In this document: piece after piece, positions 1-64,000 of the stretch | Numbering within the stretch: the stretch's first letter is position 1 | Layout of the letters: every line of letters starts with the position of its first letter | Source: an uncultured Actinomycetes bacterium | Lineage (GTDB): Bacteria > Actinomycetota > UBA4738 > HRBIN12 | Assembly (NCBI GenBank): GCA_963710985.1 | Contig: CAVQCI010000003.1 | Location: 682,959-746,958, forward strand | Direction of reading: 5' to 3' | Length of the DNA: 64,000 nucleotides | Notes under the pieces: generated by a model | What the model saw: only the letters and a program-made list of their open reading frames with translations | Database searches by the model: none | What the model was told of the DNA's origin: nothing | Made by a program: the position numbers and the translations under genes

Positions 1-744
1 GAAGACCGACAGGTCCTCGGGCCCTCCCGGCGCCGTCTCGAGGTCGACCGTGCGTCCGTCCCGCGACGCGACGAGGTAGTTGGCACTCGAGGCCCGCTCG
101 GTGCCCCGGACCGCGCCGACCGCCTCGTCGAAGGTGGAACTCGTGAGCACGCGGCGCAGGATCGCGTGGTAGGGAACGCCGGGCTCCCCCCGGTCGCGGC
201 TGGACTGCAGGGCGTTCGTGGCCAGACCGATCCCGGCTTCGTTGGCGCCACACTTGGCCCACAGCCCCGCCTCGACGAGCGTGACGAACCCCGGGCGATC
301 CTGCGGAGCGCAGGCGAGCAGGATGCACGTGTCGCGGACGGCCGGCTTCCAGTCCCAGTTCTGTCCCACCACGACGTGACCGGCTGCGGCCTCGGGTCCG
401 GCCGCGATCGCGGTGCACTCCTTCATCGCGGCGTGCGCGGCGCGGACATCCAGCCCGAACATGATCTCGGTGCGCAGGTTGATCGCGAGCACGTCCTCGG
501 CCTCGAGCGAGGCTCCTTCGGCGATCCCCTCGAGCTCGGGCAACAGCTGCACGTCGTAGCCGTCGATCGCCTCGACGAACCTCCCGGCGTGACGGCGCAC
601 GTCTCGCCACGCGAGCCCCGTGTAGCGGGCGAAGATCTCCTCGTAGATCGCGACGCTGCGGGCGATCCGCGCAGCCGCCTGCTCGCCGATCGCACGGCCG
701 CGCTCGCGGGGTCCTCCGCTCGCGAGGACCAGGGGCCAGGGCAC
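1..744 (-). CDS. Peptidase C45 family acyltransferase/hydrolase (acyl-CoA:6-APA acyltransferase-like), C-terminus cut by window edge
   Basis: Absent from the ORF track because it runs off the edge. My reverse translation from GTG 744 is open to nt 1: VPWPLVLASGGPRERGRAIGEQ...AAMKECTAIAAGPEAAAGHVVVGQNWDWKPAV...NYLVASRDGRTVDLE. The KECT nucleophile-like context and the GQNWDW block fit C45. Confidence 0.65.
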   Translation of the reverse strand, partial: MPWPLVLASGGPRERGRAIGEQAAARIARSVAIYEEIFARYTGLAWRDVRRHAGRFVEAIDGYDVQLLPELEGIAEGASLEAEDVLAINLRTEIMFGLDVRAAHAAMKECTAIAAGPEAAAGHVVVGQNWDWKPAVRDTCILLACAPQDRPGFVTLVEAGLWAKCGANEAGIGLATNALQSSRDRGEPGVPYHAILRRVLTSSTFDEAVGAVRGTERASSANYLVASRDGRTVDLETAPGGPEDLSVF

Positions 745-792
745 GCAGCGACGGTACTAGACTGCGCGGACCCGCACCCGAGGAGGGGCTTC

Positions 793-2151
793 GTGAGGAC
801 GATCGACCGGTCCCGGCTGCACGAGCTGATGGAGCGCGAGCGCCAGACGTTCCGGGAGCGTCACCCTCGCTCGGGAGCGCTGGCCGAGGACGCGAAGGCG
901 TCGCTGCTGTTCGGCGTGCCGATGAACTGGATGACCCGCTGGCCGGGCGACTACCCCGTGTTCGTCGAACGTGCCGAGGGGGCTCGGTTCTGGGACGTGG
1001 ACGGCAACGAGTACGTCGACTTCTGTCTCGGCGACACCGGCGGCATGGCCGGGCACTCGCCCAAGATCGCGGTCGACGCGATCGCCGAGCAGGCGTCCAA
1101 GGGCATCACACTGATGCTCCCGACCGAGGATGCCGCCTGGGTCGGCCGAGAACTGGCCCGTCGCTTCGGCGTCCCGTATTGGAACTTCACGCTCACGGCG
1201 ACCGACGCGAACCGGTTCGCGATCCGCTGGGCCCGGGAGGTCACCGGCCGCTCGAAGATCGTCGTGCACAACTGGTGCTACCACGGGTCGGTCGACGAGT
1301 CCTTCGCCACGCTCGACGAACGTGGCGACGTCGTGGCCCGTGAGGGCAACGTCGGCAAGCCGGTCCCGCTCGAGGAGACGACCCGGGTCGTCGAGATCAA
1401 CGACCTCGAGGGGCTCGAAGCCGCGCTGGCCCACGGCGACGTCGCGGTCTGCCTCTTCGAGCCGGCGCTCACGAACATCGGGATCGTGCTGCCCGAGCCC
1501 GGCTACCACGATGCCGTGCGCGAGCTCTGCACGAAGTACGGGACCCTGCTCCTGATCGACGAGACGCACACGATCAGCGCCGGTCCGGGCGGCGCCACGA
1601 AGGCCTGGGGGCTGCGGCCCGACATCGTGACGATCGGCAAGACGCTGGGCGCGGGGATCCCGAGCGCGGCGTACGGATTCAGCGAGGAGATGTCCCAGCG
1701 CGTCTACGCGCACACCGACTGGAAGAATGCCGACGTCGGCGGGGTCGGCGGCACGCTCGCCGGCAACGCGCTGTCGCTGGCCGCGATGCGCGCGACGCTC
1801 GGTGAGGTCATGACCGACGAGGCGTTCGACCGGATGATCGGGCTGGGCGAACGGTTCGAGCAGGGCGTGCAGGAGGTGATCGCGAGCCGGGAGCTGCCGT
1901 GGCACGTGGTGCGTCTGGGCTGCCGTGTGGAGTACCTGTTCCGTCCGGAACGCGCGAGGACCGGCAGCGAGGCTGCGGCCGGCCAGGACGAGGAGGTCGA
2001 TCCCTACATCCACCTCTTCTTGCTGAACCGCGGGATCTTGATGACGCCGTTCCACAACATGGCGCTGATGTCGCCGGCCACGACGGCGGAGGACGTCGAC
2101 CGCCACACCGAGGTCTACGCGCAGATGGCCGACGAGCTGATCGGCGGCTGA
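793..2151 (+). CDS. Class-III PLP aminotransferase (glutamate-1-semialdehyde aminomutase-like)
   Basis: C-terminal 452 aa of ORF 166..2151. GTG 793 is preceded by AGGAGG (781-786). Blocks: DFCLGDTGGMAGHSP, LLLIDETHT, VTIGKTLGAGIP. Confidence 0.85.
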   Translation: MRTIDRSRLHELMERERQTFRERHPRSGALAEDAKASLLFGVPMNWMTRWPGDYPVFVERAEGARFWDVDGNEYVDFCLGDTGGMAGHSPKIAVDAIAEQASKGITLMLPTEDAAWVGRELARRFGVPYWNFTLTATDANRFAIRWAREVTGRSKIVVHNWCYHGSVDESFATLDERGDVVAREGNVGKPVPLEETTRVVEINDLEGLEAALAHGDVAVCLFEPALTNIGIVLPEPGYHDAVRELCTKYGTLLLIDETHTISAGPGGATKAWGLRPDIVTIGKTLGAGIPSAAYGFSEEMSQRVYAHTDWKNADVGGVGGTLAGNALSLAAMRATLGEVMTDEAFDRMIGLGERFEQGVQEVIASRELPWHVVRLGCRVEYLFRPERARTGSEAAAGQDEEVDPYIHLFLLNRGILMTPFHNMALMSPATTAEDVDRHTEVYAQMADELIGG

Positions 2152-2171
2152 GGTGGGCTGCGCCGCTGCGG

Positions 2172-3275
2172 CTACGCGGCGTAGCGCGCGCGGAAGTCGC
2201 GCATGAACCCGGCGAGGGCCCGGACGCCCTCGTGGGGCATCGCGTTGTAGATCGACGCGCGGATCCCGCCGACGCTGCGGTGACCCTTCAGCTCGTGCAT
2301 GCCCGCGTCACGGGCCTCCGCGACGAACGTCGCCTCGAGGTCCTCGTTCGGCAGGCGCCACGTGACGTTCATCAGCGACCGTGAGCCCGGTGCGGCGTGG
2401 CCCCGGTAGAAGTCCGGGGCGGCGTCGATCTCCGCGTACAGGAGCGCGGCCTTCTCGCGGTTGCGCGCGTACATCGCCTCGAGACCGCCGAGGTCGCGGA
2501 TCCACCGTGTGACCAGCGTGAGCAGGTAGATCGAGAACACGGGCGGCGTGTTGTACAGCGAGGCGTGCTCGGTGTAGGTGCGGTAATCCAGCATCGTGGG
2601 CAGACCCTCGGGGATCCGCGTCAGGAGCGCGCGGTCGACGATCGCCACGGTGACGCCCGCGGGACCCGCGTTCTTCTGGGCTCCCGCGTACAGGAGCCCG
2701 AAGCGTCCCACGTCGAGCGGGCGCGCGAGGAAGTCCGACGACGCGTCCGCGAGCAGCGGCGACTCGTCCGGGACGATGGGCGTGGCCGGGAACTCCACGC
2801 CTTGGATCGTCTCGTTCGTGGTCACGTGGACGTACGCAGCGTCCCCGGAGAGGAGCTCGAGGAGCTCGTCGGTGTCGGGGGCGCGGACGTAGCCTTCTTC
2901 CTTGCCCGACCACGCGACGCGGACCTTCCCCTCCTTCTCGGCCTCCTTGACGGCTTTCGCGCTCCACGAACCGGTCACGACGTACTCGGCGCCCTGGTGC
3001 TGACCGCGCAGGAAGTTCATCGCGGCCATCGAGAACTGCAACGTCGCGCCGCCCTGGCAGAAGACGACCGCGTGCGAGTCGGGGATCGCGAGGAGTTCGC
3101 GAAGGTTGGCCTCGGCCTCGTCGATCGTGGACGTGAACCACGCTCCCCGGTGCGAGACCTCCAGTGGTGACGCGCCCACGCCGGGGAGCGTGACCAGGTC
3201 CCTGCGGGCCTCCTCGAGGACGGGCAACGGGAGCGCGCCAGGACCCGCGGAGAAGTTGAAGATGCGTTCGGACAT
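2172..3275 (-). CDS. serC: Phosphoserine aminotransferase
   Basis: Intact 367-aa ORF: MSERIFNFSAGPGALPLPVLEEA, FCQGGATLQF, and a GGIRASIYNAMP C-terminal block typical of SerC. Confidence 0.9.
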   Translation of the reverse strand: MSERIFNFSAGPGALPLPVLEEARRDLVTLPGVGASPLEVSHRGAWFTSTIDEAEANLRELLAIPDSHAVVFCQGGATLQFSMAAMNFLRGQHQGAEYVVTGSWSAKAVKEAEKEGKVRVAWSGKEEGYVRAPDTDELLELLSGDAAYVHVTTNETIQGVEFPATPIVPDESPLLADASSDFLARPLDVGRFGLLYAGAQKNAGPAGVTVAIVDRALLTRIPEGLPTMLDYRTYTEHASLYNTPPVFSIYLLTLVTRWIRDLGGLEAMYARNREKAALLYAEIDAAPDFYRGHAAPGSRSLMNVTWRLPNEDLEATFVAEARDAGMHELKGHRSVGGIRASIYNAMPHEGVRALAGFMRDFRARYAA

Positions 3276-3284
3276 GGTGCGTCC

Positions 3285-3290
3285 AGGCTA
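3285..3290 (-). promoter_or_regulatory. -10-like hexamer TAGCCT, 9 nt upstream of serC ATG (possible leaderless transcript)
   Basis: Coding-strand sequence is gggTAGCCTggacgcaccATG. No Shine-Dalgarno sequence lies between the hexamer and the start. Confidence 0.3.
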
Positions 3291-3329
3291 CCCGCCGGAG
3301 CCTGCACCGCCCCCGACCGCACCTCTCGG

Positions 3330-3811
3330 CTACGCCGCCCCGGGCTTGTAGATCATCAGCCAGAGGATCGAGCGCGAGCCCGGCGATCCCGACCGCGTTC
3401 ACGAGCGCCGGCGTCGGGGAGGCGATCATGGACTCGAACTCGGCCTCCGGCACCGTGTAGGAGCCGTCGGCCCACCTGGTGGTCGCCTCGCGGACGCGGC
3501 GCATGTACGGGGTGGCGATCGCCGCCATCAACCCGATCTCGATCGAAGAGGATCCCGAGGGCTCCCCACACCCACCAACCGTCGCCGAACCAGCCTTCCT
3601 GCAGCCCGGCGCCGGTGCCTCCGATCACGAGGATCGCGAGCGCGACGTACATCGGCGGCGTGGCGGTCCGGGAGATCTCGGCCAGCTCGAAGATCCGCCC
3701 GCGATCGGGCGCCTGGCCCTTGAGAGCCATCATCATCCACATCTGCGCGCCGTGGGCTGCGACGAACCCGATGATCCCCACGAAGTGGACGGTCAGCCAG
3801 AGGTCCTCCAC
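3330..3811 (-). pseudogene. Small multi-TM integral membrane protein, reading frame broken twice
   Basis: N-terminus in ORF 3356..3811 (MEDLWLTVHFVGIIGFVAAHG...WWVWGALGILF). Middle in the frame of ORF 2308..3531 (IEIGLMAAIATPYMRRVREATTRW...NAVGIAGLAL). Tail SILWLMIYKPGAA* in the third frame (stop 3330-3332). Breaks near 3538-3546 and 3366-3372. Confidence 0.5.
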
Positions 3812-3863
3812 GAGCCCGAGGATACGGAGGGCGCAGGTCGCCCCGATGGGCCGAGCGGCCCCG

Positions 3864-4712
3864 TCAGACGCGGACGAGCGGCCGCGTCAGGCAGGTGGGC
3901 CCGCCGTCGCCCTTGCGGCTGATGTCGTCGCCGCGATAGGTGCGTACGTCGACCCCCGCGGCCTCCATCCGCCGCCGCGTCTGGGGGTTCCCATCGAGCG
4001 CGAGCGCGACCCGCGGGCCCAGCGCGAGGACGTTCGGCCCCATCGTCGGGAACTCCTCCTCGGGCACCTCGACGAGCTCGACCCCCCGCTCGTGGAGGAG
4101 CTGGACGAGGCGAACCGGCATCAGGGGCAGGTACGCGACGGCGAGGTCCTCGTCGAGGGGGGACAGGAAGGAGAGGAGGTGCACACACTCGTCGGGTCCG
4201 CGCAGGTGCGGCAGGTCGAACGCGACGACGTCGATCCCCATCGGCTCCAACAGCGTGCGGAGCTGCGCGACCCCGGCCCCGTTCGTCCGGTAGCCGACCC
4301 CCGCGAGGAGCGTCGAGGGATCGAGGAAGCACAGGTCGCCACCCTCGGCGGTGGCGGGTTCGGTGAGCCATCCGATCGTCGGGACGCCGAGCGCCTCGAG
4401 GTCGGCCGCGACCGCGGCCGGCTCCGCACGACGGCCGACCTTCCCCATCCTGAGCACGATCGCACCGGAGTCGGTCAGCAGGACCGGGTCGTACGCGTAG
4501 ATCGCGTCGGGATCGCCGGGGACCGGCGTCGACCCGATGACGACCTCGGCGCCGGCGTCCTCGAGCAGTCGCCGGAACGCCGCGTGCTCCTCCTCGGCGC
4601 GCTCGGCGTCGGGCCGGGCGCGCCAGCCGTACTCGCGCCACGCGGGGGTGTCCTCGTCGCGGGGTGACCGGACGTAGACACGGACGAGGCCGGCCGACGG
4701 GTGCTGGATCAC
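3864..4712 (-). CDS. Dimethylarginine dimethylaminohydrolase-like (amidinotransferase/pentein superfamily) protein
   Basis: Intact 282-aa ORF with blocks DPVLLTDSGAIVLRMG and GGDLCFL, and a C-terminal nucleophile context GDGGPTCLTRPL. Confidence 0.75.
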   Translation of the reverse strand: MIQHPSAGLVRVYVRSPRDEDTPAWREYGWRARPDAERAEEEHAAFRRLLEDAGAEVVIGSTPVPGDPDAIYAYDPVLLTDSGAIVLRMGKVGRRAEPAAVAADLEALGVPTIGWLTEPATAEGGDLCFLDPSTLLAGVGYRTNGAGVAQLRTLLEPMGIDVVAFDLPHLRGPDECVHLLSFLSPLDEDLAVAYLPLMPVRLVQLLHERGVELVEVPEEEFPTMGPNVLALGPRVALALDGNPQTRRRMEAAGVDVRTYRGDDISRKGDGGPTCLTRPLVRV

Positions 4713-4748
4713 GTCAGCAGTATCGCCCGGCTGGGCCGAGGCGTCCGC

Positions 4749-6143
4749 TCAGCGCTTGTGGCGATGCACGAGCGCGAAGTGGTCGCCGTGCGCCGTGGCG
4801 GGTTGATGCTTGGGCATCGTCTTGCCGGGCGGGTCCGAGGGCTTCGGGTCCTGGTGCCCGGGAGGGCCCCCGTGCGGGTTGTGGTCGCCGCTGTGACCCG
4901 GCGTCGGATCGTCGTTGTGGCCGTGGTGCTGGTGGGCCTTGCCGTGCGAGGCCCCGCCACCGTCGGTGCCGCCGCCGCCGCTGCCACCGTTCCCACCGGT
5001 GTTCCCGCCGCCGGTGTTCCCGCCGCCGGTATCCCCGCCGCCGGTGTTGCCGCCGCCGCCGCTGCCACCGTTCCCGCCGCCGCCGCCGTTGCCGCCGCCG
5101 TTGCCGGCGTCGGGGTGACTCGTGCCGATCACCACGGGTCCGGGTCCGCCGTGGTGACCGCGGGTCTGGTTGCCGCCGAGGGGTTTGGGCGGGTAGGTGG
5201 GGCCGATGGACGGAGGGCCCGTCGGCGATGCGGGGGGCGGAGACGACGTCGAGATCACGGGCGGATTCGCGTTCACGACCGACACCGGGATCCGCGCGGC
5301 CGACACGCCGAGCGAGAGCACCACGGCTCCGATCAGTGCGGCGCCTCCCAGGGCGATCGACCCGAGGCGACGGTTGAACTCGGTCGCGATCGGGTCGGGT
5401 CGGGCCCCCGCTGTGGCCGCCACCGCCGCTACCCCCGCCACCCCTGCGACCCCCGCGACCGCCTCGTCGTCGTCCTCCTCTTCGGCGTGCGCCGGCGGGG
5501 CCGCAGGCGCGCTCGCGGCAACGACGGCCGGCGGCAGGACGATCGTTGGCTCGGCGCCGGCCGCGCTCGGCAGGATCAGCACGGGCGCGAGTCGCTCGGT
5601 GTCCTCGTCGGTCGCCCCGACCGGCGCTTCCTCGGGTTCCTTCGGCGGCGTCCCACGCTGGGCACGGCGCTGGAGCTCGGTCACGCTCGGGCGCTCCGAC
5701 GCGGTCTCGGCGCTCCGCTTGGCGAGCAGATCGCGAAGGGTCGCGGGGTCCTTGCGCACCTTGTCGATCCAGTCGGGCTTGTCGAACCCTTGGAGGAGCC
5801 CGGCGAGACCGGCGACCTGCGCGACGGCCGGTCCGAGACCCCGCAACACCTCGGAGGGCTCGACGCGGGCGTCGCCGCCGATGGGAACGACCGCCCCGGG
5901 CCACACGAGCACGACCTTGGCCTGGGGCGCGACCTCGTGGGTCAGTTGGACCGCCGTGACGCCGATCCCGTCGTCGAGCACGACCACGTCGGGCTGTTCG
6001 ACGGCGAGGAGCTTGGCGAGCTCGGCGGGGTCCGGGGCCTCGCCGACCACGTCGAAGCCTTCGCCCTCGAGGACGAAGCGGAGCAAGCCCTTGCGGGCAG
6101 CCCTTCCTTCGCCCACGACGACGCGTGCGCGGCCCTGCTGCAT
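4749..6143 (-). CDS. Receiver-like domain / single-TM / Pro-Gly-His-rich tail protein
   Basis: Intact 464-aa ORF. Residues ~5-85 are CheY-like (RVVVGEG..FDVVGEA..QPDVVVLDD..KVVLVWPG). Predicted TM is LGSIALGGAALIGAVVLSLGV. It is followed by PPVISTSSPPPASPTGPP, GGNTG-type repeats and the His-rich end HGKAHQHHGHNDD...HGDHFALVHRHKR. Confidence 0.7.
   Translation of the reverse strand: MQQGRARVVVGEGRAARKGLLRFVLEGEGFDVVGEAPDPAELAKLLAVEQPDVVVLDDGIGVTAVQLTHEVAPQAKVVLVWPGAVVPIGGDARVEPSEVLRGLGPAVAQVAGLAGLLQGFDKPDWIDKVRKDPATLRDLLAKRSAETASERPSVTELQRRAQRGTPPKEPEEAPVGATDEDTERLAPVLILPSAAGAEPTIVLPPAVVAASAPAAPPAHAEEEDDDEAVAGVAGVAGVAAVAATAGARPDPIATEFNRRLGSIALGGAALIGAVVLSLGVSAARIPVSVVNANPPVISTSSPPPASPTGPPSIGPTYPPKPLGGNQTRGHHGGPGPVVIGTSHPDAGNGGGNGGGGGNGGSGGGGNTGGGDTGGGNTGGGNTGGNGGSGGGGTDGGGASHGKAHQHHGHNDDPTPGHSGDHNPHGGPPGHQDPKPSDPPGKTMPKHQPATAHGDHFALVHRHKR
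4968..5108. repeat. Nested coding tandem repeats (27-nt direct repeat flanking 15-nt units)
   Basis: On the + strand, gccgccgccgccgctgccaccgttccc occurs at 4968-4994 and again at 5049-5075. Four 15-nt units of ccggtgttcccgccg type lie between them, and gccgccgccgtt x2 follows. On the - strand this encodes NGGSGGGG and GGNTG/GGDTG. Confidence 0.8.
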
Positions 6144-6286
6144 CTCGGCGATGCCCCCTCCCGGCGCCAGCGTGCACCGGTCCGCCTAAGGGTATACCGG
6201 GGACCACCCCCCACAGCCACCGCCGGACGTCGCATCTCCGCTACGTCCGAAAGGGCTACAGGGGACTACCGATACACTCAGTCCCG

Positions 6287-6695
6287 ATGGGGGAGGTGCG
6301 GCTCACGTGGACCGGCGAGCGCCTCCAGTTCGTGGGACAGACGGCCTACGGTGAGCCGGTCACGGTCGGCGGAGACCCCGAGGGTCCCGGTGCCAAACCC
6401 TCCGACCTGCTCCCGCTTTCCTTGGCGGCGTGCACGGCCTACGACGTCGTTGAAGATCCTGCGCAAGCAGCGCCAGGGACTGCGCGCCCTCGAGGCCGTC
6501 GTCACCTCTGAGCAGGATCGTGACCCGCCGTGGACCTTCCGGATGATCCACGTGCGGTTCGTGCTCATGGGCGACGTCGACGAACGCAAAGCGGAACGCG
6601 CGATCGACTTGGCCGAGCGCAAGTACTGCTCGGTCGCGGCGACCCTTCGGCCCTCGGTCGCGGTCACCCATTCGTTCGAGATCGTGCGGGACTAG
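6287..6695 (+). pseudogene. OsmC/Ohr-family protein, one frame break
   Basis: MGEVRLTWTGERLQFVGQTAYGEPVTVGG...PSDLLPLSLAACTAYDVV lies in the frame of ORF 6125..6511. ILRKQRQGLRALEAVVTSEQD...RAIDLAERKYCSVAATLRPSVAVTHSFEIVRD* lies in the frame of ORF 4701..6695. Break near 6449-6455. Confidence 0.7.
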
Positions 6696-7684
6696 GCGCC
6701 AGACGGCGCGGCCCCGGCCCCGGTCTCGGACCGCGGCCTGGTCTTGGGCGGGCGCCTGTGCGACTGGCGCCACACGAGCCAGGCGGTGAGGCCGAGCAGG
6801 GCGCCGCCCGTGGCCGCGAGGGCCAGCATGAAGCTCGCCTCGCCCTCGAAGTACGTGGCGATCAACCCGATCAGGGTGGCGAGCAACGCCAGACCGCCGA
6901 GGACTTCCATCGGCAGCTCGCGCAGCCGCACCCCGAGCACGACCAGGCCGCCGGCGACGATCGGCGCCGATCCACAGCGCGAGCGTCTGGTGGTCGGCGT
7001 CGATCGGCCGCGTGCACATGATCAGCCCGATCGTCGCCAGGACGAACGCAGTGTCGCGTGGCGCGAGCCGGTCCATCACCGCGGCGACGAGCCAGACCGC
7101 CGACGCGACGCCGAGCATCGCGGCCACGAAGTCGAACCGAGCCGCGTCGGACCAGCCGGCGTCCGCGGTGAGCGGCAGCGTCGCGAAGACGGTCCCGACC
7201 AGGCACGCGAACAGCGCGAGCTGGGCGAGCGTGCGGCGCTCGAAGCCGTAAAGCAAGCCGGCGAAGAGCGTCGTGACGCCGAAGATCGTGATCGCAAGCC
7301 CACGCGGGCAGGTCGAGCCCGTCGACGATCTCGCGCCAGAACACGGCGTAGGCCAGCGTGAACCCGAACGCGGGTACCGCGAAGAACCAGCAGACCGCAG
7401 CGAACCTTCGCGCCGCGGGCTCATCGGACCCGCGCGTGATCCACCCGAGGGCGAACAGCAGCACGGTGACGGCGCCGGGGATTGACGATCTGCACGCCGA
7501 TCGGGTAATCGCCGAACTGCGAGCCGATGAACACCATGGCCGCGGCGACCAGCAACCCGCCGCCGACGTACCCGATCATCTCGGCGAAGACCGGGACGCG
7601 CGGGGCGACACGCGTTGGGGTGCCCGTGTGCTCCGTGACCTCCCGCTGGGATGGAGCAGGCGTTCGCATCGAGGCCACCTCCAA
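6692..7684 (-). pseudogene. Multi-pass membrane protein of unrecognised family, three frame breaks
   Basis: Hydrophobic segments must be chained across ORFs 7421..7684, 6871..7464, 6360..7901 (GLAITIFGVTTLFAGLLYGF...LATIGLIMCTRPIDA) and 6692..6940. Breaks near 7475-7481, 7297-7305 and 6958-6968. Its stop shares a CTAG with the OsmC-like stop. Confidence 0.5.
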
Positions 7685-7722
7685 CCTGACCGTACGGCGC
7701 GCTCCACCGCGGGTCTGCGGCC

Positions 7723-9642
7723 ATGCGGCCCGCGCAGGTGGGGACCGTCCTCGGCGCGGCCTGCGAAACTCGTGGGGTGGATCGCGCCGCCTTCCGCGCC
7801 CTGGTCGAGGGCGCCGTGCTGCCCGCCGACGGTGGGATGGGCACGTCGCTGATCGACCGCGGCGTCGCGGTGGATGCGTGCATCGAGGAGGCGAACCTCA
7901 CGGCGCCGGCGCTGGTCCGCGAGATTCACGCCGGGTTCGTGTCGGCCGGCGCGCGGCTCGTCCTCACGAACACGTTCGGTGCGAACCGCCATCGCCTCGA
8001 ACGTCACGGGCTGGCGGACCGGGTCGTCGAGCTCTGTGACGTCGGCGTCCGGCTGGCCCGCGAGGCGGGGGCCGAGCTCGTCGGCGGGTCGATGGGCCCG
8101 CTGGGGGTTCGCCTGCAGCCGTACGGACGGGTCCACCCGGACGACGTGCTCGCGGCCTACCGTGAACAAGCGGCGGCGCTCGCACGAGCCGGCGCAGACG
8201 TGCTCGTGGTGGAAACGCAGACGGACCTGCGCGAGCTCGAGCAGGCGGTGGCCGGCGCGCGCGAGGCTGCCCCGGACCTGCCGCTGCTCGCGACCGCGAC
8301 GTTCACGCGGGACGACCGGACGGTGCTCGGCTCGACGCCGGAGGAGGTCGCGGGACGACTCGCCGCGCTCGGCGTCGACGCGCTCGGCGTGAACTGCGGC
8401 GAGGGGCCGGCGCAGGTCCTGCGCGTGCTCGAGGCCATGCGTCCGTTCGCCCCCGGCGTTCCGCTGATCGCGAGGCCCAACGCCGGCGGTCCCTCGAGCG
8501 TCGGCGGGCGGTTCGTGTACCCGGCGACGGCGGAATACGTGGGCGAGCTGACGGGCGCCTACCTCGATGCGGGGGCGAGGATCGTGGGCGGCTGCTGCGG
8601 GACCGGGCCGGCGCACACCGCCTCGATCGTGGCCGCCGTCCGCGCGTACGCGCCGTCGCCGCGCGTGTCGTTCCCCGGCGAGGGCCCCGAGGAAGAACCC
8701 GCCGCGCCGATCCGCGAGCCGACCGCGCTCGAAGCCGCCCTCGGCTCCGCCGTTGCGGGCGAGGGGTTCGCGATCACGGTGGAGATGGAGCCGCCGCGCT
8801 CGTTCGACGCCTCGACCCTGGTGGCGGCGGCCGAGACCCTGCGTGACGCCGGCGCGACCGCGATCGACGTCGCCGACTCGCCGATGGCGAAGATGCGGAT
8901 GAGCGCGTGGGCGGCGTGCCGGTTGATCGAGGAGCAGGCGGGGATCGAGACGGTGCTGCACTTCCCGACGCGCGGGCGCAACCTCCTGCGCCTGCAGGGC
9001 GACCTGCTCGGGGCGCACGCGCTCGGGATCCGCAACCTGTTCGTGTGCGTCGGGGACCCGGTGACGGTGGGGGACTACCCGCAGTCGCTGAACGACGTCG
9101 ATCTCACCGCCACCGGCGTGCTGCGGTTGATCACGCAGGGGTTCAACGCCGGCGTGGACCGCGCGGGCTCGCCGATCGGCGCCCCGACGGCCTTCGTGCC
9201 CGGCGCCGCCGTGGCTCCGTCCGCCCCGGACCTCGGGCGGGAGGCTCGTCTGCTGCACCGCAAGGTCGAGGCCGGCGCCCGGTTCCTCCTGTCGCAGCCG
9301 CTGTACGCGGTCGAGCCGCTGCGGGCGCTCCGCGAGGCTTACGAGCGCGTCGCCGGCGAGCCGCTCGCCGTGCCGATCCTCGCGGGCGTGCTTCCGCTCG
9401 CGTCCGCGCGTCACGCGGAGTTCCTGCACAACGAGGTCCCCGGGATCGACATCCCCGACGACGCTCGCGCCCGGATGGGTCTGGCGGGCGAAGGCGAGCC
9501 CGCGTGGCGCGAGGGCCTCGCGATGGCGACCGCGCTGATCGAGGCGCTGCGCGAGGAGGGCGTCGCAGGCATCTACGTGATGCCGCAGTTCGGCCGCTAC
9601 GACCGTGCCGCCGACGTCGTCGACGCGGCCCGCGCGGGCTGA
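7723..9642 (+). CDS. Bifunctional homocysteine S-methyltransferase / 5,10-methylenetetrahydrofolate reductase (YitJ-like)
   Basis: Intact 639-aa ORF. The N-half is an Hcy-binding domain (DGGMGTSL, TNTFGAN, GVNCG, GGCCGTGP). The C-half has the MTHFR fold (ITVEMEPPR, DVADSP, HFPTRGRN, FVCVGDP, SQPLY). GTG 7777 is an alternative start. Confidence 0.85.
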   Translation: MRPAQVGTVLGAACETRGVDRAAFRALVEGAVLPADGGMGTSLIDRGVAVDACIEEANLTAPALVREIHAGFVSAGARLVLTNTFGANRHRLERHGLADRVVELCDVGVRLAREAGAELVGGSMGPLGVRLQPYGRVHPDDVLAAYREQAAALARAGADVLVVETQTDLRELEQAVAGAREAAPDLPLLATATFTRDDRTVLGSTPEEVAGRLAALGVDALGVNCGEGPAQVLRVLEAMRPFAPGVPLIARPNAGGPSSVGGRFVYPATAEYVGELTGAYLDAGARIVGGCCGTGPAHTASIVAAVRAYAPSPRVSFPGEGPEEEPAAPIREPTALEAALGSAVAGEGFAITVEMEPPRSFDASTLVAAAETLRDAGATAIDVADSPMAKMRMSAWAACRLIEEQAGIETVLHFPTRGRNLLRLQGDLLGAHALGIRNLFVCVGDPVTVGDYPQSLNDVDLTATGVLRLITQGFNAGVDRAGSPIGAPTAFVPGAAVAPSAPDLGREARLLHRKVEAGARFLLSQPLYAVEPLRALREAYERVAGEPLAVPILAGVLPLASARHAEFLHNEVPGIDIPDDARARMGLAGEGEPAWREGLAMATALIEALREEGVAGIYVMPQFGRYDRAADVVDAARAG

Positions 9643-9737
9643 GCGCATCCGGCCCCGCGCCCCTGCGACCTGGCAGAATGGCGTTCCGCGCGCACGCGCG
9701 CGAGAGTGCGGATCCCACGGAGCGAGGCAGTCCCCAC

Positions 9738-12700
9738 ATGCAGACCGACGCGCAGACCGACCCCGTCCTCCAGGCGGTCCTGGAGAAGATCGACCTCGAG
9801 GCACCCACCGATCGGCGGGAGGCACGCCGGGCCTTCGCCAAGGCGTTCCTGCGCCGGATCGACGAGGACGAACGCAAGGAGCTGGGGGTGGACCGGCTCT
9901 CCGCGACGGCCTCCTCAGCCTTCGCGTTCGCCGACTCCCGCGGCGGCGCCGAGGCGATCGTGCGCGTGTTCGTCCCGACGATGGGCGAGTGCGGCTACGA
10001 CGCGGCCGGCACGATCGTCGAGACCAACACCGACGACTGTCCGTTCCTGGTCGACTCCGTCCACGAGGAGCTGTCGGCGCGCGAGTTGCACGTCCGTCGA
10101 GTGTTGCACCCGGTGATCGGGACCGAGCGCGACCCCGAGGGACGTCTGCGGACCGTCACGTCCGGGAGGGGAGCAGCGCATCGCGAATCGGTGATGCATT
10201 TCGAGCTGGACCGTCTGCTCGACGACGCCGAGCGTGCGGACCTGCAGGCGCGTGTCTCCACGATCCTGCACGACGTGCACCTGGTCGTGCGGGATTTCGA
10301 GCCGATGCAGGAGCAGGTGCGGCACATGATGGACGTCGCCCACGCGTCCACCCCGCGCTACTCGGCCGAGGAGATCGCCGAGACCGTCGATTTCCTCGCC
10401 TGGCTCTTGCCCGTGAACTTCGTACTGCTCGGGTATCGGGAATACGACGTCTTCGACACGCCGCAGGGCCGAGCGATCCGGGCCGTGCCCGGCTCCGGCC
10501 TCGGGATCCTCACCGACGTGTCGCGCTCCTCGCTCGCGGACGTGACGCTGCTGTCGTCGCTGCCGCCCGATGTGGCCGCCCGGATCGAGGACGGCGACCT
10601 GTTGTTCGTGAGCAAGACGAACGCGTCCTCCACCGTCCACCGCCGGGCCCGGATGGACTACATCGGCGTGCGCCGGATCGACGAGGCGGGCAACGTCGTG
10701 GGCGAGGCGCGCCTGATCGGCCTGTTCACCAGCCGCGCCTACATGGCGCCCGCCGAGCGGACCCCGCTCCTGCACCACAAGCTCGACCAGATCACGGCCG
10801 CCGAGGACCTGATACGCGGACTCCTACGACTACAAGGCGGTCGTCGCGCTGTTCGAGTCGTTCCCGAAGGACGAGCTGTTCCAGGCGACGAGCGAGGAGC
10901 TCCGCACGCTCGTGATGGAGCTCCTGCGATCCGACGAGCAGCGGGGGATCCGCGTCCTGATCCGCAAGGACATCTACGCACGGCAGGTCTCGGTGGTGGT
11001 GGCGTTGCCGCGCGAACGGTTCAGCACGATCCTGCGCAAGCGGTTGCAGCGGATGTTCCTGGAGCGGTTCAACGGTTCGAGCGTCGACTACCACCTGTCG
11101 CTCGGGGAGACCGAATCGGCCCGGATCTTCTTCACGATCCACGTGGCCGAGGGCGCGCACATCCCGGAGATCCCGTACGAGCTGCTCGAGGCCGAGGTCG
11201 AGCAGCTTGCCCGCACCTGGGACGACGACCTGCTCGACGCCCTCACGGCGCGGGTAGGCGCCGAACGGGCAACCTACCTCGCCGCGAAGTACGCGCCGCG
11301 GTTCCCGGACTACTACAAGACGTCGGACTCCGAGTGGCCGCTCGTGGTCGAGGACGTGTTGCATCTCGAGGAGCTGGAGTCGACGCGGGACGGGTTCGTG
11401 CTCGGGATCGGCAACGAGCAGTCCGGCGAACGCCTCACGCGCGTGAAGCTCTACAAGACCGGCGGCAAGGTCGACCTGTCCGCGTTCATGCCGCTGTTGG
11501 AGTCGCTCGGGCTGCGTGCGATCGAGGAGATCCCGGTGCAGCTCCGTGGCGAGGGCAGGGCGTACATCCACGACTTCGGCGTGCTGGACGCACGCGGCGC
11601 GGTCCTGAACCTCGAGACCGAGGCCGAGCGGGTCGTGGAGGCGCTGGGCGCGATGTGGCGGGGCGAGGCCATCGTGGACTCGCTCAACCGCCTCGTGAGC
11701 TTCGCGGGGATCGCCTGGCACCAGGTGCAGGTCCTGCGCGCTTACCGCCGGTACCGCTCGACGGTTTCGTCGCGGTTCACCGAGGAGTACCGCAACGACG
11801 CGATGGCCGAGCATCCGCACATCGCGTTCCGCCTGGTGCGGCTGTTCGAGGCGAAGTTCGACCCTGCGCGCAACGCGACGCCCGAGGAGGTCGCAGAGAT
11901 CAAGCGGCAGATCCTCACCGACCTGCGCGAGGTCGTGTCGCTCGATCAGGACACGATCTTCCGCAGCTTCCTGGGGACGATCGAGGCAACGGTCCGCACG
12001 AACGCGTTCCGTCCGGACCGCGCCGCCCTTGCGTTCAAGCTCCGCTCCGCGGACGTGCCGGGGATGCCCAAGCCGTACCCGCTGTTCGAGATCTTCGTCT
12101 ATTCGCCGGAGATGGAGGCGATCCACCTGCGCGGCGGGATGGTCGCGCGCGGCGGGATCCGCTGGTCCGAGCGGAAGGAGGACTACCGCACGGAGGTCCT
12201 CGGGCTGATGAAGGCGCAGAAGGTGAAGAACGCCGTGATCGTGCCCGACGGGTCCAAGGGTGGGTTCGTGTTGAAGCACCAGCCGGTGGCCCCGGACGAA
12301 CTGAAGAGAGAGGTCGTCGCCCAGTACGTCACCTTCATGGACGCGATGCTCGATGTCACCGACAACCTGATCGGCGGCGAGATCGTCCACCCCGACGGCG
12401 TGCGTGCGCTCGACGGCCCCGACCCCTACCTGGTCGTCGCGGCGGACAAGGGCACGGCGACGTTCTCCGACATCGCGAACGGGGTGGCCGAACGCTACGG
12501 CTTCTGGCTCGGCGACGCGTTCGCGTCGGGCGGGTCTGCCGGCTACGACCACAAGGCGCTCGGTATCACGGCGCGCGGCGCGTGGGAGTCCGTCAAGCGG
12601 CATTTCCGCGAGCTCGCGGTCGAGGTGATGCGCGACGACTTCACGGTGGTCGGGATCGGCGACATGTCGGGGGACGTCTTCGGCAACGGCCTCCTGTACA

Positions 12701-14538
12701 CGGAACGCTCGCGGCTCGTGGCGGCCTTCGACCATCGCCACCTGTTCCTGGACCCCGACCCCGATCCGGTGGCCTCGTTCGCCGAGCGGCGCCGCCTCTT
12801 CGCGCTTCCCGGCTCGTCGTGGAACGACTACGACCGCGCCATGTTGTCGGCCGGCGGCGAGGTGATCGACCGCAAGGCGAAGAGCTGCACGCCGTCGCCG
12901 CAGGCTCGCGCCGTGCTCGGGATCGCCGAGGACGCGCCGCAGGAGATGACCCCGAACGAACTGATCCGCTGCATCCTGCGGGCCCCGGTCGACCTGCTGT
13001 GGAACGGTGGGATCGGGACCTACGTGAAGTCCGCGCGGGAGACCCACGCGGAGGTGGGCGACCGTACGAACGACCCGCTGCGCGTGAACGGCGGCGAGCT
13101 CCGCGCGAAGGTCGTCGGCGAGGGGGGGAACCTCGGGTTCACCCAGCGGGGCCGGATCGAGTACGCCCGGGTCGCCGGCCGGATCAACACCGATTTCATC
13201 GATAACTCCGCCGGGGTGGACACTTCCGACCACGAGGTCAACTGGAAGATCCTGCTTGGCCTCGCGATCCAGCGGGGCGAGCTCACGCTCGAGGAGCGCA
13301 ACGATCTGCTCCAGGGCTGCGCGCCCGACGTCGTCCAGCACGTCTTGTACGACAACTACCTGCAGGCGCAGATCCTCTCGCAGGAGGAAGAGGTCTCGGG
13401 GCACCGGATCGAGGCATACGAGGACCTGATGCAGCAGCTCGAGGTCGACGGCGAGCTCGAGCGCGAGGTCGAGTTCCTTCCCACCACCGAGGAGATGCTC
13501 GAACGGCGAACCTCCGGCGCCCCGATGACCCGCCCGGAGCTGTCGGTGTTGCTCGCCTACGCGAAACGCTCCGTCTACACGGCGCTGCTCTCGAGCGACC
13601 TGCCCGACACCGAGTACCTCGCCGCGGACCTGCACAGGTACTTCCCCCCGGCGATCGTCTCGCGGTTCGGCCACCTGCTGCCCGAGCACCCGCTGCGACG
13701 CGAGCTGATCGCGACGATCGCCGCGAACGACGTCGTGAACTCCCAGGGGATCACGTTCGTCTCGCGGATGGTGAACGAGACCGGCACGCACGCCGCCGAC
13801 GTCGTGCGGGCGTTCCGGATCGCGCGCGACGTCTCGGGCGCGGTCCAGCGCTGGGCCGACATCGAGGCGCTCGACGGCGTGATCGAGCCGCACGTGCAGA
13901 ACGAGCTGCTCGCCGGGGTGGACTGGCTGGTCGAGACCACCTCACGTTGGTACCTCGTCCAGGCTGCCGGCCAACGGCTCGCCGAGGCGGTCGCCGAGTC
14001 CCGCGAGGCATTCGCGGAGCTCTCCGAGGCGCTCGACGAGATAGGACCCGAAGCCTGGCGGGAGGAGCACGCCGCCGTCGAGCGCGAGCTCGTGGCGATC
14101 GGCGTGCCGCACACCGTGGCCCGGCGGCACGCGTTCCAGCCGGAGCTGGTCCACGCGCCCGACATCGTCGCCGTTGCCCATGCCACGGGGCGTTCGGTGC
14201 TCGAGGTCGCCCGCGGGTTCTTCCTGCTCGGCGAACGGCTGCGGATCGACTGGCTCGAGCAGCGGCTCGAGGAGCTCGCGACCGGCTCGCGCTGGCAGCG
14301 CTGGGCACGACAGAGCACCGAGGACGACCTCCTGGCGGTCCGCCGCCAGCTCTGCGAGCACGTCCTGGCCAACGCGGGCGGCGCCCCGATCGACGCCGCC
14401 GTCGACGCCTTCTTGGAGCTGCACGCCGAACGCGTCGAACGGCTGCAGCGATTCATGCACGCCCTGTCCGTCGAGGGCGTGACGGACCTGTCCCAGCTCA
14501 CGGTCGCGCTGCGGCAGATCCGCGCGCTGGCCGGCTGA
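9738..14538 (+). pseudogene. gdh: Large (~1600 aa) NAD-specific glutamate dehydrogenase, one frame break
   Basis: The first ~362 aa run from ATG 9738 in the frame of ORF 8907..13205 (MQTDAQTDPVLQAVLEKI...HHKLDQITAAEDLI). The remaining ~1237 aa lie in the frame of ORF 10912..14538 (YDYKAVVALFESFPKDELF...GGIRWSERKEDYRTEVLGLMKAQ...). Break near 10815-10826. Confidence 0.85.
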
Positions 14539-14542
14539 GTGC

Positions 14543-14728
14543 CTACCGCGCGACCAGCTTGCGGACGGCGCCGGCCGCCGGCGTCAGGATCGACTCGTGG
14601 CCGTCGTCCCACCGGACGCGGTAGGACACGGTCGCCCCGTGGATCACCTCCAAGATCTCGCCTTCACGCTCGTGTTGACCGACCCGCTCGGTCTCGACCG
14701 CGATCCGGTCACCGACGCTGATGTCCAC
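14543..14728 (-). CDS. DUF1918 domain protein
   Basis: GTG 14728 lies 6 nt after GGGAGG. VDISVGDRIAVETERVGQHEREGEILEVIHGATVSYRVRWDDGHESILTP matches the small SH3-like DUF1918 pattern. Confidence 0.65.
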   Translation of the reverse strand: MDISVGDRIAVETERVGQHEREGEILEVIHGATVSYRVRWDDGHESILTPAAGAVRKLVAR

Positions 14729-14836
14729 GATGCACCTCCCGATGGCCGCCGCCTGCACGCTACCGCCGCGCGGACGAGAAGGGGAAGGGCCGGTCGGCCG
14801 TAGGACGCAGGTCCCGGGGCCGGTGTGCGGCGGCGC

Positions 14837-15289
14837 TCAGCCGCCGTAGAGGTCGAGGGTGATCCAGTAGGCGCGGTGCGCGTAGACGACCCCGACGCCC
14901 GCGTGGCGGAACCTCCTGTTCACGAGGTTCGCGAGGTGCGGCGCGCTCTTGGTCCAGGCCTTGAAGACGGCCCAGATCGACCCTCCCATCCCGACGTTCT
15001 CGCCCCACGTGCTGCCGCCGCGGCGCTTCACCTTGGTGCCGAGCAAGGAGCTGTGGAACAGCGTCCGCTCGGTAGCCATCCTCTCCGAGTGCCGCCAGGC
15101 GAACTTCGAGAGGACCGGGTCGTTCTGGAGGACCGGGAGTCCCTTCGACCTGCGGAAATCGTTCAGGAAGCCGTACAGCTTGTGCCGGTAGCGCACAGCG
15201 CGAGTCGTTGCGAGGGACTGCCCGTCGGTGGCGAACAGCAGGGCCACCACCAACGCGACGATGAGGACGATCCGGGGGCTGGTCCGCAT
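14837..15289 (-). CDS. Secreted CAP/SCP/PR-1 domain protein
   Basis: Intact 150-aa ORF with N-terminal signal/TM MRTSPRIVLIVALVVALLFA. CAP-like blocks: LSKFAWRHSERMA, HSS, GENVG, HLANLVNRRFRHAGVGV. Confidence 0.7.
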   Translation of the reverse strand: MRTSPRIVLIVALVVALLFATDGQSLATTRAVRYRHKLYGFLNDFRRSKGLPVLQNDPVLSKFAWRHSERMATERTLFHSSLLGTKVKRRGGSTWGENVGMGGSIWAVFKAWTKSAPHLANLVNRRFRHAGVGVVYAHRAYWITLDLYGG

Positions 15290-15417
15290 GCGCGAAGGCC
15301 CTACCCTAGCGAACTTCGGCCGGATCGGCCACCACCCCCGCCTCTGCGATCGCCGGAGGGCGGCAGCGCCCTGGCGAGCTCCCGGCGCGACGCGCGCCTG
15401 CCGGTACCATCCCGACG

Positions 15418-16565
15418 ATGCCCCGTCGTTCGACGGTCCTCCTGATCGTGGCCCTGTGGTCGCTGTCGCTGTCCGCCCCCGTCCGCGCGGCGACGAGCGG
15501 CGCGGACGTGTCGGTGACGGCGTCGGCCTCGGCCGACCCGGTGCTCCGCGGACGGGACTTCGCGTACACGATCGTGGTCGCCGACACGGGACCGCTCGAC
15601 GCCACGAGCGTGTCGGTGGTCGCGACGCTTCCCGCTGAGGTGTCCCTCGTCGACGCCGCGGGCTGCGGGGTCTCGGAGGCGACCGTCACGTGCTCCTGGG
15701 CGACGATCGTTGCCGGTCAGAGCGGGTCGAGGACCCTCGGCGTCCATGCAGACGCGCACGGCACGGCCACGCTCGGGGTCAGCGTGAGCGCCGCCGAGAG
15801 CGACCCGGATGCGAGCAACGACGCCGCGACGGAGACCACCGTGATCCTGGGTCCGACCGACTGCACGGTGCGCGACGACGCGGAGACCGGGCTCGTGATC
15901 GGCACGCCCGGCACCGACGTGCTATGTGGCCTCGCCGGCGATGACCTGATCGAGGCGGTCGGCGGCGACGACCTCGTGGTCGGCGGGCCCGGGAACGACA
16001 TCGTCGCCTACCCGAACGCGACCGTGCCGGTCGCGATCAACCTCACGACGCGGCGGGCGCGGATCGGCGGGGCGCGAGCCGATCTCCTGTCGGTCGAGGG
16101 TGCGTTCGGCGGACACAAGGCCGACGTCTTGGTCGGGAACGGGGCGCCGAACCTCCTCGGCGGCCTGGGCGGCAACGACCTGATCGACGGCCGGGGCGGC
16201 GCTGACACCGCCGACTACCACTTCTGCCTGGGGTCGGGCTGCCGCCTGCGCGGTGTCTCCGTCGATCTGGCGGCCGGCGTCGCGACGGGTTCGGGCGTGG
16301 GCACCGACACCCTGCGGGGATCGAGAACGTCAACGGCTCGAGCGGAGGGTCCGACCGTTTGCTGGGCGACGCGAAGACGAACGTCCTGTGGGGCTACGGC
16401 GGACACGACCGGCTCATGGGGCGCCGCGGAAGCGACGTGCTGTGGGGCATGCTCGACGGCGACCGGCTCGAGGGAGGTCCGGGTGTGGACTTCCTGGACG
16501 GCGGTCTCGGCCACGACCGCTGCGCGGGCGGTCCGGGGATCGACGTGCTCGTGTCTTGCCCCTGA
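15418..16565 (+). pseudogene. Secreted DUF11-repeat / RTX-like calcium-binding-repeat protein, one frame break
   Basis: Signal peptide MPRRSTVLLIVALWSLSLSAPVRAA, then a DUF11-type module (DVSVTASASADPV...NDAATETTVI) and GGxGxD-type repeats (GGDDLVVGGPGNDIV, GGLGGNDLIDGRGGADT). The C-terminus IENVNGSSGGSDRLLGDAKTNVLWGYGGHDRLMG continues in the frame of ORF 16359..16565. Break ~16317-16322. Confidence 0.65.
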
Positions 16566-16595
16566 GGGGACAGCCGCCCGGTACGGTTGGATGCC

Positions 16596-17813
16596 ATGAC
16601 GGATCGCGCCGACGTGGTCGTGATCGGTGGCGGGCTCGTGGGCCTCGCCACCGCCTACCGCCTGCTCCAGGCGCGCCCCGGCGCCAGGGTGCTGGTGATG
16701 GAGAAGGAGCAGGGGGTGGCGCGCCACCAGAGCGGACGCAACTCAGGGGTGCTCCACAGTGGTCTGTACTACGCGCCGGGGACCTGGCGCGCCCTGTCCT
16801 GCCGTCGCGCCAAGGAGACGCTCGAGGTGTTCGCCGAGGAGCACGGGGTCGCGTGGCGCCGGTGCGGGAAGCTCGTTGTCGCGATCGAGCCCGCCGAGGT
16901 GGCTCGGCTGGAGGCGCTGCGAGAGCGGGGCGAAGCCAACGGGTTGCGGGGGCTCACACTCCTCGCGCCGGGCGAGTGGACGCAGATCGAGCCCGACGTC
17001 CGCGGGCTCCGCGCGTTGCACGTGCCCGAGACCGGAGTGATCGACTTCGCGGGGGTCGCGGCGGCGCTCGTCCGCGAGATCGGCACGGCAGGCGGTGAGG
17101 TCCGGACCGGGACAGAGGTGCTCGGGATCGAGCCCTCGGGTGACCGCCAGCTCGTGCGGACCTCCCTCGGCGACGTCCTCGCGCGCGGCGTCGCGGCGTG
17201 CGCGGGACTCCGGTCCGATCGGGTGGCGGCGATGAACGGTGTCCGCGACGCGCGGCGGATCGTCCCGTTCCGCGGCGCCTACCTGCGCCTGCGTGAGGAC
17301 GCGGCGGCGCGTGTCCGCGGCCTCGTCTATCCGGTCCCGGCTCCGGGACTGCCGTTCCTCGGGGTCCATCTGACCCGCCGGATCGACGACGAGGTCTGGG
17401 CAGGCCCGAACGCGACGCTCGCGTTCGCGCGCGAGGGCTACGGACGCTGGTCGCTCGATGCCGAGGATCTGCGCGACGCCCTCGGGTACGCCGGGTTGTG
17501 GCGCCTCGCCTTGCGTCACTGCGGCGAGGCCATCAGGGAGTACCGACGCGACGCGTCGGTGGCGGCGACCGCCCGCGCGATCGCCCGGTACCTTCCGGGC
17601 GTGACCGCTGCCGACCTCGAGCCGGCGACCGCGGGCAATCGCGCCCAGCTGCTCGCTCCGGACGGCACCCTGGTGGACGACTTCGACCTGCAGGAGGCGC
17701 CCGGCGCGATCCACGTCCGCAACGCGCCGTCTCCCGCCGCGACCGCATGCCTCGCGATCGGCGAGGTCGTCGCCGGGCGCGCCGCCGCGCGGTTCCTGGC
17801 CGCACGGTCTTAG
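16596..17813 (+). CDS. lhgO: L-2-hydroxyglutarate oxidase/dehydrogenase (FAD)
   Basis: Intact ORF. Blocks: DVVVIGGGLVGLATAY, EKEQGVARHQSGRNSGVLHSGLYY, VPFRGAYL, IHVRNAPSPAATA, characteristic of LhgO/YgaF. Confidence 0.8.
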   Translation: MTDRADVVVIGGGLVGLATAYRLLQARPGARVLVMEKEQGVARHQSGRNSGVLHSGLYYAPGTWRALSCRRAKETLEVFAEEHGVAWRRCGKLVVAIEPAEVARLEALRERGEANGLRGLTLLAPGEWTQIEPDVRGLRALHVPETGVIDFAGVAAALVREIGTAGGEVRTGTEVLGIEPSGDRQLVRTSLGDVLARGVAACAGLRSDRVAAMNGVRDARRIVPFRGAYLRLREDAAARVRGLVYPVPAPGLPFLGVHLTRRIDDEVWAGPNATLAFAREGYGRWSLDAEDLRDALGYAGLWRLALRHCGEAIREYRRDASVAATARAIARYLPGVTAADLEPATAGNRAQLLAPDGTLVDDFDLQEAPGAIHVRNAPSPAATACLAIGEVVAGRAAARFLAARS

Positions 17814-18031
17814 CGGGGCGGCGGCGGCTGGGAACGGTCCGCCGCCGGGGGCTTCGGGCCGATGATGAGCGCGACGATGAGCCCGATGAGCGGGAAGAAG
17901 AACCCCAGCAGGAACCAGCCGACCTTCTCAGCGCTGGTGTCGCGACCGTTGTTCGCGGCGATGATCATCGTGACCGCACCGAACACGATGGGGATGACGA
18001 GGAAGAGCACGACGATCCATTCGGGACCCAT
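17810..18031 (-). CDS. Small two-TM membrane protein
   Basis: 73-aa ORF preceded by GGGAGG. Two hydrophobic helices (WIVVLFLVIPIVFGAVTMII, GWFLLGFFFPLIGLIVALII) and a Pro-rich tail. Confidence 0.55.
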   Translation of the reverse strand: MGPEWIVVLFLVIPIVFGAVTMIIAANNGRDTSAEKVGWFLLGFFFPLIGLIVALIIGPKPPAADRSQPPPPR

Positions 18032-18137
18032 GTTCCTCCCTTTCGCTGACGTTCACTGGGCGCGGCGTTGGTGTATGCGTCGCCAGGATGCTGCAAGGGG
18101 AAGCGTCACACAAGGTGCGAACGAGCCCGATGACGCG

Positions 18138-18619
18138 TCAGAGCTTGTAGCCGAAGGTCCGCAGCAGCTGCTTGCGCTCTTCGACGTCCTCGTCGGTCTC
18201 GATCCCGAGTGGCCGTTCGCCGTCGATCACGCCCAAGATCCGCGTCCCTGGTCCGTCTCGCCGACCACGACCTCGACCGCATTCGCGCTCGCGCAGAAGA
18301 TCCGACACACCTCGGGTACCTGCTTCACGGCGTTCAGCACGTTCACAGGGAACCCGTCGCGCAGGAACACCAGGAAGGAATGGCCGGCGCCGATCGCCTC
18401 GGCGTTGCGACCCGCGAGCGCCACGAGGTCCGCGTCGTTGCCGGAGATCCGGACGAGGCGCTTGCCCGAGGCCTCGCAGAACGCGATCCCGAACTTGAGG
18501 GACGGCGAGGATCCGGCGAGGGTCTCGTGGAGGTCCTCGACCGTCTTGATGAAGTGCGACTGTCCGAGGATCAGGTTCAGCTCCTCGGGGTTCTCGATCG
18601 GCACGGTGGTCAGCTCCAC
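18138..18619 (-). pseudogene. Adenosine-specific kinase family (PF04008-like) protein, one frame break
   Basis: GTG 18619 follows GAAGGAGG. VELTTVPIENPEELNLILGQSHFIKTVEDLHETL...FCEASGKRLVRISGND...VPEVCRIFCASANAVEVVVGETDQGRG is followed by ILGVIDGERPLGIETDEDVEERKQLLRTFGYKL* in the frame of ORF 18138..18758. Break ~18236-18243. Confidence 0.7.
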
Positions 18620-18725
18620 GGTGGACCTCCTTCGTCGTGCGGTGCAGGCAGCGTAGCGGGGCGAACGGCCGCCCCGACTTCGGACGAGGGTGGCGCCGCC
18701 TGCACGGTGGCGTGACGGAGCGAGG

Positions 18726-18731
18726 TAGGCT
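18726..18731 (+). promoter_or_regulatory. -10-like hexamer TAGGCT upstream of the LppM-like gene
   Basis: gagGTAGGCTCGccgcaggatcgctccGAGGAGGcacggATG. The same GTAGGCTCG core recurs at 37077 and 38401. Confidence 0.35.
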
Positions 18732-18760
18732 CGCCGCAGGATCGCTCCGAGGAGGCACGG

Positions 18761-19878
18761 ATGAGAGGGATGCTCCGTACCGGCGCGCGGGTGCTCGCGT
18801 TCGCGGCGCTCGCGCTGCTGCTGTCGGGGTGCTTGAAGCTGGACGAGCACCTGACGCTCAAACCCGACAACACCGTCGACGGCACGGTGACGTTCGGTGT
18901 CAGCAAGCAGATGATCCAGATGACCGGGCAATCGGCGGACGACGTCTTGAGCCAGATGACCCAGAGCGACTCTCCCGTCCCCTCCGGCGTGGCGAACGTG
19001 CAGACGTCGGACTACTCCGACGACCAGTTCGTCGGCAAGACCTACACGTTCTCGGACGCGACCCTGGACCAGATCAACGGCCAGGGTGCCGACCTCACGA
19101 TCAAGCGTGACGGGGAAACCTTCGTCGTCGACGGGGCGCTCGACCTGTCGAGCGGCACGCAGTCCGGGATCGACCTGAACGACCCAACCACCAAGAGCCT
19201 GCTCCAGAGCTTCCAGGTCTCGGTCGCGATCACCTTCCCCGGCGCCGTCACCGACCCGGGGAGCGGCGCCGTGGACGGCAACACGGTGACCTGGACGCCG
19301 AAGATCGGCGAGACGACCCAGATCCACGCGGTCGGCAGCGCGATCGCGAGCAGCTCGAGCAACCTCTGGCTGTACGTGCTGATCGGCGTGGTCGTCCTGC
19401 TGGTGGTGATCGTGCTGGTCGTGCTCGCGTCGCGTCGGAACAAGGCTGTGCCGGCAAGCATGACCGGGTTCGAAACGACGCCCGAGGCGGCCTCGGCACC
19501 GGAAGGCGCTCCTGCCTCCGCCGCTCCGGGCGGCGAGCCGGGCACGCCCGCGATGACGGAGCCCGCGACAACCGAGCCGCGTCGACCGAGCCCGCGTCGA
19601 CCGAGCCCGCGACCACCGAGCCCGCGACCACCGAGCCCGCGACGACCGAGCCCGCCACGACCGAGCCCGTGATGCCGGCCCCGGCCGCTCCAGGCGTCCC
19701 CGCTGCACCGCGAACCCCGTCCCAACCGGTCGCGGATGCGCCGTCGGAGGGCGAGGTGCCCGCGGTGCCGGAGCCCCCTACGGAGGAACCGCCCGGCGAG
19801 GAACCGTCGGCTCCCGACACGCCGCCGCCGACGGAGACGCCGCCGGCGCCCGAGACACCGCCGCCGCCGCAGGGATGA
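18761..19878 (+). pseudogene. LppM-like (DUF3153-type) lipoprotein with C-terminal TM and TEPAT-repeat/Pro-rich tail, frame break inside the repeat
   Basis: Lipobox LLLSGC. TM WLYVLIGVVVLLVVIVLVVLA. The tail frame is lost at the 14-nt repeat unit (19571-19584). The restored frame reads TEPATTEPATTEP...VMPAPAAPGVPAAPRTPSQ...PPPPQG* (ORF 19669..19878). Confidence 0.6.
19556..19670 (+). repeat. 15-nt tandem repeat (about 7.7 copies) encoding TEPAT/TEPAS
   Basis: Units of accgagcccgcgacc type start at 19556, 19571, 19585, 19600, 19615, 19630, 19645 and 19660. The second unit is 14 nt (gagccgcg instead of gagcccgcg). Confidence 0.85.
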
Positions 19879-19900
19879 GCTCGATCGCGTTCCGCTGCGC

Positions 19901-21064
19901 TCAGGCGTGCGCGCCGGTGAGGGTGCGGCGGAACAGGATCGTCGCGCCCACGATCAGGACGGTCGCGTAGACCGCAAGCACGACGAGCTTGCCCGCGACC
20001 TCGGCGGGGGTCGCTCCGGCCATCGCGTCGTCGAGCGCTTGGATCGCCCACGCGTGCGGTGTGAGGTGGGCGATCCGCTCCATCACGGGCGGGAAGATCT
20101 CGAGCGGGACCATCGCGCCGCCGAGCGCCGCGAGGCCGAGGCCGAGGAACACGCCGAGCGCGCCCGCCTGCTGCTCGTTGTGCAGCACCGCGCCCATCAG
20201 CATCGCGGCGCCGGTGGCGGTCGCGGCCAGGAGCGCGATCGTGAGCCCGGTGGTTGCGAGGTCGCCCCATGAGACACGGAACAGCAGGGCGGTGCCGAGC
20301 ACGATCAACACCGCCTGCAGCAGCGCGATCGCGTAGCGGCCGAGCCCCTCGCCGAGCAGGATGTCGCGCACCGGCGTGGGTGTGGCGAGCATCCGCCGCG
20401 AACAACCGAGGCGGCGGGACTCGATCAGCATCGACGCAGCCGACAGCGAGGTGACGAACACGAACAGGACCAGTTCCTGGGCTGCGCCGTTCGAGATCGT
20501 GTACGTGTCCTCGCCGGCGCCGGCTACCGAGGACGACACCGCGACCGCGGGCACCGCCCTGGCCGCCGCCTGCGCAGCAGCGTACGCGGCCGTGAAGTCG
20601 GGCTGGCGTCCTTCGGCGACGGCAACCCGGGCAGCGCGCACCGCGACCCCCTGCTCGTCGACGACCGAGGCGACCGTCAGCCGCAGCTGCTCCCCGCCGC
20701 TGCTCGGACGCGCTGCGTAGTCGAGCGGGACCGTCTCGCCGGCGCGGACGCGGGCGTCGTACCCGTCGGGGATCACGAGCCCGCCCTCGAGCCGGCCGCG
20801 CTCGACGGCTTCGCGGAGCGTCGTCGCGTCGGTGTAGGTCACGACGGACAGGTCGGTGGTCGCATCGAGGCGTCGCACGAGGTCCTGCCCGAGGGCGCCG
20901 GCGCCCGTTTCGACGACGCCGAGCTTCGGCGTCGAGGCCTCCCCGAACGTCGCGCCCAGCGCGAGGATGATCAGGAACGGGAACACGAACACGAAGAACA
21001 CCGAGGTCCGGTCGCGGACGAGGCGGCGGAGGTTCATCCCGGCGATCGCGGCCGCGGAGCGCAT
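19901..21064 (-). CDS. ABC-2 type transporter permease
   Basis: Intact 387-aa ORF. N-terminal LRRLVRDRTSVFFVFVFPFLIIL, a large loop, then 5 C-terminal TM helices, which is ABC-2 topology. Confidence 0.75.
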   Translation of the reverse strand: MRSAAAIAGMNLRRLVRDRTSVFFVFVFPFLIILALGATFGEASTPKLGVVETGAGALGQDLVRRLDATTDLSVVTYTDATTLREAVERGRLEGGLVIPDGYDARVRAGETVPLDYAARPSSGGEQLRLTVASVVDEQGVAVRAARVAVAEGRQPDFTAAYAAAQAAARAVPAVAVSSSVAGAGEDTYTISNGAAQELVLFVFVTSLSAASMLIESRRLGCSRRMLATPTPVRDILLGEGLGRYAIALLQAVLIVLGTALLFRVSWGDLATTGLTIALLAATATGAAMLMGAVLHNEQQAGALGVFLGLGLAALGGAMVPLEIFPPVMERIAHLTPHAWAIQALDDAMAGATPAEVAGKLVVLAVYATVLIVGATILFRRTLTGAHA

Positions 21065-21065
21065 C

Positions 21066-22241
21066 TCAGACCTCCACCAGCCGCGCGGCGCGGCGCCACG
21101 CCACCGCGGCGCAGACCGCGCCGATCGCGAGCGTGCCGAGGATCGCGGGGATCGCCGCGGAGGCGGGGTCGCCCGACGCGAGCCGTTCGAACCCTTCCAT
21201 CAGCCAGCCCTGCGGGGAGAGGAACCGCATCGCGGCGAGCACCCCGGGCGCCTGCGAGATCGGGAAGAACGTGCCGCCGAGTAACCCGCCGACGACCGCG
21301 ACGATCGACGTGTACGAGCCCGCCTGCGCGGGCGTGTGCGCCAGAGTGGTGACGAGCGCGGTGACCCCGACCGCGCACAGGACCCCGCTCAGCACGAGCA
21401 GCGCGACGCCGAACGGCGCGCCCCAGCCGGCGTTCAGGAGCAGCGTGCTCGCCACGACCAACAGGGTGGTCGCCACGAGCCCCACCGCGAAGCTCGCGAA
21501 CGCCTTGCCGAGCAGGATCGCGGGCGGCGGGACCGGGGCCACGAGCAGCCGCGCGAGCGTGCCGTCCTGCCGCTCCTCCAAAAGCCCACGCACGCCGAAC
21601 TCGACCGTGAAGAACAGGAAGAACACCGCCATCCCGATCGCGAAGAACGTGGTGGCGGAGTAGGTCTTGGACGAGGTGCGGTCATCGACCACCTCGGCGG
21701 CCGGGGGCGTCGCCTGCGCCTTCCCTTGCAACGCGGCGAGCTGGGCCGGCGTGGCGCCCGGCGGCGCCGCGACCGCGATCGCCACCGAGATCGCGTCGAG
21801 CTGGCTCGCGAACGAGCGCGCGAACGAGGTCGCGACGAGGCCGCCGATCGACGAGAACGGAGCGGTCAGCACGCGGAGCTGCACGCCCGCGCCGCGCTGG
21901 ACGCTCGCCGTGAACCCCTGCGGGAACACGAACGCGGCGTCGATCGCGCCGTCCCTGGCCTGCTGCTCCGCTTCGTCGACGGTGCCCACGGTGCGCACGG
22001 TCGCGAAGTCGAGCCCCCCGAGCGCCTCGCGGAAGTGGGCGGGGAGCGCACCGCCGTCGAGGTCGACGATCCCGAACGTCGCGGAGAAGGCCTTGGTGTC
22101 GGCGCCGCCGAGCGTGAGGGCGAAGATGCCCGCGAGCGCGAACGGGAGCACGATCGCCACCAGGATCGCCGTCCGGTCGCGGAGGCGTCGCAGGAGGTCC
22201 TTCGACGCGATCGCGCGTGCGGCGCGGCCGGTCGACGCCAT
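21066..22241 (-). CDS. ABC-2 type transporter permease
   Basis: Intact 391-aa ORF with the same architecture (DLLRRLRDRTAILVAIVLPFALAGIF). Its stop lies 1 nt from the downstream permease start. Confidence 0.75.
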   Translation of the reverse strand: MASTGRAARAIASKDLLRRLRDRTAILVAIVLPFALAGIFALTLGGADTKAFSATFGIVDLDGGALPAHFREALGGLDFATVRTVGTVDEAEQQARDGAIDAAFVFPQGFTASVQRGAGVQLRVLTAPFSSIGGLVATSFARSFASQLDAISVAIAVAAPPGATPAQLAALQGKAQATPPAAEVVDDRTSSKTYSATTFFAIGMAVFFLFFTVEFGVRGLLEERQDGTLARLLVAPVPPPAILLGKAFASFAVGLVATTLLVVASTLLLNAGWGAPFGVALLVLSGVLCAVGVTALVTTLAHTPAQAGSYTSIVAVVGGLLGGTFFPISQAPGVLAAMRFLSPQGWLMEGFERLASGDPASAAIPAILGTLAIGAVCAAVAWRRAARLVEV

Positions 22242-22244
22242 CGC

Positions 22245-23191
<947 letters not shown>

Positions 23192-23192
<1 letters not shown>

Positions 23193-24811
23193 CAGGCTCC
23201 CCGTTCCCGCTCCCGTAGCTCGACGCGGCGGATCTTGCCGCTGACGGTCTTCGGGAGCTCCTCGACGAACTCGATCTCGCGCGGGTACTTGTACGGAGCC
23301 GTCTCCCGCTTGCAGTGCTCCTGGAGCTCGCGGGCCAGCTCGTCGGACGCCTCCCACCCGCCGACCAGCGTGACGAAGGCCTTCACGATCTCGCCGCGTA
23401 AGGGGTCGGGCTTGCCGACCACGGCGGCCTCCGCCACGGCCGGGTGCGACACGAGCGCCGACTCCACCTCGAACGGACCGATCCGGTACGCGCTCGACGT
23501 GATCACATCGTCCGCGCGCCCGACGAACCAGAGGTATCCGTCCTCGTCGCGCACCGCCCGATCCCCGGTGAAGTAGTGGCCGCCGCGGAACACCGCGGCT
23601 GTGGCGTCGGGATTCCGCCAGTACTCCGCGAACAGACCGACCGGACGCTCGGGCTCGACGCGGACCGCGATGTGCCCCTCCTCACCCGCTGGGAGCGGTA
23701 CGCCGTCGTCGTCGACGACGTCCACCTCGAACCCCGGCGCGGGCTTGCCCATCGAGCCTTGGCGGATCGGGACGCACGGGTAGTTCGCGACGATGTTGAC
23801 GGTCTCGGTCTGCCCGTAGCCGTCGTGGATCGTGCGGCCGGTGGCCGCCGTCCACACGTCGATCACCTCCGGGTTCAGCGGCTCGCCCGCCGACACCACG
23901 TGGCGCAAGCTCGTCAGGTCGAACCGCGAGAGGTCCAGCAGCACCAGCTGACGGAAGACGGTCGGCGGCGCGCAGAAGGTCGTGATCCGATGCTCGGCGA
24001 TCGCCGCGAGCAGCCGCTCGAAGTCAGGCTTGCCGCGCTGGTCCCACAGCACGACCGCGGCGCCCATCCGCCACTGGCCGTAGAGGGCGCCCCAGGCGGC
24101 CTTCGCCCATCCTGTGTCCGACACGGTCCAGTGCACGTCGCCGGGGCCGAGGTCCTGCCAGAAGCGCGCGGTGATCTCGTGGCCGACCCCGTAGGACGCG
24201 TGGGTGTGGAGCACCATCTTGGGCATCCCGGTGGTGCCGGACGTGAAGTACAGCAACAGCGGGTCATCTGCTCGGGTGGCGACCCCGGGCGGGGTGTCGG
24301 CGGCCGCCTCGAGCAGGTCGTCCCACACGCGCCAGGAGCCGTCCGGCGGATCGGGGTCGATCGAGGCGGCGAGCTTGAGCGCCAGGCCGGCCTCCGCGAC
24401 GCGCGCAGCGCCCTCGGCGTCGGTCACCGCGGCCACCGCCTCCGCTTGCCCGATCCGGTACGCGATGTCGTGGGCGGTGAGCAGCGTGGTGCCAGGCATC
24501 GGCACCGCGCCGAGGAGATGGCAGCCGAGCACGACCTCGTGCCAGGCCGGCACCCGTGGCAGCATCACGAACACCCGGTCGCCCGCGCCGATCCCCTGGG
24601 CGGCGAGCGCGTTCGCGGCTCGGTGGGCGCGCCGCAACAGCTCGGCGAAGGTGATCCGGCGCTCGCCGCCGTCCTGGTCCACGGCGACGACGGCGATCCG
24701 ATCGGGCTCGCGCGCCGCCCACTTCCCGACGATGTCGCGCACCGCGTTGAAGCGTTCGGGGACCTCGAGACGGAAGCTCCGACGGGTCCCCTCGTAATCG
24801 GTCATGCGCAT
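23192..24811 (-). CDS. AMP-forming acyl-CoA synthetase (medium-chain/ACSM-like)
   Basis: ATG 24811 (MRMTDYEG...). Blocks: YFTSGTTGMPKMV, DGYGQTE, YFTGDRAVRDEDGYLWFVGRADD, PKTVSGKIRR. Confidence 0.85.
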
Positions 24812-24894
24812 GGCCGGTGTGCCCTCCGTCCGCCATCCTCGCGCGACCGTGTCGCAGGCCCACGGGCCGAACGTCGGGGTTCGGGCGGGTCGGC

Positions 24895-24900
24895 TAGGGT
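24895..24900 (+). promoter_or_regulatory. -10-like hexamer TAGGGT, 8 nt upstream of GTG 24909 (possible leaderless transcript)
   Basis: cggcTAGGGTgtccgccgGTG, with no SD in the gap. Confidence 0.3.
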
Positions 24901-24908
24901 GTCCGCCG

Positions 24909-26165
24909 GTGGGAACCGTCAGCGGGGAGCGGCTGCTGGTGGTCGGCGGCGGCCTCGTCGGCCTCTCGTGCGCGTGGTTCCTGCGCGATGCCGGGTTCGA
25001 GGTCGTAGTGCTCGAGCGCGGAGCGCCCGGAGGCGGCGCCTCTCGGGGGAACGCGGGGGCGATCTGTCCGTCGATGGCCGAGCCGTTGCCGGCGCCCGGG
25101 ATGATCCGCCACGCGCTCGCGAACCTCACCCGTCCGGACGCGGCGCTGCACGTGCACCCCACGTACGCCCCGCGGATGGCGCGGTTCCTCCGCTGGTTCC
25201 GCCAGGCCGCGACCCAGGAGCGCTTCGATACCGGGCTCACGGCGCTGGCCCAGCTCGCGCGCGATGCGACCGACGCCTACGACGCGCTCGCCGCCGCCGG
25301 CGTCGGCAGGTTCGCGAGGCGTACCGGCTACGTGCTCGCGCACACGTCGTGGTCCGCGGCCGAGGAGGAGCGCGCCGCGATCGCGCGGATGGCGGCGCTG
25401 GATCTGTGCGCCCCGCCGAGCGAGGTCCTCGACGGCGAGGACGTCCGCGAGCTCGAGCCGATCCTCTCCGATGCGGTCCGCGCCGGCGTCTTCCTGCCGG
25501 AGGAACGGTCGATCGACCCGTCGCTGTTCGTCGACGAGCTGGCGGCGGCGCTCCGCGAACGCGGGGTCGAGCTCCGTGAGGACGCCGAAGCCACCGTGGT
25601 CCGCGACTCCCGGCACGGGGTCGCCGTGGACACGGCACGCGGGACCGTCGCGGGTGACCGGGCGGTCCTCGCCGCCGGGGTGTGGACCCGCGAACTCGTT
25701 GCCCCGCTCGGGCTCTCGCTGCCGCTGTACCCGGGCAAGGGGTACAGCTTCGCGGTCCGACCCGAGGCGATGCCGACCCACGTGCTCTCGTTCGGCGACG
25801 CGCATGTGATGGCCACGCCGATGGACGGCCGGCTCCGCGTCGCCGGCACGATGGAGTTCGACGGGACGACCGACCGGTTCAACGGTCGTCGTGTCGAGGC
25901 GATCTTCCGGGCGCTCGCGCCGTTCGTGCAGGGCGTGGACCTCTCGGAGCGCGGCGAGGAGTGGGTGGGACCGCGCCCGATCACCCCCGACGGGCTGCCG
26001 TTCCTCGGGCCGGTGCCCGGACACGAGCGCGTCGTGGTCGCGACCGGGCACAACATGCTGGGGCTGACGCTGGGGCCGGCGACCGGCCGCGCGGTGGCGT
26101 CGTTGCTCGCGGACGGCGACGCCGGGATCGACCTCGCGCCGTTCGCGCCGGCCCGCTACGGCTGA
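24909..26165 (+). CDS. FAD-dependent D-amino-acid dehydrogenase-like oxidoreductase
   Basis: GTG 24909. Blocks: LLVVGGGLVGLSCAWFL, GASRGNAG, YPGKGYS, ATGHNMLGLTLGPATG (DadA-like order). Confidence 0.7.
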   Translation: MGTVSGERLLVVGGGLVGLSCAWFLRDAGFEVVVLERGAPGGGASRGNAGAICPSMAEPLPAPGMIRHALANLTRPDAALHVHPTYAPRMARFLRWFRQAATQERFDTGLTALAQLARDATDAYDALAAAGVGRFARRTGYVLAHTSWSAAEEERAAIARMAALDLCAPPSEVLDGEDVRELEPILSDAVRAGVFLPEERSIDPSLFVDELAAALRERGVELREDAEATVVRDSRHGVAVDTARGTVAGDRAVLAAGVWTRELVAPLGLSLPLYPGKGYSFAVRPEAMPTHVLSFGDAHVMATPMDGRLRVAGTMEFDGTTDRFNGRRVEAIFRALAPFVQGVDLSERGEEWVGPRPITPDGLPFLGPVPGHERVVVATGHNMLGLTLGPATGRAVASLLADGDAGIDLAPFAPARYG

Positions 26166-26178
26166 GCGAGCGGAGCGC

Positions 26179-27327
26179 TCAGAGGACGGCGGTCTCGACG
26201 ACCAGGTCGCCCTCGGCGAACCGCGACGGGCGGAGCGGCCGCAGGTCGAAGGTGTCGCAGGCGCCGTCTGCGAGCAGCTCGGCCACGGCACGGCCGGCCG
26301 CCGGCGCATGCATCACGCCGTGTCCGCCGAAGCCGGCGGCGTGCACGAGCCCCGGCACGGCCGGGTCCCAGCCGACGATCGCGTGGTGGTCCGGGGTCTC
26401 CGGGTACAGACCCGCCCAGCACCGGGCCGCGTCCAGCGGCAGCTCCGCCAAGAACGGGAACCGCCCGGGGATCCGCGCGGCGAGGTCCTCGAAGAACGCG
26501 GGGTCCACCGTCGTGTCGCGCCCCGGAGGGTCGTCGGGGTTGGAGTAGGCCGCCACCCAGCCGCCGCGCGCCTCGCGCCGTACGAGCACGCCGGTGTCGA
26601 CGTCGACGAGCATCGGGGTCAGCGCGCGCTCGCGCGGGTCCAGGAACAGCGCGAGGTTGCGCCGCACCGGCTCGACCGGCACGTCGGCGCCGGCGAGCCT
26701 GGCCACCGTGCGCGCCTCGGCGCCCGCCGCGTTCACGATCACGTCGGCGCGCAGCGCGCCGCCCGCGTGCGTGACCTCCCATCGGCCCCCGTCGCGCGCG
26801 AGCGCCGAGACGGCGGCGCCGGTGCGGACGTCGGCGCCGAGCGACCGTGCCTCGCGGTCGAGGGCCGCCACCGCCCCGGCGGGATCGAGGTATCCGTCGC
26901 GGGCGTGGAAGGTGGCGCCGCGCAGACCGTCGAGCCGGACCTCCGGAGCGATCGTCGCCACCTCGTCGGGCTCGAGCCACCGTGTGTCGACCCCCAGCTC
27001 GCGCTGCAGGGCCATCGCCGCGTGGAGCCCGCGTTCCCCGCTGTCGGTCCCGGTCATCAGCAGGTAGCCGGTCTGGTGCATCGAGAGCAGGCCGGTCGCG
27101 CGCTCGAGGGCCTCGAACTCGCCGATCGAGAACAGCGAGAACGCGATGTTGGGCGCGGTGGTGAACTGCGCGCGGAACCCACCGTTGGCACGCGCGGACG
27201 AGCCGTGCCCGACCGCGGGCTCGGCCTCGAGCACGACGACGTCCACGTCGCGCCGCCGCAGGGCACAGGCGCATGCCAGCCCGATCACGCCGCCGCCGAT
27301 CACGGCGGCCGACACGCGTTCGGTCAC
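26179..27327 (-). CDS. FAD-dependent oxidoreductase (sarcosine oxidase beta / glycine oxidase-like)
   Basis: Intact 382-aa ORF. Blocks: AAVIGGGVIGLACA, GHGSSARANGGFR, AAGFGGHGVMHAPAAG. Confidence 0.7.
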   Translation of the reverse strand: MTERVSAAVIGGGVIGLACACALRRRDVDVVVLEAEPAVGHGSSARANGGFRAQFTTAPNIAFSLFSIGEFEALERATGLLSMHQTGYLLMTGTDSGERGLHAAMALQRELGVDTRWLEPDEVATIAPEVRLDGLRGATFHARDGYLDPAGAVAALDREARSLGADVRTGAAVSALARDGGRWEVTHAGGALRADVIVNAAGAEARTVARLAGADVPVEPVRRNLALFLDPRERALTPMLVDVDTGVLVRREARGGWVAAYSNPDDPPGRDTTVDPAFFEDLAARIPGRFPFLAELPLDAARCWAGLYPETPDHHAIVGWDPAVPGLVHAAGFGGHGVMHAPAAGRAVAELLADGACDTFDLRPLRPSRFAEGDLVVETAVL

Positions 27328-27351
27328 GGCGTCATGCTCGCAGGCGCGCGA

Positions 27352-27828
27352 TCACGAACGCCCGCGGTTCCACGCCTCGATCAACTGCGCGAACCGGACC
27401 GGCTCGTTCGCGAACAGGTCCGAAGCCTCCACCCGGACGGACTCGGTCTGGCTGCCGGCGGCGAACACCACGGGGCCGTGACCCTTGACCTCGAGGTCGA
27501 CGTACACGTCGATCCCGAGCAGCCGGGGCAACGGCGGCAGCGACCCGAGCTCGAACCCGCCGAAGTCCCGCGTCAGCTCCCCCTCGTTCGCGAGCGCAGC
27601 CTCGGGGTCGTCGACGGCCTCTTGGACGAGATCCATGTCCAGCCGCTCGCCCGCAGGGAGCACCACCGCGATGTGCTCGCCGCGCGAGTCGAGGATCACC
27701 GTCTTGAGCACCGCGTCCGCCTCGATCCCGAGCGCGCGCGCCTCGTCGATGCCGGTGAAAGCCCGGTGGTGGGAAAGCACCTCGAAGGCGATCCCCTCGG
27801 ATGCCAGGTGGTCGGTGACGGTCGACAT
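27352..27828 (-). CDS. YbaK/EbsC-type aminoacyl-tRNA deacylase domain protein
   Basis: ATG 27828 (Met 22 of ORF 27352..27891). MSTVTDHLASEGIAFEVLSH...AVLKTVIL...GSLPPLP fits the YbaK fold pattern. Confidence 0.65.
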   Translation of the reverse strand: MSTVTDHLASEGIAFEVLSHHRAFTGIDEARALGIEADAVLKTVILDSRGEHIAVVLPAGERLDMDLVQEAVDDPEAALANEGELTRDFGGFELGSLPPLPRLLGIDVYVDLEVKGHGPVVFAAGSQTESVRVEASDLFANEPVRFAQLIEAWNRGRS

Positions 27829-27956
27829 CGGAACACCCCCTCGTTCGTTGCTCGCACCGTCATCCTCGCCGAGCATCGCGCGGCGGTCCACCCCCCTACC
27901 GGCCCTGTTCGCGGGGGACGACCGGGTCGTAGGGTCGGCACGGAAGACGGGGTCGG

Positions 27957-28727
27957 GTGCGAGCGACGGTCGGGACGAGCGGGTGGGTCTACCCGGACTG
28001 GCGCGGGGCGTTCTATCCGCGCGGGTTGCCTCAACGTGACTGGCTCCCGTGGTTCGCCGAACGGTTCCCGACGGTGGAGGTGAACGCGTCCTTCTATGCT
28101 CTCCCGGCCCCGGCGACGTTCGCGAGATGGCGTGAGGCGACGCCCGAGGGGTTCACGTTCGCGGTGAAGGCGAGCCGTTACGTCACCCACATCCGTCGGC
28201 TGCGCGACGCCGAGGCGCCGGTCGCGACGTTCTGGGAGCGCGCGCTGGCGCTCGGCGACAAGCTCGGACCCGTCCTGTTCCAGCTGCCGCCGGGGTTCGT
28301 TGCCGACGTCGGACTGCTCCACGCGTTCCTGCAGACGCTGCCGCGGCAGATGCGGGCGGCGTTCGAGTTCCGCGACGCGTCGTGGGACACCGAGGAGGTC
28401 CGGACGGCGCTCGACGCGGTGGACGCCGCGTGGGTGCTCGCCGACCGGCCGGGATGGCGCGTGCCGCTCCACGTCACCGGCGGGTGGTCTTACGTCCGGT
28501 TCCACCAGGGCACCAGGTCGGCGCCCGGTTACCCACGCGCCAAGCTCCGCCGGTGGGCCGACCGGATCGCGGGCCTGCCGGCCGACCGCACGTTCGTCTA
28601 CTTCAACAACGACCAGGGCGGCGCGGCGACGGAGGACGCGCGGTCGCTCGCCGACCTCCTTGCGGAACGCGGTGTGACGATGCCCGCCGTGGGCGGCGAG
28701 GCGGTTCGTCAGAACTCGGGGCGCTGA
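27957..28727 (+). CDS. DUF72 (UPF0759/YecE-like) protein
   Basis: Intact 256-aa ORF. Blocks: VGTSGWVYPDWRGAFYP, FPTVEVNASFY, FAVKASRYVTH, VYFNND. Confidence 0.8.
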   Translation: MRATVGTSGWVYPDWRGAFYPRGLPQRDWLPWFAERFPTVEVNASFYALPAPATFARWREATPEGFTFAVKASRYVTHIRRLRDAEAPVATFWERALALGDKLGPVLFQLPPGFVADVGLLHAFLQTLPRQMRAAFEFRDASWDTEEVRTALDAVDAAWVLADRPGWRVPLHVTGGWSYVRFHQGTRSAPGYPRAKLRRWADRIAGLPADRTFVYFNNDQGGAATEDARSLADLLAERGVTMPAVGGEAVRQNSGR

Positions 28728-29634
28728 CCGAGCAGCACGGTGATGCCGGCGGCGATCGCGAGCAGCACGGCCGCGATCACGAACAGGGCCGCCGAGTTGC
28801 TGATCTTCAGCTGGGTCGACAGCTGCGTGCCGAGCTGCGTGTAGACCGTGTTCAGCTCCGTGGACGACGCCGCGCTGAACGACGTCGCCCCGGTCTTGTC
28901 GGCGATGTCTTGGAGCAGGCCGGCGTTCGCGGAGCCCTTGGAGGAGGATCCGTCGTCCCGAGCACCACGGTGTAGACGGGCACACCCTTCGCGGCGGCGT
29001 CCTGTGCCGCCTGCTCGGGCGGCGTCGAGCTCCCGGTGTCGCGCCCGTCGGAGAGCAGCACGATCGCCGAAGGCCGCTGGCCGTTCGCGTTCCAGTCCTG
29101 CTGGATCTGGCCGAGCGACGCGCGCAGCCCGTCGCCGATCACCGTTCCCGTGCCACCGGCAAGGCCCAGCGCGTTCAGCGCGTCGTTCACCTGCTGGTGG
29201 TCCTGGACGGGCGGCGTAACGACCGTGGCGTCGTCGGCGAACGTCACCAGCCCGACCGGGTAGTCCGCGGGAAGCTGCGCGAGGAACGTGCGAGCGGCCG
29301 CCACCGCAGCGTCGAGCCGGCTGGGGCTCACGTCCTTCTGGTTCATCGACCGTGAGACGTCCATCGTGAGGATCACCGTCCCGGGCTTGCCCGTCTGCGT
29401 CAGCCGGAACTGCGCGAGCGCCGCGACCAGACATGCGACCGCACCGATCAGCAGCACGATCGGCAGGTGACGCTTCCAGCGCGCCTGCGGCCGTCGGACG
29501 TAGCGCTGCGCGCCCTTCTTCCCCTTGCCCTTGGCCTTCGTGCGCTGACGTTCGCTGGCGCCGAGCACCAGGTAGACGGCGGCGACGAGCCCGACGACGA
29601 GCAGGATCGACAGGAGCGTGGCCGAGCTGAACAT
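28709..29634 (-). pseudogene. Membrane-anchored von Willebrand factor A (BatA-like) protein, one frame break
   Basis: N-terminal TMs plus a vWA MIDAS (ILTMDVSRSM, GGTGTVIGDGL, IVLLSDGRDT) in ORF 28852..29634. The C-terminus DGSSSKGSANAGLLQDIADKTGATSF...TM...GQRPEF* lies in the frame of ORF 28709..29434. Break ~28950-28960. Confidence 0.7.
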
Positions 29635-29769
29635 CGCGCCTACGGTACGGCAGCAGGGGGGTCGCGCCTACGACCGAACGACCGCACCGGTGGGACCGGA
29701 GGTCGTCCCCGCTTGACGCGAGCGTCGGCGGTCGTGAAGGCTTCGCGGGTCAAGCCGAGGAGGCCGACG

Positions 29770-30888
29770 ATGCTCGAAGAGACCGACGTCCGACCCAAGA
29801 TCCATCCCGGGCTGCCCGCCCGCGACTACCACGCCGAGGAAGTCTGGGAACGCGAACGCGACACGGTCTTCGCGGTGGAGTGGTGCTGCGTCGGTCGCGC
29901 CGAGGAGCTGCCGAGCGCGGGGGACTTCATCACGCGGGATCTGGCCGGTGAAAGCGTCCTCGTGGTCCGGGGCAAGGACGACGTCGCCCGCGCCTTCTAC
30001 AACGTGTGTCGTCACCGGGGTTCGGTCCTGCGCGAGGAGCCGTCGGGCAACACCAAGGGCGCGTTCGTGTGTCCGTACCACGCCTGGGCGTACGACCTGC
30101 AGGGCGCGCTCGTGGGCACACCGAACGTCCGCGCCTCCGACGGACTCGACCGATCGGCCTACGGGCTGCGGGCGATCGCGTGCGAGATCTGGGAGGGCTT
30201 CGTCTTCGTGAACCAGGCGCCGGCGCCGATCCCGCTGCTCGACCAGCTCGCGATCGAGCCCGACGGCCCGCTCGACTACGCCCGCTACCGCCTCGGCGAG
30301 CTCCGACTCGGCCAGCGCATCGTCTACGAGGTCGAGGCGAACTGGAAGATCCTGCACGACAACTACAACGAGTGCCTGCACTGCCCGTCGGTCCACCCGG
30401 AGCTCACGCACCTCGTGCCGATCTATCGGAAGGGGCAGGTGGTCGACGGCGACCGTCCGGACCTCGGCGCCACGCTCGACGAGGGCCTCAGCACGTTCAC
30501 GCTGTCGGGGACCTCGGACCTGCCGTTCCTGCCCGGCCTGAGCGATCTCGACTGCCGCACCTACTGGGGCTACACGGTGTTCCCGATGCTGATGGTGAAC
30601 CTGCTCTCGACGGGCGTGATGACCTACACGCTGTACCCGCGCTCGCCCGGACACACCACGGTCGTCTCGGACTACCTGTTCCGTCCCGAGACGCTCGAGG
30701 CGGGCGGGGACGCGACCGGCGCCGACATGGTCGAGTTCCTCGATCTCGTCTCGCGCCAGGACTGGGGCGTGTGCGAGCGCGCGCAGCGCGGGGTTGGGTC
30801 GAAGGGGTTCGTCCAGGGCGTGTATCCGCCGCAGGACGAACTGCTCCATCGCTTCGCCGAACGGTACGTGGCCTCGCGCGACGGCTGA
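29770..30888 (+). CDS. Rieske [2Fe-2S] non-heme-iron oxygenase alpha subunit (GbcA/choline-monooxygenase-like)
   Basis: ATG 29770 after GAGGAGG. Rieske motif CRHRG...CPYHAW. Mononuclear-iron block NYNECLHCPSVHPEL. Confidence 0.8.
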   Translation: MLEETDVRPKIHPGLPARDYHAEEVWERERDTVFAVEWCCVGRAEELPSAGDFITRDLAGESVLVVRGKDDVARAFYNVCRHRGSVLREEPSGNTKGAFVCPYHAWAYDLQGALVGTPNVRASDGLDRSAYGLRAIACEIWEGFVFVNQAPAPIPLLDQLAIEPDGPLDYARYRLGELRLGQRIVYEVEANWKILHDNYNECLHCPSVHPELTHLVPIYRKGQVVDGDRPDLGATLDEGLSTFTLSGTSDLPFLPGLSDLDCRTYWGYTVFPMLMVNLLSTGVMTYTLYPRSPGHTTVVSDYLFRPETLEAGGDATGADMVEFLDLVSRQDWGVCERAQRGVGSKGFVQGVYPPQDELLHRFAERYVASRDG

Positions 30889-30911
30889 GCGACCTCGGCC
30901 GGTCGGCCGGG

Positions 30912-30917
30912 TAGCAT
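30912..30917 (+). promoter_or_regulatory. -10-like hexamer TAGCAT, 8 nt upstream of ATG 30926 (possible leaderless transcript)
   Basis: gggTAGCATgcgccgggATG. Confidence 0.3.
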
Positions 30918-30925
30918 GCGCCGGG

Positions 30926-31423
30926 ATGCAGCCGACGGTCCGCACCCGGGTGTTCGAGCGATGCGCGACGCGCGCCGCGTGGGCGGTGGGGGGCGGCGCG
31001 GCGGCGCTCGCGATCGTGGCGGTCGTCGCCGCCCCGGGCGGGCTGATGACCGTGCTGGGGTTCGTGCCGCTCGCGGCGGTCGTGCTCGCTCAGGTCGCGT
31101 TCCGCCGCGAGGTCGCCGAGAACCGGATGCGGGTGCAGGCGCTAGTGCCCTCGCTGCAGCGCCACCTCTCGGGGTCTCGAGCGACGTGGATCCTCTCCGG
31201 CGTCACGAGCCAGCCGGTGGTGGCGTTCGCGGGGACCGAGCTGGTGCTGATCCGCGACGGGCGGACGCGGGTGCGGGTTGCGCTCGAGGACCGCGAGCAG
31301 CAGACCGAGCAGGTGGTCGTGGCGACCGACGACGGCGACGGGGTGTCCGTGGAGACGTACCGATGGGGGCACGTCCAGGATCGGCGGCGGGTCGCGAGCG
31401 ACGGCTTCTACACGGTCACCTGA
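30926..31423 (+). CDS. Hypothetical two-TM membrane protein
   Basis: ATG 30926 within ORF 30794..31423. Two hydrophobic helices, then a soluble ~100-aa domain. No family recognised. Confidence 0.45.
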   Translation: MQPTVRTRVFERCATRAAWAVGGGAAALAIVAVVAAPGGLMTVLGFVPLAAVVLAQVAFRREVAENRMRVQALVPSLQRHLSGSRATWILSGVTSQPVVAFAGTELVLIRDGRTRVRVALEDREQQTEQVVVATDDGDGVSVETYRWGHVQDRRRVASDGFYTVT

Positions 31424-31445
31424 CGTCGTCGGCGGGAGGGCCGCG

Positions 31446-32015
31446 ATGGAAACGGTGGAGGTGAAGGACCGCGCCGGATGGCGCCGATGGCTGCAGCGCC
31501 ATCACGCCACGTCGACGGGCGTCTGGTTGCTGGTCCGCAAGAAGGGCGGCGATCGTCCCGGCGTGACCTACGTCGAGGCGGTCGAGGAGGCGCTCTGCTT
31601 CGGCTGGATCGACTCGCGAGGGAACCCGTTGGACGAACACCGCTACCGGCTGACGATGACACCGCGCAAGCCGAAGAGCGTGTGGGCCGCGAGCAACAAG
31701 GAGCGGATCGCGCGGCTGACGGCCGAGGGCCGGATGGCGCCGGCCGGGCTCGCGGCGGTCGAGGCCGCGAAGGCCGACGGCTCGTGGGACGCCCTCACGG
31801 CCGTCGACGCGCTCGAGGTGCCACCCGATCTGGCGGGCGCCCTGGCCGCGAACCCAGCCGCCGCCGGGCACTTCGAGGCGTTCCCGCCGTCGTCGAAGAA
31901 GATGATCCTGTTCTGGATCCAGAGCGCGAAGGGTCCCGAGACTCGGGTGAGGCGCGTCGAGGAGACCGTCCGGCTCGCCGAGGAGAACCTCAGGGCGAAC
32001 CATCCGCGCCGGTGA
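31446..32015 (+). CDS. YdeI/OmpD-associated family protein
   Basis: ATG 31446. Blocks: WRRWLQRHH, GVWLLVRKK, EALCFGWIDS, MILFWIQSAKGPETRVRR. Confidence 0.7.
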   Translation: METVEVKDRAGWRRWLQRHHATSTGVWLLVRKKGGDRPGVTYVEAVEEALCFGWIDSRGNPLDEHRYRLTMTPRKPKSVWAASNKERIARLTAEGRMAPAGLAAVEAAKADGSWDALTAVDALEVPPDLAGALAANPAAAGHFEAFPPSSKKMILFWIQSAKGPETRVRRVEETVRLAEENLRANHPRR

Positions 32016-32130
32016 GGCGCCCGTCGGGCTCGCGCGCAGGCGACCACGTCAGCCCGAACGGCGCGCGCAGCCGCGCCGGGAGGAGACCGGCCGTCACGAA
32101 CCGCAGCAGCGAGGTCGCCATCCGCCTCGG

Positions 32131-33565
32131 TCACGCGCGCACGCTCCGGGGCGAGGTGGTCGACTCCGCGGTCGCGCCGGCGGGCTCCGGCTCCATTGGC
32201 GCGTCGCGCCCCGCCGGCCACACGAAGAGCACGGCGACCAGCACGCACGCCCACGCGGTGCCGAGGGACCAGCCTGCCAGCACGTCGGTGAGCCAGTGCA
32301 CGCCCAGGTACACGCGCGACGCGCCAACCGCGAGCACCACGACGACCCCGGCCGCCCAGGCGACCGTCGAGGGACGCCGCGTCATGCGCCGGGTCACGAT
32401 CGCGGCGAGCGTCGCGTAGACGGCTGCCGACGCGGTCGCGTGCCCGGACGGGAAGGAGGCGCCGGCCACGGTCATCAGGTGGATCGCCACCGGGGGTCGC
32501 GGCCGCGCGATCACCACCTTCCACGTGTCGTACAGGACGATCGCGCCGGCGAGGGCGAGCACGAGCGCCAGGGCCGCGCGCCCGTCGCGCGCCCGGAACG
32601 CCAGGAAGGCGCCGACGACCACGACGAGCGGGATCAGCACGGCGTTGGAGCCGAGCCAGGTGACACCGCGCATCGCGGCGGTGAGCCCGTCGGTGCGGTG
32701 GGCCACCGCGAACCGCGTGACGCCTGGGTCCCACAGGGCCGCCTCTTCGTGGGCGACCACGTCCTGGGCGAGCCCGCCGAACGTCCAGGCGCCGAGCGCG
32801 GCGGCCACCACGGTGACGCTGAGCAGGAACCCGCGCGGCGTGGTCGTGTCGACGCGACCGGCGAGCCACGCGGACGTACGCGGGAACCGGCCGCGTGCCC
32901 ACGCCACCGGTCGCAGCGCCGCCGCCCGGTCGCTCAGGCGCTCGCCGCCCTCGCGCGCCTTCTTGAGCGAGCGCGTGAGGACGAGCCCGAGCAGGACGAG
33001 CCCGAGCAGCGCGAACCCGACGTAGCCCGCGTCCTTGGACACGCGCTCCCACGCCGCCCCTGCGAGGTAGCCGAGCAGGACGAACGTCGTGCCCCACAGG
33101 AACGCCCCGATCGCGTTGAACAGGGCGAACCGTCCGTAGGGCATCTCGGCCATCCCCGCGAGGCCGGGGACCATCACGCGGAGCGCCGCGGTGAACCGGC
33201 CGATCACGACCGCGTGGGGCCCGCGCCGGCGCAGGTACGCCTCCGCGGCGTCGAGGTGCTCGTCGGCGCGCGTCCGCACGATCGGGACGCGCCGAAGGAA
33301 CCCGCCGAGGACCTGCCGTCCCCACAGCCGGCCGATCCAGTAGCCGATGCCGTCGCCGACGAAGGCGCCGAGCACTGCTGCCGCGATCGCGACCGGGAGC
33401 GGATCCGCCCCTGGTAGGCGAGGACTCCGCCGAGCAGCACCGCGATCTCGCCGGGGAATACGAACCCCACGAACGCCGAGGACTCGAGCGCGGGATCGCG
33501 AAGACGATCGCGACCGCCGCAGCGCCGTGCAGGCTCAAGATCCAGTTCGTGATGCTCGCGAGCAA
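32131..33565 (-). pseudogene. DedA (SNARE-associated) / PAP2 phosphatase fusion membrane protein, two frame breaks near the 5' end
   Basis: MLASITNWILSLHGAAAVAIVFAI (ORF 31643..33565), then ALESSAFVGFVFPGEIAVLLGGVLAYQGRI (ORF 33204..33470), then AIAAAVLGAFVGDGIGYWIGR...PAP2 block SFPSGHATA...SRVYLGVHWLTDV (ORF 32131..33375). Breaks ~33487-33496 and ~33392-33402. Confidence 0.7.
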
Positions 33566-33725
33566 CGCGTTCCTCCGTCGGAGCGGGTCGCTCCTATGGG
33601 GCCTTCGTCACCACGTACGGGGCCGTTCGGTTACCGACCCCCTCGGGCGTCTCGCTAGCATGGCGCACGATCCGGCGCGTGCGCACATGCGAGCGCCCGG
33701 ATGGCCCGTACGAGAGGAGATCGCG

Positions 33726-36215
33726 GTGAGCGCCGACGTGAATGCAGGCGGATCGACGACGGGGGACTTGCCCTCCCGCGCACAGGTCGTGGTCGTCGGC
33801 GGCGGCGTGATCGGCACCTCGATCGCCTACCACCTGACGCACCTGGGGTGGCGCGACGTCGTCCTGCTCGAACGCAAGCAACTCACCGCCGGGACCACCT
33901 GGCACGCGGCCGGCTTGATCACCTCCGCCGGCATGACGTCGGAGACGCTCCTGTGGATGTCGCGGTACACGCGCGACCTCCTGCCGACGCTCGAGGAGGA
34001 GACCGGGCAGGCGACCGGGTTCCGTCCGATCGGTCACCTGCACCTCGCGACGACCCCCGGACGCCTGGAGACGATCCGCCGTGAGTCGGCGTTCGTGCGC
34101 TCGCTCGGGGTCACCCACGAGGAGCTCTCCGCGAAGGAGTTCCAGGGCCTGTGGCCGCAGGCCTACGTGGACGACGTGCTCGCCGCCTTCTACGTGCCCG
34201 ACGAGGGCCGCGCGAACCCCGCCGACGTCACGATGGCCTACGCGAAGGGCGCGACGATGGCGGGCGCCACCGTGATCGAGGGCGTGACCGTCACCGGGTT
34301 CACGAAGCACGGGCACCGCGTCAGCGGCGTCGTCACCGACCGGGGGACGATCGAGACCGAGTCCGTCGTCAACGCCGCCGGGATGTGGGGCCGTCAGGTC
34401 GGCGCGCTCGCCAGCGTGACGGTGCCGCTGCAGGCCGCCGAGCACTACTACGTGATCACCGAGCCGCTCGAGTGGGCGCACCCGGACCTGCCGGTCGTGG
34501 AGGACCCCGACCGCTACGGCTACTACCGCGAGGAGGGCGGCGGGATCCTGGTGGGGCTGTTCGAGCCCGTCGCCGGCCCGTGGGGCCTCGACGGGATCCC
34601 GCAAGACCTGGGGTTCGCGATGCTCCCGCCCGACTACGACCGCGTCGGCCCGTTCCTCGAGCGCGCGATGGACCGGTTCCCGGCGCTGCACGAGGCCGGG
34701 ATCAAGACGTTCTTCTGCGGGCCCGAGAGCTTCACGCCCGACATCTCGCCGCAGCTCGGCGAGGCGCCCGAGGTCGAGGGGTTCTTCGTGGCCGCCGGTC
34801 TCAACTCGCTCGGGATCCTGCTCTCGGGCGGCGTCGGCAGCACGATCGCTTCCTGGATCGTCGACGGCGTGCCGCCCGTCGACGTCACGGGCCTGACGGT
34901 CGATCGCACGCAGCCGTTCGAGACGTCGCGGCGGTTCCGGGCCGAGCGCGCGGTGGAGCAGCTCGGCGCGCTGTTCGGCGACGCCGTCTGGCCGAACTGG
35001 CACCCGGCGACGGCGCGCGGCGTCCGCCGCAGCGTGATCCACGACCGGCTCGAGGCCGCCGGCGCGCAGTGGTCGGTGAGCAGCGGCTGGGAGTACCCGG
35101 ACTGGTTCGCGGAGCCGGGCGCCGGCCACGTCGAGCTCACGCCCGGCTGGGACCGCGACGAGTCGTTCGGCTGCCAGGCGGAGGAGCACCGCGCGGTCCG
35201 CGAGGCCGTCGGCGTGCTCGACATGTCGCTGATGGCGAAGTTCCTGGTGCAGGGTCCCGACGCCGAGACGCTGCTGAACCGGGTGAGCACGAGCGACCTG
35301 GCGGTGCCGGTGGGCACGATCGTCTACACGCAGTGGCTGCACGAGCGCGGCGGGATCGTCGCCGACCTCACGGTGACGCGCGTCGGCGAGGACGCCTTCC
35401 TGGTGGTCGCGACCGACACGATCCACCGGCGCCTGCCCGCGTGGCTCCGACGCCACGCCCGCGAGGACGAGCGCGTGTCGTGGACCGACGTTACGTCGGG
35501 CACGACGCTCCTCACCGTGCAGGGCCCGCGCTCGCGCGAGCTGCTCTCGCGCCTGACCGACGCCGACCTGTCCAACGACGCGTTCCCCTACATGACCGCG
35601 AGGCCGATCGATGTCGGCTACGCGCCGGTCCAGGCGCTCCGCGTCACCTACGTCGGCGAGCTCGGGTGGGAGCTCCACGTGCCCGCCGAGTTCGCGGTGG
35701 GTGTCTACGACGCGCTGTTCGAGGCGGGCGAGGACCTCGGGATCCGCAACGCGGGCCTGCTCGCGATGAACAGCCTGCGGATGGAGAAGGCCTACCGCGA
35801 CTGGGGCCTGGACCTCGACAACACCGACACCCCGCTCGACGTCGGCCTCGGGTTCTGCGTGTCATGGGACAAGCCCGGCGGGTTCGTCGGCCGCGACGCC
35901 CTGCTCGCCCAGCGCGTGGAGGGCACGCCCAAGCGCCGGCTCGTGCAGTTCCTCCTGACCGACCCGGAGCCGCTCCTCTACGGGAACGAGCCCTTGCTGC
36001 GCGACGGCGAGATCGTCGGCTACAACCGGATCGGGGCGTACGGCCATACGCTGGGCGGCGCCGTCGGCCTCGGGATGGTCGAGGACGAGGCGGGCATCCC
36101 GGCGGAGTCGATCGAAGGCGCGAAATGGGAGCTCGACGTCGCCGAGGTCGCCGTACCCGCGCGGGCCTCGCTCCGCCCGATGTACGACCCGGACCGGGAG
36201 CGGATCAAGGCGTAA
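33726..36215 (+). CDS. Dimethylglycine/sarcosine dehydrogenase-like FAD oxidoreductase fused to GcvT folate-binding domain
   Basis: GTG 33726 lies 6 nt after GAGAGGAG. Blocks: VVVVGGGVIGTSIAYHL, GTTWHAAGL. The C-terminal half is aminomethyltransferase-like (GVLDMSLMAKFLV, LRVTYVGELGWELHVP, LRMEKAY). Intact to 36215. Confidence 0.8.
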   Translation: MSADVNAGGSTTGDLPSRAQVVVVGGGVIGTSIAYHLTHLGWRDVVLLERKQLTAGTTWHAAGLITSAGMTSETLLWMSRYTRDLLPTLEEETGQATGFRPIGHLHLATTPGRLETIRRESAFVRSLGVTHEELSAKEFQGLWPQAYVDDVLAAFYVPDEGRANPADVTMAYAKGATMAGATVIEGVTVTGFTKHGHRVSGVVTDRGTIETESVVNAAGMWGRQVGALASVTVPLQAAEHYYVITEPLEWAHPDLPVVEDPDRYGYYREEGGGILVGLFEPVAGPWGLDGIPQDLGFAMLPPDYDRVGPFLERAMDRFPALHEAGIKTFFCGPESFTPDISPQLGEAPEVEGFFVAAGLNSLGILLSGGVGSTIASWIVDGVPPVDVTGLTVDRTQPFETSRRFRAERAVEQLGALFGDAVWPNWHPATARGVRRSVIHDRLEAAGAQWSVSSGWEYPDWFAEPGAGHVELTPGWDRDESFGCQAEEHRAVREAVGVLDMSLMAKFLVQGPDAETLLNRVSTSDLAVPVGTIVYTQWLHERGGIVADLTVTRVGEDAFLVVATDTIHRRLPAWLRRHAREDERVSWTDVTSGTTLLTVQGPRSRELLSRLTDADLSNDAFPYMTARPIDVGYAPVQALRVTYVGELGWELHVPAEFAVGVYDALFEAGEDLGIRNAGLLAMNSLRMEKAYRDWGLDLDNTDTPLDVGLGFCVSWDKPGGFVGRDALLAQRVEGTPKRRLVQFLLTDPEPLLYGNEPLLRDGEIVGYNRIGAYGHTLGGAVGLGMVEDEAGIPAESIEGAKWELDVAEVAVPARASLRPMYDPDRERIKA

Positions 36216-36219
36216 GCGA

Positions 36220-37008
36220 TCAGGCGACCTGGAACGACCGCTTCGCGAGACCGAGGAAGAAGCCCTCGATCTCGGTGTCGGGGCTGTCCTCGGGGTCGCT
36301 CGCCGCGCCGAGCGTGACGAAGAGCGGTGCGAAGTGCTCGACGGTGGGGTGCGCGTAGGGCATCCCCGGCGCCTTCTCGCGGAAGGCCATCAGCTCGTCG
36401 ACGTCGCCGCGGTCCAGCGCCTCGCGGGCCCACTCGTCGAAGTCCTTCGACCAGCCGGGCGGGGTCGCGTCCGCGCTCCAGTCGCGCAGGAACGGCAGGC
36501 CATGGGTGAGGAACCCGGAGCCGACGATCAGGACGCCCTCGTCGCGGAGCGGTCGCAGCCGCTGCCCCAGCTCGAAGAGTCGCTGCGGATCGAGCGTCGG
36601 CATCGACATCTGCAGCACGGGGATGTCGGCCTCCGGATACATCACGAGCAGCGGCACGTAGGCGCCGTGGTCCAGGCCGCGGTCGGACTGCTCGTGAACC
36701 GTCTCCGTATCGGGCATCAGCGCGGCGACACGGCGCGCGAGGTCCGGCGCGCCCGGCGAGGGGTACGTCATCTCGTAGTAGCGCTGGGGGAACCCCCAGA
36801 AGTCGTAGGTGAGCGGGACGGCGTCGGCGGTGGCGCCTAGCGTGAGCGGCGCCGACTCCCAGTGCGCCGAGACGATCAGGATCTCCTTCGGCTTCGGCAG
36901 CTCGGACGCCCAGCGTGCCAGCTGGGAGGTCCAGGTCTCGTCGTCGACGAGCGGGGGCGCGCCGTGGCCCAGGTACAGGGCGGGCATCGCGGCGGGGACG
37001 TCGTTCAT
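36220..37008 (-). CDS. Class III extradiol dioxygenase (4,5-DOPA dioxygenase/YgiD-like)
   Basis: Intact 262-aa ORF. Blocks: LYLGHGAP, ILIVSAHWE, YDFWGFP, LDHGAYVPL, VGSGFLTH. Confidence 0.8.
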   Translation of the reverse strand: MNDVPAAMPALYLGHGAPPLVDDETWTSQLARWASELPKPKEILIVSAHWESAPLTLGATADAVPLTYDFWGFPQRYYEMTYPSPGAPDLARRVAALMPDTETVHEQSDRGLDHGAYVPLLVMYPEADIPVLQMSMPTLDPQRLFELGQRLRPLRDEGVLIVGSGFLTHGLPFLRDWSADATPPGWSKDFDEWAREALDRGDVDELMAFREKAPGMPYAHPTVEHFAPLFVTLGAASDPEDSPDTEIEGFFLGLAKRSFQVA

Positions 37009-37077
37009 CGAATCCTCTCGGGGTCGTCAGGAGGTCAACGCGTGGCGCGGCTCCCATGTTCCCGCGGGGGGCAGGGG

Positions 37078-37083
37078 TAGGCT
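37078..37083 (+). promoter_or_regulatory. -10-like hexamer TAGGCT, 6 nt upstream of GTG 37090 (possible leaderless transcript)
   Basis: ggGTAGGCTCGgtacGTG. Confidence 0.3.
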
Positions 37084-37089
37084 CGGTAC

Positions 37090-37458
37090 GTGGACTTCGC
37101 GCACCTGATGAGCCGGATCTCGCAGGGGTTCGAGATCCTCGGCGTCGGGATCCTCCTGATCGGATCGATCGGGGCGTTCGGGGCCGATGGGCTGCGCCGT
37201 CTGCGCGGTGAGCACGTCTACTCGCGCCTGCGTTCCGACCTCGGGAAGGTGATCCTGCTCGGGCTCGAGATCCTCGTCGTGGCCGACATCATCCGGACGA
37301 TCGCCGTCGACCCGACGCTCGGCAGCGCGATGGCGCTCGGAATCGTCGTGCTGGTCCGCACGTTGCTCAGCTTCTCGCTCGAGATCGAGATCGACGGCGT
37401 CGTGCCGTGGCGCAAGGCCGGGCTACGCTCGAGCGAGGACGCAACCCCGCAAGACTGA
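37090..37458 (+). CDS. DUF1622 membrane protein
   Basis: Intact 122-aa ORF. LGKVILLGLEILVVADIIRTI...LVRTLLSFSLEIE pattern. Confidence 0.65.
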   Translation: MDFAHLMSRISQGFEILGVGILLIGSIGAFGADGLRRLRGEHVYSRLRSDLGKVILLGLEILVVADIIRTIAVDPTLGSAMALGIVVLVRTLLSFSLEIEIDGVVPWRKAGLRSSEDATPQD

Positions 37459-37462
37459 CGGC

Positions 37463-38290
37463 TCACGCGGCGTCGGCCACCGTGACGAAGCCGTACCCGT
37501 GGGCGCGGATCGTCCGGATCACGCGCGGCAAGGCGTTGGCATCGAGCGTCGAGCCGTCGTCGGGGTTCGCGCCGACGTGCATCAGCACGATCGCGCCCGG
37601 CGCCAGACCGTCGTGCACGGCGCCGACGATCTCGTCGACGGTCACACCCGACGACGTGCCCCTCCACCCGATCGAGCCGATCGTCCAGCCGATGCAGCCG
37701 TAGCCGAGCGCGTGGATCGTGCCGATCGCCTGCGCGCCGCTCGCCCCGTAAGGGAAGCGGAAGAGCGGCCGCGGATCGTGCCCGGTGATCCGGCGCAGCG
37801 AACGCTGGGCGGCGAGCACCTCGGCGGTCACCGCCGCTCGCGACAGCGTCGTCAGGTCGGCGTGCGTCTGGCTGTGGTTGCCGACGGGGAACCCCGACGC
37901 GATCGTGCGCGCTTGGTCCGGGTACACCTCGGCCCAGCGCCCGGTCATGAAGAAGGTCGCCGGCACGCTCTCGTGCCGCAGGGTCGCGAGGATCGAGGCG
38001 ACCCCCGCGTCGTTCCCGCCCGCATCGAACGTCAGCGCCACCACGGCGCGATCGGTGGGAAGCCGCGACCAGCACGCGCCGGCGAGTGACGGCGGCAGCG
38101 ACGAGGGAGCCGATGTTGGAGGCGTCGTCGTCCTGACGGGTGGCTCGGACGTCGGCGGAGGTGGCGCGGAGGTCGTCGCAGATGCGGGCGGGGGCGAGAC
38201 CGGCGGTGTCGGGGCCGGCGATCCTGTCGTGCAGGCGACCAGCGCGAGCCCGACCGCCCATGCCAGGGCCGCTCGGATCGGCGTCGTCAT
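37463..38290 (-). CDS. Polysaccharide deacetylase (NodB homology) lipoprotein
   Basis: ATG 38290. Lipobox GLALVAC, then a Pro/Thr/Ser linker. NodB blocks: LTFDAGG, NHSQTH, RFPYG, LMH. Confidence 0.8.
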   Translation of the reverse strand: MTTPIRAALAWAVGLALVACTTGSPAPTPPVSPPPASATTSAPPPPTSEPPVRTTTPPTSAPSSLPPSLAGACWSRLPTDRAVVALTFDAGGNDAGVASILATLRHESVPATFFMTGRWAEVYPDQARTIASGFPVGNHSQTHADLTTLSRAAVTAEVLAAQRSLRRITGHDPRPLFRFPYGASGAQAIGTIHALGYGCIGWTIGSIGWRGTSSGVTVDEIVGAVHDGLAPGAIVLMHVGANPDDGSTLDANALPRVIRTIRAHGYGFVTVADAA

Positions 38291-38401
38291 CTCGCACCCC
38301 GCCGACACCATCATCGGACCTCGCACGAGGGGTGCGGTGGCCGCTCGGCCTGCGTCCGACGGGACGGTGCGGCGCGAGGGTCGTCGCGTCCGCGACCGGC
38401 G

Positions 38402-38407
38402 TAGGCT
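38402..38407 (+). promoter_or_regulatory. -10-like hexamer TAGGCT upstream of archease-rtcB
   Basis: gGTAGGCTCGcaGGTGAGGGGAGtgtctATG. Confidence 0.35.
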
Positions 38408-38427
38408 CGCAGGTGAGGGGAGTGTCT

Positions 38428-38853
38428 ATGGGCGAGCCGGGCTCCGGGTTCGCGTTCCTCGAGCACACCGCGGACGTCGGGATCCGCGCGTGGGGGCCGT
38501 CGGTCCGCGCGGCGTTCGAGCAGGCGGGGCGCGGCCTCGCGACGCTTATCGGGGCGACGGCGCCGCCTCCTGGCCGTGCCGTCCCGATCCACGTCGAGGC
38601 GCACGACCGCGAAGCGCTGCTCGTGAGGTTCCTCGACGAGCTGGTCTTCGTGTTCGAGACGCACGACGGCGAAGGGCTCGCGTCGCTCGAGGTCCCACGC
38701 CTGTCCGCGACGTCGTGCGACGCCGTCGTCCGGCTCGCGCCGATGGCCGTCCCCTTGGAGGGCTTGCTCGTGAAGGCCGCCACCTATCACCAGCTCTCGA
38801 TCGCCGAGGGGCCCGACGGTACGGCCGAGGCGCAGATCTACCTGGATGTGTGA
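38428..38853 (+). CDS. Archease
   Basis: ATG 38428. FAFLEHTADVGIRAWG...VKAATYHQLSI blocks are typical of archease. The stop lies 3 nt before the rtcB ATG. Confidence 0.85.
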   Translation: MGEPGSGFAFLEHTADVGIRAWGPSVRAAFEQAGRGLATLIGATAPPPGRAVPIHVEAHDREALLVRFLDELVFVFETHDGEGLASLEVPRLSATSCDAVVRLAPMAVPLEGLLVKAATYHQLSIAEGPDGTAEAQIYLDV

Positions 38854-38856
38854 GCG

Positions 38857-40303
38857 ATGCAGCCCGAGCGGATCGATGCGTTCTCGTGGCGGGTGCCGGT
38901 CGGCACGGTCGAGGGGATGCGCGTGCCCGGCGTCGTGTTCGGCACCGAGGCGCTGATCGCGCGCGCGGTCGACGACCGGGCGATCCTGCAGGTCGCGAAC
39001 GTCGCGACGCTCCCGGGGATCGTCGGGGCCTCGTTCGCGATGCCCGACATCCACTGGGGCTACGGCTTCCCGATCGGCGGCGTCGCCGCGACCGACCCGG
39101 ACGCCGACGGCGTGATCTCGCCCGGCGGCGTCGGCTTCGACATCGCCTGCGGCGTGCGGCTCGTGCGGACGGACCTGACGTGGGAGTCCGAGGTGCGGCC
39201 ACGGATCCGCGAGCTGGTGGCGACGCTCGCGAGCGCGACGCCCCGCGGGACGGGCGCCGGCGGTCGGCTGCGGCTCAGCCGCGCCGACGTGCTCGACGTC
39301 CTTCGCGACGGCGTCGGGTTCCTGCTCGGCCGCGGGATCGGCTGCCCGCGCGACGCGGAGCTCTGCGAGGACGGCGGCGCGCTCGCCGGCGCCGCGCCCG
39401 AGGTGGTCAGCGAGCGAGCTCTCACGCGCGGCGCCGGCCAGCTGGGGTCGCTCGGCGCCGGGAACCACTTCCTCGAGGTCCAGGTGGTCGACGAGATCCT
39501 CGAGCCGGTCGCCGCGAACGCGATGGGGCTGTTCGCGGGGCAGGTGTGCGTGATGATCCACTGCGGCTCGCGCGGTCTCGGGCACCAGGTGTGCACCGAT
39601 CACGTCGCGGCGATGGACCGGCTGATGCGACCCCTCGGGATCGAGGTGCCGGACCGCCAGCTCGCGTGCGCTGCCGCTCGCGCACGAGGCCGCGCGCCGC
39701 TACGTCGGCGCGATGAACGCGGCCGCGAACTTCGCGCGCGCGAACCGCCACCTCCTGGCCGACGGCGTTCGGATCTCGTTCGAGTCCGTCTTCGAACGCT
39801 CCGCACGGGACCTCGGGATCGGGCTCGTGTACGACGTCGCGCACAACCTCGCGAAGCTCGAGGAGCACGAAGTGGACGGCCGCCGGCGCACGCTGTGCGT
39901 GCACCGCAAGGGCGCGACACGGGCGTTCGGACCGGGCCATCCATCACTGCCCGACGCGTACCGAACGATCGGCCAGCCGGTGCTGATCCCCGGCAGCATG
40001 GGCACGGCGTCGTTCGTGCTGGTGGGCACCGCCCAGGCCGAGCGCCGGGCGTTCGGCTCCACCTGTCACGGGGCGGGACGGCTGCTCTCACGGACAAAGG
40101 CCCGCAAGCAGATCGGCGGTCACGAGCTCGCGCGGCAGCTCGAGGAGCAGGGCATCGTGCTCGCGCCGGGCTCCCCGAAGCTCCTCGCCGAGGAGGCGCC
40201 GTTCGCCTACAAGGACGTCGACGAGGTCGTGCGCGCGTGCGAAGGCGCCGGCTTGTCGCGGGCGGTCGCGCGCCTGCGCCCGGTCGGGGTGGTCAAGGGC
40301 TGA
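38857..40303 (+). pseudogene. rtcB: RNA 3'-phosphate/5'-OH ligase RtcB, one frame break
   Basis: [36 protein letters not shown] and [10 protein letters not shown] are in ORF 38857..41088. [26 protein letters not shown]...HNLAK...HRKGATRA...IPGSMGT...STCHGAGR is in ORF 39713..40303. There is a 1-nt excess at ~39672. Confidence 0.85.
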
Positions 40304-40304
40304 G

Positions 40305-40997
40305 TCAGACGGTGGTGAGCCGTCCCTCGTCGCGGGCACGGGCCAGCCGTGCCGCGCGCCGAGCCAGACGGAGCGGCTCGGGCGTGCGGGCGCGTTCCAC
40401 AGTCATGCGGACGACGGTGAGCGCGGCGTCGAGGTCCGTCCGCCATGCCGGGTGCACCACCACCGGGCGGATGCCCGTCTGCGTGCGGAGCCACGCGGCG
40501 ACGATCCCGCCGTCCAGGACCAACGGCGATGTCGCCCAGCGTTCCGGTGCGGGTTCCGGCCCGCGCGCGAGCAGCGGCCGGTCGGTGACCCCGACGGTCG
40601 GCACGTCGAGGACGGCGCCGAGGTGCAGCGCGAGGCCGGCCCCGCGGGGATGGTCGCGCCCGGTCGCGTTCACGAGGAGCACGTCGGGGCGCAGCCCGAG
40701 CGCCAGCACGGCTGCCTCGAGGAGGGGCCCTTCCCGCAGGGCGAGCGCCCCCGCCACGTACCCGGCGCCGGTCTCGCCGCGCACCACGGCTTCGGCGGAC
40801 CCCACGACCGCCGCCGCCCAGGCAGGCTCGCCCGGTTCCTCACCGGCCGAGCCCGTCGGCGCCGTGAACCAGACCCCGCCGATCGCGAGCGTCCGGCGCG
40901 GCGGCCGCCACGGCGACGTGGACGACGCGGCGAGCGCGTCCTGGACGTCGCGAAGCTCCGGCGCCGTCCGGGGCCAGCCGGACGCCGACGCCGTCAC
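40305..40997 (-). CDS. nfi: Endonuclease V-like protein with apparently substituted catalytic residues
   Basis: GTG 40997 overlaps the upstream stop (GTGA). Blocks: [64 protein letters not shown]. These are collinear with EndoV as recalled from memory. Confidence 0.75.
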
Positions 40998-41797
40998 GGC
41001 CTGCCCGCGAGGGCGAAGGCGCCGTACCCGACGACGCGGTCGGCGTCTCCCGCGGTGTCGCCGGAAGTGCGGAGATCGAGCAGGGTGACGTCGAGGTCGC
41101 GTTGCCGCGCGAGCTCCACCGCGCCGCGGAGCGCGAACACGCCGCACGCGTCGTCGGTGCCGATCGCCCCGGGGTTCCTGGCGAGCACGGCGTCGGCCGT
41201 CCGGCGATCCTTCCGCCGGGCCGACTCCAGGGGCAGGTAGTGGCTGAGGTCGGTCGAGACCACCACGAGGTCGGCGGCGTCGCCGACGGCCGCGATCACG
41301 CCCGCGGCCTGCTCGGACGAGGACCAGCCGACCGCGACGGGTGCGATCCGGACGCCGGGTCCGAGCACGACCTGGAGCCACGGCAGCTGCACCTCGAGCG
41401 CGTGCTCGTCCAGGTGCGGTCCTTCGTCGATCGACGCTCCGGCATCCACGGCGACGACGCGCAGGTCCTCGTCGACCTCGACGTCACCGAGCGGGGTCCG
41501 CCACGCGCCCGCCCCGCTCACGGCGAGACCGTCGAGCGGTTCGAAATGCGACGGTCCGAACAGGGCGACGCTGCGGATCCGCTCCCACCAGGGGGTGAGG
41601 AGCCCGTACCCCGACGCCGCGACCGGTCCGGAGTAGCGGTAGCCGGCGTGCGGCACGATCAACGCGAACGGCGGGGCGTCGGACGGCGCCGCCGGCGCGC
41701 TCGCAGACAGCAGCGCTCGGACCTCTGCTTCCAGGTGCGCGGCGTCCTCGGGGTAGAAGGCCCCGCTCGCCGCGGGTCGGCGGATCAACGTCTTCAT
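40994..41797 (-). CDS. AmmeMemoRadiSam system protein B (Memo-like)
   Basis: ATG 41797 overlaps the radical-SAM stop (ATGA). Blocks: [48 protein letters not shown]. Confidence 0.8.
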
Positions 41798-42885
41798 CGC
41801 ACGCCTCCCGTCATCTGCACGGGCAGCCGCCGCGACCCCCACGCGCCCGGCTCGGGTTCGAACACGCCGGCGCACGGTGTCCCGCACGCGGCGCACCGGC
41901 CGTGGGCATCGAGTCCCCAGGCGGTCAGGTCGTAGCCGTCGCGTCCGATCACGGCGGTCTCGCACCCGTGGCACCAGGTCGTCTGCCCGGCCGGGTCGTC
42001 CACGTTGCCCGTGTACGCGTAGCGGATCCCGTTCGCGAGCGCGATGTCGCGCGCGCGATGCAACGTCGAGCGAGGGGTCGGCGGGGGGTCGCGCATCTTC
42101 CAGTCGGGATGGAACGCGGTGAAGTGCACAGGGACGTCCGGCCCCAGCCGCTCGACGATCCATCCGGTCATCCGGTCGGTCTCGTCCGCGTCGTCGTTCT
42201 GCCCGGGGATCAGCAGGTTGGTCAGCTCGACCCAGACGTCGGTCTCGCGCACGAGGTACTCGATCGTCTCGAGCACCGGGGCCAGCGAGGCCGCGCAGAC
42301 CGACCGGTAGAAGCCCTCGGTGAACGCCTTCAGGTCGACGTTCGCGGCGTCCATGTGCCGGTAGAACTCTTCACGGGGCCCGGTGCAGACGTACCCGGCG
42401 GTGACCGCCACCGCGCGGATCCCGCGCGCGCGGCACGCGTCGGCTACGTCGATCGCGTACTCGTGGAAGATCACCGGGTCGTTGTAGGTGAAGGCCACGC
42501 TGCGGCAACCGAGCCGCTCGGCGGCCGCGGCGAGCTCCTCGGGAGACGCCGCGTCGGCGAGGGTGTCCATCTCGCGCGACTTGGAGATGTCCCAGTTCTG
42601 ACAGAACCGGCACGCCAGGTTGCACCCGGCGGTCCCGAACGAGAGCACCGACGTGCCGGGCAGGAAGTGGCTGAGCGGCTTCTTCTCGATCGGGTCGACA
42701 CAGAAGCCGCTCGAGCGGCCGTAGCTCGTGAGGACGATCGCGTCGTCTTCACGAGCGCGGACGAAGCAGAGCCCGCGCTGGCCCTCGTGCAGACGGCACC
42801 CGCGGGGGCACAGGTCGCACTGGACACGGCCGTCGTCCAACGCGTGCCACCACCGGGTCGGATGCGAACTCCCCGCGACCGACAT
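41794..42885 (-). CDS. AmmeMemoRadiSam system radical SAM enzyme
   Basis: ATG 42885 (Met 18 of ORF 41794..42936). Blocks: VQCDLCPRGCRL, VDPIEKKPLSHFLPG, CNLACRFCQNWDIS (CxxxCxxC). C-terminal Cys cluster CHGC...CAACGTPC. Confidence 0.85.
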   Translation of the reverse strand: MSVAGSSHPTRWWHALDDGRVQCDLCPRGCRLHEGQRGLCFVRAREDDAIVLTSYGRSSGFCVDPIEKKPLSHFLPGTSVLSFGTAGCNLACRFCQNWDISKSREMDTLADAASPEELAAAAERLGCRSVAFTYNDPVIFHEYAIDVADACRARGIRAVAVTAGYVCTGPREEFYRHMDAANVDLKAFTEGFYRSVCAASLAPVLETIEYLVRETDVWVELTNLLIPGQNDDADETDRMTGWIVERLGPDVPVHFTAFHPDWKMRDPPPTPRSTLHRARDIALANGIRYAYTGNVDDPAGQTTWCHGCETAVIGRDGYDLTAWGLDAHGRCAACGTPCAGVFEPEPGAWGSRRLPVQMTGGVR

Positions 42886-42961
42886 CGCCGACCTCCAGGC
42901 ACCATCTTGCGCCTCCACTGGTGCTCCCGGCCACACCCACGGTCGTTCGCCGCCGTTCGCG

Positions 42962-42967
42962 TAGCAT
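42962..42967 (+). promoter_or_regulatory. -10-like hexamer TAGCAT, 6 nt upstream of GTG 42974 (possible leaderless chrA)
   Basis: gcgTAGCATcccgagGTG. Confidence 0.3.
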
Positions 42968-42973
42968 CCCGAG

Positions 42974-44123
42974 GTGGTCGCGTCGCGGGGGGCCGAACGA
43001 CACCTCCGGGAGATCGCGCTCGCCTATCTCAAGCTCGGCGCGATCGGGTTCGGCGGCCCGGCCGCGCACGTGTCGCTGATGCGCCGCGAGTTCGTGGTCG
43101 CCCGGAAGTGGCTCGACGAGGACCGCTTCCTGGAGCTGTTCGGGGCGGCGAGCTTGATCCCCGGTCCGAGCTCCACCGAGCTCGGGATGATGATCGGGTA
43201 CCTGCGCGCCGGCTGGCCGGGACTCCTCGTGGCGGGGGTCTGCTTCATCGCCCCGGCGATGGCGATCGTGCTCGTGCTCGCCTGGTCCTACGTTCGGCTC
43301 GGCGCGCTTCCGCAGACCGGCTGGGTCCTGTACGGGATCAAGCCCGTGATCGTCGCGATCGTTACCGACGCGCTGTGGCAGCTCGGGCGCCGCGCGCTGA
43401 GGTCGTGGGCGCTCGCGGCGTTGGGCGCGGCCGTGCTCGTCCTGTACCTGGCGGGCGTCAACCTGTTGCTCCTGCTGTTCGGCGGGGCGCTGCTCGTGAC
43501 GGCCGCCCGCAACGCGAAGCGCCTCGGCCCCCGCCTGCACTCGCTCGCGCCGGCGTTGCCGCTCGGCGCCTTGTCGGTCGTGTCGAGCGGCGCCGCCACG
43601 CCGGCCTCGCTGTTCCTCGAGTTCGCGAAGCTCGGCGCGGTCGTGTTCGGCAGCGGGTACGTCCTGCTGGCGTTCCTCCGCGCCGACCTGGTGCAGCACC
43701 TGCACTGGCTGAGCGAACGGCAACTGTTGGACGCGGTCGCCGTCGGCCAGGTCACTCCCGGACCCGTGTTCACCACCGCCACGTTCATCGGCTACCTCGT
43801 CGACGGCCTCGCGGGCGCGTTCGTCGCGACGGCGGGTATCTTCCTGCCGGCCTTCATCCTGTCCGGCGTCGTCTACGGGCTGTTGCCGCGGATTCCGCCG
43901 TTCGGCGTGGGCGGCCGCGTTCCTCGAGGGGGTCACCGTCTGCGGTCTGGGGCTCATGGCGGGGGTCGCCGTGGAGTTTGGACGGGTGGCGATCGTCGAC
44001 GTGGCGAGTGCGGCGATCGCCCTCGTCGCCTTCGTGGTGCTGCGGCGGTTCGAGCCCAACTCCGCGTGGCTCGTGCTCGGGGGCGCTGCCGCGGGTCTGC
44101 TCGTGCGCGGTCTCGTCGGCTAG
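42974..44123 (+). pseudogene. chrA: Chromate transporter ChrA, one frame break near the 3' end
   Basis: Duplicated CHR domains (LKLGAIGFGGPAAH, LIPGPSSTE / AKLGAVVFGSGYVLL, VTPGPVFTTA) in ORF 42974..44176. The last ~75 aa (RRSAWAAAFLEGVTVCGLGLMAGVA...LLVRGLVG*) are in another frame with stop 44121-44123. Break ~43888-43900. Confidence 0.75.
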
Positions 44124-44219
44124 CGATCGGCCCAGCGGCGACCATCGGTCACCTGGGCGAGAACCCCCCTCGATAGACTCCGCCGCGGCGCACCTCCCCA
44201 CTCGCGCGAAGGCGGTCGG

Positions 44220-46640
44220 ATGAAGGATCGGTACCAGGTCGTCGTGATCGGCGGTGGGATCGTGGGGTGCAGCGTCCTGTACCACCTCACGCTTCGCGGG
44301 CTATCCGACGTTGCGCTCCTGGAGCGCGAGGAGCTCACCGCCGGCTCCACGTGGCACGCGGCCGGTGGGTTCCACGCGATCAACGCGGACACGCGGATCG
44401 CCGCGCTGCAGAAGTACACGATCTCGATGTACGAGCAGGTCGAGCGCGAGAGCGGCCAGAGCACGGGGCTGCACATGTCGGGCGGCCTCGAGCTCGCGGG
44501 CACGCCCGAGCGGTGGCGGTTGCTGAAGTCCGAGCTCGCCTGGCATCACATGATGGGCACCGACGCCTACCTCCTCACACCCGAGGAGGCGACGGCGATG
44601 GTCCCGATCATCGACCCGACCGGCCTCGAGGGCGCGCTGTTCGATCCGCACGAGGGCAACCTCGACCCGAACGGCGCCACGCGCGCTTACGCGATCGCGG
44701 CGAAGCGTCGCGGCGCCGAGCTGATCGAGCACGACCGCGTGCTCGCGCTCGCCCCCACGGCGAGCGGGGAGTGGCGCATCGAGACCGAGCAGGGCGCGAT
44801 CGTCGCCGAGCACGTGGTGAACGCGGCGGGCCTGTGGGCGCGCAGGGTCGGCCGGATGGTCGGCGTCGACCATCCGCTCGTGCCGATCGTGCACCACTAC
44901 CTCGTGACCGACGACGTGCCCGAGGTCGCCGCGATCGAGGGCGACATGGCCGCCGTCACCGACCTCGAGGGCTTCACATACCTGCAGCGCGAGGGCAACG
45001 GCGTCCTCATGGGCGTCTACGAACGCAACCCGCGCCATTGGAGCGTCGAGGGCGCTCCCTGGGACTTCGGCCGCCAGCTGTTCCCCGAGGAGCTCGAGCG
45101 GATCATGCCCGAGCTCTCGATCGGCTTCGCGCGGTTCCCCGTCCTGCAGGACGTCGGGATCAAGCGCTGGGTGAACGGCGCGTTCACGTTCACGCCCGAC
45201 GGCAACCCGCTCGTCGGACCGGTCGCCGGGCTCCCCGGCTACTGGGCCGCGTGCGGGGTCATGGCCGGGTTCTCCCAGGGGGCCGGCATCGGGCTCGCCC
45301 TGGCGAACTGGATCGTCGACGGCGACCCGGGCGAGGACGTCTTCGGGATGGACGTCGCGCGGTTCGGCTCCTACGCCTCGAACGACCGCTACCTGCGCGC
45401 GACCACCGCGCAGTTCTACGCCCGCCGGTTCCTGATCGCCTACCCGAACGAGGAGTTGCCCGCCGGGCGTCCGCTCAAGACCACGCCCTGCTACGACGAC
45501 TTCCGCGCGGCGGGCGCCGTCTTCGGTGAGGTCTACGGCCTCGAGGTCCCGCTGTACTTCGCGCCCGAGGGGTTCGTGGAAACCCCGACGCTCGGCCGCT
45601 CCGACGCCGAGCCCATCGTTGCCGAGGAGGTCGAGGCGGTCCGCACCGCCGCGGGCGCGTACGAGATCGCGGCGTATGCGCGCTACGAGGTGACCGGTCC
45701 CGGCGCGGAGGCGTGGCTCGACCGGCTCGTGGCCTCGCGCCTGCCCTCGCCCGGACGCCTGCGTCTTGCCCCGATGCTGAACGACGCCGGACGCTTGATG
45801 GGCGACCTGTCCGTGACGCGCCTGGACGAGGACCGGTTCTGGCTGATCGGCTCGTACTACCTCCAGGACTGGCACGAGCGCTGGTTCCGCTCGCACCTGC
45901 CGCCGTCCGGGGTCGCGCTCCGCAACGTGACCGACCGGTGGGCCGGCTTCTCCGTATCCGGCCCCGCATCGCGCGCGATCCTCGAGGCCCTCGTCCACGA
46001 CGACGTGTCGAACGATTCCTTCCCGTTCATGGCGGTCCGTCAGATGGACGTCGGCTCCGCGCAGGCGATCGTCGGCCGGCTCTCGCTCACCGGGGAGCTC
46101 GGCTACGAGATCGTGGTGCCGGCGAACGTGGAGCGCACGCTGCTCCGCGAGCTCCGCGAGGCCGGCGCCGAGCACGGCCTGCGCGCGATCGGGGATCGCG
46201 CGATCGACAGCCTCCGCCTGGAGAAGGGCTACGGGATCTGGAGCGCCGAGTTCACCCAGGCGTACACGCCGGGGATGTCCGGGCTCGACCGCTGGGTCGC
46301 CTTCGACAAAGCCGGGTTCGTCGGTCGCGAGGCAGCGCTCCGCGAACGTGAGGAGGGGCCGGCGCGTTGGCTCGTGCTGCTCGAGGTCGATGCGGCCGAC
46401 GCCGACGCCTCAACCGACGAGCCGATCTGGCTCGAGGGCCGGCTGGTCGGGTTCGTGACATCGGGCGCCTACGGTCACCACGTCGCCAAGAGCCTGGCGC
46501 TCGCCTACGTCGACGCGAACCTCGTCGAGGCGGCGCCCGAGCTCGCCGTCTCGGTCGTCGGGGACCCGAGGCCGGCGCGGATCTTGCCCGAGGTGCCGTA
46601 CGACCCGAAGGGCACGAAGCTCCGCGACACCACGGCCTGA
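44220..46640 (+). CDS. Dimethylglycine/sarcosine dehydrogenase-like FAD oxidoreductase fused to GcvT domain (second paralog)
   Basis: Intact 806-aa ORF. Blocks: VVVIGGGIVGCSVLYHL, GSTWHAAGG. GcvT-like C-terminal half (GRLSLTGELGYEIVVP, LRLEKGY). Confidence 0.8.
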   Translation: MKDRYQVVVIGGGIVGCSVLYHLTLRGLSDVALLEREELTAGSTWHAAGGFHAINADTRIAALQKYTISMYEQVERESGQSTGLHMSGGLELAGTPERWRLLKSELAWHHMMGTDAYLLTPEEATAMVPIIDPTGLEGALFDPHEGNLDPNGATRAYAIAAKRRGAELIEHDRVLALAPTASGEWRIETEQGAIVAEHVVNAAGLWARRVGRMVGVDHPLVPIVHHYLVTDDVPEVAAIEGDMAAVTDLEGFTYLQREGNGVLMGVYERNPRHWSVEGAPWDFGRQLFPEELERIMPELSIGFARFPVLQDVGIKRWVNGAFTFTPDGNPLVGPVAGLPGYWAACGVMAGFSQGAGIGLALANWIVDGDPGEDVFGMDVARFGSYASNDRYLRATTAQFYARRFLIAYPNEELPAGRPLKTTPCYDDFRAAGAVFGEVYGLEVPLYFAPEGFVETPTLGRSDAEPIVAEEVEAVRTAAGAYEIAAYARYEVTGPGAEAWLDRLVASRLPSPGRLRLAPMLNDAGRLMGDLSVTRLDEDRFWLIGSYYLQDWHERWFRSHLPPSGVALRNVTDRWAGFSVSGPASRAILEALVHDDVSNDSFPFMAVRQMDVGSAQAIVGRLSLTGELGYEIVVPANVERTLLRELREAGAEHGLRAIGDRAIDSLRLEKGYGIWSAEFTQAYTPGMSGLDRWVAFDKAGFVGREAALREREEGPARWLVLLEVDAADADASTDEPIWLEGRLVGFVTSGAYGHHVAKSLALAYVDANLVEAAPELAVSVVGDPRPARILPEVPYDPKGTKLRDTTA

Positions 46641-46720
46641 CCGCGACGGGCGGGCGGCCGGTGGATAGGGTAGATGCCTCGCGGACGACGTCCGCCCTGC
46701 CAGGCGCCTGCCCGAACCCG

Positions 46721-47821
46721 ATGCACATCCGTCGACACCCTGCGATCGCCCGTCCCCTCCGGGTCTGGGCCGCCGTCGTCGCCGGCGCGCTGGCGCTGCT
46801 GCTCGTCGCGCTCACCCTCGCGGGCGGCCCGCCTCCCGCGGCCGCGTTGCAGGGGATCGGCAGCAAGGGTCGATCCGTCTCCGGGTGGCTCCCGTGGTGG
46901 ACGATCGACGCCTCCACCGCGGACGCGGTCGCGCACGCGCACGCGCACGCGCTCTCGATCGCGAGCCCGTTCTGGTACGACCTGAGGGCACCGGGGCGGG
47001 TGACCGGGTTCACCGGCGCGGGGAACGCCGCCGTCGTTTCCTCCCTGCGTGGAACCGGCGCGCTCGTGTACCCGACCGTCGTCGAGTCGATGGGCGCTCC
47101 ACGGATCGTCACGGCGTTCGAGGACCCGGTCCAGCGCCGCCGGATGATCACGCGCCTCTCGAGGCTCGCGGCGCAGCACGGCTACGACGGGCTCGATCTC
47201 GACTTCGAGCGGATGGCCTCGACCGACACCGAGCAGCGCGCGGCACGGGTGGCCGCGGGCTACGTGCGGTTCGTCGGGCGGCTGGCGGCTCGACTGCACG
47301 CTCACGGGCGCGGCCTGTCGGTGACCGTGATGCCGAGGACGGCCGCCACGACCTGGCACCCGGGCATGTCCGCCGCGGTGTACGACTACGCGGGGCTCGG
47401 CGCGGCTGCCGACGTGTTCCGGGTGATGGCCTACGACCACCACTACAGCGGCGGCCCGCCCGGCCCGATCGCGCCGTTGCCGTGGGTGCGGGCCGTCATC
47501 GACTACACGACCTCCCACGTACGGGCGTCGAAGGTCGAGCTGGGGGTGCCCACGTACGGCTACGACTGGCCCGACGGCAAGCGCGGCACCTCCGTCACCT
47601 ACGCGGAGGCCCGCGCGCTGCACCGGAAGCACCATGTCGCGGTCTGGTGGAGCGCCACGAACGCCGAGAGCCACTTCACCTACCGCGCGAAGGGCGTGCG
47701 CCACCGCGTGTGGTTCGCCGACGGCCGTTCGATCCGGGTCCGCGCGCAGGTCGCCGAGAACGCCGGGCTGCGCGGGATCGTGCTGTGGACGCTCGGCGGC
47801 GAGCCGCGGTCCGCTTGGTGA
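46721..47821 (+). CDS. Glycoside hydrolase family 18 (chitinase/peptidoglycan-hydrolase-like) with N-terminal TM/signal
   Basis: ATG 46721. TM VWAAVVAGALALLLVALTL. Catalytic DxxDxDxE context YDGLDLDFE. Confidence 0.7.
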   Translation: MHIRRHPAIARPLRVWAAVVAGALALLLVALTLAGGPPPAAALQGIGSKGRSVSGWLPWWTIDASTADAVAHAHAHALSIASPFWYDLRAPGRVTGFTGAGNAAVVSSLRGTGALVYPTVVESMGAPRIVTAFEDPVQRRRMITRLSRLAAQHGYDGLDLDFERMASTDTEQRAARVAAGYVRFVGRLAARLHAHGRGLSVTVMPRTAATTWHPGMSAAVYDYAGLGAAADVFRVMAYDHHYSGGPPGPIAPLPWVRAVIDYTTSHVRASKVELGVPTYGYDWPDGKRGTSVTYAEARALHRKHHVAVWWSATNAESHFTYRAKGVRHRVWFADGRSIRVRAQVAENAGLRGIVLWTLGGEPRSAW

Positions 47822-47855
47822 TCCCACGCGAACGTCGGCTCCGGCACGTGGAGTC

Positions 47856-47884
47856 TTGACGCCGCCTCGGCCCGCCCCTATAAG
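47856..47884 (+). promoter_or_regulatory. Sigma-70-type promoter upstream of pcaH: TTGACG-N17-TATAAG
   Basis: ttgacg at 47856-47861, an exact 17-nt spacer, tataag at 47879-47884. This is the best canonical -35/-10 pair I found in the window. Confidence 0.45.
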
Positions 47885-47964
47885 GTGTCGGGTGTTCGCT
47901 GACGGACCGGTCGTTCGCATCGCGGACGCTTCGGCGGACGACCGTGGCGAGGAGGAGCCGTTCG

Positions 47965-48699
47965 ATGGCAGGTGAGCCCGGGGTCGGGCCCGACGAGGTG
48001 AAGGGTCCGGCGCACGACGACGACCCCCCCTACCTCTACCCCGACTACGTCGGCACGCGGCTGCGGGCCCCGAAGAACCCGCTGGTCGCGCTGCCTTCCC
48101 ACCTGACCGAGCTCTCCGGGCCACTGCTCGGCCAGAGCCGTGTCACCGGAACCGATCACGACCTGACCTCGCAGCACGAGGGCGAACCGCAGGGCCAGCG
48201 GATCATCGTCCACGGTCGCGTGCTCGGCGCCGACGGTCGCCCCGTACGGAACTCCCTCGTCGAGGTGTGGCAGGCCAACGCCGGCGGCCGCTACCGCCAC
48301 GACCTGGACTCGCATCCTGCGCCGCTGGACCCGAACTTCTCCGGCGCCGGCCGGTGCATGACCGATGACGAGGGCCGGTACCGGTTCGTCACGATCAAGC
48401 CGGGCTCCTACCCGTGGAAGAACCACGCGAACGCCTGGCGGCCGGCGCACATCCACTTCTCGCTGTTCGGCCGGAACTTCACCCAGCGGCTGGTCACGCA
48501 GATGTACTTCCCGGACGACCCGCTGTTCGGGCAGGACCCGATCTTCAACTCGATCCCCGATCCCGCGGTGCGGGAGCGGCTGATCTCGCGGTTCGACCTG
48601 TCCAAGACGGTCCCGGAGTGGGCGCTCGCGTTCGAGTGGGACGTGCGGCTCGGCGGCCGGTCCGCGACGCCGCTCGAGGAGGAGGACGACGACGCATGA
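47965..48699 (+). CDS. pcaH: Protocatechuate 3,4-dioxygenase beta subunit
   Basis: ATG 47965 lies 7 nt after GGAGGAG. Blocks: VEVWQANAGGRYRH, LDPNFSGAGRCMTD, RPAHIHFSLFG. The stop overlaps the pcaG ATG (ATGA). Confidence 0.85.
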   Translation: MAGEPGVGPDEVKGPAHDDDPPYLYPDYVGTRLRAPKNPLVALPSHLTELSGPLLGQSRVTGTDHDLTSQHEGEPQGQRIIVHGRVLGADGRPVRNSLVEVWQANAGGRYRHDLDSHPAPLDPNFSGAGRCMTDDEGRYRFVTIKPGSYPWKNHANAWRPAHIHFSLFGRNFTQRLVTQMYFPDDPLFGQDPIFNSIPDPAVRERLISRFDLSKTVPEWALAFEWDVRLGGRSATPLEEEDDDA

Positions 48700-49233
48700 G
48701 CGGACCCACCCCGTCGCAGACGATCGGGCCGTACTTCGCGATCGGCTTGCCCTATCCGGACGGTCACCTGGTCGTCCCGGAGGGCACGTCTGCCGGGATC
48801 TGGATCCGTGGGTCGAGTCCTGGACGGCGAGGGAGCCGGCGTCCCCGACGCGATGGTGGAGACGTGGCAGGCAGACCCCCGAGGCCGGTTCGCGCCACAC
48901 GCCGAGGGGTTCCGCGGGTTCGCCAGGGCCGCCGCCGACCCCCGGGGCGGCTACGCGATCCACACGCTGAAGCCCGGGCGCGTGCCGGCCTCCGACGGCA
49001 CGCTGCAGGCGCCACACGCCGACGTGTTCGTGTTCGCGCGAGGACTGCTCAAGCCGGTGGTGACGCGGATCTACTTCTCCGACGAGGCGGAGGTAAACGC
49101 GAGCGACCCGGTGCTCGCGAGCCTGACCGATCCCGCGGCCCGGGCGACGCTCGTCGCGCAGGCCACCGAGGGCGGATACCGGTTCGACATCCGACTGCAG
49201 GGCGAAGGTGAGACCGTCTTCTTCCACGTCTGA
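48696..49233 (+). pseudogene. pcaG: Protocatechuate 3,4-dioxygenase alpha subunit, one frame break
   Basis: MSGPTPSQTIGPYFAIGLPYP...GIWIRG (frame of ORF 48414..49211), then RVLDGEGAGVPDAMVETWQADPRGRF...PHADVFVFARGLL...GETVFFHV* (ORF 48808..49233). Break ~48808-48813. Confidence 0.8.
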
Positions 49234-50589
49234 GACCTCCGCGGGAGGGCTGTTCGGCCCGCTGCTCGCGCGCGGGCGCGCCGGCGGCGAGGTGAGCGAC
49301 GCCGCGTGGCTGCGGGCGATGCTCGACGTCGAGGCGGCGCTCGCCCGCGCCGAGGCGCGCGCCGGCGTGATCGCCGCCGAGGACGCCGCGGCGATCGGCG
49401 CCGCGTGCGATGCGCTGGACCTCGACCCCGACGCGCTCGGCCGGGCGTCCACCGCGAGCGGCAACCCGGTGGTTCCGCTCGTGCGCGCCCTGACCGGCGC
49501 CGTCCAGGGCCCCGCCGCCGGCGTCGTGCACCTCGGCGCCACGAGCCAGGACGTGCTGGACACCGCCGCGATGCTCGTCGCCCGCCGGGCGACCGCCCCG
49601 CTGCTGGACGACCTCGAGGCTGCCGGAGACGTCCTCGCCGGCCTCGCCGACACGCACCGTCGCACCCCGATCGTGGGGCGGACGCTGCTGCAGCAGGCGG
49701 CGCCCACCACGTTCGGCGCGAAGGCCGCGGGCTGGCTCGCGGGGCTGGACCAGGCCGCGGAGCGGCTCGCGCAGGTCCGCGGCGATCGGCTCGCCGTGCA
49801 GCTCGGGGGGGCGGTCGGCACGCTCGCGGCCCTCGGGGATCGCGGTCCCGCCGTGCTCGGGTTCTTGGCCGAGGAGCTCGCGCTCGCGGAGCCGGCCGTT
49901 CCCTGGCACACCGAGCGCACCCGGATCGCCGACCTCGCGGGGGCGCTCGCGTCGGTCGCCGGCGCGGTCGGCAAACCCGCGCGCGACATCGTGCTGCTCG
50001 CGCAGACCGAGGTGGACGAGGTCCGCGAGGCAGGTGAGGGCCGCGGCGGCTCCTCGACGCTGCCGAACAAGCGCAACCCGATCGCCGCGATCGCGGCGGT
50101 CGCGTGCGCCGAGCGCGCCCCGGGCTTGGCGACGACGCTGCTCTCCTCGATGCTCCAGGAGCACGAGCGCGCGGCAGGGGCCTGGCACGCGGAGTGGCTC
50201 GCCCTCGCTGAGCTGCTCTCGACGACGGGCGCCGCCGTGGCGTGGCTCCTCGACTGCCTCGGGCACCTGGCGGTCGACGAGGAGCGGATGCGCGCGAACC
50301 TGGCGCTCGGTGGCGGTCTGCTCTCTGCGGAGGCGTGGCGACCGCGCTCGCCGGCGCGATCGGCCGTCTGCCGGCGCACGACCTCGTGGCGCGGGCCGCG
50401 GCGGCCGCCGACTCCGACGGTCCGTTCGAGGACCGCCTGTGGGCGGCGCCGGCGGTGCAGGCGAACCTGACGAGAGAGCGTCTGGCCGAGCTGTTCGATC
50501 CGTCGGCGTCGCTCGGGAGCGCGGAGGCGTTCGTCGACCGGGCCCTCGCGGCTCACGAAGCCCGGCGTGGGGAGGCGGGCTCGCGATGA
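49208..50589 (+). pseudogene. pcaB: 3-carboxy-cis,cis-muconate cycloisomerase, one frame break
   Basis: Fumarate-lyase-superfamily blocks (GATSQDVLDTA, GGSSTLPNKRNP) in ORF 49208..50470. The C-terminus VATALAGAIGRLPAHDLV...AFVDRALAAHEAR continues in ORF 50242..50589. Break ~50333-50337. Confidence 0.8.
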
Positions 50590-51379
50590 GCGCGACCGTG
50601 GCGCTGCACCACCGCCTCGACGGCCCCGAGGACGGCGAGGTCCTCGTCCTGTCGAACTCCCTCGGCACCGACCTGCGGATGTGGGACCCGCAGATCCCGG
50701 CGCTGGCGGAGCGGTATCGGGTCCTGCGCTACGACCATCGCGGCCACGGCCGCTCGCCGGTGCCCGCCGGCCCCTACGCGATCGAGGACCTCGGCTCCGA
50801 CGTGCTCGCGCTGCTCGACGCGCTCGGCGTCTCGGTCGCGCACGTCTGCGGCCTGTCGATCGGCGGGCTGGTCGGGATGTGGCTCGCCGCCCACGCGCCC
50901 GAGCGGTCGAGCGGCTGGTGCTGTGTTGCACGCAGCCCGTGGTTCGGTCCGCCCGACCCGTGGTTCGAGCGAGCCGCGGCGGTCCGGGCGGGCGGCACGG
51001 GCTCGGTCGCCGACCGCGTCGTCGAGCGCTGGTTCACGCCCGCGTTCGCCGCCCGCGAGCCCGAGCGTGGTCGCGGGGATGCGCGACATGCTCGCCGCCA
51101 CGCCTGCCGAGGGCTACGCGGCCTGCTGCGAGGCCGTCGGCACGACCGACCTCCGCCCGGAGCTGCGCGCGATCCGCGCGCCGACGCTCGTGGTGGCGGG
51201 CGCCGACGACGCCGCCGTGCCGCCCGAGCGCGTCGCGATGCTGGCGGAAGGGATCGACCGGAGCGCGCGTCGCCTGGATCCCCGACGCGGCGCACCTGGC
51301 GAACATCGAGCAGCCCGCCGAGGTGACGCGGCTGATCCTCGACCATCTCCGTGAGCACCTGCCCGAGGAGGCGAAGTGA
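50586..51379 (+). pseudogene. pcaD: 3-oxoadipate enol-lactonase, at least 4 frame breaks
   Basis: The alpha/beta-hydrolase sequence (SNSLGTDLRMWDPQ, YDHRGHGRS, GLSIGG, RWFTPAF, VVAGADD, HLANIEQP) must be chained across ORFs 50034..51326, 50567..51379 and 50923..51354. The ATGA overlap with pcaB is retained. Confidence 0.75.
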
Positions 51380-51764
51380 CCGACGAGCGGTTCGACGAAG
51401 GCATGGCGGTGCGGCGGGAGGTCCTCGGCGACGACCACGTCGACCGCGCCATGGCCGAGACCACGCCGTTCACCGAGCCGTTCCAGGAGTTCATCACGCG
51501 CACCGCGTGGGGCGACGTCTGGGCGCGGCCCGGGCTCGACCGGCGGACCCGGTCCTGCATCACGCTCGCGGTGCTGACCGCGCTGCGGGTCGGAGGACGA
51601 GCTCGCGATGCACGTCCGCGCGGCGCTTCGGCACGGCGTGACGCGCGAGGAGATCGCAGGAGGTGCTCCTCCACACCGCCGTCTACGCGGGCATCCCGGC
51701 GGCGAACGTCGCGTTCGCGGTCGCGCAACAGGTCCTGGCCGAGGAGGGCGAGAGCGGGGCCTGA
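51376..51764 (+). pseudogene. pcaC: 4-carboxymuconolactone decarboxylase, 2 frame breaks
   Basis: MTDERFDEGMAVRREVLGDDHVDRA...RSCITLAVLTAL (ORF 51376..52293), then MHVRAALRHGVTREEIA (ORF 51608..51844), then EVLLHTAVYAGIPAANVAF...* (third frame, stop 51762-51764). GTGA overlap with pcaD. Confidence 0.75.
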
Positions 51765-51776
51765 GCGCCGGCCGGC

Positions 51777-52899
51777 TCAGCCCCACACGTCGCGCGCGAC
51801 CTGGCCAGCAGCCCGAGCTTCGCCGCGCTGGTCCTCGACCGTGACCAGGTTCCCCGGCAGCGTCGAGGCGAACCCGCACTGCGGGCTGAGCGCCAGGCGG
51901 TCGAGCGGGATGTGGGCGCGACGCCTCCTCGATCCGAGCCTTCAGCTGGTCCGCGTCCTCCAGCTCGGGCTCCTTCGTGGTGATCAGCCCGAGCACGACG
52001 GTCTTGTCCTCGGGCACGAAGCGCAGCGGCTCGAAGGTGCCGGCGCGCGGCGAGTCGTACTCGGCGAGGATCCGGTCGACCGCGAGGTCGTTGAACAGCT
52101 GCTCGGCGATCGCGTCGTAGCCGCCCTCGACCGACCACATGCTGCGGTGGTTCCCGCGGCACAGGTGCACCGCGAACGTGGTGTCCGGGAACGCCTGGAT
52201 CAGCGCGTTGTCGTACGGCGATCATCTCGCGCGAGCCACGTCTCGGTGTCGATGCCCGACCTTGCTGCAGGTTCGCGCGCCCCTCCTCGCTGACCATATG
52301 CGTGTAGCGCGGCGAGTCGAGCTGCACGTAGCGTCACGCCGGCCGTCCACCAGCTCGCCGACCACCGCGCTGCATCAGCCGCAGCGCGTCGTGCCATGTA
52401 CTCGTCGCGGTCGGGGTAGGCGGTGTCCGACAGCCCCGGCACCCACAGCACGCTCGCGTAGGTCATGCCCGGCGATGGTCGCCTTGGTCGGCGTGTGCGC
52501 GTGCTCGGAGACGAAGCGTGTACTCCTCCAGCGGCAGGTTGCGGCCGGTGCCGAGCGTGTCGGTGACGACCGGCAGCCTCGGCGGCGCCTCGGCCGGGCT
52601 TCTGCCCCGGCGCGTGAAGGGCACGGGCGCGGACTTCGTCCGGGTTGTAGCCGGAGAGGCTCTCGGTGAGCGGGTCGAACCAGAAGCGGCGGCGGACCTC
52701 GCCGTCGGTGAGCGACGTCGACGCCGCAGTCCTCCTGCAGCGCGATCGCCTCGAGCGCCGCGCCGGTCCTGCGACCTCGCGCAGCTCGCCGGCGTCGATC
52801 TCGCCGCGCTCGGCGCGGTCGCAGGCGTGCTTCAGGTAGTCGGGCCGGAGCAGGCTGCCCACGACCTCGGCGCGCTAGGCGGGAACGGTCTTCGGTCAT
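51777..52899 (-). pseudogene. Cobalamin-independent methionine synthase (MetE C-terminal-domain-like) family protein, heavily frameshifted
   Basis: ATG 52899 after GAGGAGGA. Fragments GSLLRPDYLK, ALEAIALQEDCGVDV, TDGEVRRRFWFDP, FVSEHAHTPTKATI, VQLDSPRYTHMV, HLCRGNHRSMW...ILAEYDSPRAGTFEPL and LSPQCGF are spread over ORFs 52375..53097, 52200..52862, 51683..52327 and 51034..52170. I traced at least 13 frame switches. Confidence 0.65.
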
Positions 52900-52916
52900 C
52901 GATCGATCCTCCTCTC

Positions 52917-54121
<1,205 letters not shown>

Positions 54122-54143
54122 CGCGTCGCGGCGACGTGCCGGC

Positions 54144-55626
54144 TCAGAACGGGTAGTCGGGCAGCTCGCCTCGCATCGTCACCCACTGCACCTGGGTGAA
54201 CGCCTCGATGTTCGGCCTGCGGCCCGCCGAGGCGCGGCTCCCGTCCCCGAGGACTTACGCCGCCGAACGGGTTCACGACCTCGTCGCCGATCGTCTGGTC
54301 GTTGATGTGGACGATCCCGGTCGGGATGCGGTCGGCGATGCTCGAGCCCGCGCATGCACGTCGCTGCGTGAGGATGCCCGAGCGACAGGCCGTACTCGTT
54401 GTCCGAGGCGAGCTTGACGGCGTCGTCGATCGAGTCGAACGCGACCACCGGCGCCACCGGGCCGAAGATCTCCTCCGTGTAGCGCCGGGGCGTCGGTCGG
54501 CACGTCGGCCAGCACGGTCGGCCGGTAGAAGAGGCCCTCGTACGTGCCGCCGGCCGCGAGGCGCGCGCCCGCGTCGACGCTGACTCGGTGACGAGCCGTG
54601 GACGTGGTCGCGCTGGCGTCTCGTCGATGATCGGTCCGAGCGCGACCTGCTCCGTCGCCGGGTTCCCGACCGGCAGGTGGTCGGCGTGCTCGGCGAGCTT
54701 CGCGATGTACTCGTCGGCGATCGCTGCGCTGGACCAGGTGGCGGCCCGTCGTCATGCAGATCTGGCCCTGGTGCAGAACGAGCCCCACGCGCCGACCGAG
54801 ACCGCCTTGTCGAGGTCGACGTCGTCGAGGACGATCATCGCCGAGTTGCCGCCGAGCTCGAGGTGGACCCTCTTCAGGTGCTGGCCGGCCGAGCGTCCGC
54901 GACCGCGCGGCCGCCGCGCGTCGACCCGGTGAACGAGATCATCGTGGACGTCCGGGGTCGGTGACGACGCGCCTCGCCGATGTCGGCGCCGCCGGGCAGC
55001 ACGCGAGAAAGCCCGTCGGGCAGCCCCGCCTCCTCGAAGATCCGCGCGAGCGTCGACGCCGCCGGAGACCGCCGTGCGCGGGTCGGGCTTGAGGATCACG
55101 GCGTTGCCGAGCGCGAGCGCCGGCGCGACCGCGCGGATCGACAGGATCAGCGGGAAGTTGAAGGGCGAGATCACCCCGACCACGCCGACCGGCAGCGCGC
55201 CGGGCCATCGAGAGCACCGGGTCGCGGGTCTGCAGCAGCTCGCCGTAGGGGAGCGAGGTCAGCGCCCGCCGCCTCGTAGCAGGTGCTGGCGGCGAACCAG
55301 GTCTCCAGCTGCGCCTTGGGCGGGATCGGCGCCGGTCTCGCGCATGATCCAGCCCTGGATCTCCTCGGCGTGCTCGTTCCACAGGTCGCCCGCCTTGCGC
55401 AGGATCGCCGCGCGCTCCTGGTACACGTGGCCGCCCATGCGCGCTGCGCCTCGGCGGCGCGCTACCGCCGTGCGCGCGACGTCCTCGCGGGCGTGGCCGA
55501 CGCCGATCCGGCCGAGCTCCTCGCCGGTCGCGGGCTCGATGACCGGCCGAGTCGCCGCCGCCGCCCGGGTCCCAGCCGTCCGAGTAGATGCTTGCCGTTC
55601 CACGTCGCCTGGTCGAGCAATGCCAC
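54144..55626 (-). pseudogene. NAD(P)-dependent (aromatic) aldehyde dehydrogenase, heavily frameshifted
   Basis: GTG 55626 after GGAAGGAGA. Fragments VGVISPFNFPL, LELGGNSAMIV, FLHQGQICMTTGR (catalytic Cys context), EEIFGPVAPVV and NEYGLSLG lie across ORFs 55462..56130, 55259..55696, 54939..55670, 54752..55183, 54273..54788, 54179..54457 and 53842..54276. Confidence 0.7.
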
Positions 55627-55720
55627 CGGGGTCTCCTTCCGTCCGTGCGTCTCGCGACTGGCGTTCGCATGGCAAACGGTCATGCGAGGGCCGCACCGAC
55701 TCTGCCGAGCGGACGCGTGG

Positions 55721-55744
55721 TTGTCAAGAGCCCGGCCGTTGACA
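55721..55744. promoter_or_regulatory. Inverted repeat TTGTCAA-N11-TTGACA in the divergent aldehyde-DH / IclR intergenic region (candidate operator; right arm doubles as a -35-like hexamer)
   Basis: ttgtcaa at 55721-55727 and ttgaca at 55739-55744, lying between starts 55626 (-) and ~55759 (+). Confidence 0.3.
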
Positions 55745-55758
55745 GGGTCCGCACGGGT

Positions 55759-56719
55759 GTGCACTCTGAGGACCGTTGTGCGAGAACGCCCGTCGGGGCG
55801 CCGACCACGGAGGAGGAGCCGCGACCGACCCGGAAGGCACCGAAGCGCACCGAGAGCGCCGCGCGCAAGAGCAGCGACTTCGTCCAGTCGCTCGAACGCG
55901 GCCTCGCCGTGATCCGCGCGTTCGGTCCCGAACGCCCGCGGCTCACCCTGAGCGAGGTGGCTCGCGAGGCCGGGCTCACCCGCGCCGCCGCGCGGCGGTT
56001 CCTGCTCACGCTCGTCGAGCTCGGGTACGTCGCGGTCGAACGGCCGCGAGTTCTCGCTCGCCCCCGTGTGCTGGAGCTCGGGTACGCCTACCTGTCGAGC
56101 ATGGGGCTGCCCGAGATCGCCTACCCCCACGTCGAGGAGCCTCGTCGATCAGGTCCGCGAGTCCTCGTCGATCGCCGTCCTGGACGGCGACGAGGTCGTC
56201 GACATCGTTCGCGTCCCGCGCGAAGCGGATCATGACGGTGGCCGTGCCGGTCGGGACGCGCTTCCCGGCGTACGCCAGCTCGAAGGGCCGGGTGCTGCTC
56301 GCCGAACCTGCCGGCCGACGGAGCTGACAGCTGGCTCGCCGACGTCGCACCTCGACCGGCTCACGAGCCAGACCGTCGACCGATCCCGATCGGCTCCGCG
56401 AGGTCTTGGCCGAGGTGCGCGCAGCGGGATACGCGATCGTCGACCAGGAGGTCGAGGACGGGCATCCGTTCGGTCGCGGTGCCGCTGCGCGACGCCGTCG
56501 GCGGCGCCATCGCCGCGATCGAACGTCTCCGCCTACGCCAGCCGCGCCTGGGGGTGGACGGCGTGGAGACGGAATTCCTGCCCCAGCCTGCTCGGGACGG
56601 CGAGCCGGATCGAGGCCGACCTGCGGCTCAAGGGCTCGCTGCCGCGTTACGCCGCCGCCGCCCGCCCTCGCGACCGGCAGACGTGCCGCCGGTCCGGCGC
56701 CGGGGTCTCCGACCGGTGA
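55759..56719 (+). pseudogene. IclR-family transcriptional regulator (PcaR/PobR-like), heavily frameshifted
   Basis: HTH FVQSLERGLAVIRAF...LTLSEVAREAGLTRAAARRFLLTLVELGYV (ORF 55588..56235). Effector-domain fragments LVDQVRESSSIAVLDGDEVV, IMTVAVPVGTRFPAYASSKGRVLLA and VAVPLRDAVGGAIAAI lie in other frames. Start and end are approximate. Confidence 0.65.
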
Positions 56720-56840
56720 TCTGACATCGCCCTCGGACGCGTGCAAGAGTTTGCGCGGTTCGCATAGGTCGTGCGTATACCGCACACTGGCACCAGTGGT
56801 GACCGATCCGCCGCTCGACGGCGGGAGAGGAGGGGGTCGG

Positions 56841-58225
56841 ATGAATGCGGCGAGGACGACCAGGTCACGTGCCCGCGTGGGACGGATCGCTCTCGCGTCG
56901 CTCGCTCCTGAAGGGCATGGGCGCGGGCGCGCTCGCGCTGGGCGCGGCGGACTCCTCGAGGCGTGTCAGCTCGGGGATCAAGGGGTCGGGCGGCGGCAGC
57001 GCCGGCACGATCACGATCGGCTTCGTCACCCGCAGACCGGCGCAGCTCGCCGGGTTCGCGTCGGGCGACAACTTCGTCGTCGACCAGATCCGCGCGACCG
57101 ACGTCTACAAGAACGGCTTCAAGGTCGGCGGCAAGACCTACACGGTCGAGATCGTGGTCAAGGACTAGCAGTCCGACCCGAACCGCGCCTCCCAGGTGGC
57201 CCGTGAGCTGATCACTGCAGGACCACGCCGACCTCGTCGTCACCAGCTCCACCCCGGAGACGACGAACCCGGTCGCGACGGTCTGCGAGACGCAGGGCGT
57301 CCCGTGCGTGTCGACGGTGGTCCCCTGGCAGGCCTGGTACTTCGCCGCGCCAGGCCGACCCCACGAACCCGAAGCCGTTCAAGTACACGACGATGTACTT
57401 CTTCGGCGCCGAGGCGTTCGGCGGCTGCTTCATCCCGATGTGGGACGCGGGTCCAGACGAACAAGACGTCGCCGGGATGTTCCCGAACGACCCCGACGGC
57501 AACGCGTTCCGCGCCGCCTGGCCGGGGATGGCGACAGTCGGCCGGCTACACGTTCGTCGACGGTGGCGCCTACCAGGACGGCACGACCGACTACACGTCG
57601 ATGATCTCGAAGTTCAAGGCGCAAGGACTGCGAGCTCTTCACGAACGCGCCGCTGCCGCCGGACTTCAACACCTTCTGGAAGCAGGCCGCGCAGCAGGGC
57701 TACAAGCCGAAGCTCGCGACGGTCGCCAAGGTGCTGCTGTTCCCGGCCGACACCGAGGCGCTCGGCGACCTCGTGAACAACATCGCGACCGACTCGTGGT
57801 GGGGGCCGTACATGCCGTACAAGTCCTCGCTCGACGGCGAAGACCGCGAAGGACCTCGCCGACGCGTTCCAGTCCTCGACCGGGAACGCAGTGGCTGCAG
57901 ACCCTCGGGTCGACGTACTCGCTGTTCGAGGTGGCGAAGGAGGCGCTCACGGCGGCGTCGGACCCCCACGACCACGAGGCCGTGGCCGCGCAGCTGTTCA
58001 AGGTCAAGTACGCGGGCATGTCGGGCCTGCTGGACTTCACGACCGGTCCCCACATCGACCCGGCCGATCAGTCGAGCCCCACGATCCCCGGCATCGGGAT
58101 CGTGAACCCGGTCGGCGTGCAGTGGCGCAAGGGCACGCAACTACCCTTGGGAGATGGTGGTCGTCGACAACAGCCTCAACCCCGACGTCCCGGTCGGGGG
58201 CGATCTGGTCCCGACCAACGCCTGA
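56841..58225 (+). pseudogene. ABC transporter periplasmic substrate-binding protein (LivJ/Leu-Ile-Val-binding family, Tat-like signal), heavily frameshifted plus one in-frame TAG
   Basis: ATG 56841 after GAGAGGAGGGGG. SRRSLLKGMGAGALALGAA. Fragments TITIGFVT, VVKD*QSDPNRASQVARELIT (TAG 57166-57168), MYFFGAEAFGGCFIPMWD, GYTFVDGGAYQDGTTDYTSMISKFKAQG and TQWLQTLGSTYSLFEVAKEAL. About 10 frame switches. Confidence 0.65.
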
Positions 58226-58232
58226 GCCCGTC

Positions 58233-59042
58233 GTGGCGCTGCTCGAGCTCGACCACGTCGCCAAGCGGTTCGGCCGGGTGGTGGTGGCGCGACGACCTCG
58301 TCGTTGTCGGTCGAGGCCGGCGATGCCGTCGGCATCGTCGGCCCGAACGGCGCCGGCAAGACCAGCCTGTTCGGCATGATCTCGGGGGACCTCGCGCCGG
58401 ATCAGGGCCGCGTGTTCCTGCACGGCCGGGACGTGACGCGGCTCGACCCGTCCGTGCGGTGCCGCCTCGGGATCGGCCGTACCTATCAGGTGCCCGCGCC
58501 CGTTCGAGGACATGACGGTGTTCGAGAACGTCCTCGTGGCGGCGCAGCAGGGCGCTGGCCAGCGGGGACAAGCGAGCTACGGACGGCGCCGCGGCCGTCC
58601 TGGAGCGAGGCCGGGCTCGCCGCCGAGGCCAACCGGCCGGCGGGCCAGCTCGGGCTGCTCCAGCGCAAGCGGCTCGAGCTGGCTCGGGCGCTCGCGACGG
58701 ACCCGCAGCTGCTGCTGCTGGACGAGGTCGCCGGCGGGCTGACCGACCCGGAGGTCGTGGAGCTCGTGGAGGTCGTCCGGGGCGCGCGGGCACGCGGAGT
58801 CGCGATCATGTGGATCGAGCACGTCGTCCGCGCGCTCGTCGCGACCGTGGACCGGCTCGTGTGCCTGGCCGGCGGCGACGTCATCGGCGACGGGGACGCC
58901 GGCGGAGGTCCTCGCGAGCCCCGCGGTCCGCGAGGTGTTCCTCGGGACGGAGGCGACCGCGGAGTCGCTGTCGGAGGCCGGCCTCGGCGCCCGCTCGCCC
59001 GGGTCGGAAGGCCCGCCCGATGCCCGGAAGGACGGCTCGTGA
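58233..59042 (+). pseudogene. ABC transporter ATP-binding protein (LivG-like), frameshifted
   Basis: VALLELDHVAKRFG, Walker A GPNGAGKTSLF, MTVFENV, signature region QRKRLELARAL, Walker B LLLLDEVAGGL. Pieces lie in ORFs 57891..58379, 58304..59116 and 58512..58742. Confidence 0.7.
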
Positions 59043-59054
59043 CGCGACGCTCCG

Positions 59055-59777
59055 GTGCTCGAGGTGCGCGGTCTCACCGTGTTCCACGGGCAGCTCAGGC
59101 GCTCGACGACCTCTAGCCTCGCGGTGCGCGCGGGGGAGGTGCTACGCGATCATCGGCGCGAACGGCGCCGGGCAAGTCCACGCTGCTGCGCACGCTCGCC
59201 GGGCTGCACCGGCCGGCCTCGGGCTCGATCTGGCTGGAGGGGGTCGACGTCACGACCGATCGCCCCGAGCGCCGGCTCGCGGCCGGGATCGCGCTGGTGC
59301 CGGAGGGCCGGCGGCTGTTCCCGTCGCTCACCTGGAGGAGAACCTCCTCGTCGGCTCGTACCACGCCGCGCGCCCGGGGCCGTGGACCGTCGAGCGGGTC
59401 TACGGGCTGTTCCGGCTGGATGCGCGAGCGCCGGCGCCAGCGCACCGACCAGCTCTCGGGCGGGGAGCAGCAGGCCGTCGCGATCGGCCGCGCGCTCGTG
59501 TCGAACCCGCGCGTCCTGCTGCTCGACGAGCTCTCCCTCGGGCTGGCGCCGGTGGTCGTGCGTCAGATCTACGCACGCTGCCCGAGCTGCTCGCCTCGGG
59601 GATGACGGTCCTGCTGGTCGAGCAGGACGTCAGCCAGGCCGTGCGCGTCGCGTCGCGGCATCCAGTGCCTGCTCGAGGGCAGGACGCACGCTGGAGGGGC
59701 GGCCCGACGGAGTTCACGCCCGGAGCAGATCGAACCGCATACTTCGGCCTGCGCGCGCACGGGGACGTCGGCGATGA
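59055..59777 (+). pseudogene. ABC transporter ATP-binding protein (LivF-like), frameshifted
   Basis: VLEVRGLTVFHGQL, GANGAGK-type Walker A readable only after a shift, LSGGEQQAVAIGRALVSNPRVLLLDELSLGLAP (ORF 59297..59605), GMTVLLVEQD. The stop overlaps the next ATG (ATGA at 59774). Confidence 0.7.
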
Positions 59778-60649
59778 CCTGGGTCAACGTCGATCGTGCA
59801 GGGGATCCTGCTCGGCGGGCTCTACGCGCTGTTCGCGTGCGGCCTGTCGCTGCTGTTCGGCACGATGAGGGTGATCAACCTCGCGCACGGCGACCTCGCG
59901 ATCGTCGCGGCGTTCCTCGCGGTCGAGATCGCGCCGGCGATCCACGTCCCGATGATCCTCTCGGTCCTGTTCGTGGTGCCGATCTTCCTCGTGATGGGCT
60001 ACGTCGGGCAGCGCACGCTGATCCAGCGCAGCCTCGACCGGGGGCCGTTCACCACGCTGCTGGTCACGTTCGGCATCTCGGTGATCCTGGAGAACCTGCT
60101 GCTGGAGGTCTTCTCCGCCGACAGCCATTCGCTCAACATCGGCTCGTGGTGTCAGCGCTCGATCCAGGTCACCGATCAGATCTCGGATCGCCTACGTGTC
60201 GCTCGCGATCTTCGTGCTCGCGGTCGTCGTGCTGCTCGGGCTGCAGCTAGTTCCTGTCTCGCGCGCAGACCGGGCGGATGATCCGCGCCGTCGCCGACGA
60301 CCAGGAGGCCGCGCAGCTCGTCCGGGGTCGACTACCGGCACGTGTTCGCGGTCGCGGCCGCCGTCGCGTTCGCGCACCGTGGCCCTCGCGGGTCTGGCGT
60401 TCGGGACGTATTCGTCGTTCGCGCCCAGCAGCGGGGCGAGCTGGCTCCTGTTCGCGTTCGAAGCCGTGGTGATCGGCGGGCTCGGATCGCTGTGGGGCAC
60501 GCTGATCGGCGGGATCATCCTGGGGTTGGCCCAGGCGATCGGCGCCCAGATCGACCCCAGCCTGCAGATCCTCGCCGGGCACCTGGTGTTCCTCGTGGTG
60601 CTCGCGGTCCGGCCCGAAGGGCATGACGCGTGGGCGGGTGACCGCGTGA
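59774..60649 (+). pseudogene. Branched-chain-type ABC permease (LivH-like), frameshifted
   Basis: MTWVNV, then IVQGILLGGLYALFACGLSLLFGTMRVINLAHGD (ORF 59796..60281), then AYVSLAIFVLAVVVLLGLQL / FEAVVIGGLGSLWGTLIGGIILG (ORF 60196..61749). The 3' end is approximate. Confidence 0.6.
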
Positions 60650-61749
60650 GCGAGCAGACGCTGTCGGCTCGCACGGCAGGTCCGCGTGACGCGGTCGCGC
60701 CGGCCGCTCGCCGCCACCGGCGTGGTCGCGGCGGCGGTGGTCGTCGCGCTCGCGGTGCTGCCCTACGTCGTGTACTCCGGGACGACCGACACGCTCGTCA
60801 ACCTGTTCATCCTGCTGACGATCGCGAGCATGTGGAACCTGCTCGCGGGCTACGCGGGGCTGGTGTCGGTCGGCCAGCAGGCGTTCATCGGGATCGGCGC
60901 GTACGCGGTGCTGTTCGGCGGCGCTGCACAGCGTCGACCCGTTCGCTCGCGATCCCGCTCGCCGCGGTGGTCGCCGCCGTGCTCGCGCTGCCGATCTCGC
61001 TGCTCGTGTTCCGGCTGCGCGGCGGGTACTTCGCGATCGCCACGTGGGTCGTCGCCGACGTCGGACAGCTGCTGGTCAGCCGTTCCCAGACCCTCGGCGG
61101 CGGGACGGGGGCCGGCGTGTCCGGCCTCGCGGGCATCGACCCGACGCTGCTGTCCGCGTACACGTACTGGGCCGCGCTGGCGGTGACGGTGGCCGCGGTC
61201 GCCGCGACCTACCTCCTGCTGCGCGGGCGGGTCGGGCTCGAGCTCACCGCGATCCGCGACAACGAGATCGGTGCCCGCAGCGCCGGCGTGCGGGTCTCGC
61301 GGGCGAAGCGGATCGTCTACCTCGTGTCGGGCGCCGGGTGCGGAGCGGCCGGCGCGCTGCTCGCCGTCAGCGAGCTGAACGTCCAGCCCCGGGCCGTGTT
61401 CGGCGTCCAGTGGGCGGCGCAGATGATCTTCATCACGGTGATCGGCGGCATCGGGTCGATCGAGGGCCCGATCATCGGCGCGGTCGTGTTCATCGTCCTG
61501 CAGCAGACGTTGGCCCAGTACGGGGCGTGGTACCTGATCGTGCTCGGCGGCGTCGCGATCGCGATCGCGATCTGGACGCCGCGCGGTCTGTGGGGGCTGG
61601 TATCGACCCGCGTGCACCTGCGGCTGTTCCCCGTGGGCTATTGGCTGTGGCAGGAGGGCGAGCGTCCGGCGCGCGGATGGCGCCGTCTCCGCCCCGACGT
61701 CGCCGAGCGGACATCCTTCGACGCCGACGCGACGCCGCCTGACGGGTAG
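60646..61749 (+). pseudogene. Branched-chain-type ABC permease (LivM-like), frame breaks only in the first ~300 nt
   Basis: LPYVVYSGTTDTLVNLFILLTIASMWNLLAGYAGLVSVGQQAFIGIGAY (ORF 60686..61186), then LAIPLAAVVAAVLALPISLLVFRLRGGYFAIATW...IRDNEIGARSAGV...* (ORF 60196..61749). Start is GTG 60646 (GTGA overlap) or GTG 60686. Last break ~60918-60950. Confidence 0.65.
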
Positions 61750-61754
61750 GCCCC

Positions 61755-62822
61755 TCACCACCGGGCGCGCCGGATCGGCAGCACGCCGAGATCCCTGCCG
61801 CCGACCGTCGCGACCGTGCGCGACCACGACGCGCGGAGCTCCGCGAGCTCCCAGGCGGGCAGGACGCCCGCGGCCAGGGCCGGCCCGACCGGGCGCACGA
61901 TCCACCGGTACGGCTCGACCCACGTGGGGGAGAACCGCACCTTCTCGACGTGCCAGCCGTGGGGTCCCCGCTCGAACACGACCACGAGCGCGATCCCGTC
62001 CTGGACGTCGGGCGTGAACATGCCGGCCGTCATCCCCGAGACCGAGTTGCCGAGGCCGTAGGCGACCCAGAGCCCGCCGACCCGGCGGACCGGCTGCACG
62101 ACGTGCGCATGGTGCCCCACGATGAGGTCGAGCGTCCCGGTCGCAGCGAGCTGCCGCGCGACCGTCTGCTGGAAGACGGTGGGGTCGTGGTGGTGCTCGT
62201 CGCCCCAGTGGAGGCTGAGCACGACGATGTCCGCCCCGTGCCGGCGCGCCCGGCGGGCGTCCGCGGCGATCCGGCGCACGTCGATCCGGTTCGCGCGCCA
62301 CGGCTGGTCGGGCACGAGCCCGTTGAACCCGTCCGCGAAGGAGAGGTGGGCGATCTTCGCGGTCCCCACGCGGTAGTAGGTCGTGCGCCAGCGCTCGCGC
62401 ACGGACCGCGCCGTGCCGGTGTGCCGGAGCCGGGCGCGGTCCAGCCACCCGAGCGTCGTACGGATGCCCGCTGCGCCCTGGTCGAGGGAGTGGTTGGACG
62501 CCGTCGAACATCCCCGGTAGCCGGCGCCGGCGATCGCGCGGACCAGCTGATGGGGTACCGCGTACCGGGGGAAGTCCGAGAGCGGCACGCCCTCGCCGGT
62601 GAGCGGCGTCTCGAGGTGACAGATCGCGACGTCGACCGACGTCATGAGCGGGCGGAGGCGGGCCAGCATCGGCCTGAAGTCGTAGCCGCGCCCCCCCGCG
62701 AACCGGCTGGCGGCCGCCCACGTGGCGCTGGTGGCCAGGACGTCGCCCGTGAACGCCATCGTGATGCGGCGCGGTTCGCGGGTGGCCGCGTCGGCGCGCC
62801 CGGGACCGGTCCAGACGAGCAC
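61755..62822 (-). CDS. CapA/PgsA-family metallophosphoesterase (poly-gamma-glutamate synthesis-like)
   Basis: Intact 355-aa ORF. Blocks: FTGDV, AICHLETPL, STASNHSLD, VLSLHWGDEH, GHHAHVVQP. The N-terminal signal appears truncated, so the start is uncertain. Confidence 0.7.
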   Translation of the reverse strand: MLVWTGPGRADAATREPRRITMAFTGDVLATSATWAAASRFAGGRGYDFRPMLARLRPLMTSVDVAICHLETPLTGEGVPLSDFPRYAVPHQLVRAIAGAGYRGCSTASNHSLDQGAAGIRTTLGWLDRARLRHTGTARSVRERWRTTYYRVGTAKIAHLSFADGFNGLVPDQPWRANRIDVRRIAADARRARRHGADIVVLSLHWGDEHHHDPTVFQQTVARQLAATGTLDLIVGHHAHVVQPVRRVGGLWVAYGLGNSVSGMTAGMFTPDVQDGIALVVVFERGPHGWHVEKVRFSPTWVEPYRWIVRPVGPALAAGVLPAWELAELRASWSRTVATVGGRDLGVLPIRRARW

Positions 62823-62965
62823 CCCCGCCAGGCAGATCGACCGCGACGGTCCCGCGCCAAGGCTTCACCGCGCTCCCCTTCCACCCCCAAGGATGCGCGG
62901 GGAGCCGGGGCCGGTCAGGGGTCGCGCGACCCGGGGTGCGCGGGACCGCAACCCGGGGCGGACCG

Positions 62966-64000
62966 CTACCCGAGGCGCGGGAGCAGGCCGGGCAGGCCCT
63001 CGACGTAGCCGTCGAGGATCGCCTTGGCCACGGGGTAGGAGCGCGACGAGCGGGTGAGCGAGCAGCGCCTCGAGCGCGGCGTCGTAGGAGCCCTCGACCG
63101 CCGCCGTCACGGTGAGGCGCTCGTACAGCTTGACCTGCGAGACGAGCGCGAACGCCGCCTCGGGCATCGCTCCTTGCGCGATCGGGTGCGCCCCGTGCTC
63201 GTCCGCGAACGCCGTCACCTCCACGACGTCGTCGTCGCGCAACCCCGGGATCGCGCCGCGGTTCGCCACGTTGAGGATCAGCGGTACCTTGCGGCGCTGC
63301 ACGGCGGCCGCCATCACCGCGGTCGCGACGCCCTCGTAACCCTCGCCCTCGAAGACGTCGCCGGCCCCGTCGGTCTCGTCCGCGGTCTCGTCCTGGACGG
63401 CCTCGCCGCGCTCTCGGGCGAAGTAGGTCGCGTCGCGCTCGCCCATCGCGTGCTCCCACGCGGCGCGCGCGCCGGGGAGGTCGCCCGCGTCGACGCAGGC
63501 CCGCAGGACGGGCCAGAGCGCGTCGTTCAAGGCCTGGAGCTGACGGCCGCGCGAGCTCCCCGATCCGCGGATGTGCGCCACCGCCTGGTCCCGGTAGTAA
63601 TAGAAGTAGAGGTACTCCATCGGGAGCATCCCGATGGCGCGCACCAGGCCCGGGTCGAACAGCCGCCACTGCTCGTCGGCGGCCTGGAGCTCCTCGAACC
63701 GGTCGAGCAGCTCGGGCAGCCGGTCGTTGCCCTCCACGAGCACGCGGTGGATCCATCCGCAGTGGTTCAACCCGAAGTAGTCGGCGTGGACCTGCTCGCG
63801 GGGGAGCCCCAGGAACTCCGCGACGCTTCGCTGCATCGAGATCGGTCCGTCGCAGATCCCGATCGCGCGGACCGACGCGTGGTCGTGCAGGGCCTGCATC
63901 ACGATCCCGACCGGGTTCGTGAAGTTGACCAGCAGCGCGCCGGGCGCGACCTCCTCGATCAGCCGCGCGTAGCCGAGCATCGCCGGGATCGTCCGCAACG
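62966..64000 (-). pseudogene. Glycoside hydrolase family 4 (NAD/Mn-dependent 6-phospho-glucosidase-like), 5' end outside window, one frame break near 3' end
   Basis: ORF 62865..63998: TIPAMLGYARLIEEVAPGALLVNFTNPVGIVMQAL, AIGICDGP, GLNHCGW. The conserved tail SYPVAKAILDGYVEGLPGLLPRLG* is in another frame (stop 62966-62968). Break ~63038-63048. Confidence 0.7.

What the first reader, a model, noticed from the sequence alone, without database searches (positions are those of the whole stretch)
40305..42885. AmmeMemoRadiSam radical-SAM and Memo-like genes are translationally coupled to an endonuclease-V-like gene, with no AMMECR1 partner
Three minus-strand genes are chained by 4-nt start/stop overlaps: ATGA at 41794-41797 and GTGA at 40994-40997. 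The first gene has the hallmarks of the AmmeMemoRadiSam radical SAM enzyme (VQCDLCPRGC, VDPIEKKPL, CNLACRFCQNWDIS). The second matches the Memo-like protein B ([28 protein letters not shown]). The third position is normally taken by AMMECR1 (protein A) when the system is clustered. Here it is an EndoV-fold gene, and I see no AMMECR1-like ORF anywhere in the 64 kb. The system has no established function. Tight coupling to a nucleic-acid lesion-recognition fold suggests a nucleic-acid (RNA/DNA base) substrate or a new three-component variant.
Basis: partly seen in the sequence, partly recalled or inferred. Interest (0 to 1): 0.75.

Follow-up and report, generated by a model that had tools for sequence, protein, structure and literature searches.

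The report
Lineage-specific rSAM–Memo–EndoV-like operon
Three tightly packed genes (a radical-SAM enzyme, a Memo-like protein and a probably non-cutting relative of the DNA-repair enzyme endonuclease V) form a real operon, but only in one small group of uncultured soil actinobacteria, so it is a weak clue to the unknown function of the Memo/AMMECR1 system rather than a new general system.

Summary
The minus strand carries rSAM (41794-42885, TIGR04337 637 bits), Memo-like protein B (40994-41797, TIGR04336 232 bits) and an EndoV-fold gene (40305-40997, PF04493 118 bits). They are chained by ATGA and GTGA overlaps. No AMMECR1 is detectable in six frames of the 64 kb.

- The trio recurs in about 10 contigs, all from one narrow EndoV-like/rSAM lineage.
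- It is absent from 78 of 80 species genomes that carry the EndoV-like clade, and from 80 of 80 of the closest metagenomic rSAM loci.
- AMMECR1 is missing next to every co-directional rSAM→Memo pair (0 of 14), with or without EndoV. EndoV is therefore not taking AMMECR1's place.

Two new findings:
- The EndoV-like gene belongs to a large clade (at least 520 species). The clade keeps the wedge Tyr and the hypoxanthine pocket but lacks the canonical catalytic set (D43, K139 and H214 are always replaced, D110 in about half). It is usually a stand-alone gene.
- RtcB-archease lies beside this rSAM family in three different arrangements.

Most likely reading: a lineage-specific operon fusion of a two-gene AmmeMemoRadiSam variant with a widespread, probably non-nucleolytic EndoV paralogue. 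A functional link to nucleic acids is possible but unproven.

The parts
41794..42885 (-). AmmeMemoRadiSam-type radical SAM enzyme, 363 aa. It has an N-terminal Cys motif (CDLCPRGC), the CNLACRFC [4Fe-4S]/SAM motif, and a C-terminal CHGC...CAAC motif.
   Evidence: TIGR04337 637 bits against cutoff 220, and PF04055. The exact 363-aa product is in the public collection, where members of its 90% cluster are named 'AmmeMemoRadiSam system radical SAM enzyme'. dN/dS is 0.12-0.31 against relatives.
40994..41797 (-). Memo-like protein (AmmeMemoRadiSam protein B), 267 aa, with no AMMECR1 fusion.
   Evidence: TIGR04336 232 bits. PF01875 147 bits covers residues 8-260 and is the only domain. dN/dS is 0.20-0.53.
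40305..40997 (-). EndoV-fold protein, 230 aa, from a clade without the canonical catalytic set. V42/W43 replace D43, N110 replaces D110, D139 replaces K139 and R213 replaces H214. E89, the wedge Y80 and the pocket residues G83, L85, G113, G136 and L142 are kept.
   Evidence: PF04493 118 bits, but the nfi equivalog NF008629 scores only 107 against a cutoff of 230. Alignments to T. maritima, S. avermitilis and E. coli EndoV are. Residue census over 81 clade members is. The AF2 model has pLDDT 90.9 and TM 0.83 to 3GOC. dN/dS is 0.23-0.37.
41794..41797 (-). ATGA overlap between the rSAM stop and the Memo start. It is preceded by a GGGAGG ribosome-binding site at 41804-41809.
   Evidence: Sequence read. 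The same ATGA occurs in L165, L166 and L167.
40994..40997 (-). GTGA overlap between the Memo stop and the EndoV-like start.
   Evidence: Sequence read. L165 and L166 have GTGA and L167 has ATGA. L004 has a 32-nt overlap and L002 a gap of about 45 nt.
38857..40303 (+). RtcB RNA ligase gene, convergent with the operon. Its stop codon lies 1 nt from the EndoV-like stop. The reading frame is broken by one extra C near 39671.
   Evidence: PF01139 matches profile positions 1-226 in one frame and 237-426 in another. The single-base insertion is seen against three intact 480-481 aa orthologues.
38428..38853 (+). Archease (the RtcB cofactor), upstream of RtcB in the same direction.
   Evidence: PF01951 91 bits. 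The same archease-RtcB pair is found in L164 and L165.

Best explanation
This is a lineage-specific operon in a small group of uncultured soil Actinomycetota.

Two parts have become joined. The first is the two-gene, AMMECR1-less form of the AmmeMemoRadiSam system (rSAM followed by Memo, co-directional and overlapping), which is common in this rSAM subclade. The second, immediately downstream, is the genome's EndoV-like gene, so the three genes are co-transcribed and translationally coupled.

The EndoV-like protein is not a substitute for AMMECR1 and is not specific to this system. It belongs to a large clade, mostly actinobacterial, of EndoV-fold proteins that normally stand alone with variable neighbours.

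That clade keeps the strand-separating wedge tyrosine and the hypoxanthine-recognition pocket. It has lost the canonical Mg2+/catalytic residues. I infer that it most likely binds deaminated or modified purines in DNA or RNA without making the classical EndoV cut, or that it cuts through a rewired site.

Shown: the gene identities, the overlaps, the lineage restriction, the absence of AMMECR1 locally, the residue substitutions, and purifying selection on all three genes.

Inferred: co-transcription, non-nucleolytic binding, and that the fusion reflects at most a loose shared theme (nucleic-acid damage or modification, given the neighbouring RtcB-archease) rather than an obligate three-part machine.
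For: (1) Distribution of the link.
- In a scan of 185,579 species genomes, 520 carry the EndoV-like clade. Of the best 80 loci, only L002 and L004 have rSAM-Memo directly upstream.
- No other neighbour is conserved; the most frequent occurs in 21 of 81 loci.
- None of the 80 closest metagenomic rSAM loci (67-79% identity) has an EndoV-like gene nearby.

(2) AMMECR1 is absent from all 14 co-directional rSAM->Memo loci. It is present in 23 loci where Memo is divergent from the rSAM. The gene downstream of co-directional Memo is variable.

(3) The linked loci form one compact EndoV-like subclade of 10 sampled members, 7 linked and 3 unlinked. They fall within one rSAM clade, where they are interleaved with unlinked loci.
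- Linked: L164-L168, L172, L173, and L171 in a divergent arrangement.
- Unlinked close relatives: L003, L162, L169, L170.

(4) Residue census over 81 clade members, T. maritima numbering.
- D43 is F/W/V/Y/A in all 75 sequences with a residue at that column (6 are gapped); none is acidic.
- K139 is H in 49 and D in 26.
- H214 is R in 80 of 81.
- D110 is D in 43 and N in 36.
- E89 is kept in 65 of 81.
- Y80 is kept in 81 of 81.
- G83, L85, G113, G136 and L142 are kept in 74-81 of 81.

(5) The nfi equivalog HMM score is below its cutoff, 107 against 230.

(6) D43A, D110N and E89Q are the mutations used to trap uncut T. maritima EndoV-substrate complexes (PDB 2W36, 6OZF, 6OZG).

(7) dN/dS is 0.12-0.53 for all three genes, so they are maintained.
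Against: - Within the lineage, the trio is retained although the flanks differ. The upstream gene is a chromate transporter, a cation ATPase or a DAO/GCV_T gene. RtcB is present, reduced to a remnant, or absent.
- Memo identity falls as low as 51% across the lineage. Adjacency even survives an inversion in L171. Both points hint at selection for keeping the genes together.
- The overlaps are conserved.
- RtcB-archease, another nucleic-acid system, lies beside this rSAM family in three different arrangements. This fits a nucleic-acid theme.
- An invariant D115, H182 and an acidic residue at position 57 in the clade could rebuild an active site, so nuclease activity is not excluded.
Confidence: 0.55

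Rival explanations
1. A true three-component variant. The EndoV-like protein, as a non-cutting reader of a deaminated or modified purine, recruits the rSAM-Memo pair to a nucleic-acid base. In this lineage it takes over the substrate-presenting role that AMMECR1 plays elsewhere.
For: - Translational coupling is conserved in L165, L166, L167 and L173.
- The trio is kept while the flanks change, and adjacency survives an inversion in L171.
- The lesion pocket and wedge Tyr are retained while catalytic residues are lost.
- There is no AMMECR1 in the window or in any linked locus.
Against: - All linked loci trace to one subclade, so this is effectively one evolutionary event.
- Four close EndoV-like relatives are unlinked.
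- Equally close rSAM-Memo pairs (L082 and L099, 79% identity) lack both EndoV and AMMECR1.
- 78 of 80 species with the clade keep it as a stand-alone gene.
- Linked and unlinked EndoV-like proteins share the same motifs.
Confidence: 0.2
2. The meaningful partner is RtcB-archease. On this reading, the AmmeMemoRadiSam genes belong to an RNA repair or modification neighbourhood, and the EndoV-like gene is a passenger or accessory within that island.
For: - RtcB and/or archease lie beside the rSAM in three different arrangements. They are convergent after EndoV-like in the window, L164-L167 and L173. The order is RtcB->rSAM->Memo in L083. The order is Memo/AMMECR1 <-|-> rSAM->archease->RtcB in L144.
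- My rough chance expectation is about 0.1 such locus in 80, against 2 observed plus the window lineage. This figure is my own estimate, not a tool result.
Against: - Only 2 of 80 surveyed rSAM loci show it.
- The convergent orientation in the window lineage gives no co-transcription.
- RtcB is frameshifted in the window, reduced to a remnant in L004, and absent from L002 and L171, while the trio persists.
- Canonical EndoV leaves 3'-OH/5'-P ends (PMC4650699). From established knowledge, RtcB joins 3'-P or 2',3'-cyclic-P ends to 5'-OH ends, so it would not seal those.
Confidence: 0.15
3. The third gene is simply the organism's ordinary, active endonuclease V (nfi), which happens to be co-transcribed. 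The substitutions are tolerated or compensated.
For: - Source databases name the protein deoxyribonuclease V or endonuclease V.
- The full EndoV fold is predicted.
- E89 is kept, the protein is under purifying selection, and D115 is invariant.
Against: - No member of the clade has an acidic residue at D43. K139 and H214 are replaced throughout, and D110 is N in the window.
- The score is less than half the nfi equivalog cutoff.
- The same single substitutions are used to make uncut substrate complexes of T. maritima EndoV.
Confidence: 0.1

Closest known systems
AmmeMemoRadiSam system (TIGR04335 AMMECR1/protein A, TIGR04336 Memo-like/protein B, TIGR04337 radical SAM). Its gene contexts were analysed by Burroughs et al. 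2019, J Biol Chem 294:10211. That paper is not held in the library, and I cite it from memory of its abstract.
   Same: The rSAM and Memo genes score far above the family cutoffs and are adjacent and overlapping. From my memory of the abstract, it already proposed a link between Memo contexts and nucleotide-base modification.
   Different: No AMMECR1 is present in the 64 kb window or in any linked locus. The gene order is rSAM->Memo co-directional, not Memo(-AMMECR1) divergent from the rSAM. An EndoV-like gene is appended. I could not check whether EndoV is among the contexts already published.
Endonuclease V / Nfi (T. maritima TM1865, PDB 2W35; E. coli, 4XPU; S. avermitilis SAV1684, 3GOC)
   Same: Same fold: TM 0.83 and 35% identity to 3GOC. 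The PF04493 score is above its cutoff. The wedge Tyr80 and most of the hypoxanthine pocket are conserved.
   Different: The catalytic residues D43, D110, K139 and H214 are replaced. The PYIP wedge motif is reduced to GYVA. The score is below the nfi equivalog cutoff. The clade has its own invariant residues, including R114, D115, H182, W185 and R213.
Engineered cleavage-deficient EndoV mutants (T. maritima D43A 2W36, D110N 6OZF, E89Q 6OZG)
   Same: They carry the same kinds of substitution at the metal-binding positions. These mutants still bind inosine-containing nucleic acid, as shown by the complexes crystallised with substrate.
   Different: Here the substitutions are natural, multiple, and conserved across at least 520 species. 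Binding has not been tested.
RtcB-archease RNA ligase pair
   Same: Both genes are present in the canonical order, archease then RtcB, immediately next to the operon. They are intact in relatives.
   Different: They are convergent with the operon and so not co-transcribed with it. The window copy is frameshifted.

Membership tests
AmmeMemoRadiSam system | Radical SAM enzyme matching TIGR04337 above the curated cutoff, with a CX3CX2C motif | tested here: met
   637 bits against cutoff 220 over the full profile, positions 1-349. The CNLACRFC motif is in the translation.
AmmeMemoRadiSam system | Memo-like protein B matching TIGR04336/PF01875 | tested here: met
   232 bits against cutoff 26, and PF01875 147 bits.
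AmmeMemoRadiSam system | AMMECR1 protein A (TIGR04335/PF01871), clustered with or fused to the other two | tested here: not met
   No second domain is found in Memo or the rSAM. The custom AMMECR1 HMM gives no hit at E<=10 in six frames of the 64 kb window or of any EndoV-like locus. The HMM's source sequences were confirmed as PF01871.
AmmeMemoRadiSam system | AMMECR1 encoded anywhere in the same genome | not testable with these tools
Endonuclease V (Nfi) | PF04493 domain and EndoV (RNase H-like) fold | tested here: met
   PF04493 118 bits against 23.4. The AF2 model has pLDDT 90.9. Foldseek's top 35 hits are all EndoV, with TM 0.83 to 3GOC.
Endonuclease V (Nfi) | Score above the NCBIfam equivalog cutoff for deoxyribonuclease V (NF008629) | tested here: not met
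   107 bits against cutoff 230.
Endonuclease V (Nfi) | Catalytic and metal-binding residues D43, E89, D110, K139, H214 (T. maritima numbering) | tested here: not met
   In the window protein these positions are V42/W43, E89, N110, D139 and R213. Across the 81 clade members no sequence has an acidic residue at D43, H214 is R in 80, and K139 is H or D in 75.
Endonuclease V (Nfi) | Wedge Tyr (PYIP motif) and hypoxanthine pocket (G83, L85, G111, G113, G136, L142) | tested here: inconclusive
   Y80 is kept in 81 of 81. G83, L85, G113, G136 and L142 are kept in 74-81 of 81. G111 is changed to A in 80 of 81, and both prolines of PYIP are lost, giving GYVA.
Co-transcribed, translationally coupled operon | Same strand, with start/stop overlaps conserved in relatives | tested here: met
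   ATGA and GTGA overlaps in the window. The same overlaps occur in L165, L166, L167 and L173.
Co-transcribed, translationally coupled operon | A single transcript spanning the three genes | not testable with these tools
   No expression data are available. The promoter/terminator scan found nothing in this 73-76% GC region.
Anti-phage defence system | Match to a PADLOC defence-protein model | tested here: not met
   The only hit is a generic radical-SAM similarity to pVip, 17 bits at E=6e-4. Memo, EndoV-like, archease and RtcB give nothing.

The most novel reading that the evidence does not exclude
A naturally nuclease-deficient EndoV paralogue acts as the nucleic-acid-recognition subunit of an AMMECR1-less rSAM-Memo machine. 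It flips a deaminated or otherwise altered purine in RNA or DNA into its retained pocket, where the base is chemically modified or repaired by the radical SAM and Memo enzymes. The neighbouring RtcB-archease would point to RNA as the substrate. This would give the first concrete substrate class for the uncharacterised Memo/AMMECR1/rSAM system.
Probability: 0.15. Interest if true: 0.8.

Novelty: new variant of a known kind. Interest (0 to 1): 0.42.

Why it matters
Memo and AMMECR1 are conserved from bacteria to humans and are linked to human disease, but I found no established biochemical function for them in the literature searched. Gene-neighbourhood clues are the main route to a testable hypothesis.

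This locus gives a narrow but concrete clue. In one actinobacterial lineage, the rSAM-Memo pair is translationally coupled to a base-recognition fold and sits next to an RNA ligase.

Separately, there is a large clade of proteins annotated as 'endonuclease V' that lacks the catalytic residues. If confirmed, these are mis-annotated as repair nucleases in at least 520 species. They could be natural inosine or lesion readers, which is interesting both for biology and as reagents.

Tried and rejected
- Literature. Burroughs et al. 2019 (JBC; PMC6664185) is not held in the library. Searches for AMMECR1/Memo combined with radical SAM, RtcB, archease or endonuclease V found no paper describing this link.
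- Rfam gathering scan of the whole window: no RNA families.
- Promoter and terminator consensus scan of 38000-43300: nothing. It is uninformative at this GC content.
- PADLOC: no defence-system membership.
- My first crude GC3-based gene caller merged Memo and EndoV-like into a 743-aa shadow ORF at 38857-41088. I abandoned it for six-frame ORF clustering.
- My first residue census picked ORFs in the wrong frame and gave noise. I redid it with the frame fixed.
- Conserved-neighbour clustering around the 80 EndoV-like loci found no recurrent partner.
- I did not attempt to find AMMECR1 elsewhere in the same genome, because no remaining tool could tie a protein hit to the genome.
Full report
**1. 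What is in the sequence**

The window is about 70-76% GC, which is typical of Actinomycetota. Three genes lie on the minus strand between 40305 and 42885.

- The first gene (41794-42885, 363 aa) matches the AmmeMemoRadiSam radical SAM model TIGR04337 over its full length. It scores 637 bits against a cutoff of 220 and carries the CNLACRFC cluster motif.
- The second gene (40994-41797, 267 aa) matches TIGR04336 at 232 bits and Pfam Memo at 147 bits.
- The third gene (40305-40997, 230 aa) matches Pfam Endonuclease_5 at 118 bits.

Reading the strand directly shows ATGA at 41797-41794, preceded by a GGGAGG ribosome-binding site, and GTGA at 40997-40994. All three products, with exactly these starts, exist in the public protein collection. 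Members of their clusters are named 'AmmeMemoRadiSam system radical SAM enzyme', 'AmmeMemoRadiSam system protein B' and 'deoxyribonuclease V'.

**2. AMMECR1**

Neither Memo nor the rSAM has a second domain.

To search the window I first needed genuine AMMECR1 sequences. In metagenomic loci that carry close relatives of the rSAM, I found AMMECR1 domains fused to or following Memo. An example is the 467-aa Memo-AMMECR1 fusion in L110, which has PF01875 plus PF01871. An HMM built from 23 of these domains finds all of them at E<1e-27. It finds nothing at E<=10 in the six-frame translation of the whole window or of any EndoV-like locus.

Local absence of AMMECR1 is therefore confirmed. Absence from the whole genome could not be tested.

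**3. Does the adjacency recur?**

*Starting from the EndoV-like gene.* A scan of one genome per species (185,579 species) found 520 genomes with a relative.
- Among the best 80 loci, each with up to 10 kb of flank per side, only L002 and L004 have rSAM and Memo directly upstream.
- Clustering all flanking ORFs found no conserved neighbour of this gene. The most frequent cluster occurs in 21 of 81 loci and is a sugar-transport permease in related Solirubrobacterales.

*Starting from the rSAM.* None of the 80 closest metagenomic loci (67-79% identity) has an EndoV-like gene nearby.

*Looking up individual close EndoV-like and rSAM proteins.*
- The same trio with 4-nt overlaps turns up in L165, L166, L167/L168 and L173.
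- It is partly visible in L164 and L172.
- In L171, rSAM-Memo lies divergent from the EndoV-like gene.
- Equally close EndoV-like genes stand alone in L003, L162, L169 and L170.

*Trees.* In a neighbour-joining tree, the linked EndoV-like genes form one subclade of 10 among 82 sampled sequences, 7 linked and 3 unlinked. L171 fell below the coverage filter and is not in that tree. In the rSAM tree the linked loci sit in one clade, interleaved with unlinked loci.

The adjacency is therefore real and inherited within one lineage. It is not a general property of either family.

**4. Is EndoV 'in AMMECR1's place'?**

No. The 80 rSAM loci show three layouts.

| Layout | Loci | AMMECR1 | EndoV-like |
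|---|---|---|---|
| Memo divergent from the rSAM | 31 | detected in 23; many of the rest are cut by contig ends | none |
| rSAM->Memo co-directional | 14 | none | none |
| rSAM without Memo nearby | 35 | none | none |

The gene after a co-directional Memo is variable. Examples are an ABC ATPase, a TetR regulator and various opposite-strand genes. The window's rSAM-Memo belongs to this co-directional, AMMECR1-less group. Lack of AMMECR1 goes with the arrangement, not with the presence of EndoV.

**5. The EndoV-like protein is not a canonical endonuclease V**

It scores 107 bits against the NCBIfam nfi equivalog, whose cutoff is 230.

Sequence and profile alignments to solved EndoV structures and a census of 81 clade members give the following, in T. 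maritima numbering.

| Position | State in the clade |
|---|---|
| D43 | F/W/V/Y/A in the 75 sequences with a residue (6 gapped); never acidic |
| K139 | H in 49, D in 26 |
| H214 | R in 80 of 81 |
| D110 | D in 43, N in 36 (N in the window) |
| E89 | kept in 65 of 81 |
| Wedge Y80 | invariant |
| Pocket G83, L85, G113, G136, L142 | kept in 74-81 of 81 |
| G111 | A in 80 of 81 |

- The clade also has its own invariant residues, including D115, H182, W185 and R213.
- The AlphaFold model is confident (pLDDT 90.9) and superposes on S. avermitilis EndoV with TM 0.83.
- D43A, D110N and E89Q are the substitutions crystallographers used to trap T. maritima EndoV on uncut substrate. The sequences and titles of 2W36, 6OZF and 6OZG show this.
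- dN/dS of 0.23-0.37 shows that the gene is maintained.

My inference is a lesion- or base-binding protein without the classical Mg2+-dependent cut. A rewired active site cannot be excluded.

**6. The neighbours**

Convergent with the operon, with stop codons 1 nt apart, are archease (38428-38853) and RtcB (38857-40303).
- The window's RtcB has one extra C near 39671 relative to three intact 480-481 aa orthologues.
- L004 keeps only a C-terminal remnant of RtcB.
- L002 and L171 have no RtcB nearby.

RtcB and archease also lie next to this rSAM family in two other layouts. L083 has RtcB->rSAM->Memo. L144 has Memo/AMMECR1 <-|-> rSAM->archease->RtcB. Three layouts are more than I would expect by chance. 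My rough estimate is about 0.1 chance locus per 80, but the sample is small.

Canonical EndoV leaves 3'-OH and 5'-P ends (PMC4650699). From established knowledge of RtcB, it does not join such ends, so a simple cut-and-reseal pathway is unlikely.

The wider neighbourhood is metabolic. It includes:
- two dimethylglycine-oxidase-like genes;
- a chromate transporter;
- a LigB/YgiD-like dioxygenase;
- a polysaccharide deacetylase;
- protocatechuate dioxygenase.

None of the five proteins matches a defence-system model beyond a generic radical-SAM similarity. No Rfam family is present in the window.

**7. Interpretation**

The best-supported reading (confidence 0.55) is a lineage-specific operon fusion. 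The common two-gene, AMMECR1-less rSAM->Memo module has joined with a widespread, normally stand-alone, probably non-nucleolytic EndoV paralogue.

A genuine three-part nucleic-acid-modifying variant (0.2) is not excluded. Within the lineage the trio outlasts changes of its flanks, and it even survives an inversion. A broader link between AmmeMemoRadiSam and RtcB-archease (0.15) is an independent lead.

As I recall its abstract, Burroughs et al. (2019) already linked Memo gene contexts to nucleotide-base modification. I could not read the paper. I therefore cannot say whether EndoV or RtcB contexts are already published, and I lower the novelty claim accordingly.

**8. Verdict**

- The arrangement is a new variant of a known kind, confined to one lineage.
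- Interest is moderate (0.42). The clue to Memo/AMMECR1 function is concrete and testable but rests on essentially one evolutionary event.
- The side finding, a large catalytic-site-degenerate 'endonuclease V' clade, may be the more robust novelty.

Noticed in passing
window 38857-40303 (+), insertion near 39671: The RtcB gene is split across two reading frames by a single extra C, relative to three intact 480-481 aa orthologues (L164, L165, L167). It is either a recent pseudogene or an assembly error. L004 retains only a C-terminal RtcB remnant.
   Followed up: partly
window 40305-40997 (-); loci L002-L081: The EndoV-like gene belongs to a clade found in at least 520 species genomes. Most are Actinomycetota, with some MAGs labelled Fidelibacterota, Acidobacteriota or Dormiibacterota. 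Databases annotate these proteins as 'endonuclease V', but they lack D43, K139 and H214 (and often D110) while keeping the wedge Tyr and the hypoxanthine pocket.
   Followed up: yes
L083 3-2000; L144 3658-7126; window 38428-42885: RtcB and/or archease lie next to the AmmeMemoRadiSam radical SAM gene in three different gene orders. One of them (L144) has a full Memo + AMMECR1 + rSAM set. This suggests a link between the system and RNA repair.
   Followed up: partly
L110 147-1547 (-); also L104, L108, L123: Single ORFs of about 460 aa fuse Memo (PF01875) to AMMECR1 (PF01871). They are transcribed divergently from the rSAM gene.
   Followed up: partly
window 33549-36215 (+) and 44220-46640 (+): Two paralogous DAO-FAO_M-GCV_T genes (dimethylglycine/sarcosine-oxidase-like) flank the region. 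In L167 such a gene sits directly upstream of the rSAM.
   Followed up: no
window 36220-37008 (-): A LigB-family, YgiD-like 4,5-DOPA extradiol dioxygenase homologue lies about 4 kb from the Memo gene. It scores 186 bits on NF007914, below the cutoff of 233. It belongs to the same structural superfamily as Memo.
   Followed up: no
L166 3385-4677 (-): A RES-domain toxin gene and an adjacent 221-aa gene are inserted between the EndoV-like gene and RtcB in one relative. This shows that the junction is a site of gene insertion.
   Followed up: no
window 40301-40307: The RtcB stop (40301-40303, + strand) and the EndoV-like stop (40305-40307, - strand) are 1 nt apart. No terminator-like structure is present, so convergent transcripts would overlap.
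   Followed up: partly
window 38857-41088 (+): A 743-aa ORF that begins as RtcB runs on, after the frameshift, through the antisense of the EndoV-like and Memo genes. It is a high-GC shadow ORF and not a gene.
   Followed up: yes

Follow-up and report, generated by a model that had tools for sequence, protein, structure and literature searches.

A stretch of 64,000 nucleotides from an uncultured Actinomycetes bacterium (hereafter, the window) encodes a 230-residue protein with the fold of the DNA/RNA repair enzyme endonuclease V (EndoV) from which the canonical catalytic centre is absent. The protein belongs to a large, EndoV-derived and apparently undescribed subfamily, in which the substitutions at the catalytic positions are conserved across hundreds of species and are therefore not a matter of chance, sequencing error or gene decay. 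Judging from the residues that were lost and those that were kept, the protein is most probably a non-nucleolytic binder (a probability of roughly 0.6), which would bind a purine moiety without cleavage and act as a reader or sensor rather than as a nuclease. A preliminary description of this DNA, made by eye, had predicted a non-nucleolytic or chemically altered EndoV fold. This is a reasonable reading, as the metal-ligand set is gone and the pattern is family-wide.

The EndoV-like gene is the last of three tightly packed genes on the minus strand (42936-40305), where it follows the genes for a radical SAM enzyme and a Memo-family protein (Table 1). Its reading frame starts with a GTG codon at 40997 and ends with a stop codon at 40305-40307, and the GTG shares four bases (GTGA) with the stop of the Memo gene. 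Close homologues are 229-233 residues long, and an identical four-base overlap is found in a related locus, L085, which indicates that this GTG is the real start. A longer mechanical ORF that extends to 41381 was rejected, since its extra upstream part is an arginine-rich, out-of-frame overlap with Memo. The residues of the protein that matter for what follows are W43, Y80, E89, N110, R114-D115-H116, D139, H182 and W185. No second EndoV-family ORF is present within the 64-kb window.

Table 1. Features of the EndoV-like gene, its neighbors in the window and the MarR-fused relatives in other loci. Positions are those of the window except for the fusions, which are numbered within their own loci. 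Tma, Thermotoga maritima EndoV.
Feature	Position	Strand	Remarks
EndoV-like gene	40305..40997	-	230 aa; EndoV fold, canonical catalytic centre absent
Codon W43	40869..40871	-	Site of the beta-1 catalytic Asp (Tma D43); profile alignment
Codon E89	40731..40733	-	Opposite Tma E89
Codon N110	40668..40670	-	Opposite Tma D110; profile alignment
R114-D115-H116	40650..40658	-	Subfamily-specific signature, beside the base pocket; canonical EndoV reads L/V-A-H
Codon D139	40581..40583	-	Opposite Tma K139
Motif H182-P-A-W185	40443..40454	-	W185 (40443-40445) at the Tma H214 site
Memo-family gene (AmmeMemoRadiSam system protein B)	40994..41794	-	PF01875, E=5e-43; TIGR04336, 232 bits vs cut-off 26
AmmeMemoRadiSam radical SAM enzyme gene	41794..42936	-	First of the three-gene operon; TIGR04337, 637 bits vs cut-off 220
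Archease	38434-38853	+	Pfam; convergent with the EndoV-like gene
RtcB RNA ligase	38857-40303	+	Pfam; convergent with the EndoV-like gene; broken by a frameshift
MarR-EndoV-like fusion, locus L086	6001-7434
MarR-EndoV-like fusion, locus L168	7001-8395		Mycolicibacterium agri
MarR-EndoV-like fusion, locus L170	7001-8251
MarR-EndoV-like fusion, locus L171	7001-8443

The GC content of the window is 68-76% (2-kb windows), and the genes further out include a chromate transporter, a polysaccharide deacetylase, a DUF1622 protein, a LigB-type dioxygenase and two dimethylglycine/sarcosine-dehydrogenase-like genes. The latter two are paralogs of about 800 residues with a DAO + FAO_M + GCV_T + GCV_T_C architecture, of the dimethylglycine/sarcosine dehydrogenase type. 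They lie on the plus strand at 33846-36212 and 44220-46637, about 8 kb apart, and flank the region. The reading frame of RtcB switches at about 39664-39671, where two segments that correspond to residues 1-269 and 272-481 of the L085 RtcB meet (86-88% identity by tblastn). RtcB is intact in the relatives L084 and L085 (480/481 aa). In the window, the frameshift stems from an indel in the assembly, or else the gene has recently become a pseudogene.

The Pfam profile PF04493 (Endonuclease_5) matches the 230-residue protein with 117.9 bits against a cut-off of 23.4 (E=6e-34), over residues 68-212 only, and phmmer aligns residues 72-214 to residues 72-215 of T. maritima EndoV (Tma EndoV). A subfamily profile built from 30 members and aligned to the EndoV chains in the PDB gives E-values of 2e-38 to 1e-20, with end-to-end alignment to the T. 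maritima and S. avermitilis proteins. The preliminary description had considered the ORF alignable to EndoV, and all four of the block alignments that it quoted were reproduced with phmmer and the PDB sequences. An AlphaFold2 model calculated on the subfamily alignment has a pLDDT of 90.8 and a pTM of 0.89, and Foldseek superimposes it on 3GOC, 2W35, 2W36, 3HD0 and 4XPU with TM scores of 0.74-0.84 over 216-227 columns. The model confirms that the full-length EndoV α/β (RNase H-like) fold is kept. In it, W43 is central in strand 39-45, N110 ends strand 106-110, and H182 is in strand 179-183, which stops two residues before W185.

The active site of Tma EndoV consists of D43, E89 (Q89 in the complex described) and D110, which bind Mg2+, and of K139 and H214, which lock the 5' phosphate at the nick (PMC4650699). 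By profile alignment, the window protein has W43, E89, N110, D139 and W185 at these positions. Four of the five catalytic-centre residues are thus lost, and only E89 is kept. The alignment is ungapped at every catalytic position, with identical residues on both sides. Three readings made earlier by eye hold in the profile alignment, namely Asn for D110, Trp for the His and the Glu of the REG motif as the sole catalytic residue retained. A fourth, that the β1 Asp had become Gly, was right about the loss of the Asp but not about its replacement, which is W43, the register having been off by two. The loss itself does not depend on this slip, since residues 34-52 of the window protein contain no Asp or Glu at all. 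The K139 to D139 change comes in addition to the substitutions listed in the preliminary description. The protein also misses the cut-offs of the NCBIfam nfi equivalogs (107.2 vs 230 for NF008629 and 91.7 vs 300 for NF041102). Failing both these cut-offs and the comparison of catalytic residues, it should not be filed as deoxyribonuclease V (Nfi, EC 3.1.21.7), the enzyme that makes a Mg2+-dependent nick at the second phosphodiester 3' of inosine.

A good part of the substrate-binding apparatus is retained. The hypoxanthine pocket of Tma EndoV is formed by G83, L85, G111, G113, G121 and L142 (PMC4650699), and five of the six (G83, L85, G113, G121 and L142) are kept in the window protein. The sixth, G111, is an Ala, as it is in 83-96% of the subfamily, and the bound base may therefore not be hypoxanthine. 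The wedge residue Tyr80 is also kept (95-100% of the subfamily), although its motif reads G-Y-V-A here vs P-Y-I-P in canonical EndoV, as are H116-P-R118, H125, the R-x-P-E-P-x-R-x-A motif and the N-terminal W-P...Q helix. Other residues are new: R114 and D115, which flank the pocket, T138, R140, W60, H182, W185-R186 and invariant arginines along the C-terminal helix. The subfamily can be recognized by the motifs G-R-D-H-P-R and H-P-(A/G)-W-R.

A protein search found 5,666 relatives, of which the best 120 (55-100% identity) were tabulated. Among these 120, position 43 is F, W, A or V, E89 is present in 109, and position 110 is mostly split between N (74) and D (44), while Y80, D115, H116, H182 and W185 are each found in all 120. 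HMMER was run exhaustively against 1.84 billion cluster representatives and yielded 4,727 EndoV-family clusters. The signature is present in all of the best 150 of these (50%-identity representatives), and none of the 150 has an Asp at position 43, which across the subfamily is F, W, Y or A. E89 is found in 66% of these 150 representatives, D115 in 96%, H116 in 97%, H182 in 90% and W185 in 88%. Positions 110 and 139, which are neighbors in the canonical active site, covary, with N+D in 52 and D+H in 37 of the best 120 relatives. In about 17% of the close members, neither position carries a carboxylate, a finding that speaks against an indispensable catalytic acid at this pair.

The subfamily is widespread. 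A scan of one genome per species with the peptides [ND]A[TS]GRDHPR and P.[VA]VH[PA][AG]WRT found both in at least 460 species genomes. The best 80 loci are mostly from Actinomycetota (Solirubrobacterales, Gaiellaceae, Thermoleophilia, Nocardioidaceae and Acidimicrobiia), with a few from Fidelibacterota, Acidobacteriota, Dormiibacterota and Bacillota. One homologue, L047, is from Actinopolymorpha alba DSM 45243. Thirty members share 38 invariant columns and a mean column identity of 56%, and with a dN/dS of 0.23-0.30 among five orthologues, the protein is under purifying selection. In public databases, these proteins go under the names endonuclease V or deoxyribonuclease V. Literature searches found no account of this subfamily, or of MarR-EndoV fusions, an absence that is no proof of novelty. 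Looking for a plasmid or mobile origin, PLSDB gave only matches to canonical EndoV, at less than 41% identity, and neither the EndoV-like nor the Memo protein has a PADLOC match that would link it to a defence system. One 403-residue protein (P0220) combines the N-terminal two-thirds of the EndoV-like domain with an RNase HII domain. The coordinates of the two matches overlap, and two adjacent genes have probably been joined here by a frameshift rather than truly fused.

A separate branch of the subfamily carries an N-terminal MarR winged-helix domain. Among the representatives, this architecture is seen in three independent clusters at 50% identity, and a dedicated search found about 95 MarR-EndoV-like clusters at 90% identity, most of them 440-480 residues long. 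Several recur in independent assemblies, and one is present in the cultured species Mycolicibacterium agri (CQY20_23655). Among 91 full-length fusion proteins (at least 400 residues), F43 is found in 95%, V/I89 in 96%, N110 in 98% and W185 in 99%, leaving no canonical catalytic residue at these four positions. At the same time, Y80 (100%), R114 (91%), D115 (98%), H116 (100%), T138 (100%) and H182 (100%) are kept. This retention of the residues that define the subfamily is most economically explained by a shared function in binding.

Four fusion loci were examined (Table 1), with identities to the query fusion, P0165, that range from 38 to 100%. All four lie beside genes for a two-subunit MaoC-type hydratase, an enoyl-CoA hydratase and an SDR or 3-hydroxyacyl-CoA dehydrogenase, with a family III CoA transferase at three of the four and an HMGL-like lyase at three of the four. 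The least similar of the four fusions and these genes are transcribed divergently, as is typical of regulators. The fusion probably regulates a CoA-thioester catabolic operon, with the EndoV-fold part as its putative sensor domain. A nuclease domain makes little sense in such loci, and the setting points to an effector- or DNA-binding domain.

These features suggest how the non-nucleolytic binder might work. The metal-ion centre has been dismantled, with an aromatic residue at the site of the β1 Asp, N110, D139 and a Trp in place of the phosphate-holding His. E89 is still there in the window protein but is dispensable across the subfamily. The aromatic residues W43, W60 and W185 may fill the former metal cavity, as judged spatially from the pairing of the strands. 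The wedge Tyr80, most of the purine pocket and H116-P-R118 would then serve to bind the purine moiety. The case for binding without cleavage is that the catalytic centre was lost while the wedge and most of the pocket persist. One candidate ligand, in view of the wedge Tyr, is a deaminated or flipped base in a DNA or RNA strand. Another, in view of the MarR-fused members found in CoA-thioester operons, is a small molecule that contains a purine. What counts against non-cleavage is that most stand-alone members, including the window protein, have E89 together with a carboxylate at 110 or 139, and that the strict conservation of D115, H116 and H182 would fit an enzyme too.

Comparison with known systems places the protein close to EndoV in fold and apart from it in its active site. 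Canonical EndoVs (TM1865 of T. maritima, 2W35; SAV1684 of S. avermitilis, 3GOC; and the E. coli enzyme, 4XPU) are 27-35% identical to the window protein, with TM scores of 0.74-0.84. They share with it Y80, five of the six pocket residues, H116-P-R118, H125 and the R-x-P-E-P-x-R-x-A motif. The window protein differs in being without the catalytic centre and in its new invariant residues R114, D115, T138, R140, H182, W185 and W60. Engineered active-site variants of EndoV can keep lesion binding without cleavage. Single substitutions at the same positions are seen in PDB entries, namely D43A, in the chain sequence of 2W36, and D110N (6OZF) and E89Q (6OZG), crystallised in complex with inosine-containing DNA. 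These three variants may be the closest functional analogues of the window protein, in which the residue of the engineered D110N variant, N110, is naturally present. However, the engineered variants are single mutations in an otherwise canonical protein, whereas in the window protein three to four ligands are replaced at once, bulky aromatics have been introduced, and the changes are evolutionarily fixed and elaborated.

More broadly, the protein could be likened to RNase H-like binders without catalysis. The PIWI domains of short prokaryotic Argonautes (SPARDA) and the RNase H-like domain of Prp8 have no catalytic tetrad and act by binding. Foldseek finds the related EndoV/PIWI RNase H-like fold in 9QCC and 3HVR, with a TM score of about 0.45 to the window protein. 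These inactive modules belong to a different family with different partners, however, and neither a guide nucleic acid nor an effector partner is evident for the EndoV-like protein. The MarR-fused branch can be compared to CouR and FerR, MarR-family regulators of CoA-thioester catabolic operons. It shares with such regulators a similar operon setting, the EndoV-like domain being fused C-terminally to the MarR domain, although no MarR domain is present in the window protein. Known MarR regulators sense their ligand within the MarR dimer itself.

The operon in the window also resembles the AmmeMemoRadiSam system (TIGR04335/TIGR04336/TIGR04337), of which it has the B and radical SAM components with the EndoV-like gene in the same operon. 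It differs in that the A component (AMMECR1) is not found in the operon and in that the system does not regularly include the EndoV-like gene. AMMECR1 (TIGR04335) is absent from the three operon genes and from the flanking genes scanned. Its motif, [LV]RGC[IVL]G, was also not found in any of the six frames of the window, which is a weak test.

Neighborhoods were compared for the best 80 genome loci of the subfamily, with up to 10 kb of flank each. Memo and the radical SAM enzyme stand beside the EndoV-like gene in just one of the 80, a close relative (L003). The full arrangement of the window, a chromate transporter, then the radical SAM-Memo-EndoV-like operon, then RtcB and archease, is also found in L085 (77% identity). 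L084 (83% identity) probably shares the operon, its upstream gene being cut by the end of the contig, and the operon, seen in no other locus, is absent from the equally close L082 (76% identity) and L002 (71%). The reverse comparison used the 80 closest radical SAM loci from metagenomes (65-79% identity), and none of these 80 has an EndoV-family ORF. Memo is adjacent in 44 of them, and 36 have no adjacent Memo. Since the pairing is rare in both search directions, the operon is a recent, clade-restricted arrangement, and neither family depends on the other. Co-transcription of the three genes, which overlap by four bases, is possible within the narrow clade. The placement beside the radical SAM/Memo genes is an accident confined to a single small lineage.

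No other gene emerges as a regular partner. All-against-all clustering of ORFs within 6 kb gave no recurrent neighbor in more than 19 of the 80 subfamily loci, and the large clusters consisted of antisense shadow ORFs only. Immediate neighbors from a codon-usage gene caller (n=126) formed no family larger than seven, an alpha/beta hydrolase by its sequence features. Clustering, itself confounded by shadow ORFs, revealed no third conserved gene at the radical SAM loci. RtcB/archease was considered as a conserved partner and rejected, being present at two of 81 loci. RtcB does adjoin radical SAM/Memo genes in three arrangements (L088, 3-89 and 137-2000; L156, 4226-7126; and the window, 38434-42936), accompanied by archease in L156 and in the window. 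This hints at a possible recurrent link between AmmeMemoRadiSam and RNA ligation or repair, which at two of the 80 radical SAM loci could be chance.

Other explanations have been considered for the EndoV-like protein. That it is a decaying pseudogene, has a misannotated start or is an alignment artefact of an ordinary nfi gene might be entertained from the frameshift in the neighboring RtcB, which shows that the locus or its assembly is not flawless, and from the endonuclease V and deoxyribonuclease V labels in the databases. The conservation data refute this: the ORF is intact, with 38 columns invariant among 30 members, dN/dS is about 0.25, and the substitutions recur in 460 species or more, to which the confident AlphaFold2 model and the ungapped alignment at the catalytic positions may be added. 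The preliminary description proposed an inosine/lesion-binding specificity module for the radical SAM/Memo pair, a reading that is not supported either. Such a dedicated module would bring substrate to the pair, perhaps in place of the missing AMMECR1. The three-gene operon with its four-base start/stop overlaps, which recurs in L085, the position of Memo and the radical SAM gene directly upstream in L003, and the lack of an AMMECR1-like motif in the window (by the weak motif test) are all in keeping with it. They are outweighed by the adjacency at only one of 80 subfamily loci, the lack of any EndoV-family ORF at the 80 closest radical SAM loci, the unlinked genes of L082 (76%) and L002 (71%), and the fact that most members are stand-alone genes in unrelated contexts. 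A specificity module for this pair is accordingly very doubtful.

A stronger competitor, though still an unlikely one, is that the protein is a remodelled active nuclease or hydrolase in which the catalytic residues have moved, for example to H182, D115-H116, E89 and the 110/139 pair. It might cut by His/Asp chemistry that needs no metal and yields 2',3'-cyclic phosphate and 5'-OH ends, the kind that RtcB takes as substrates. D115, H116 and H182 are indeed 90-100% conserved, the fused branch included, the covariation at 110/139 usually leaves a carboxylate, and the window gene lies tail-to-tail with archease-RtcB. However, E89 is missing in one third of the cluster representatives and in nearly all fusions, in some 17% of the close members neither 110 nor 139 is a carboxylate, and RtcB is adjacent at two of 81 loci. 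The same signature is also found in the MarR-fused domain inside metabolic operons. Moreover, the β1 Asp is essential across the RNase H-like nucleases as a class. A different and equally tentative idea is that the EndoV fold was repurposed as a ligand sensor, in which the conserved purine pocket, the R-D-H residues and H-P-A-W would bind a purine-containing small molecule (a CoA thioester, a nucleotide or an adenosine compound derived from SAM) and not a damaged base within a polymer. It would be the effector domain of the MarR fusions, and in the clade of the window it might serve the radical SAM enzyme by binding SAM, 5'-deoxyadenosine or a nucleotide-like substrate of the pathway.

If the proteins are indeed non-cleaving, as in the preferred reading of a purine binder, the capacity for deamination repair has been over-predicted for hundreds of mostly soil-dwelling Actinomycetota. 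A non-cleaving protein with the wedge and pocket in place would also lend itself, as it stands, to the affinity capture of inosine and other modified purines, a purpose for which devices such as Ca2+ substitution or point mutants are now needed. The finding would matter more if the ligand-sensor reading is true. The MarR fusions would be the first case, within the literature searched, of an EndoV fold as the sensory part of a transcription factor, and the cultured M. agri would offer a tractable entry to the ligand of the subfamily.
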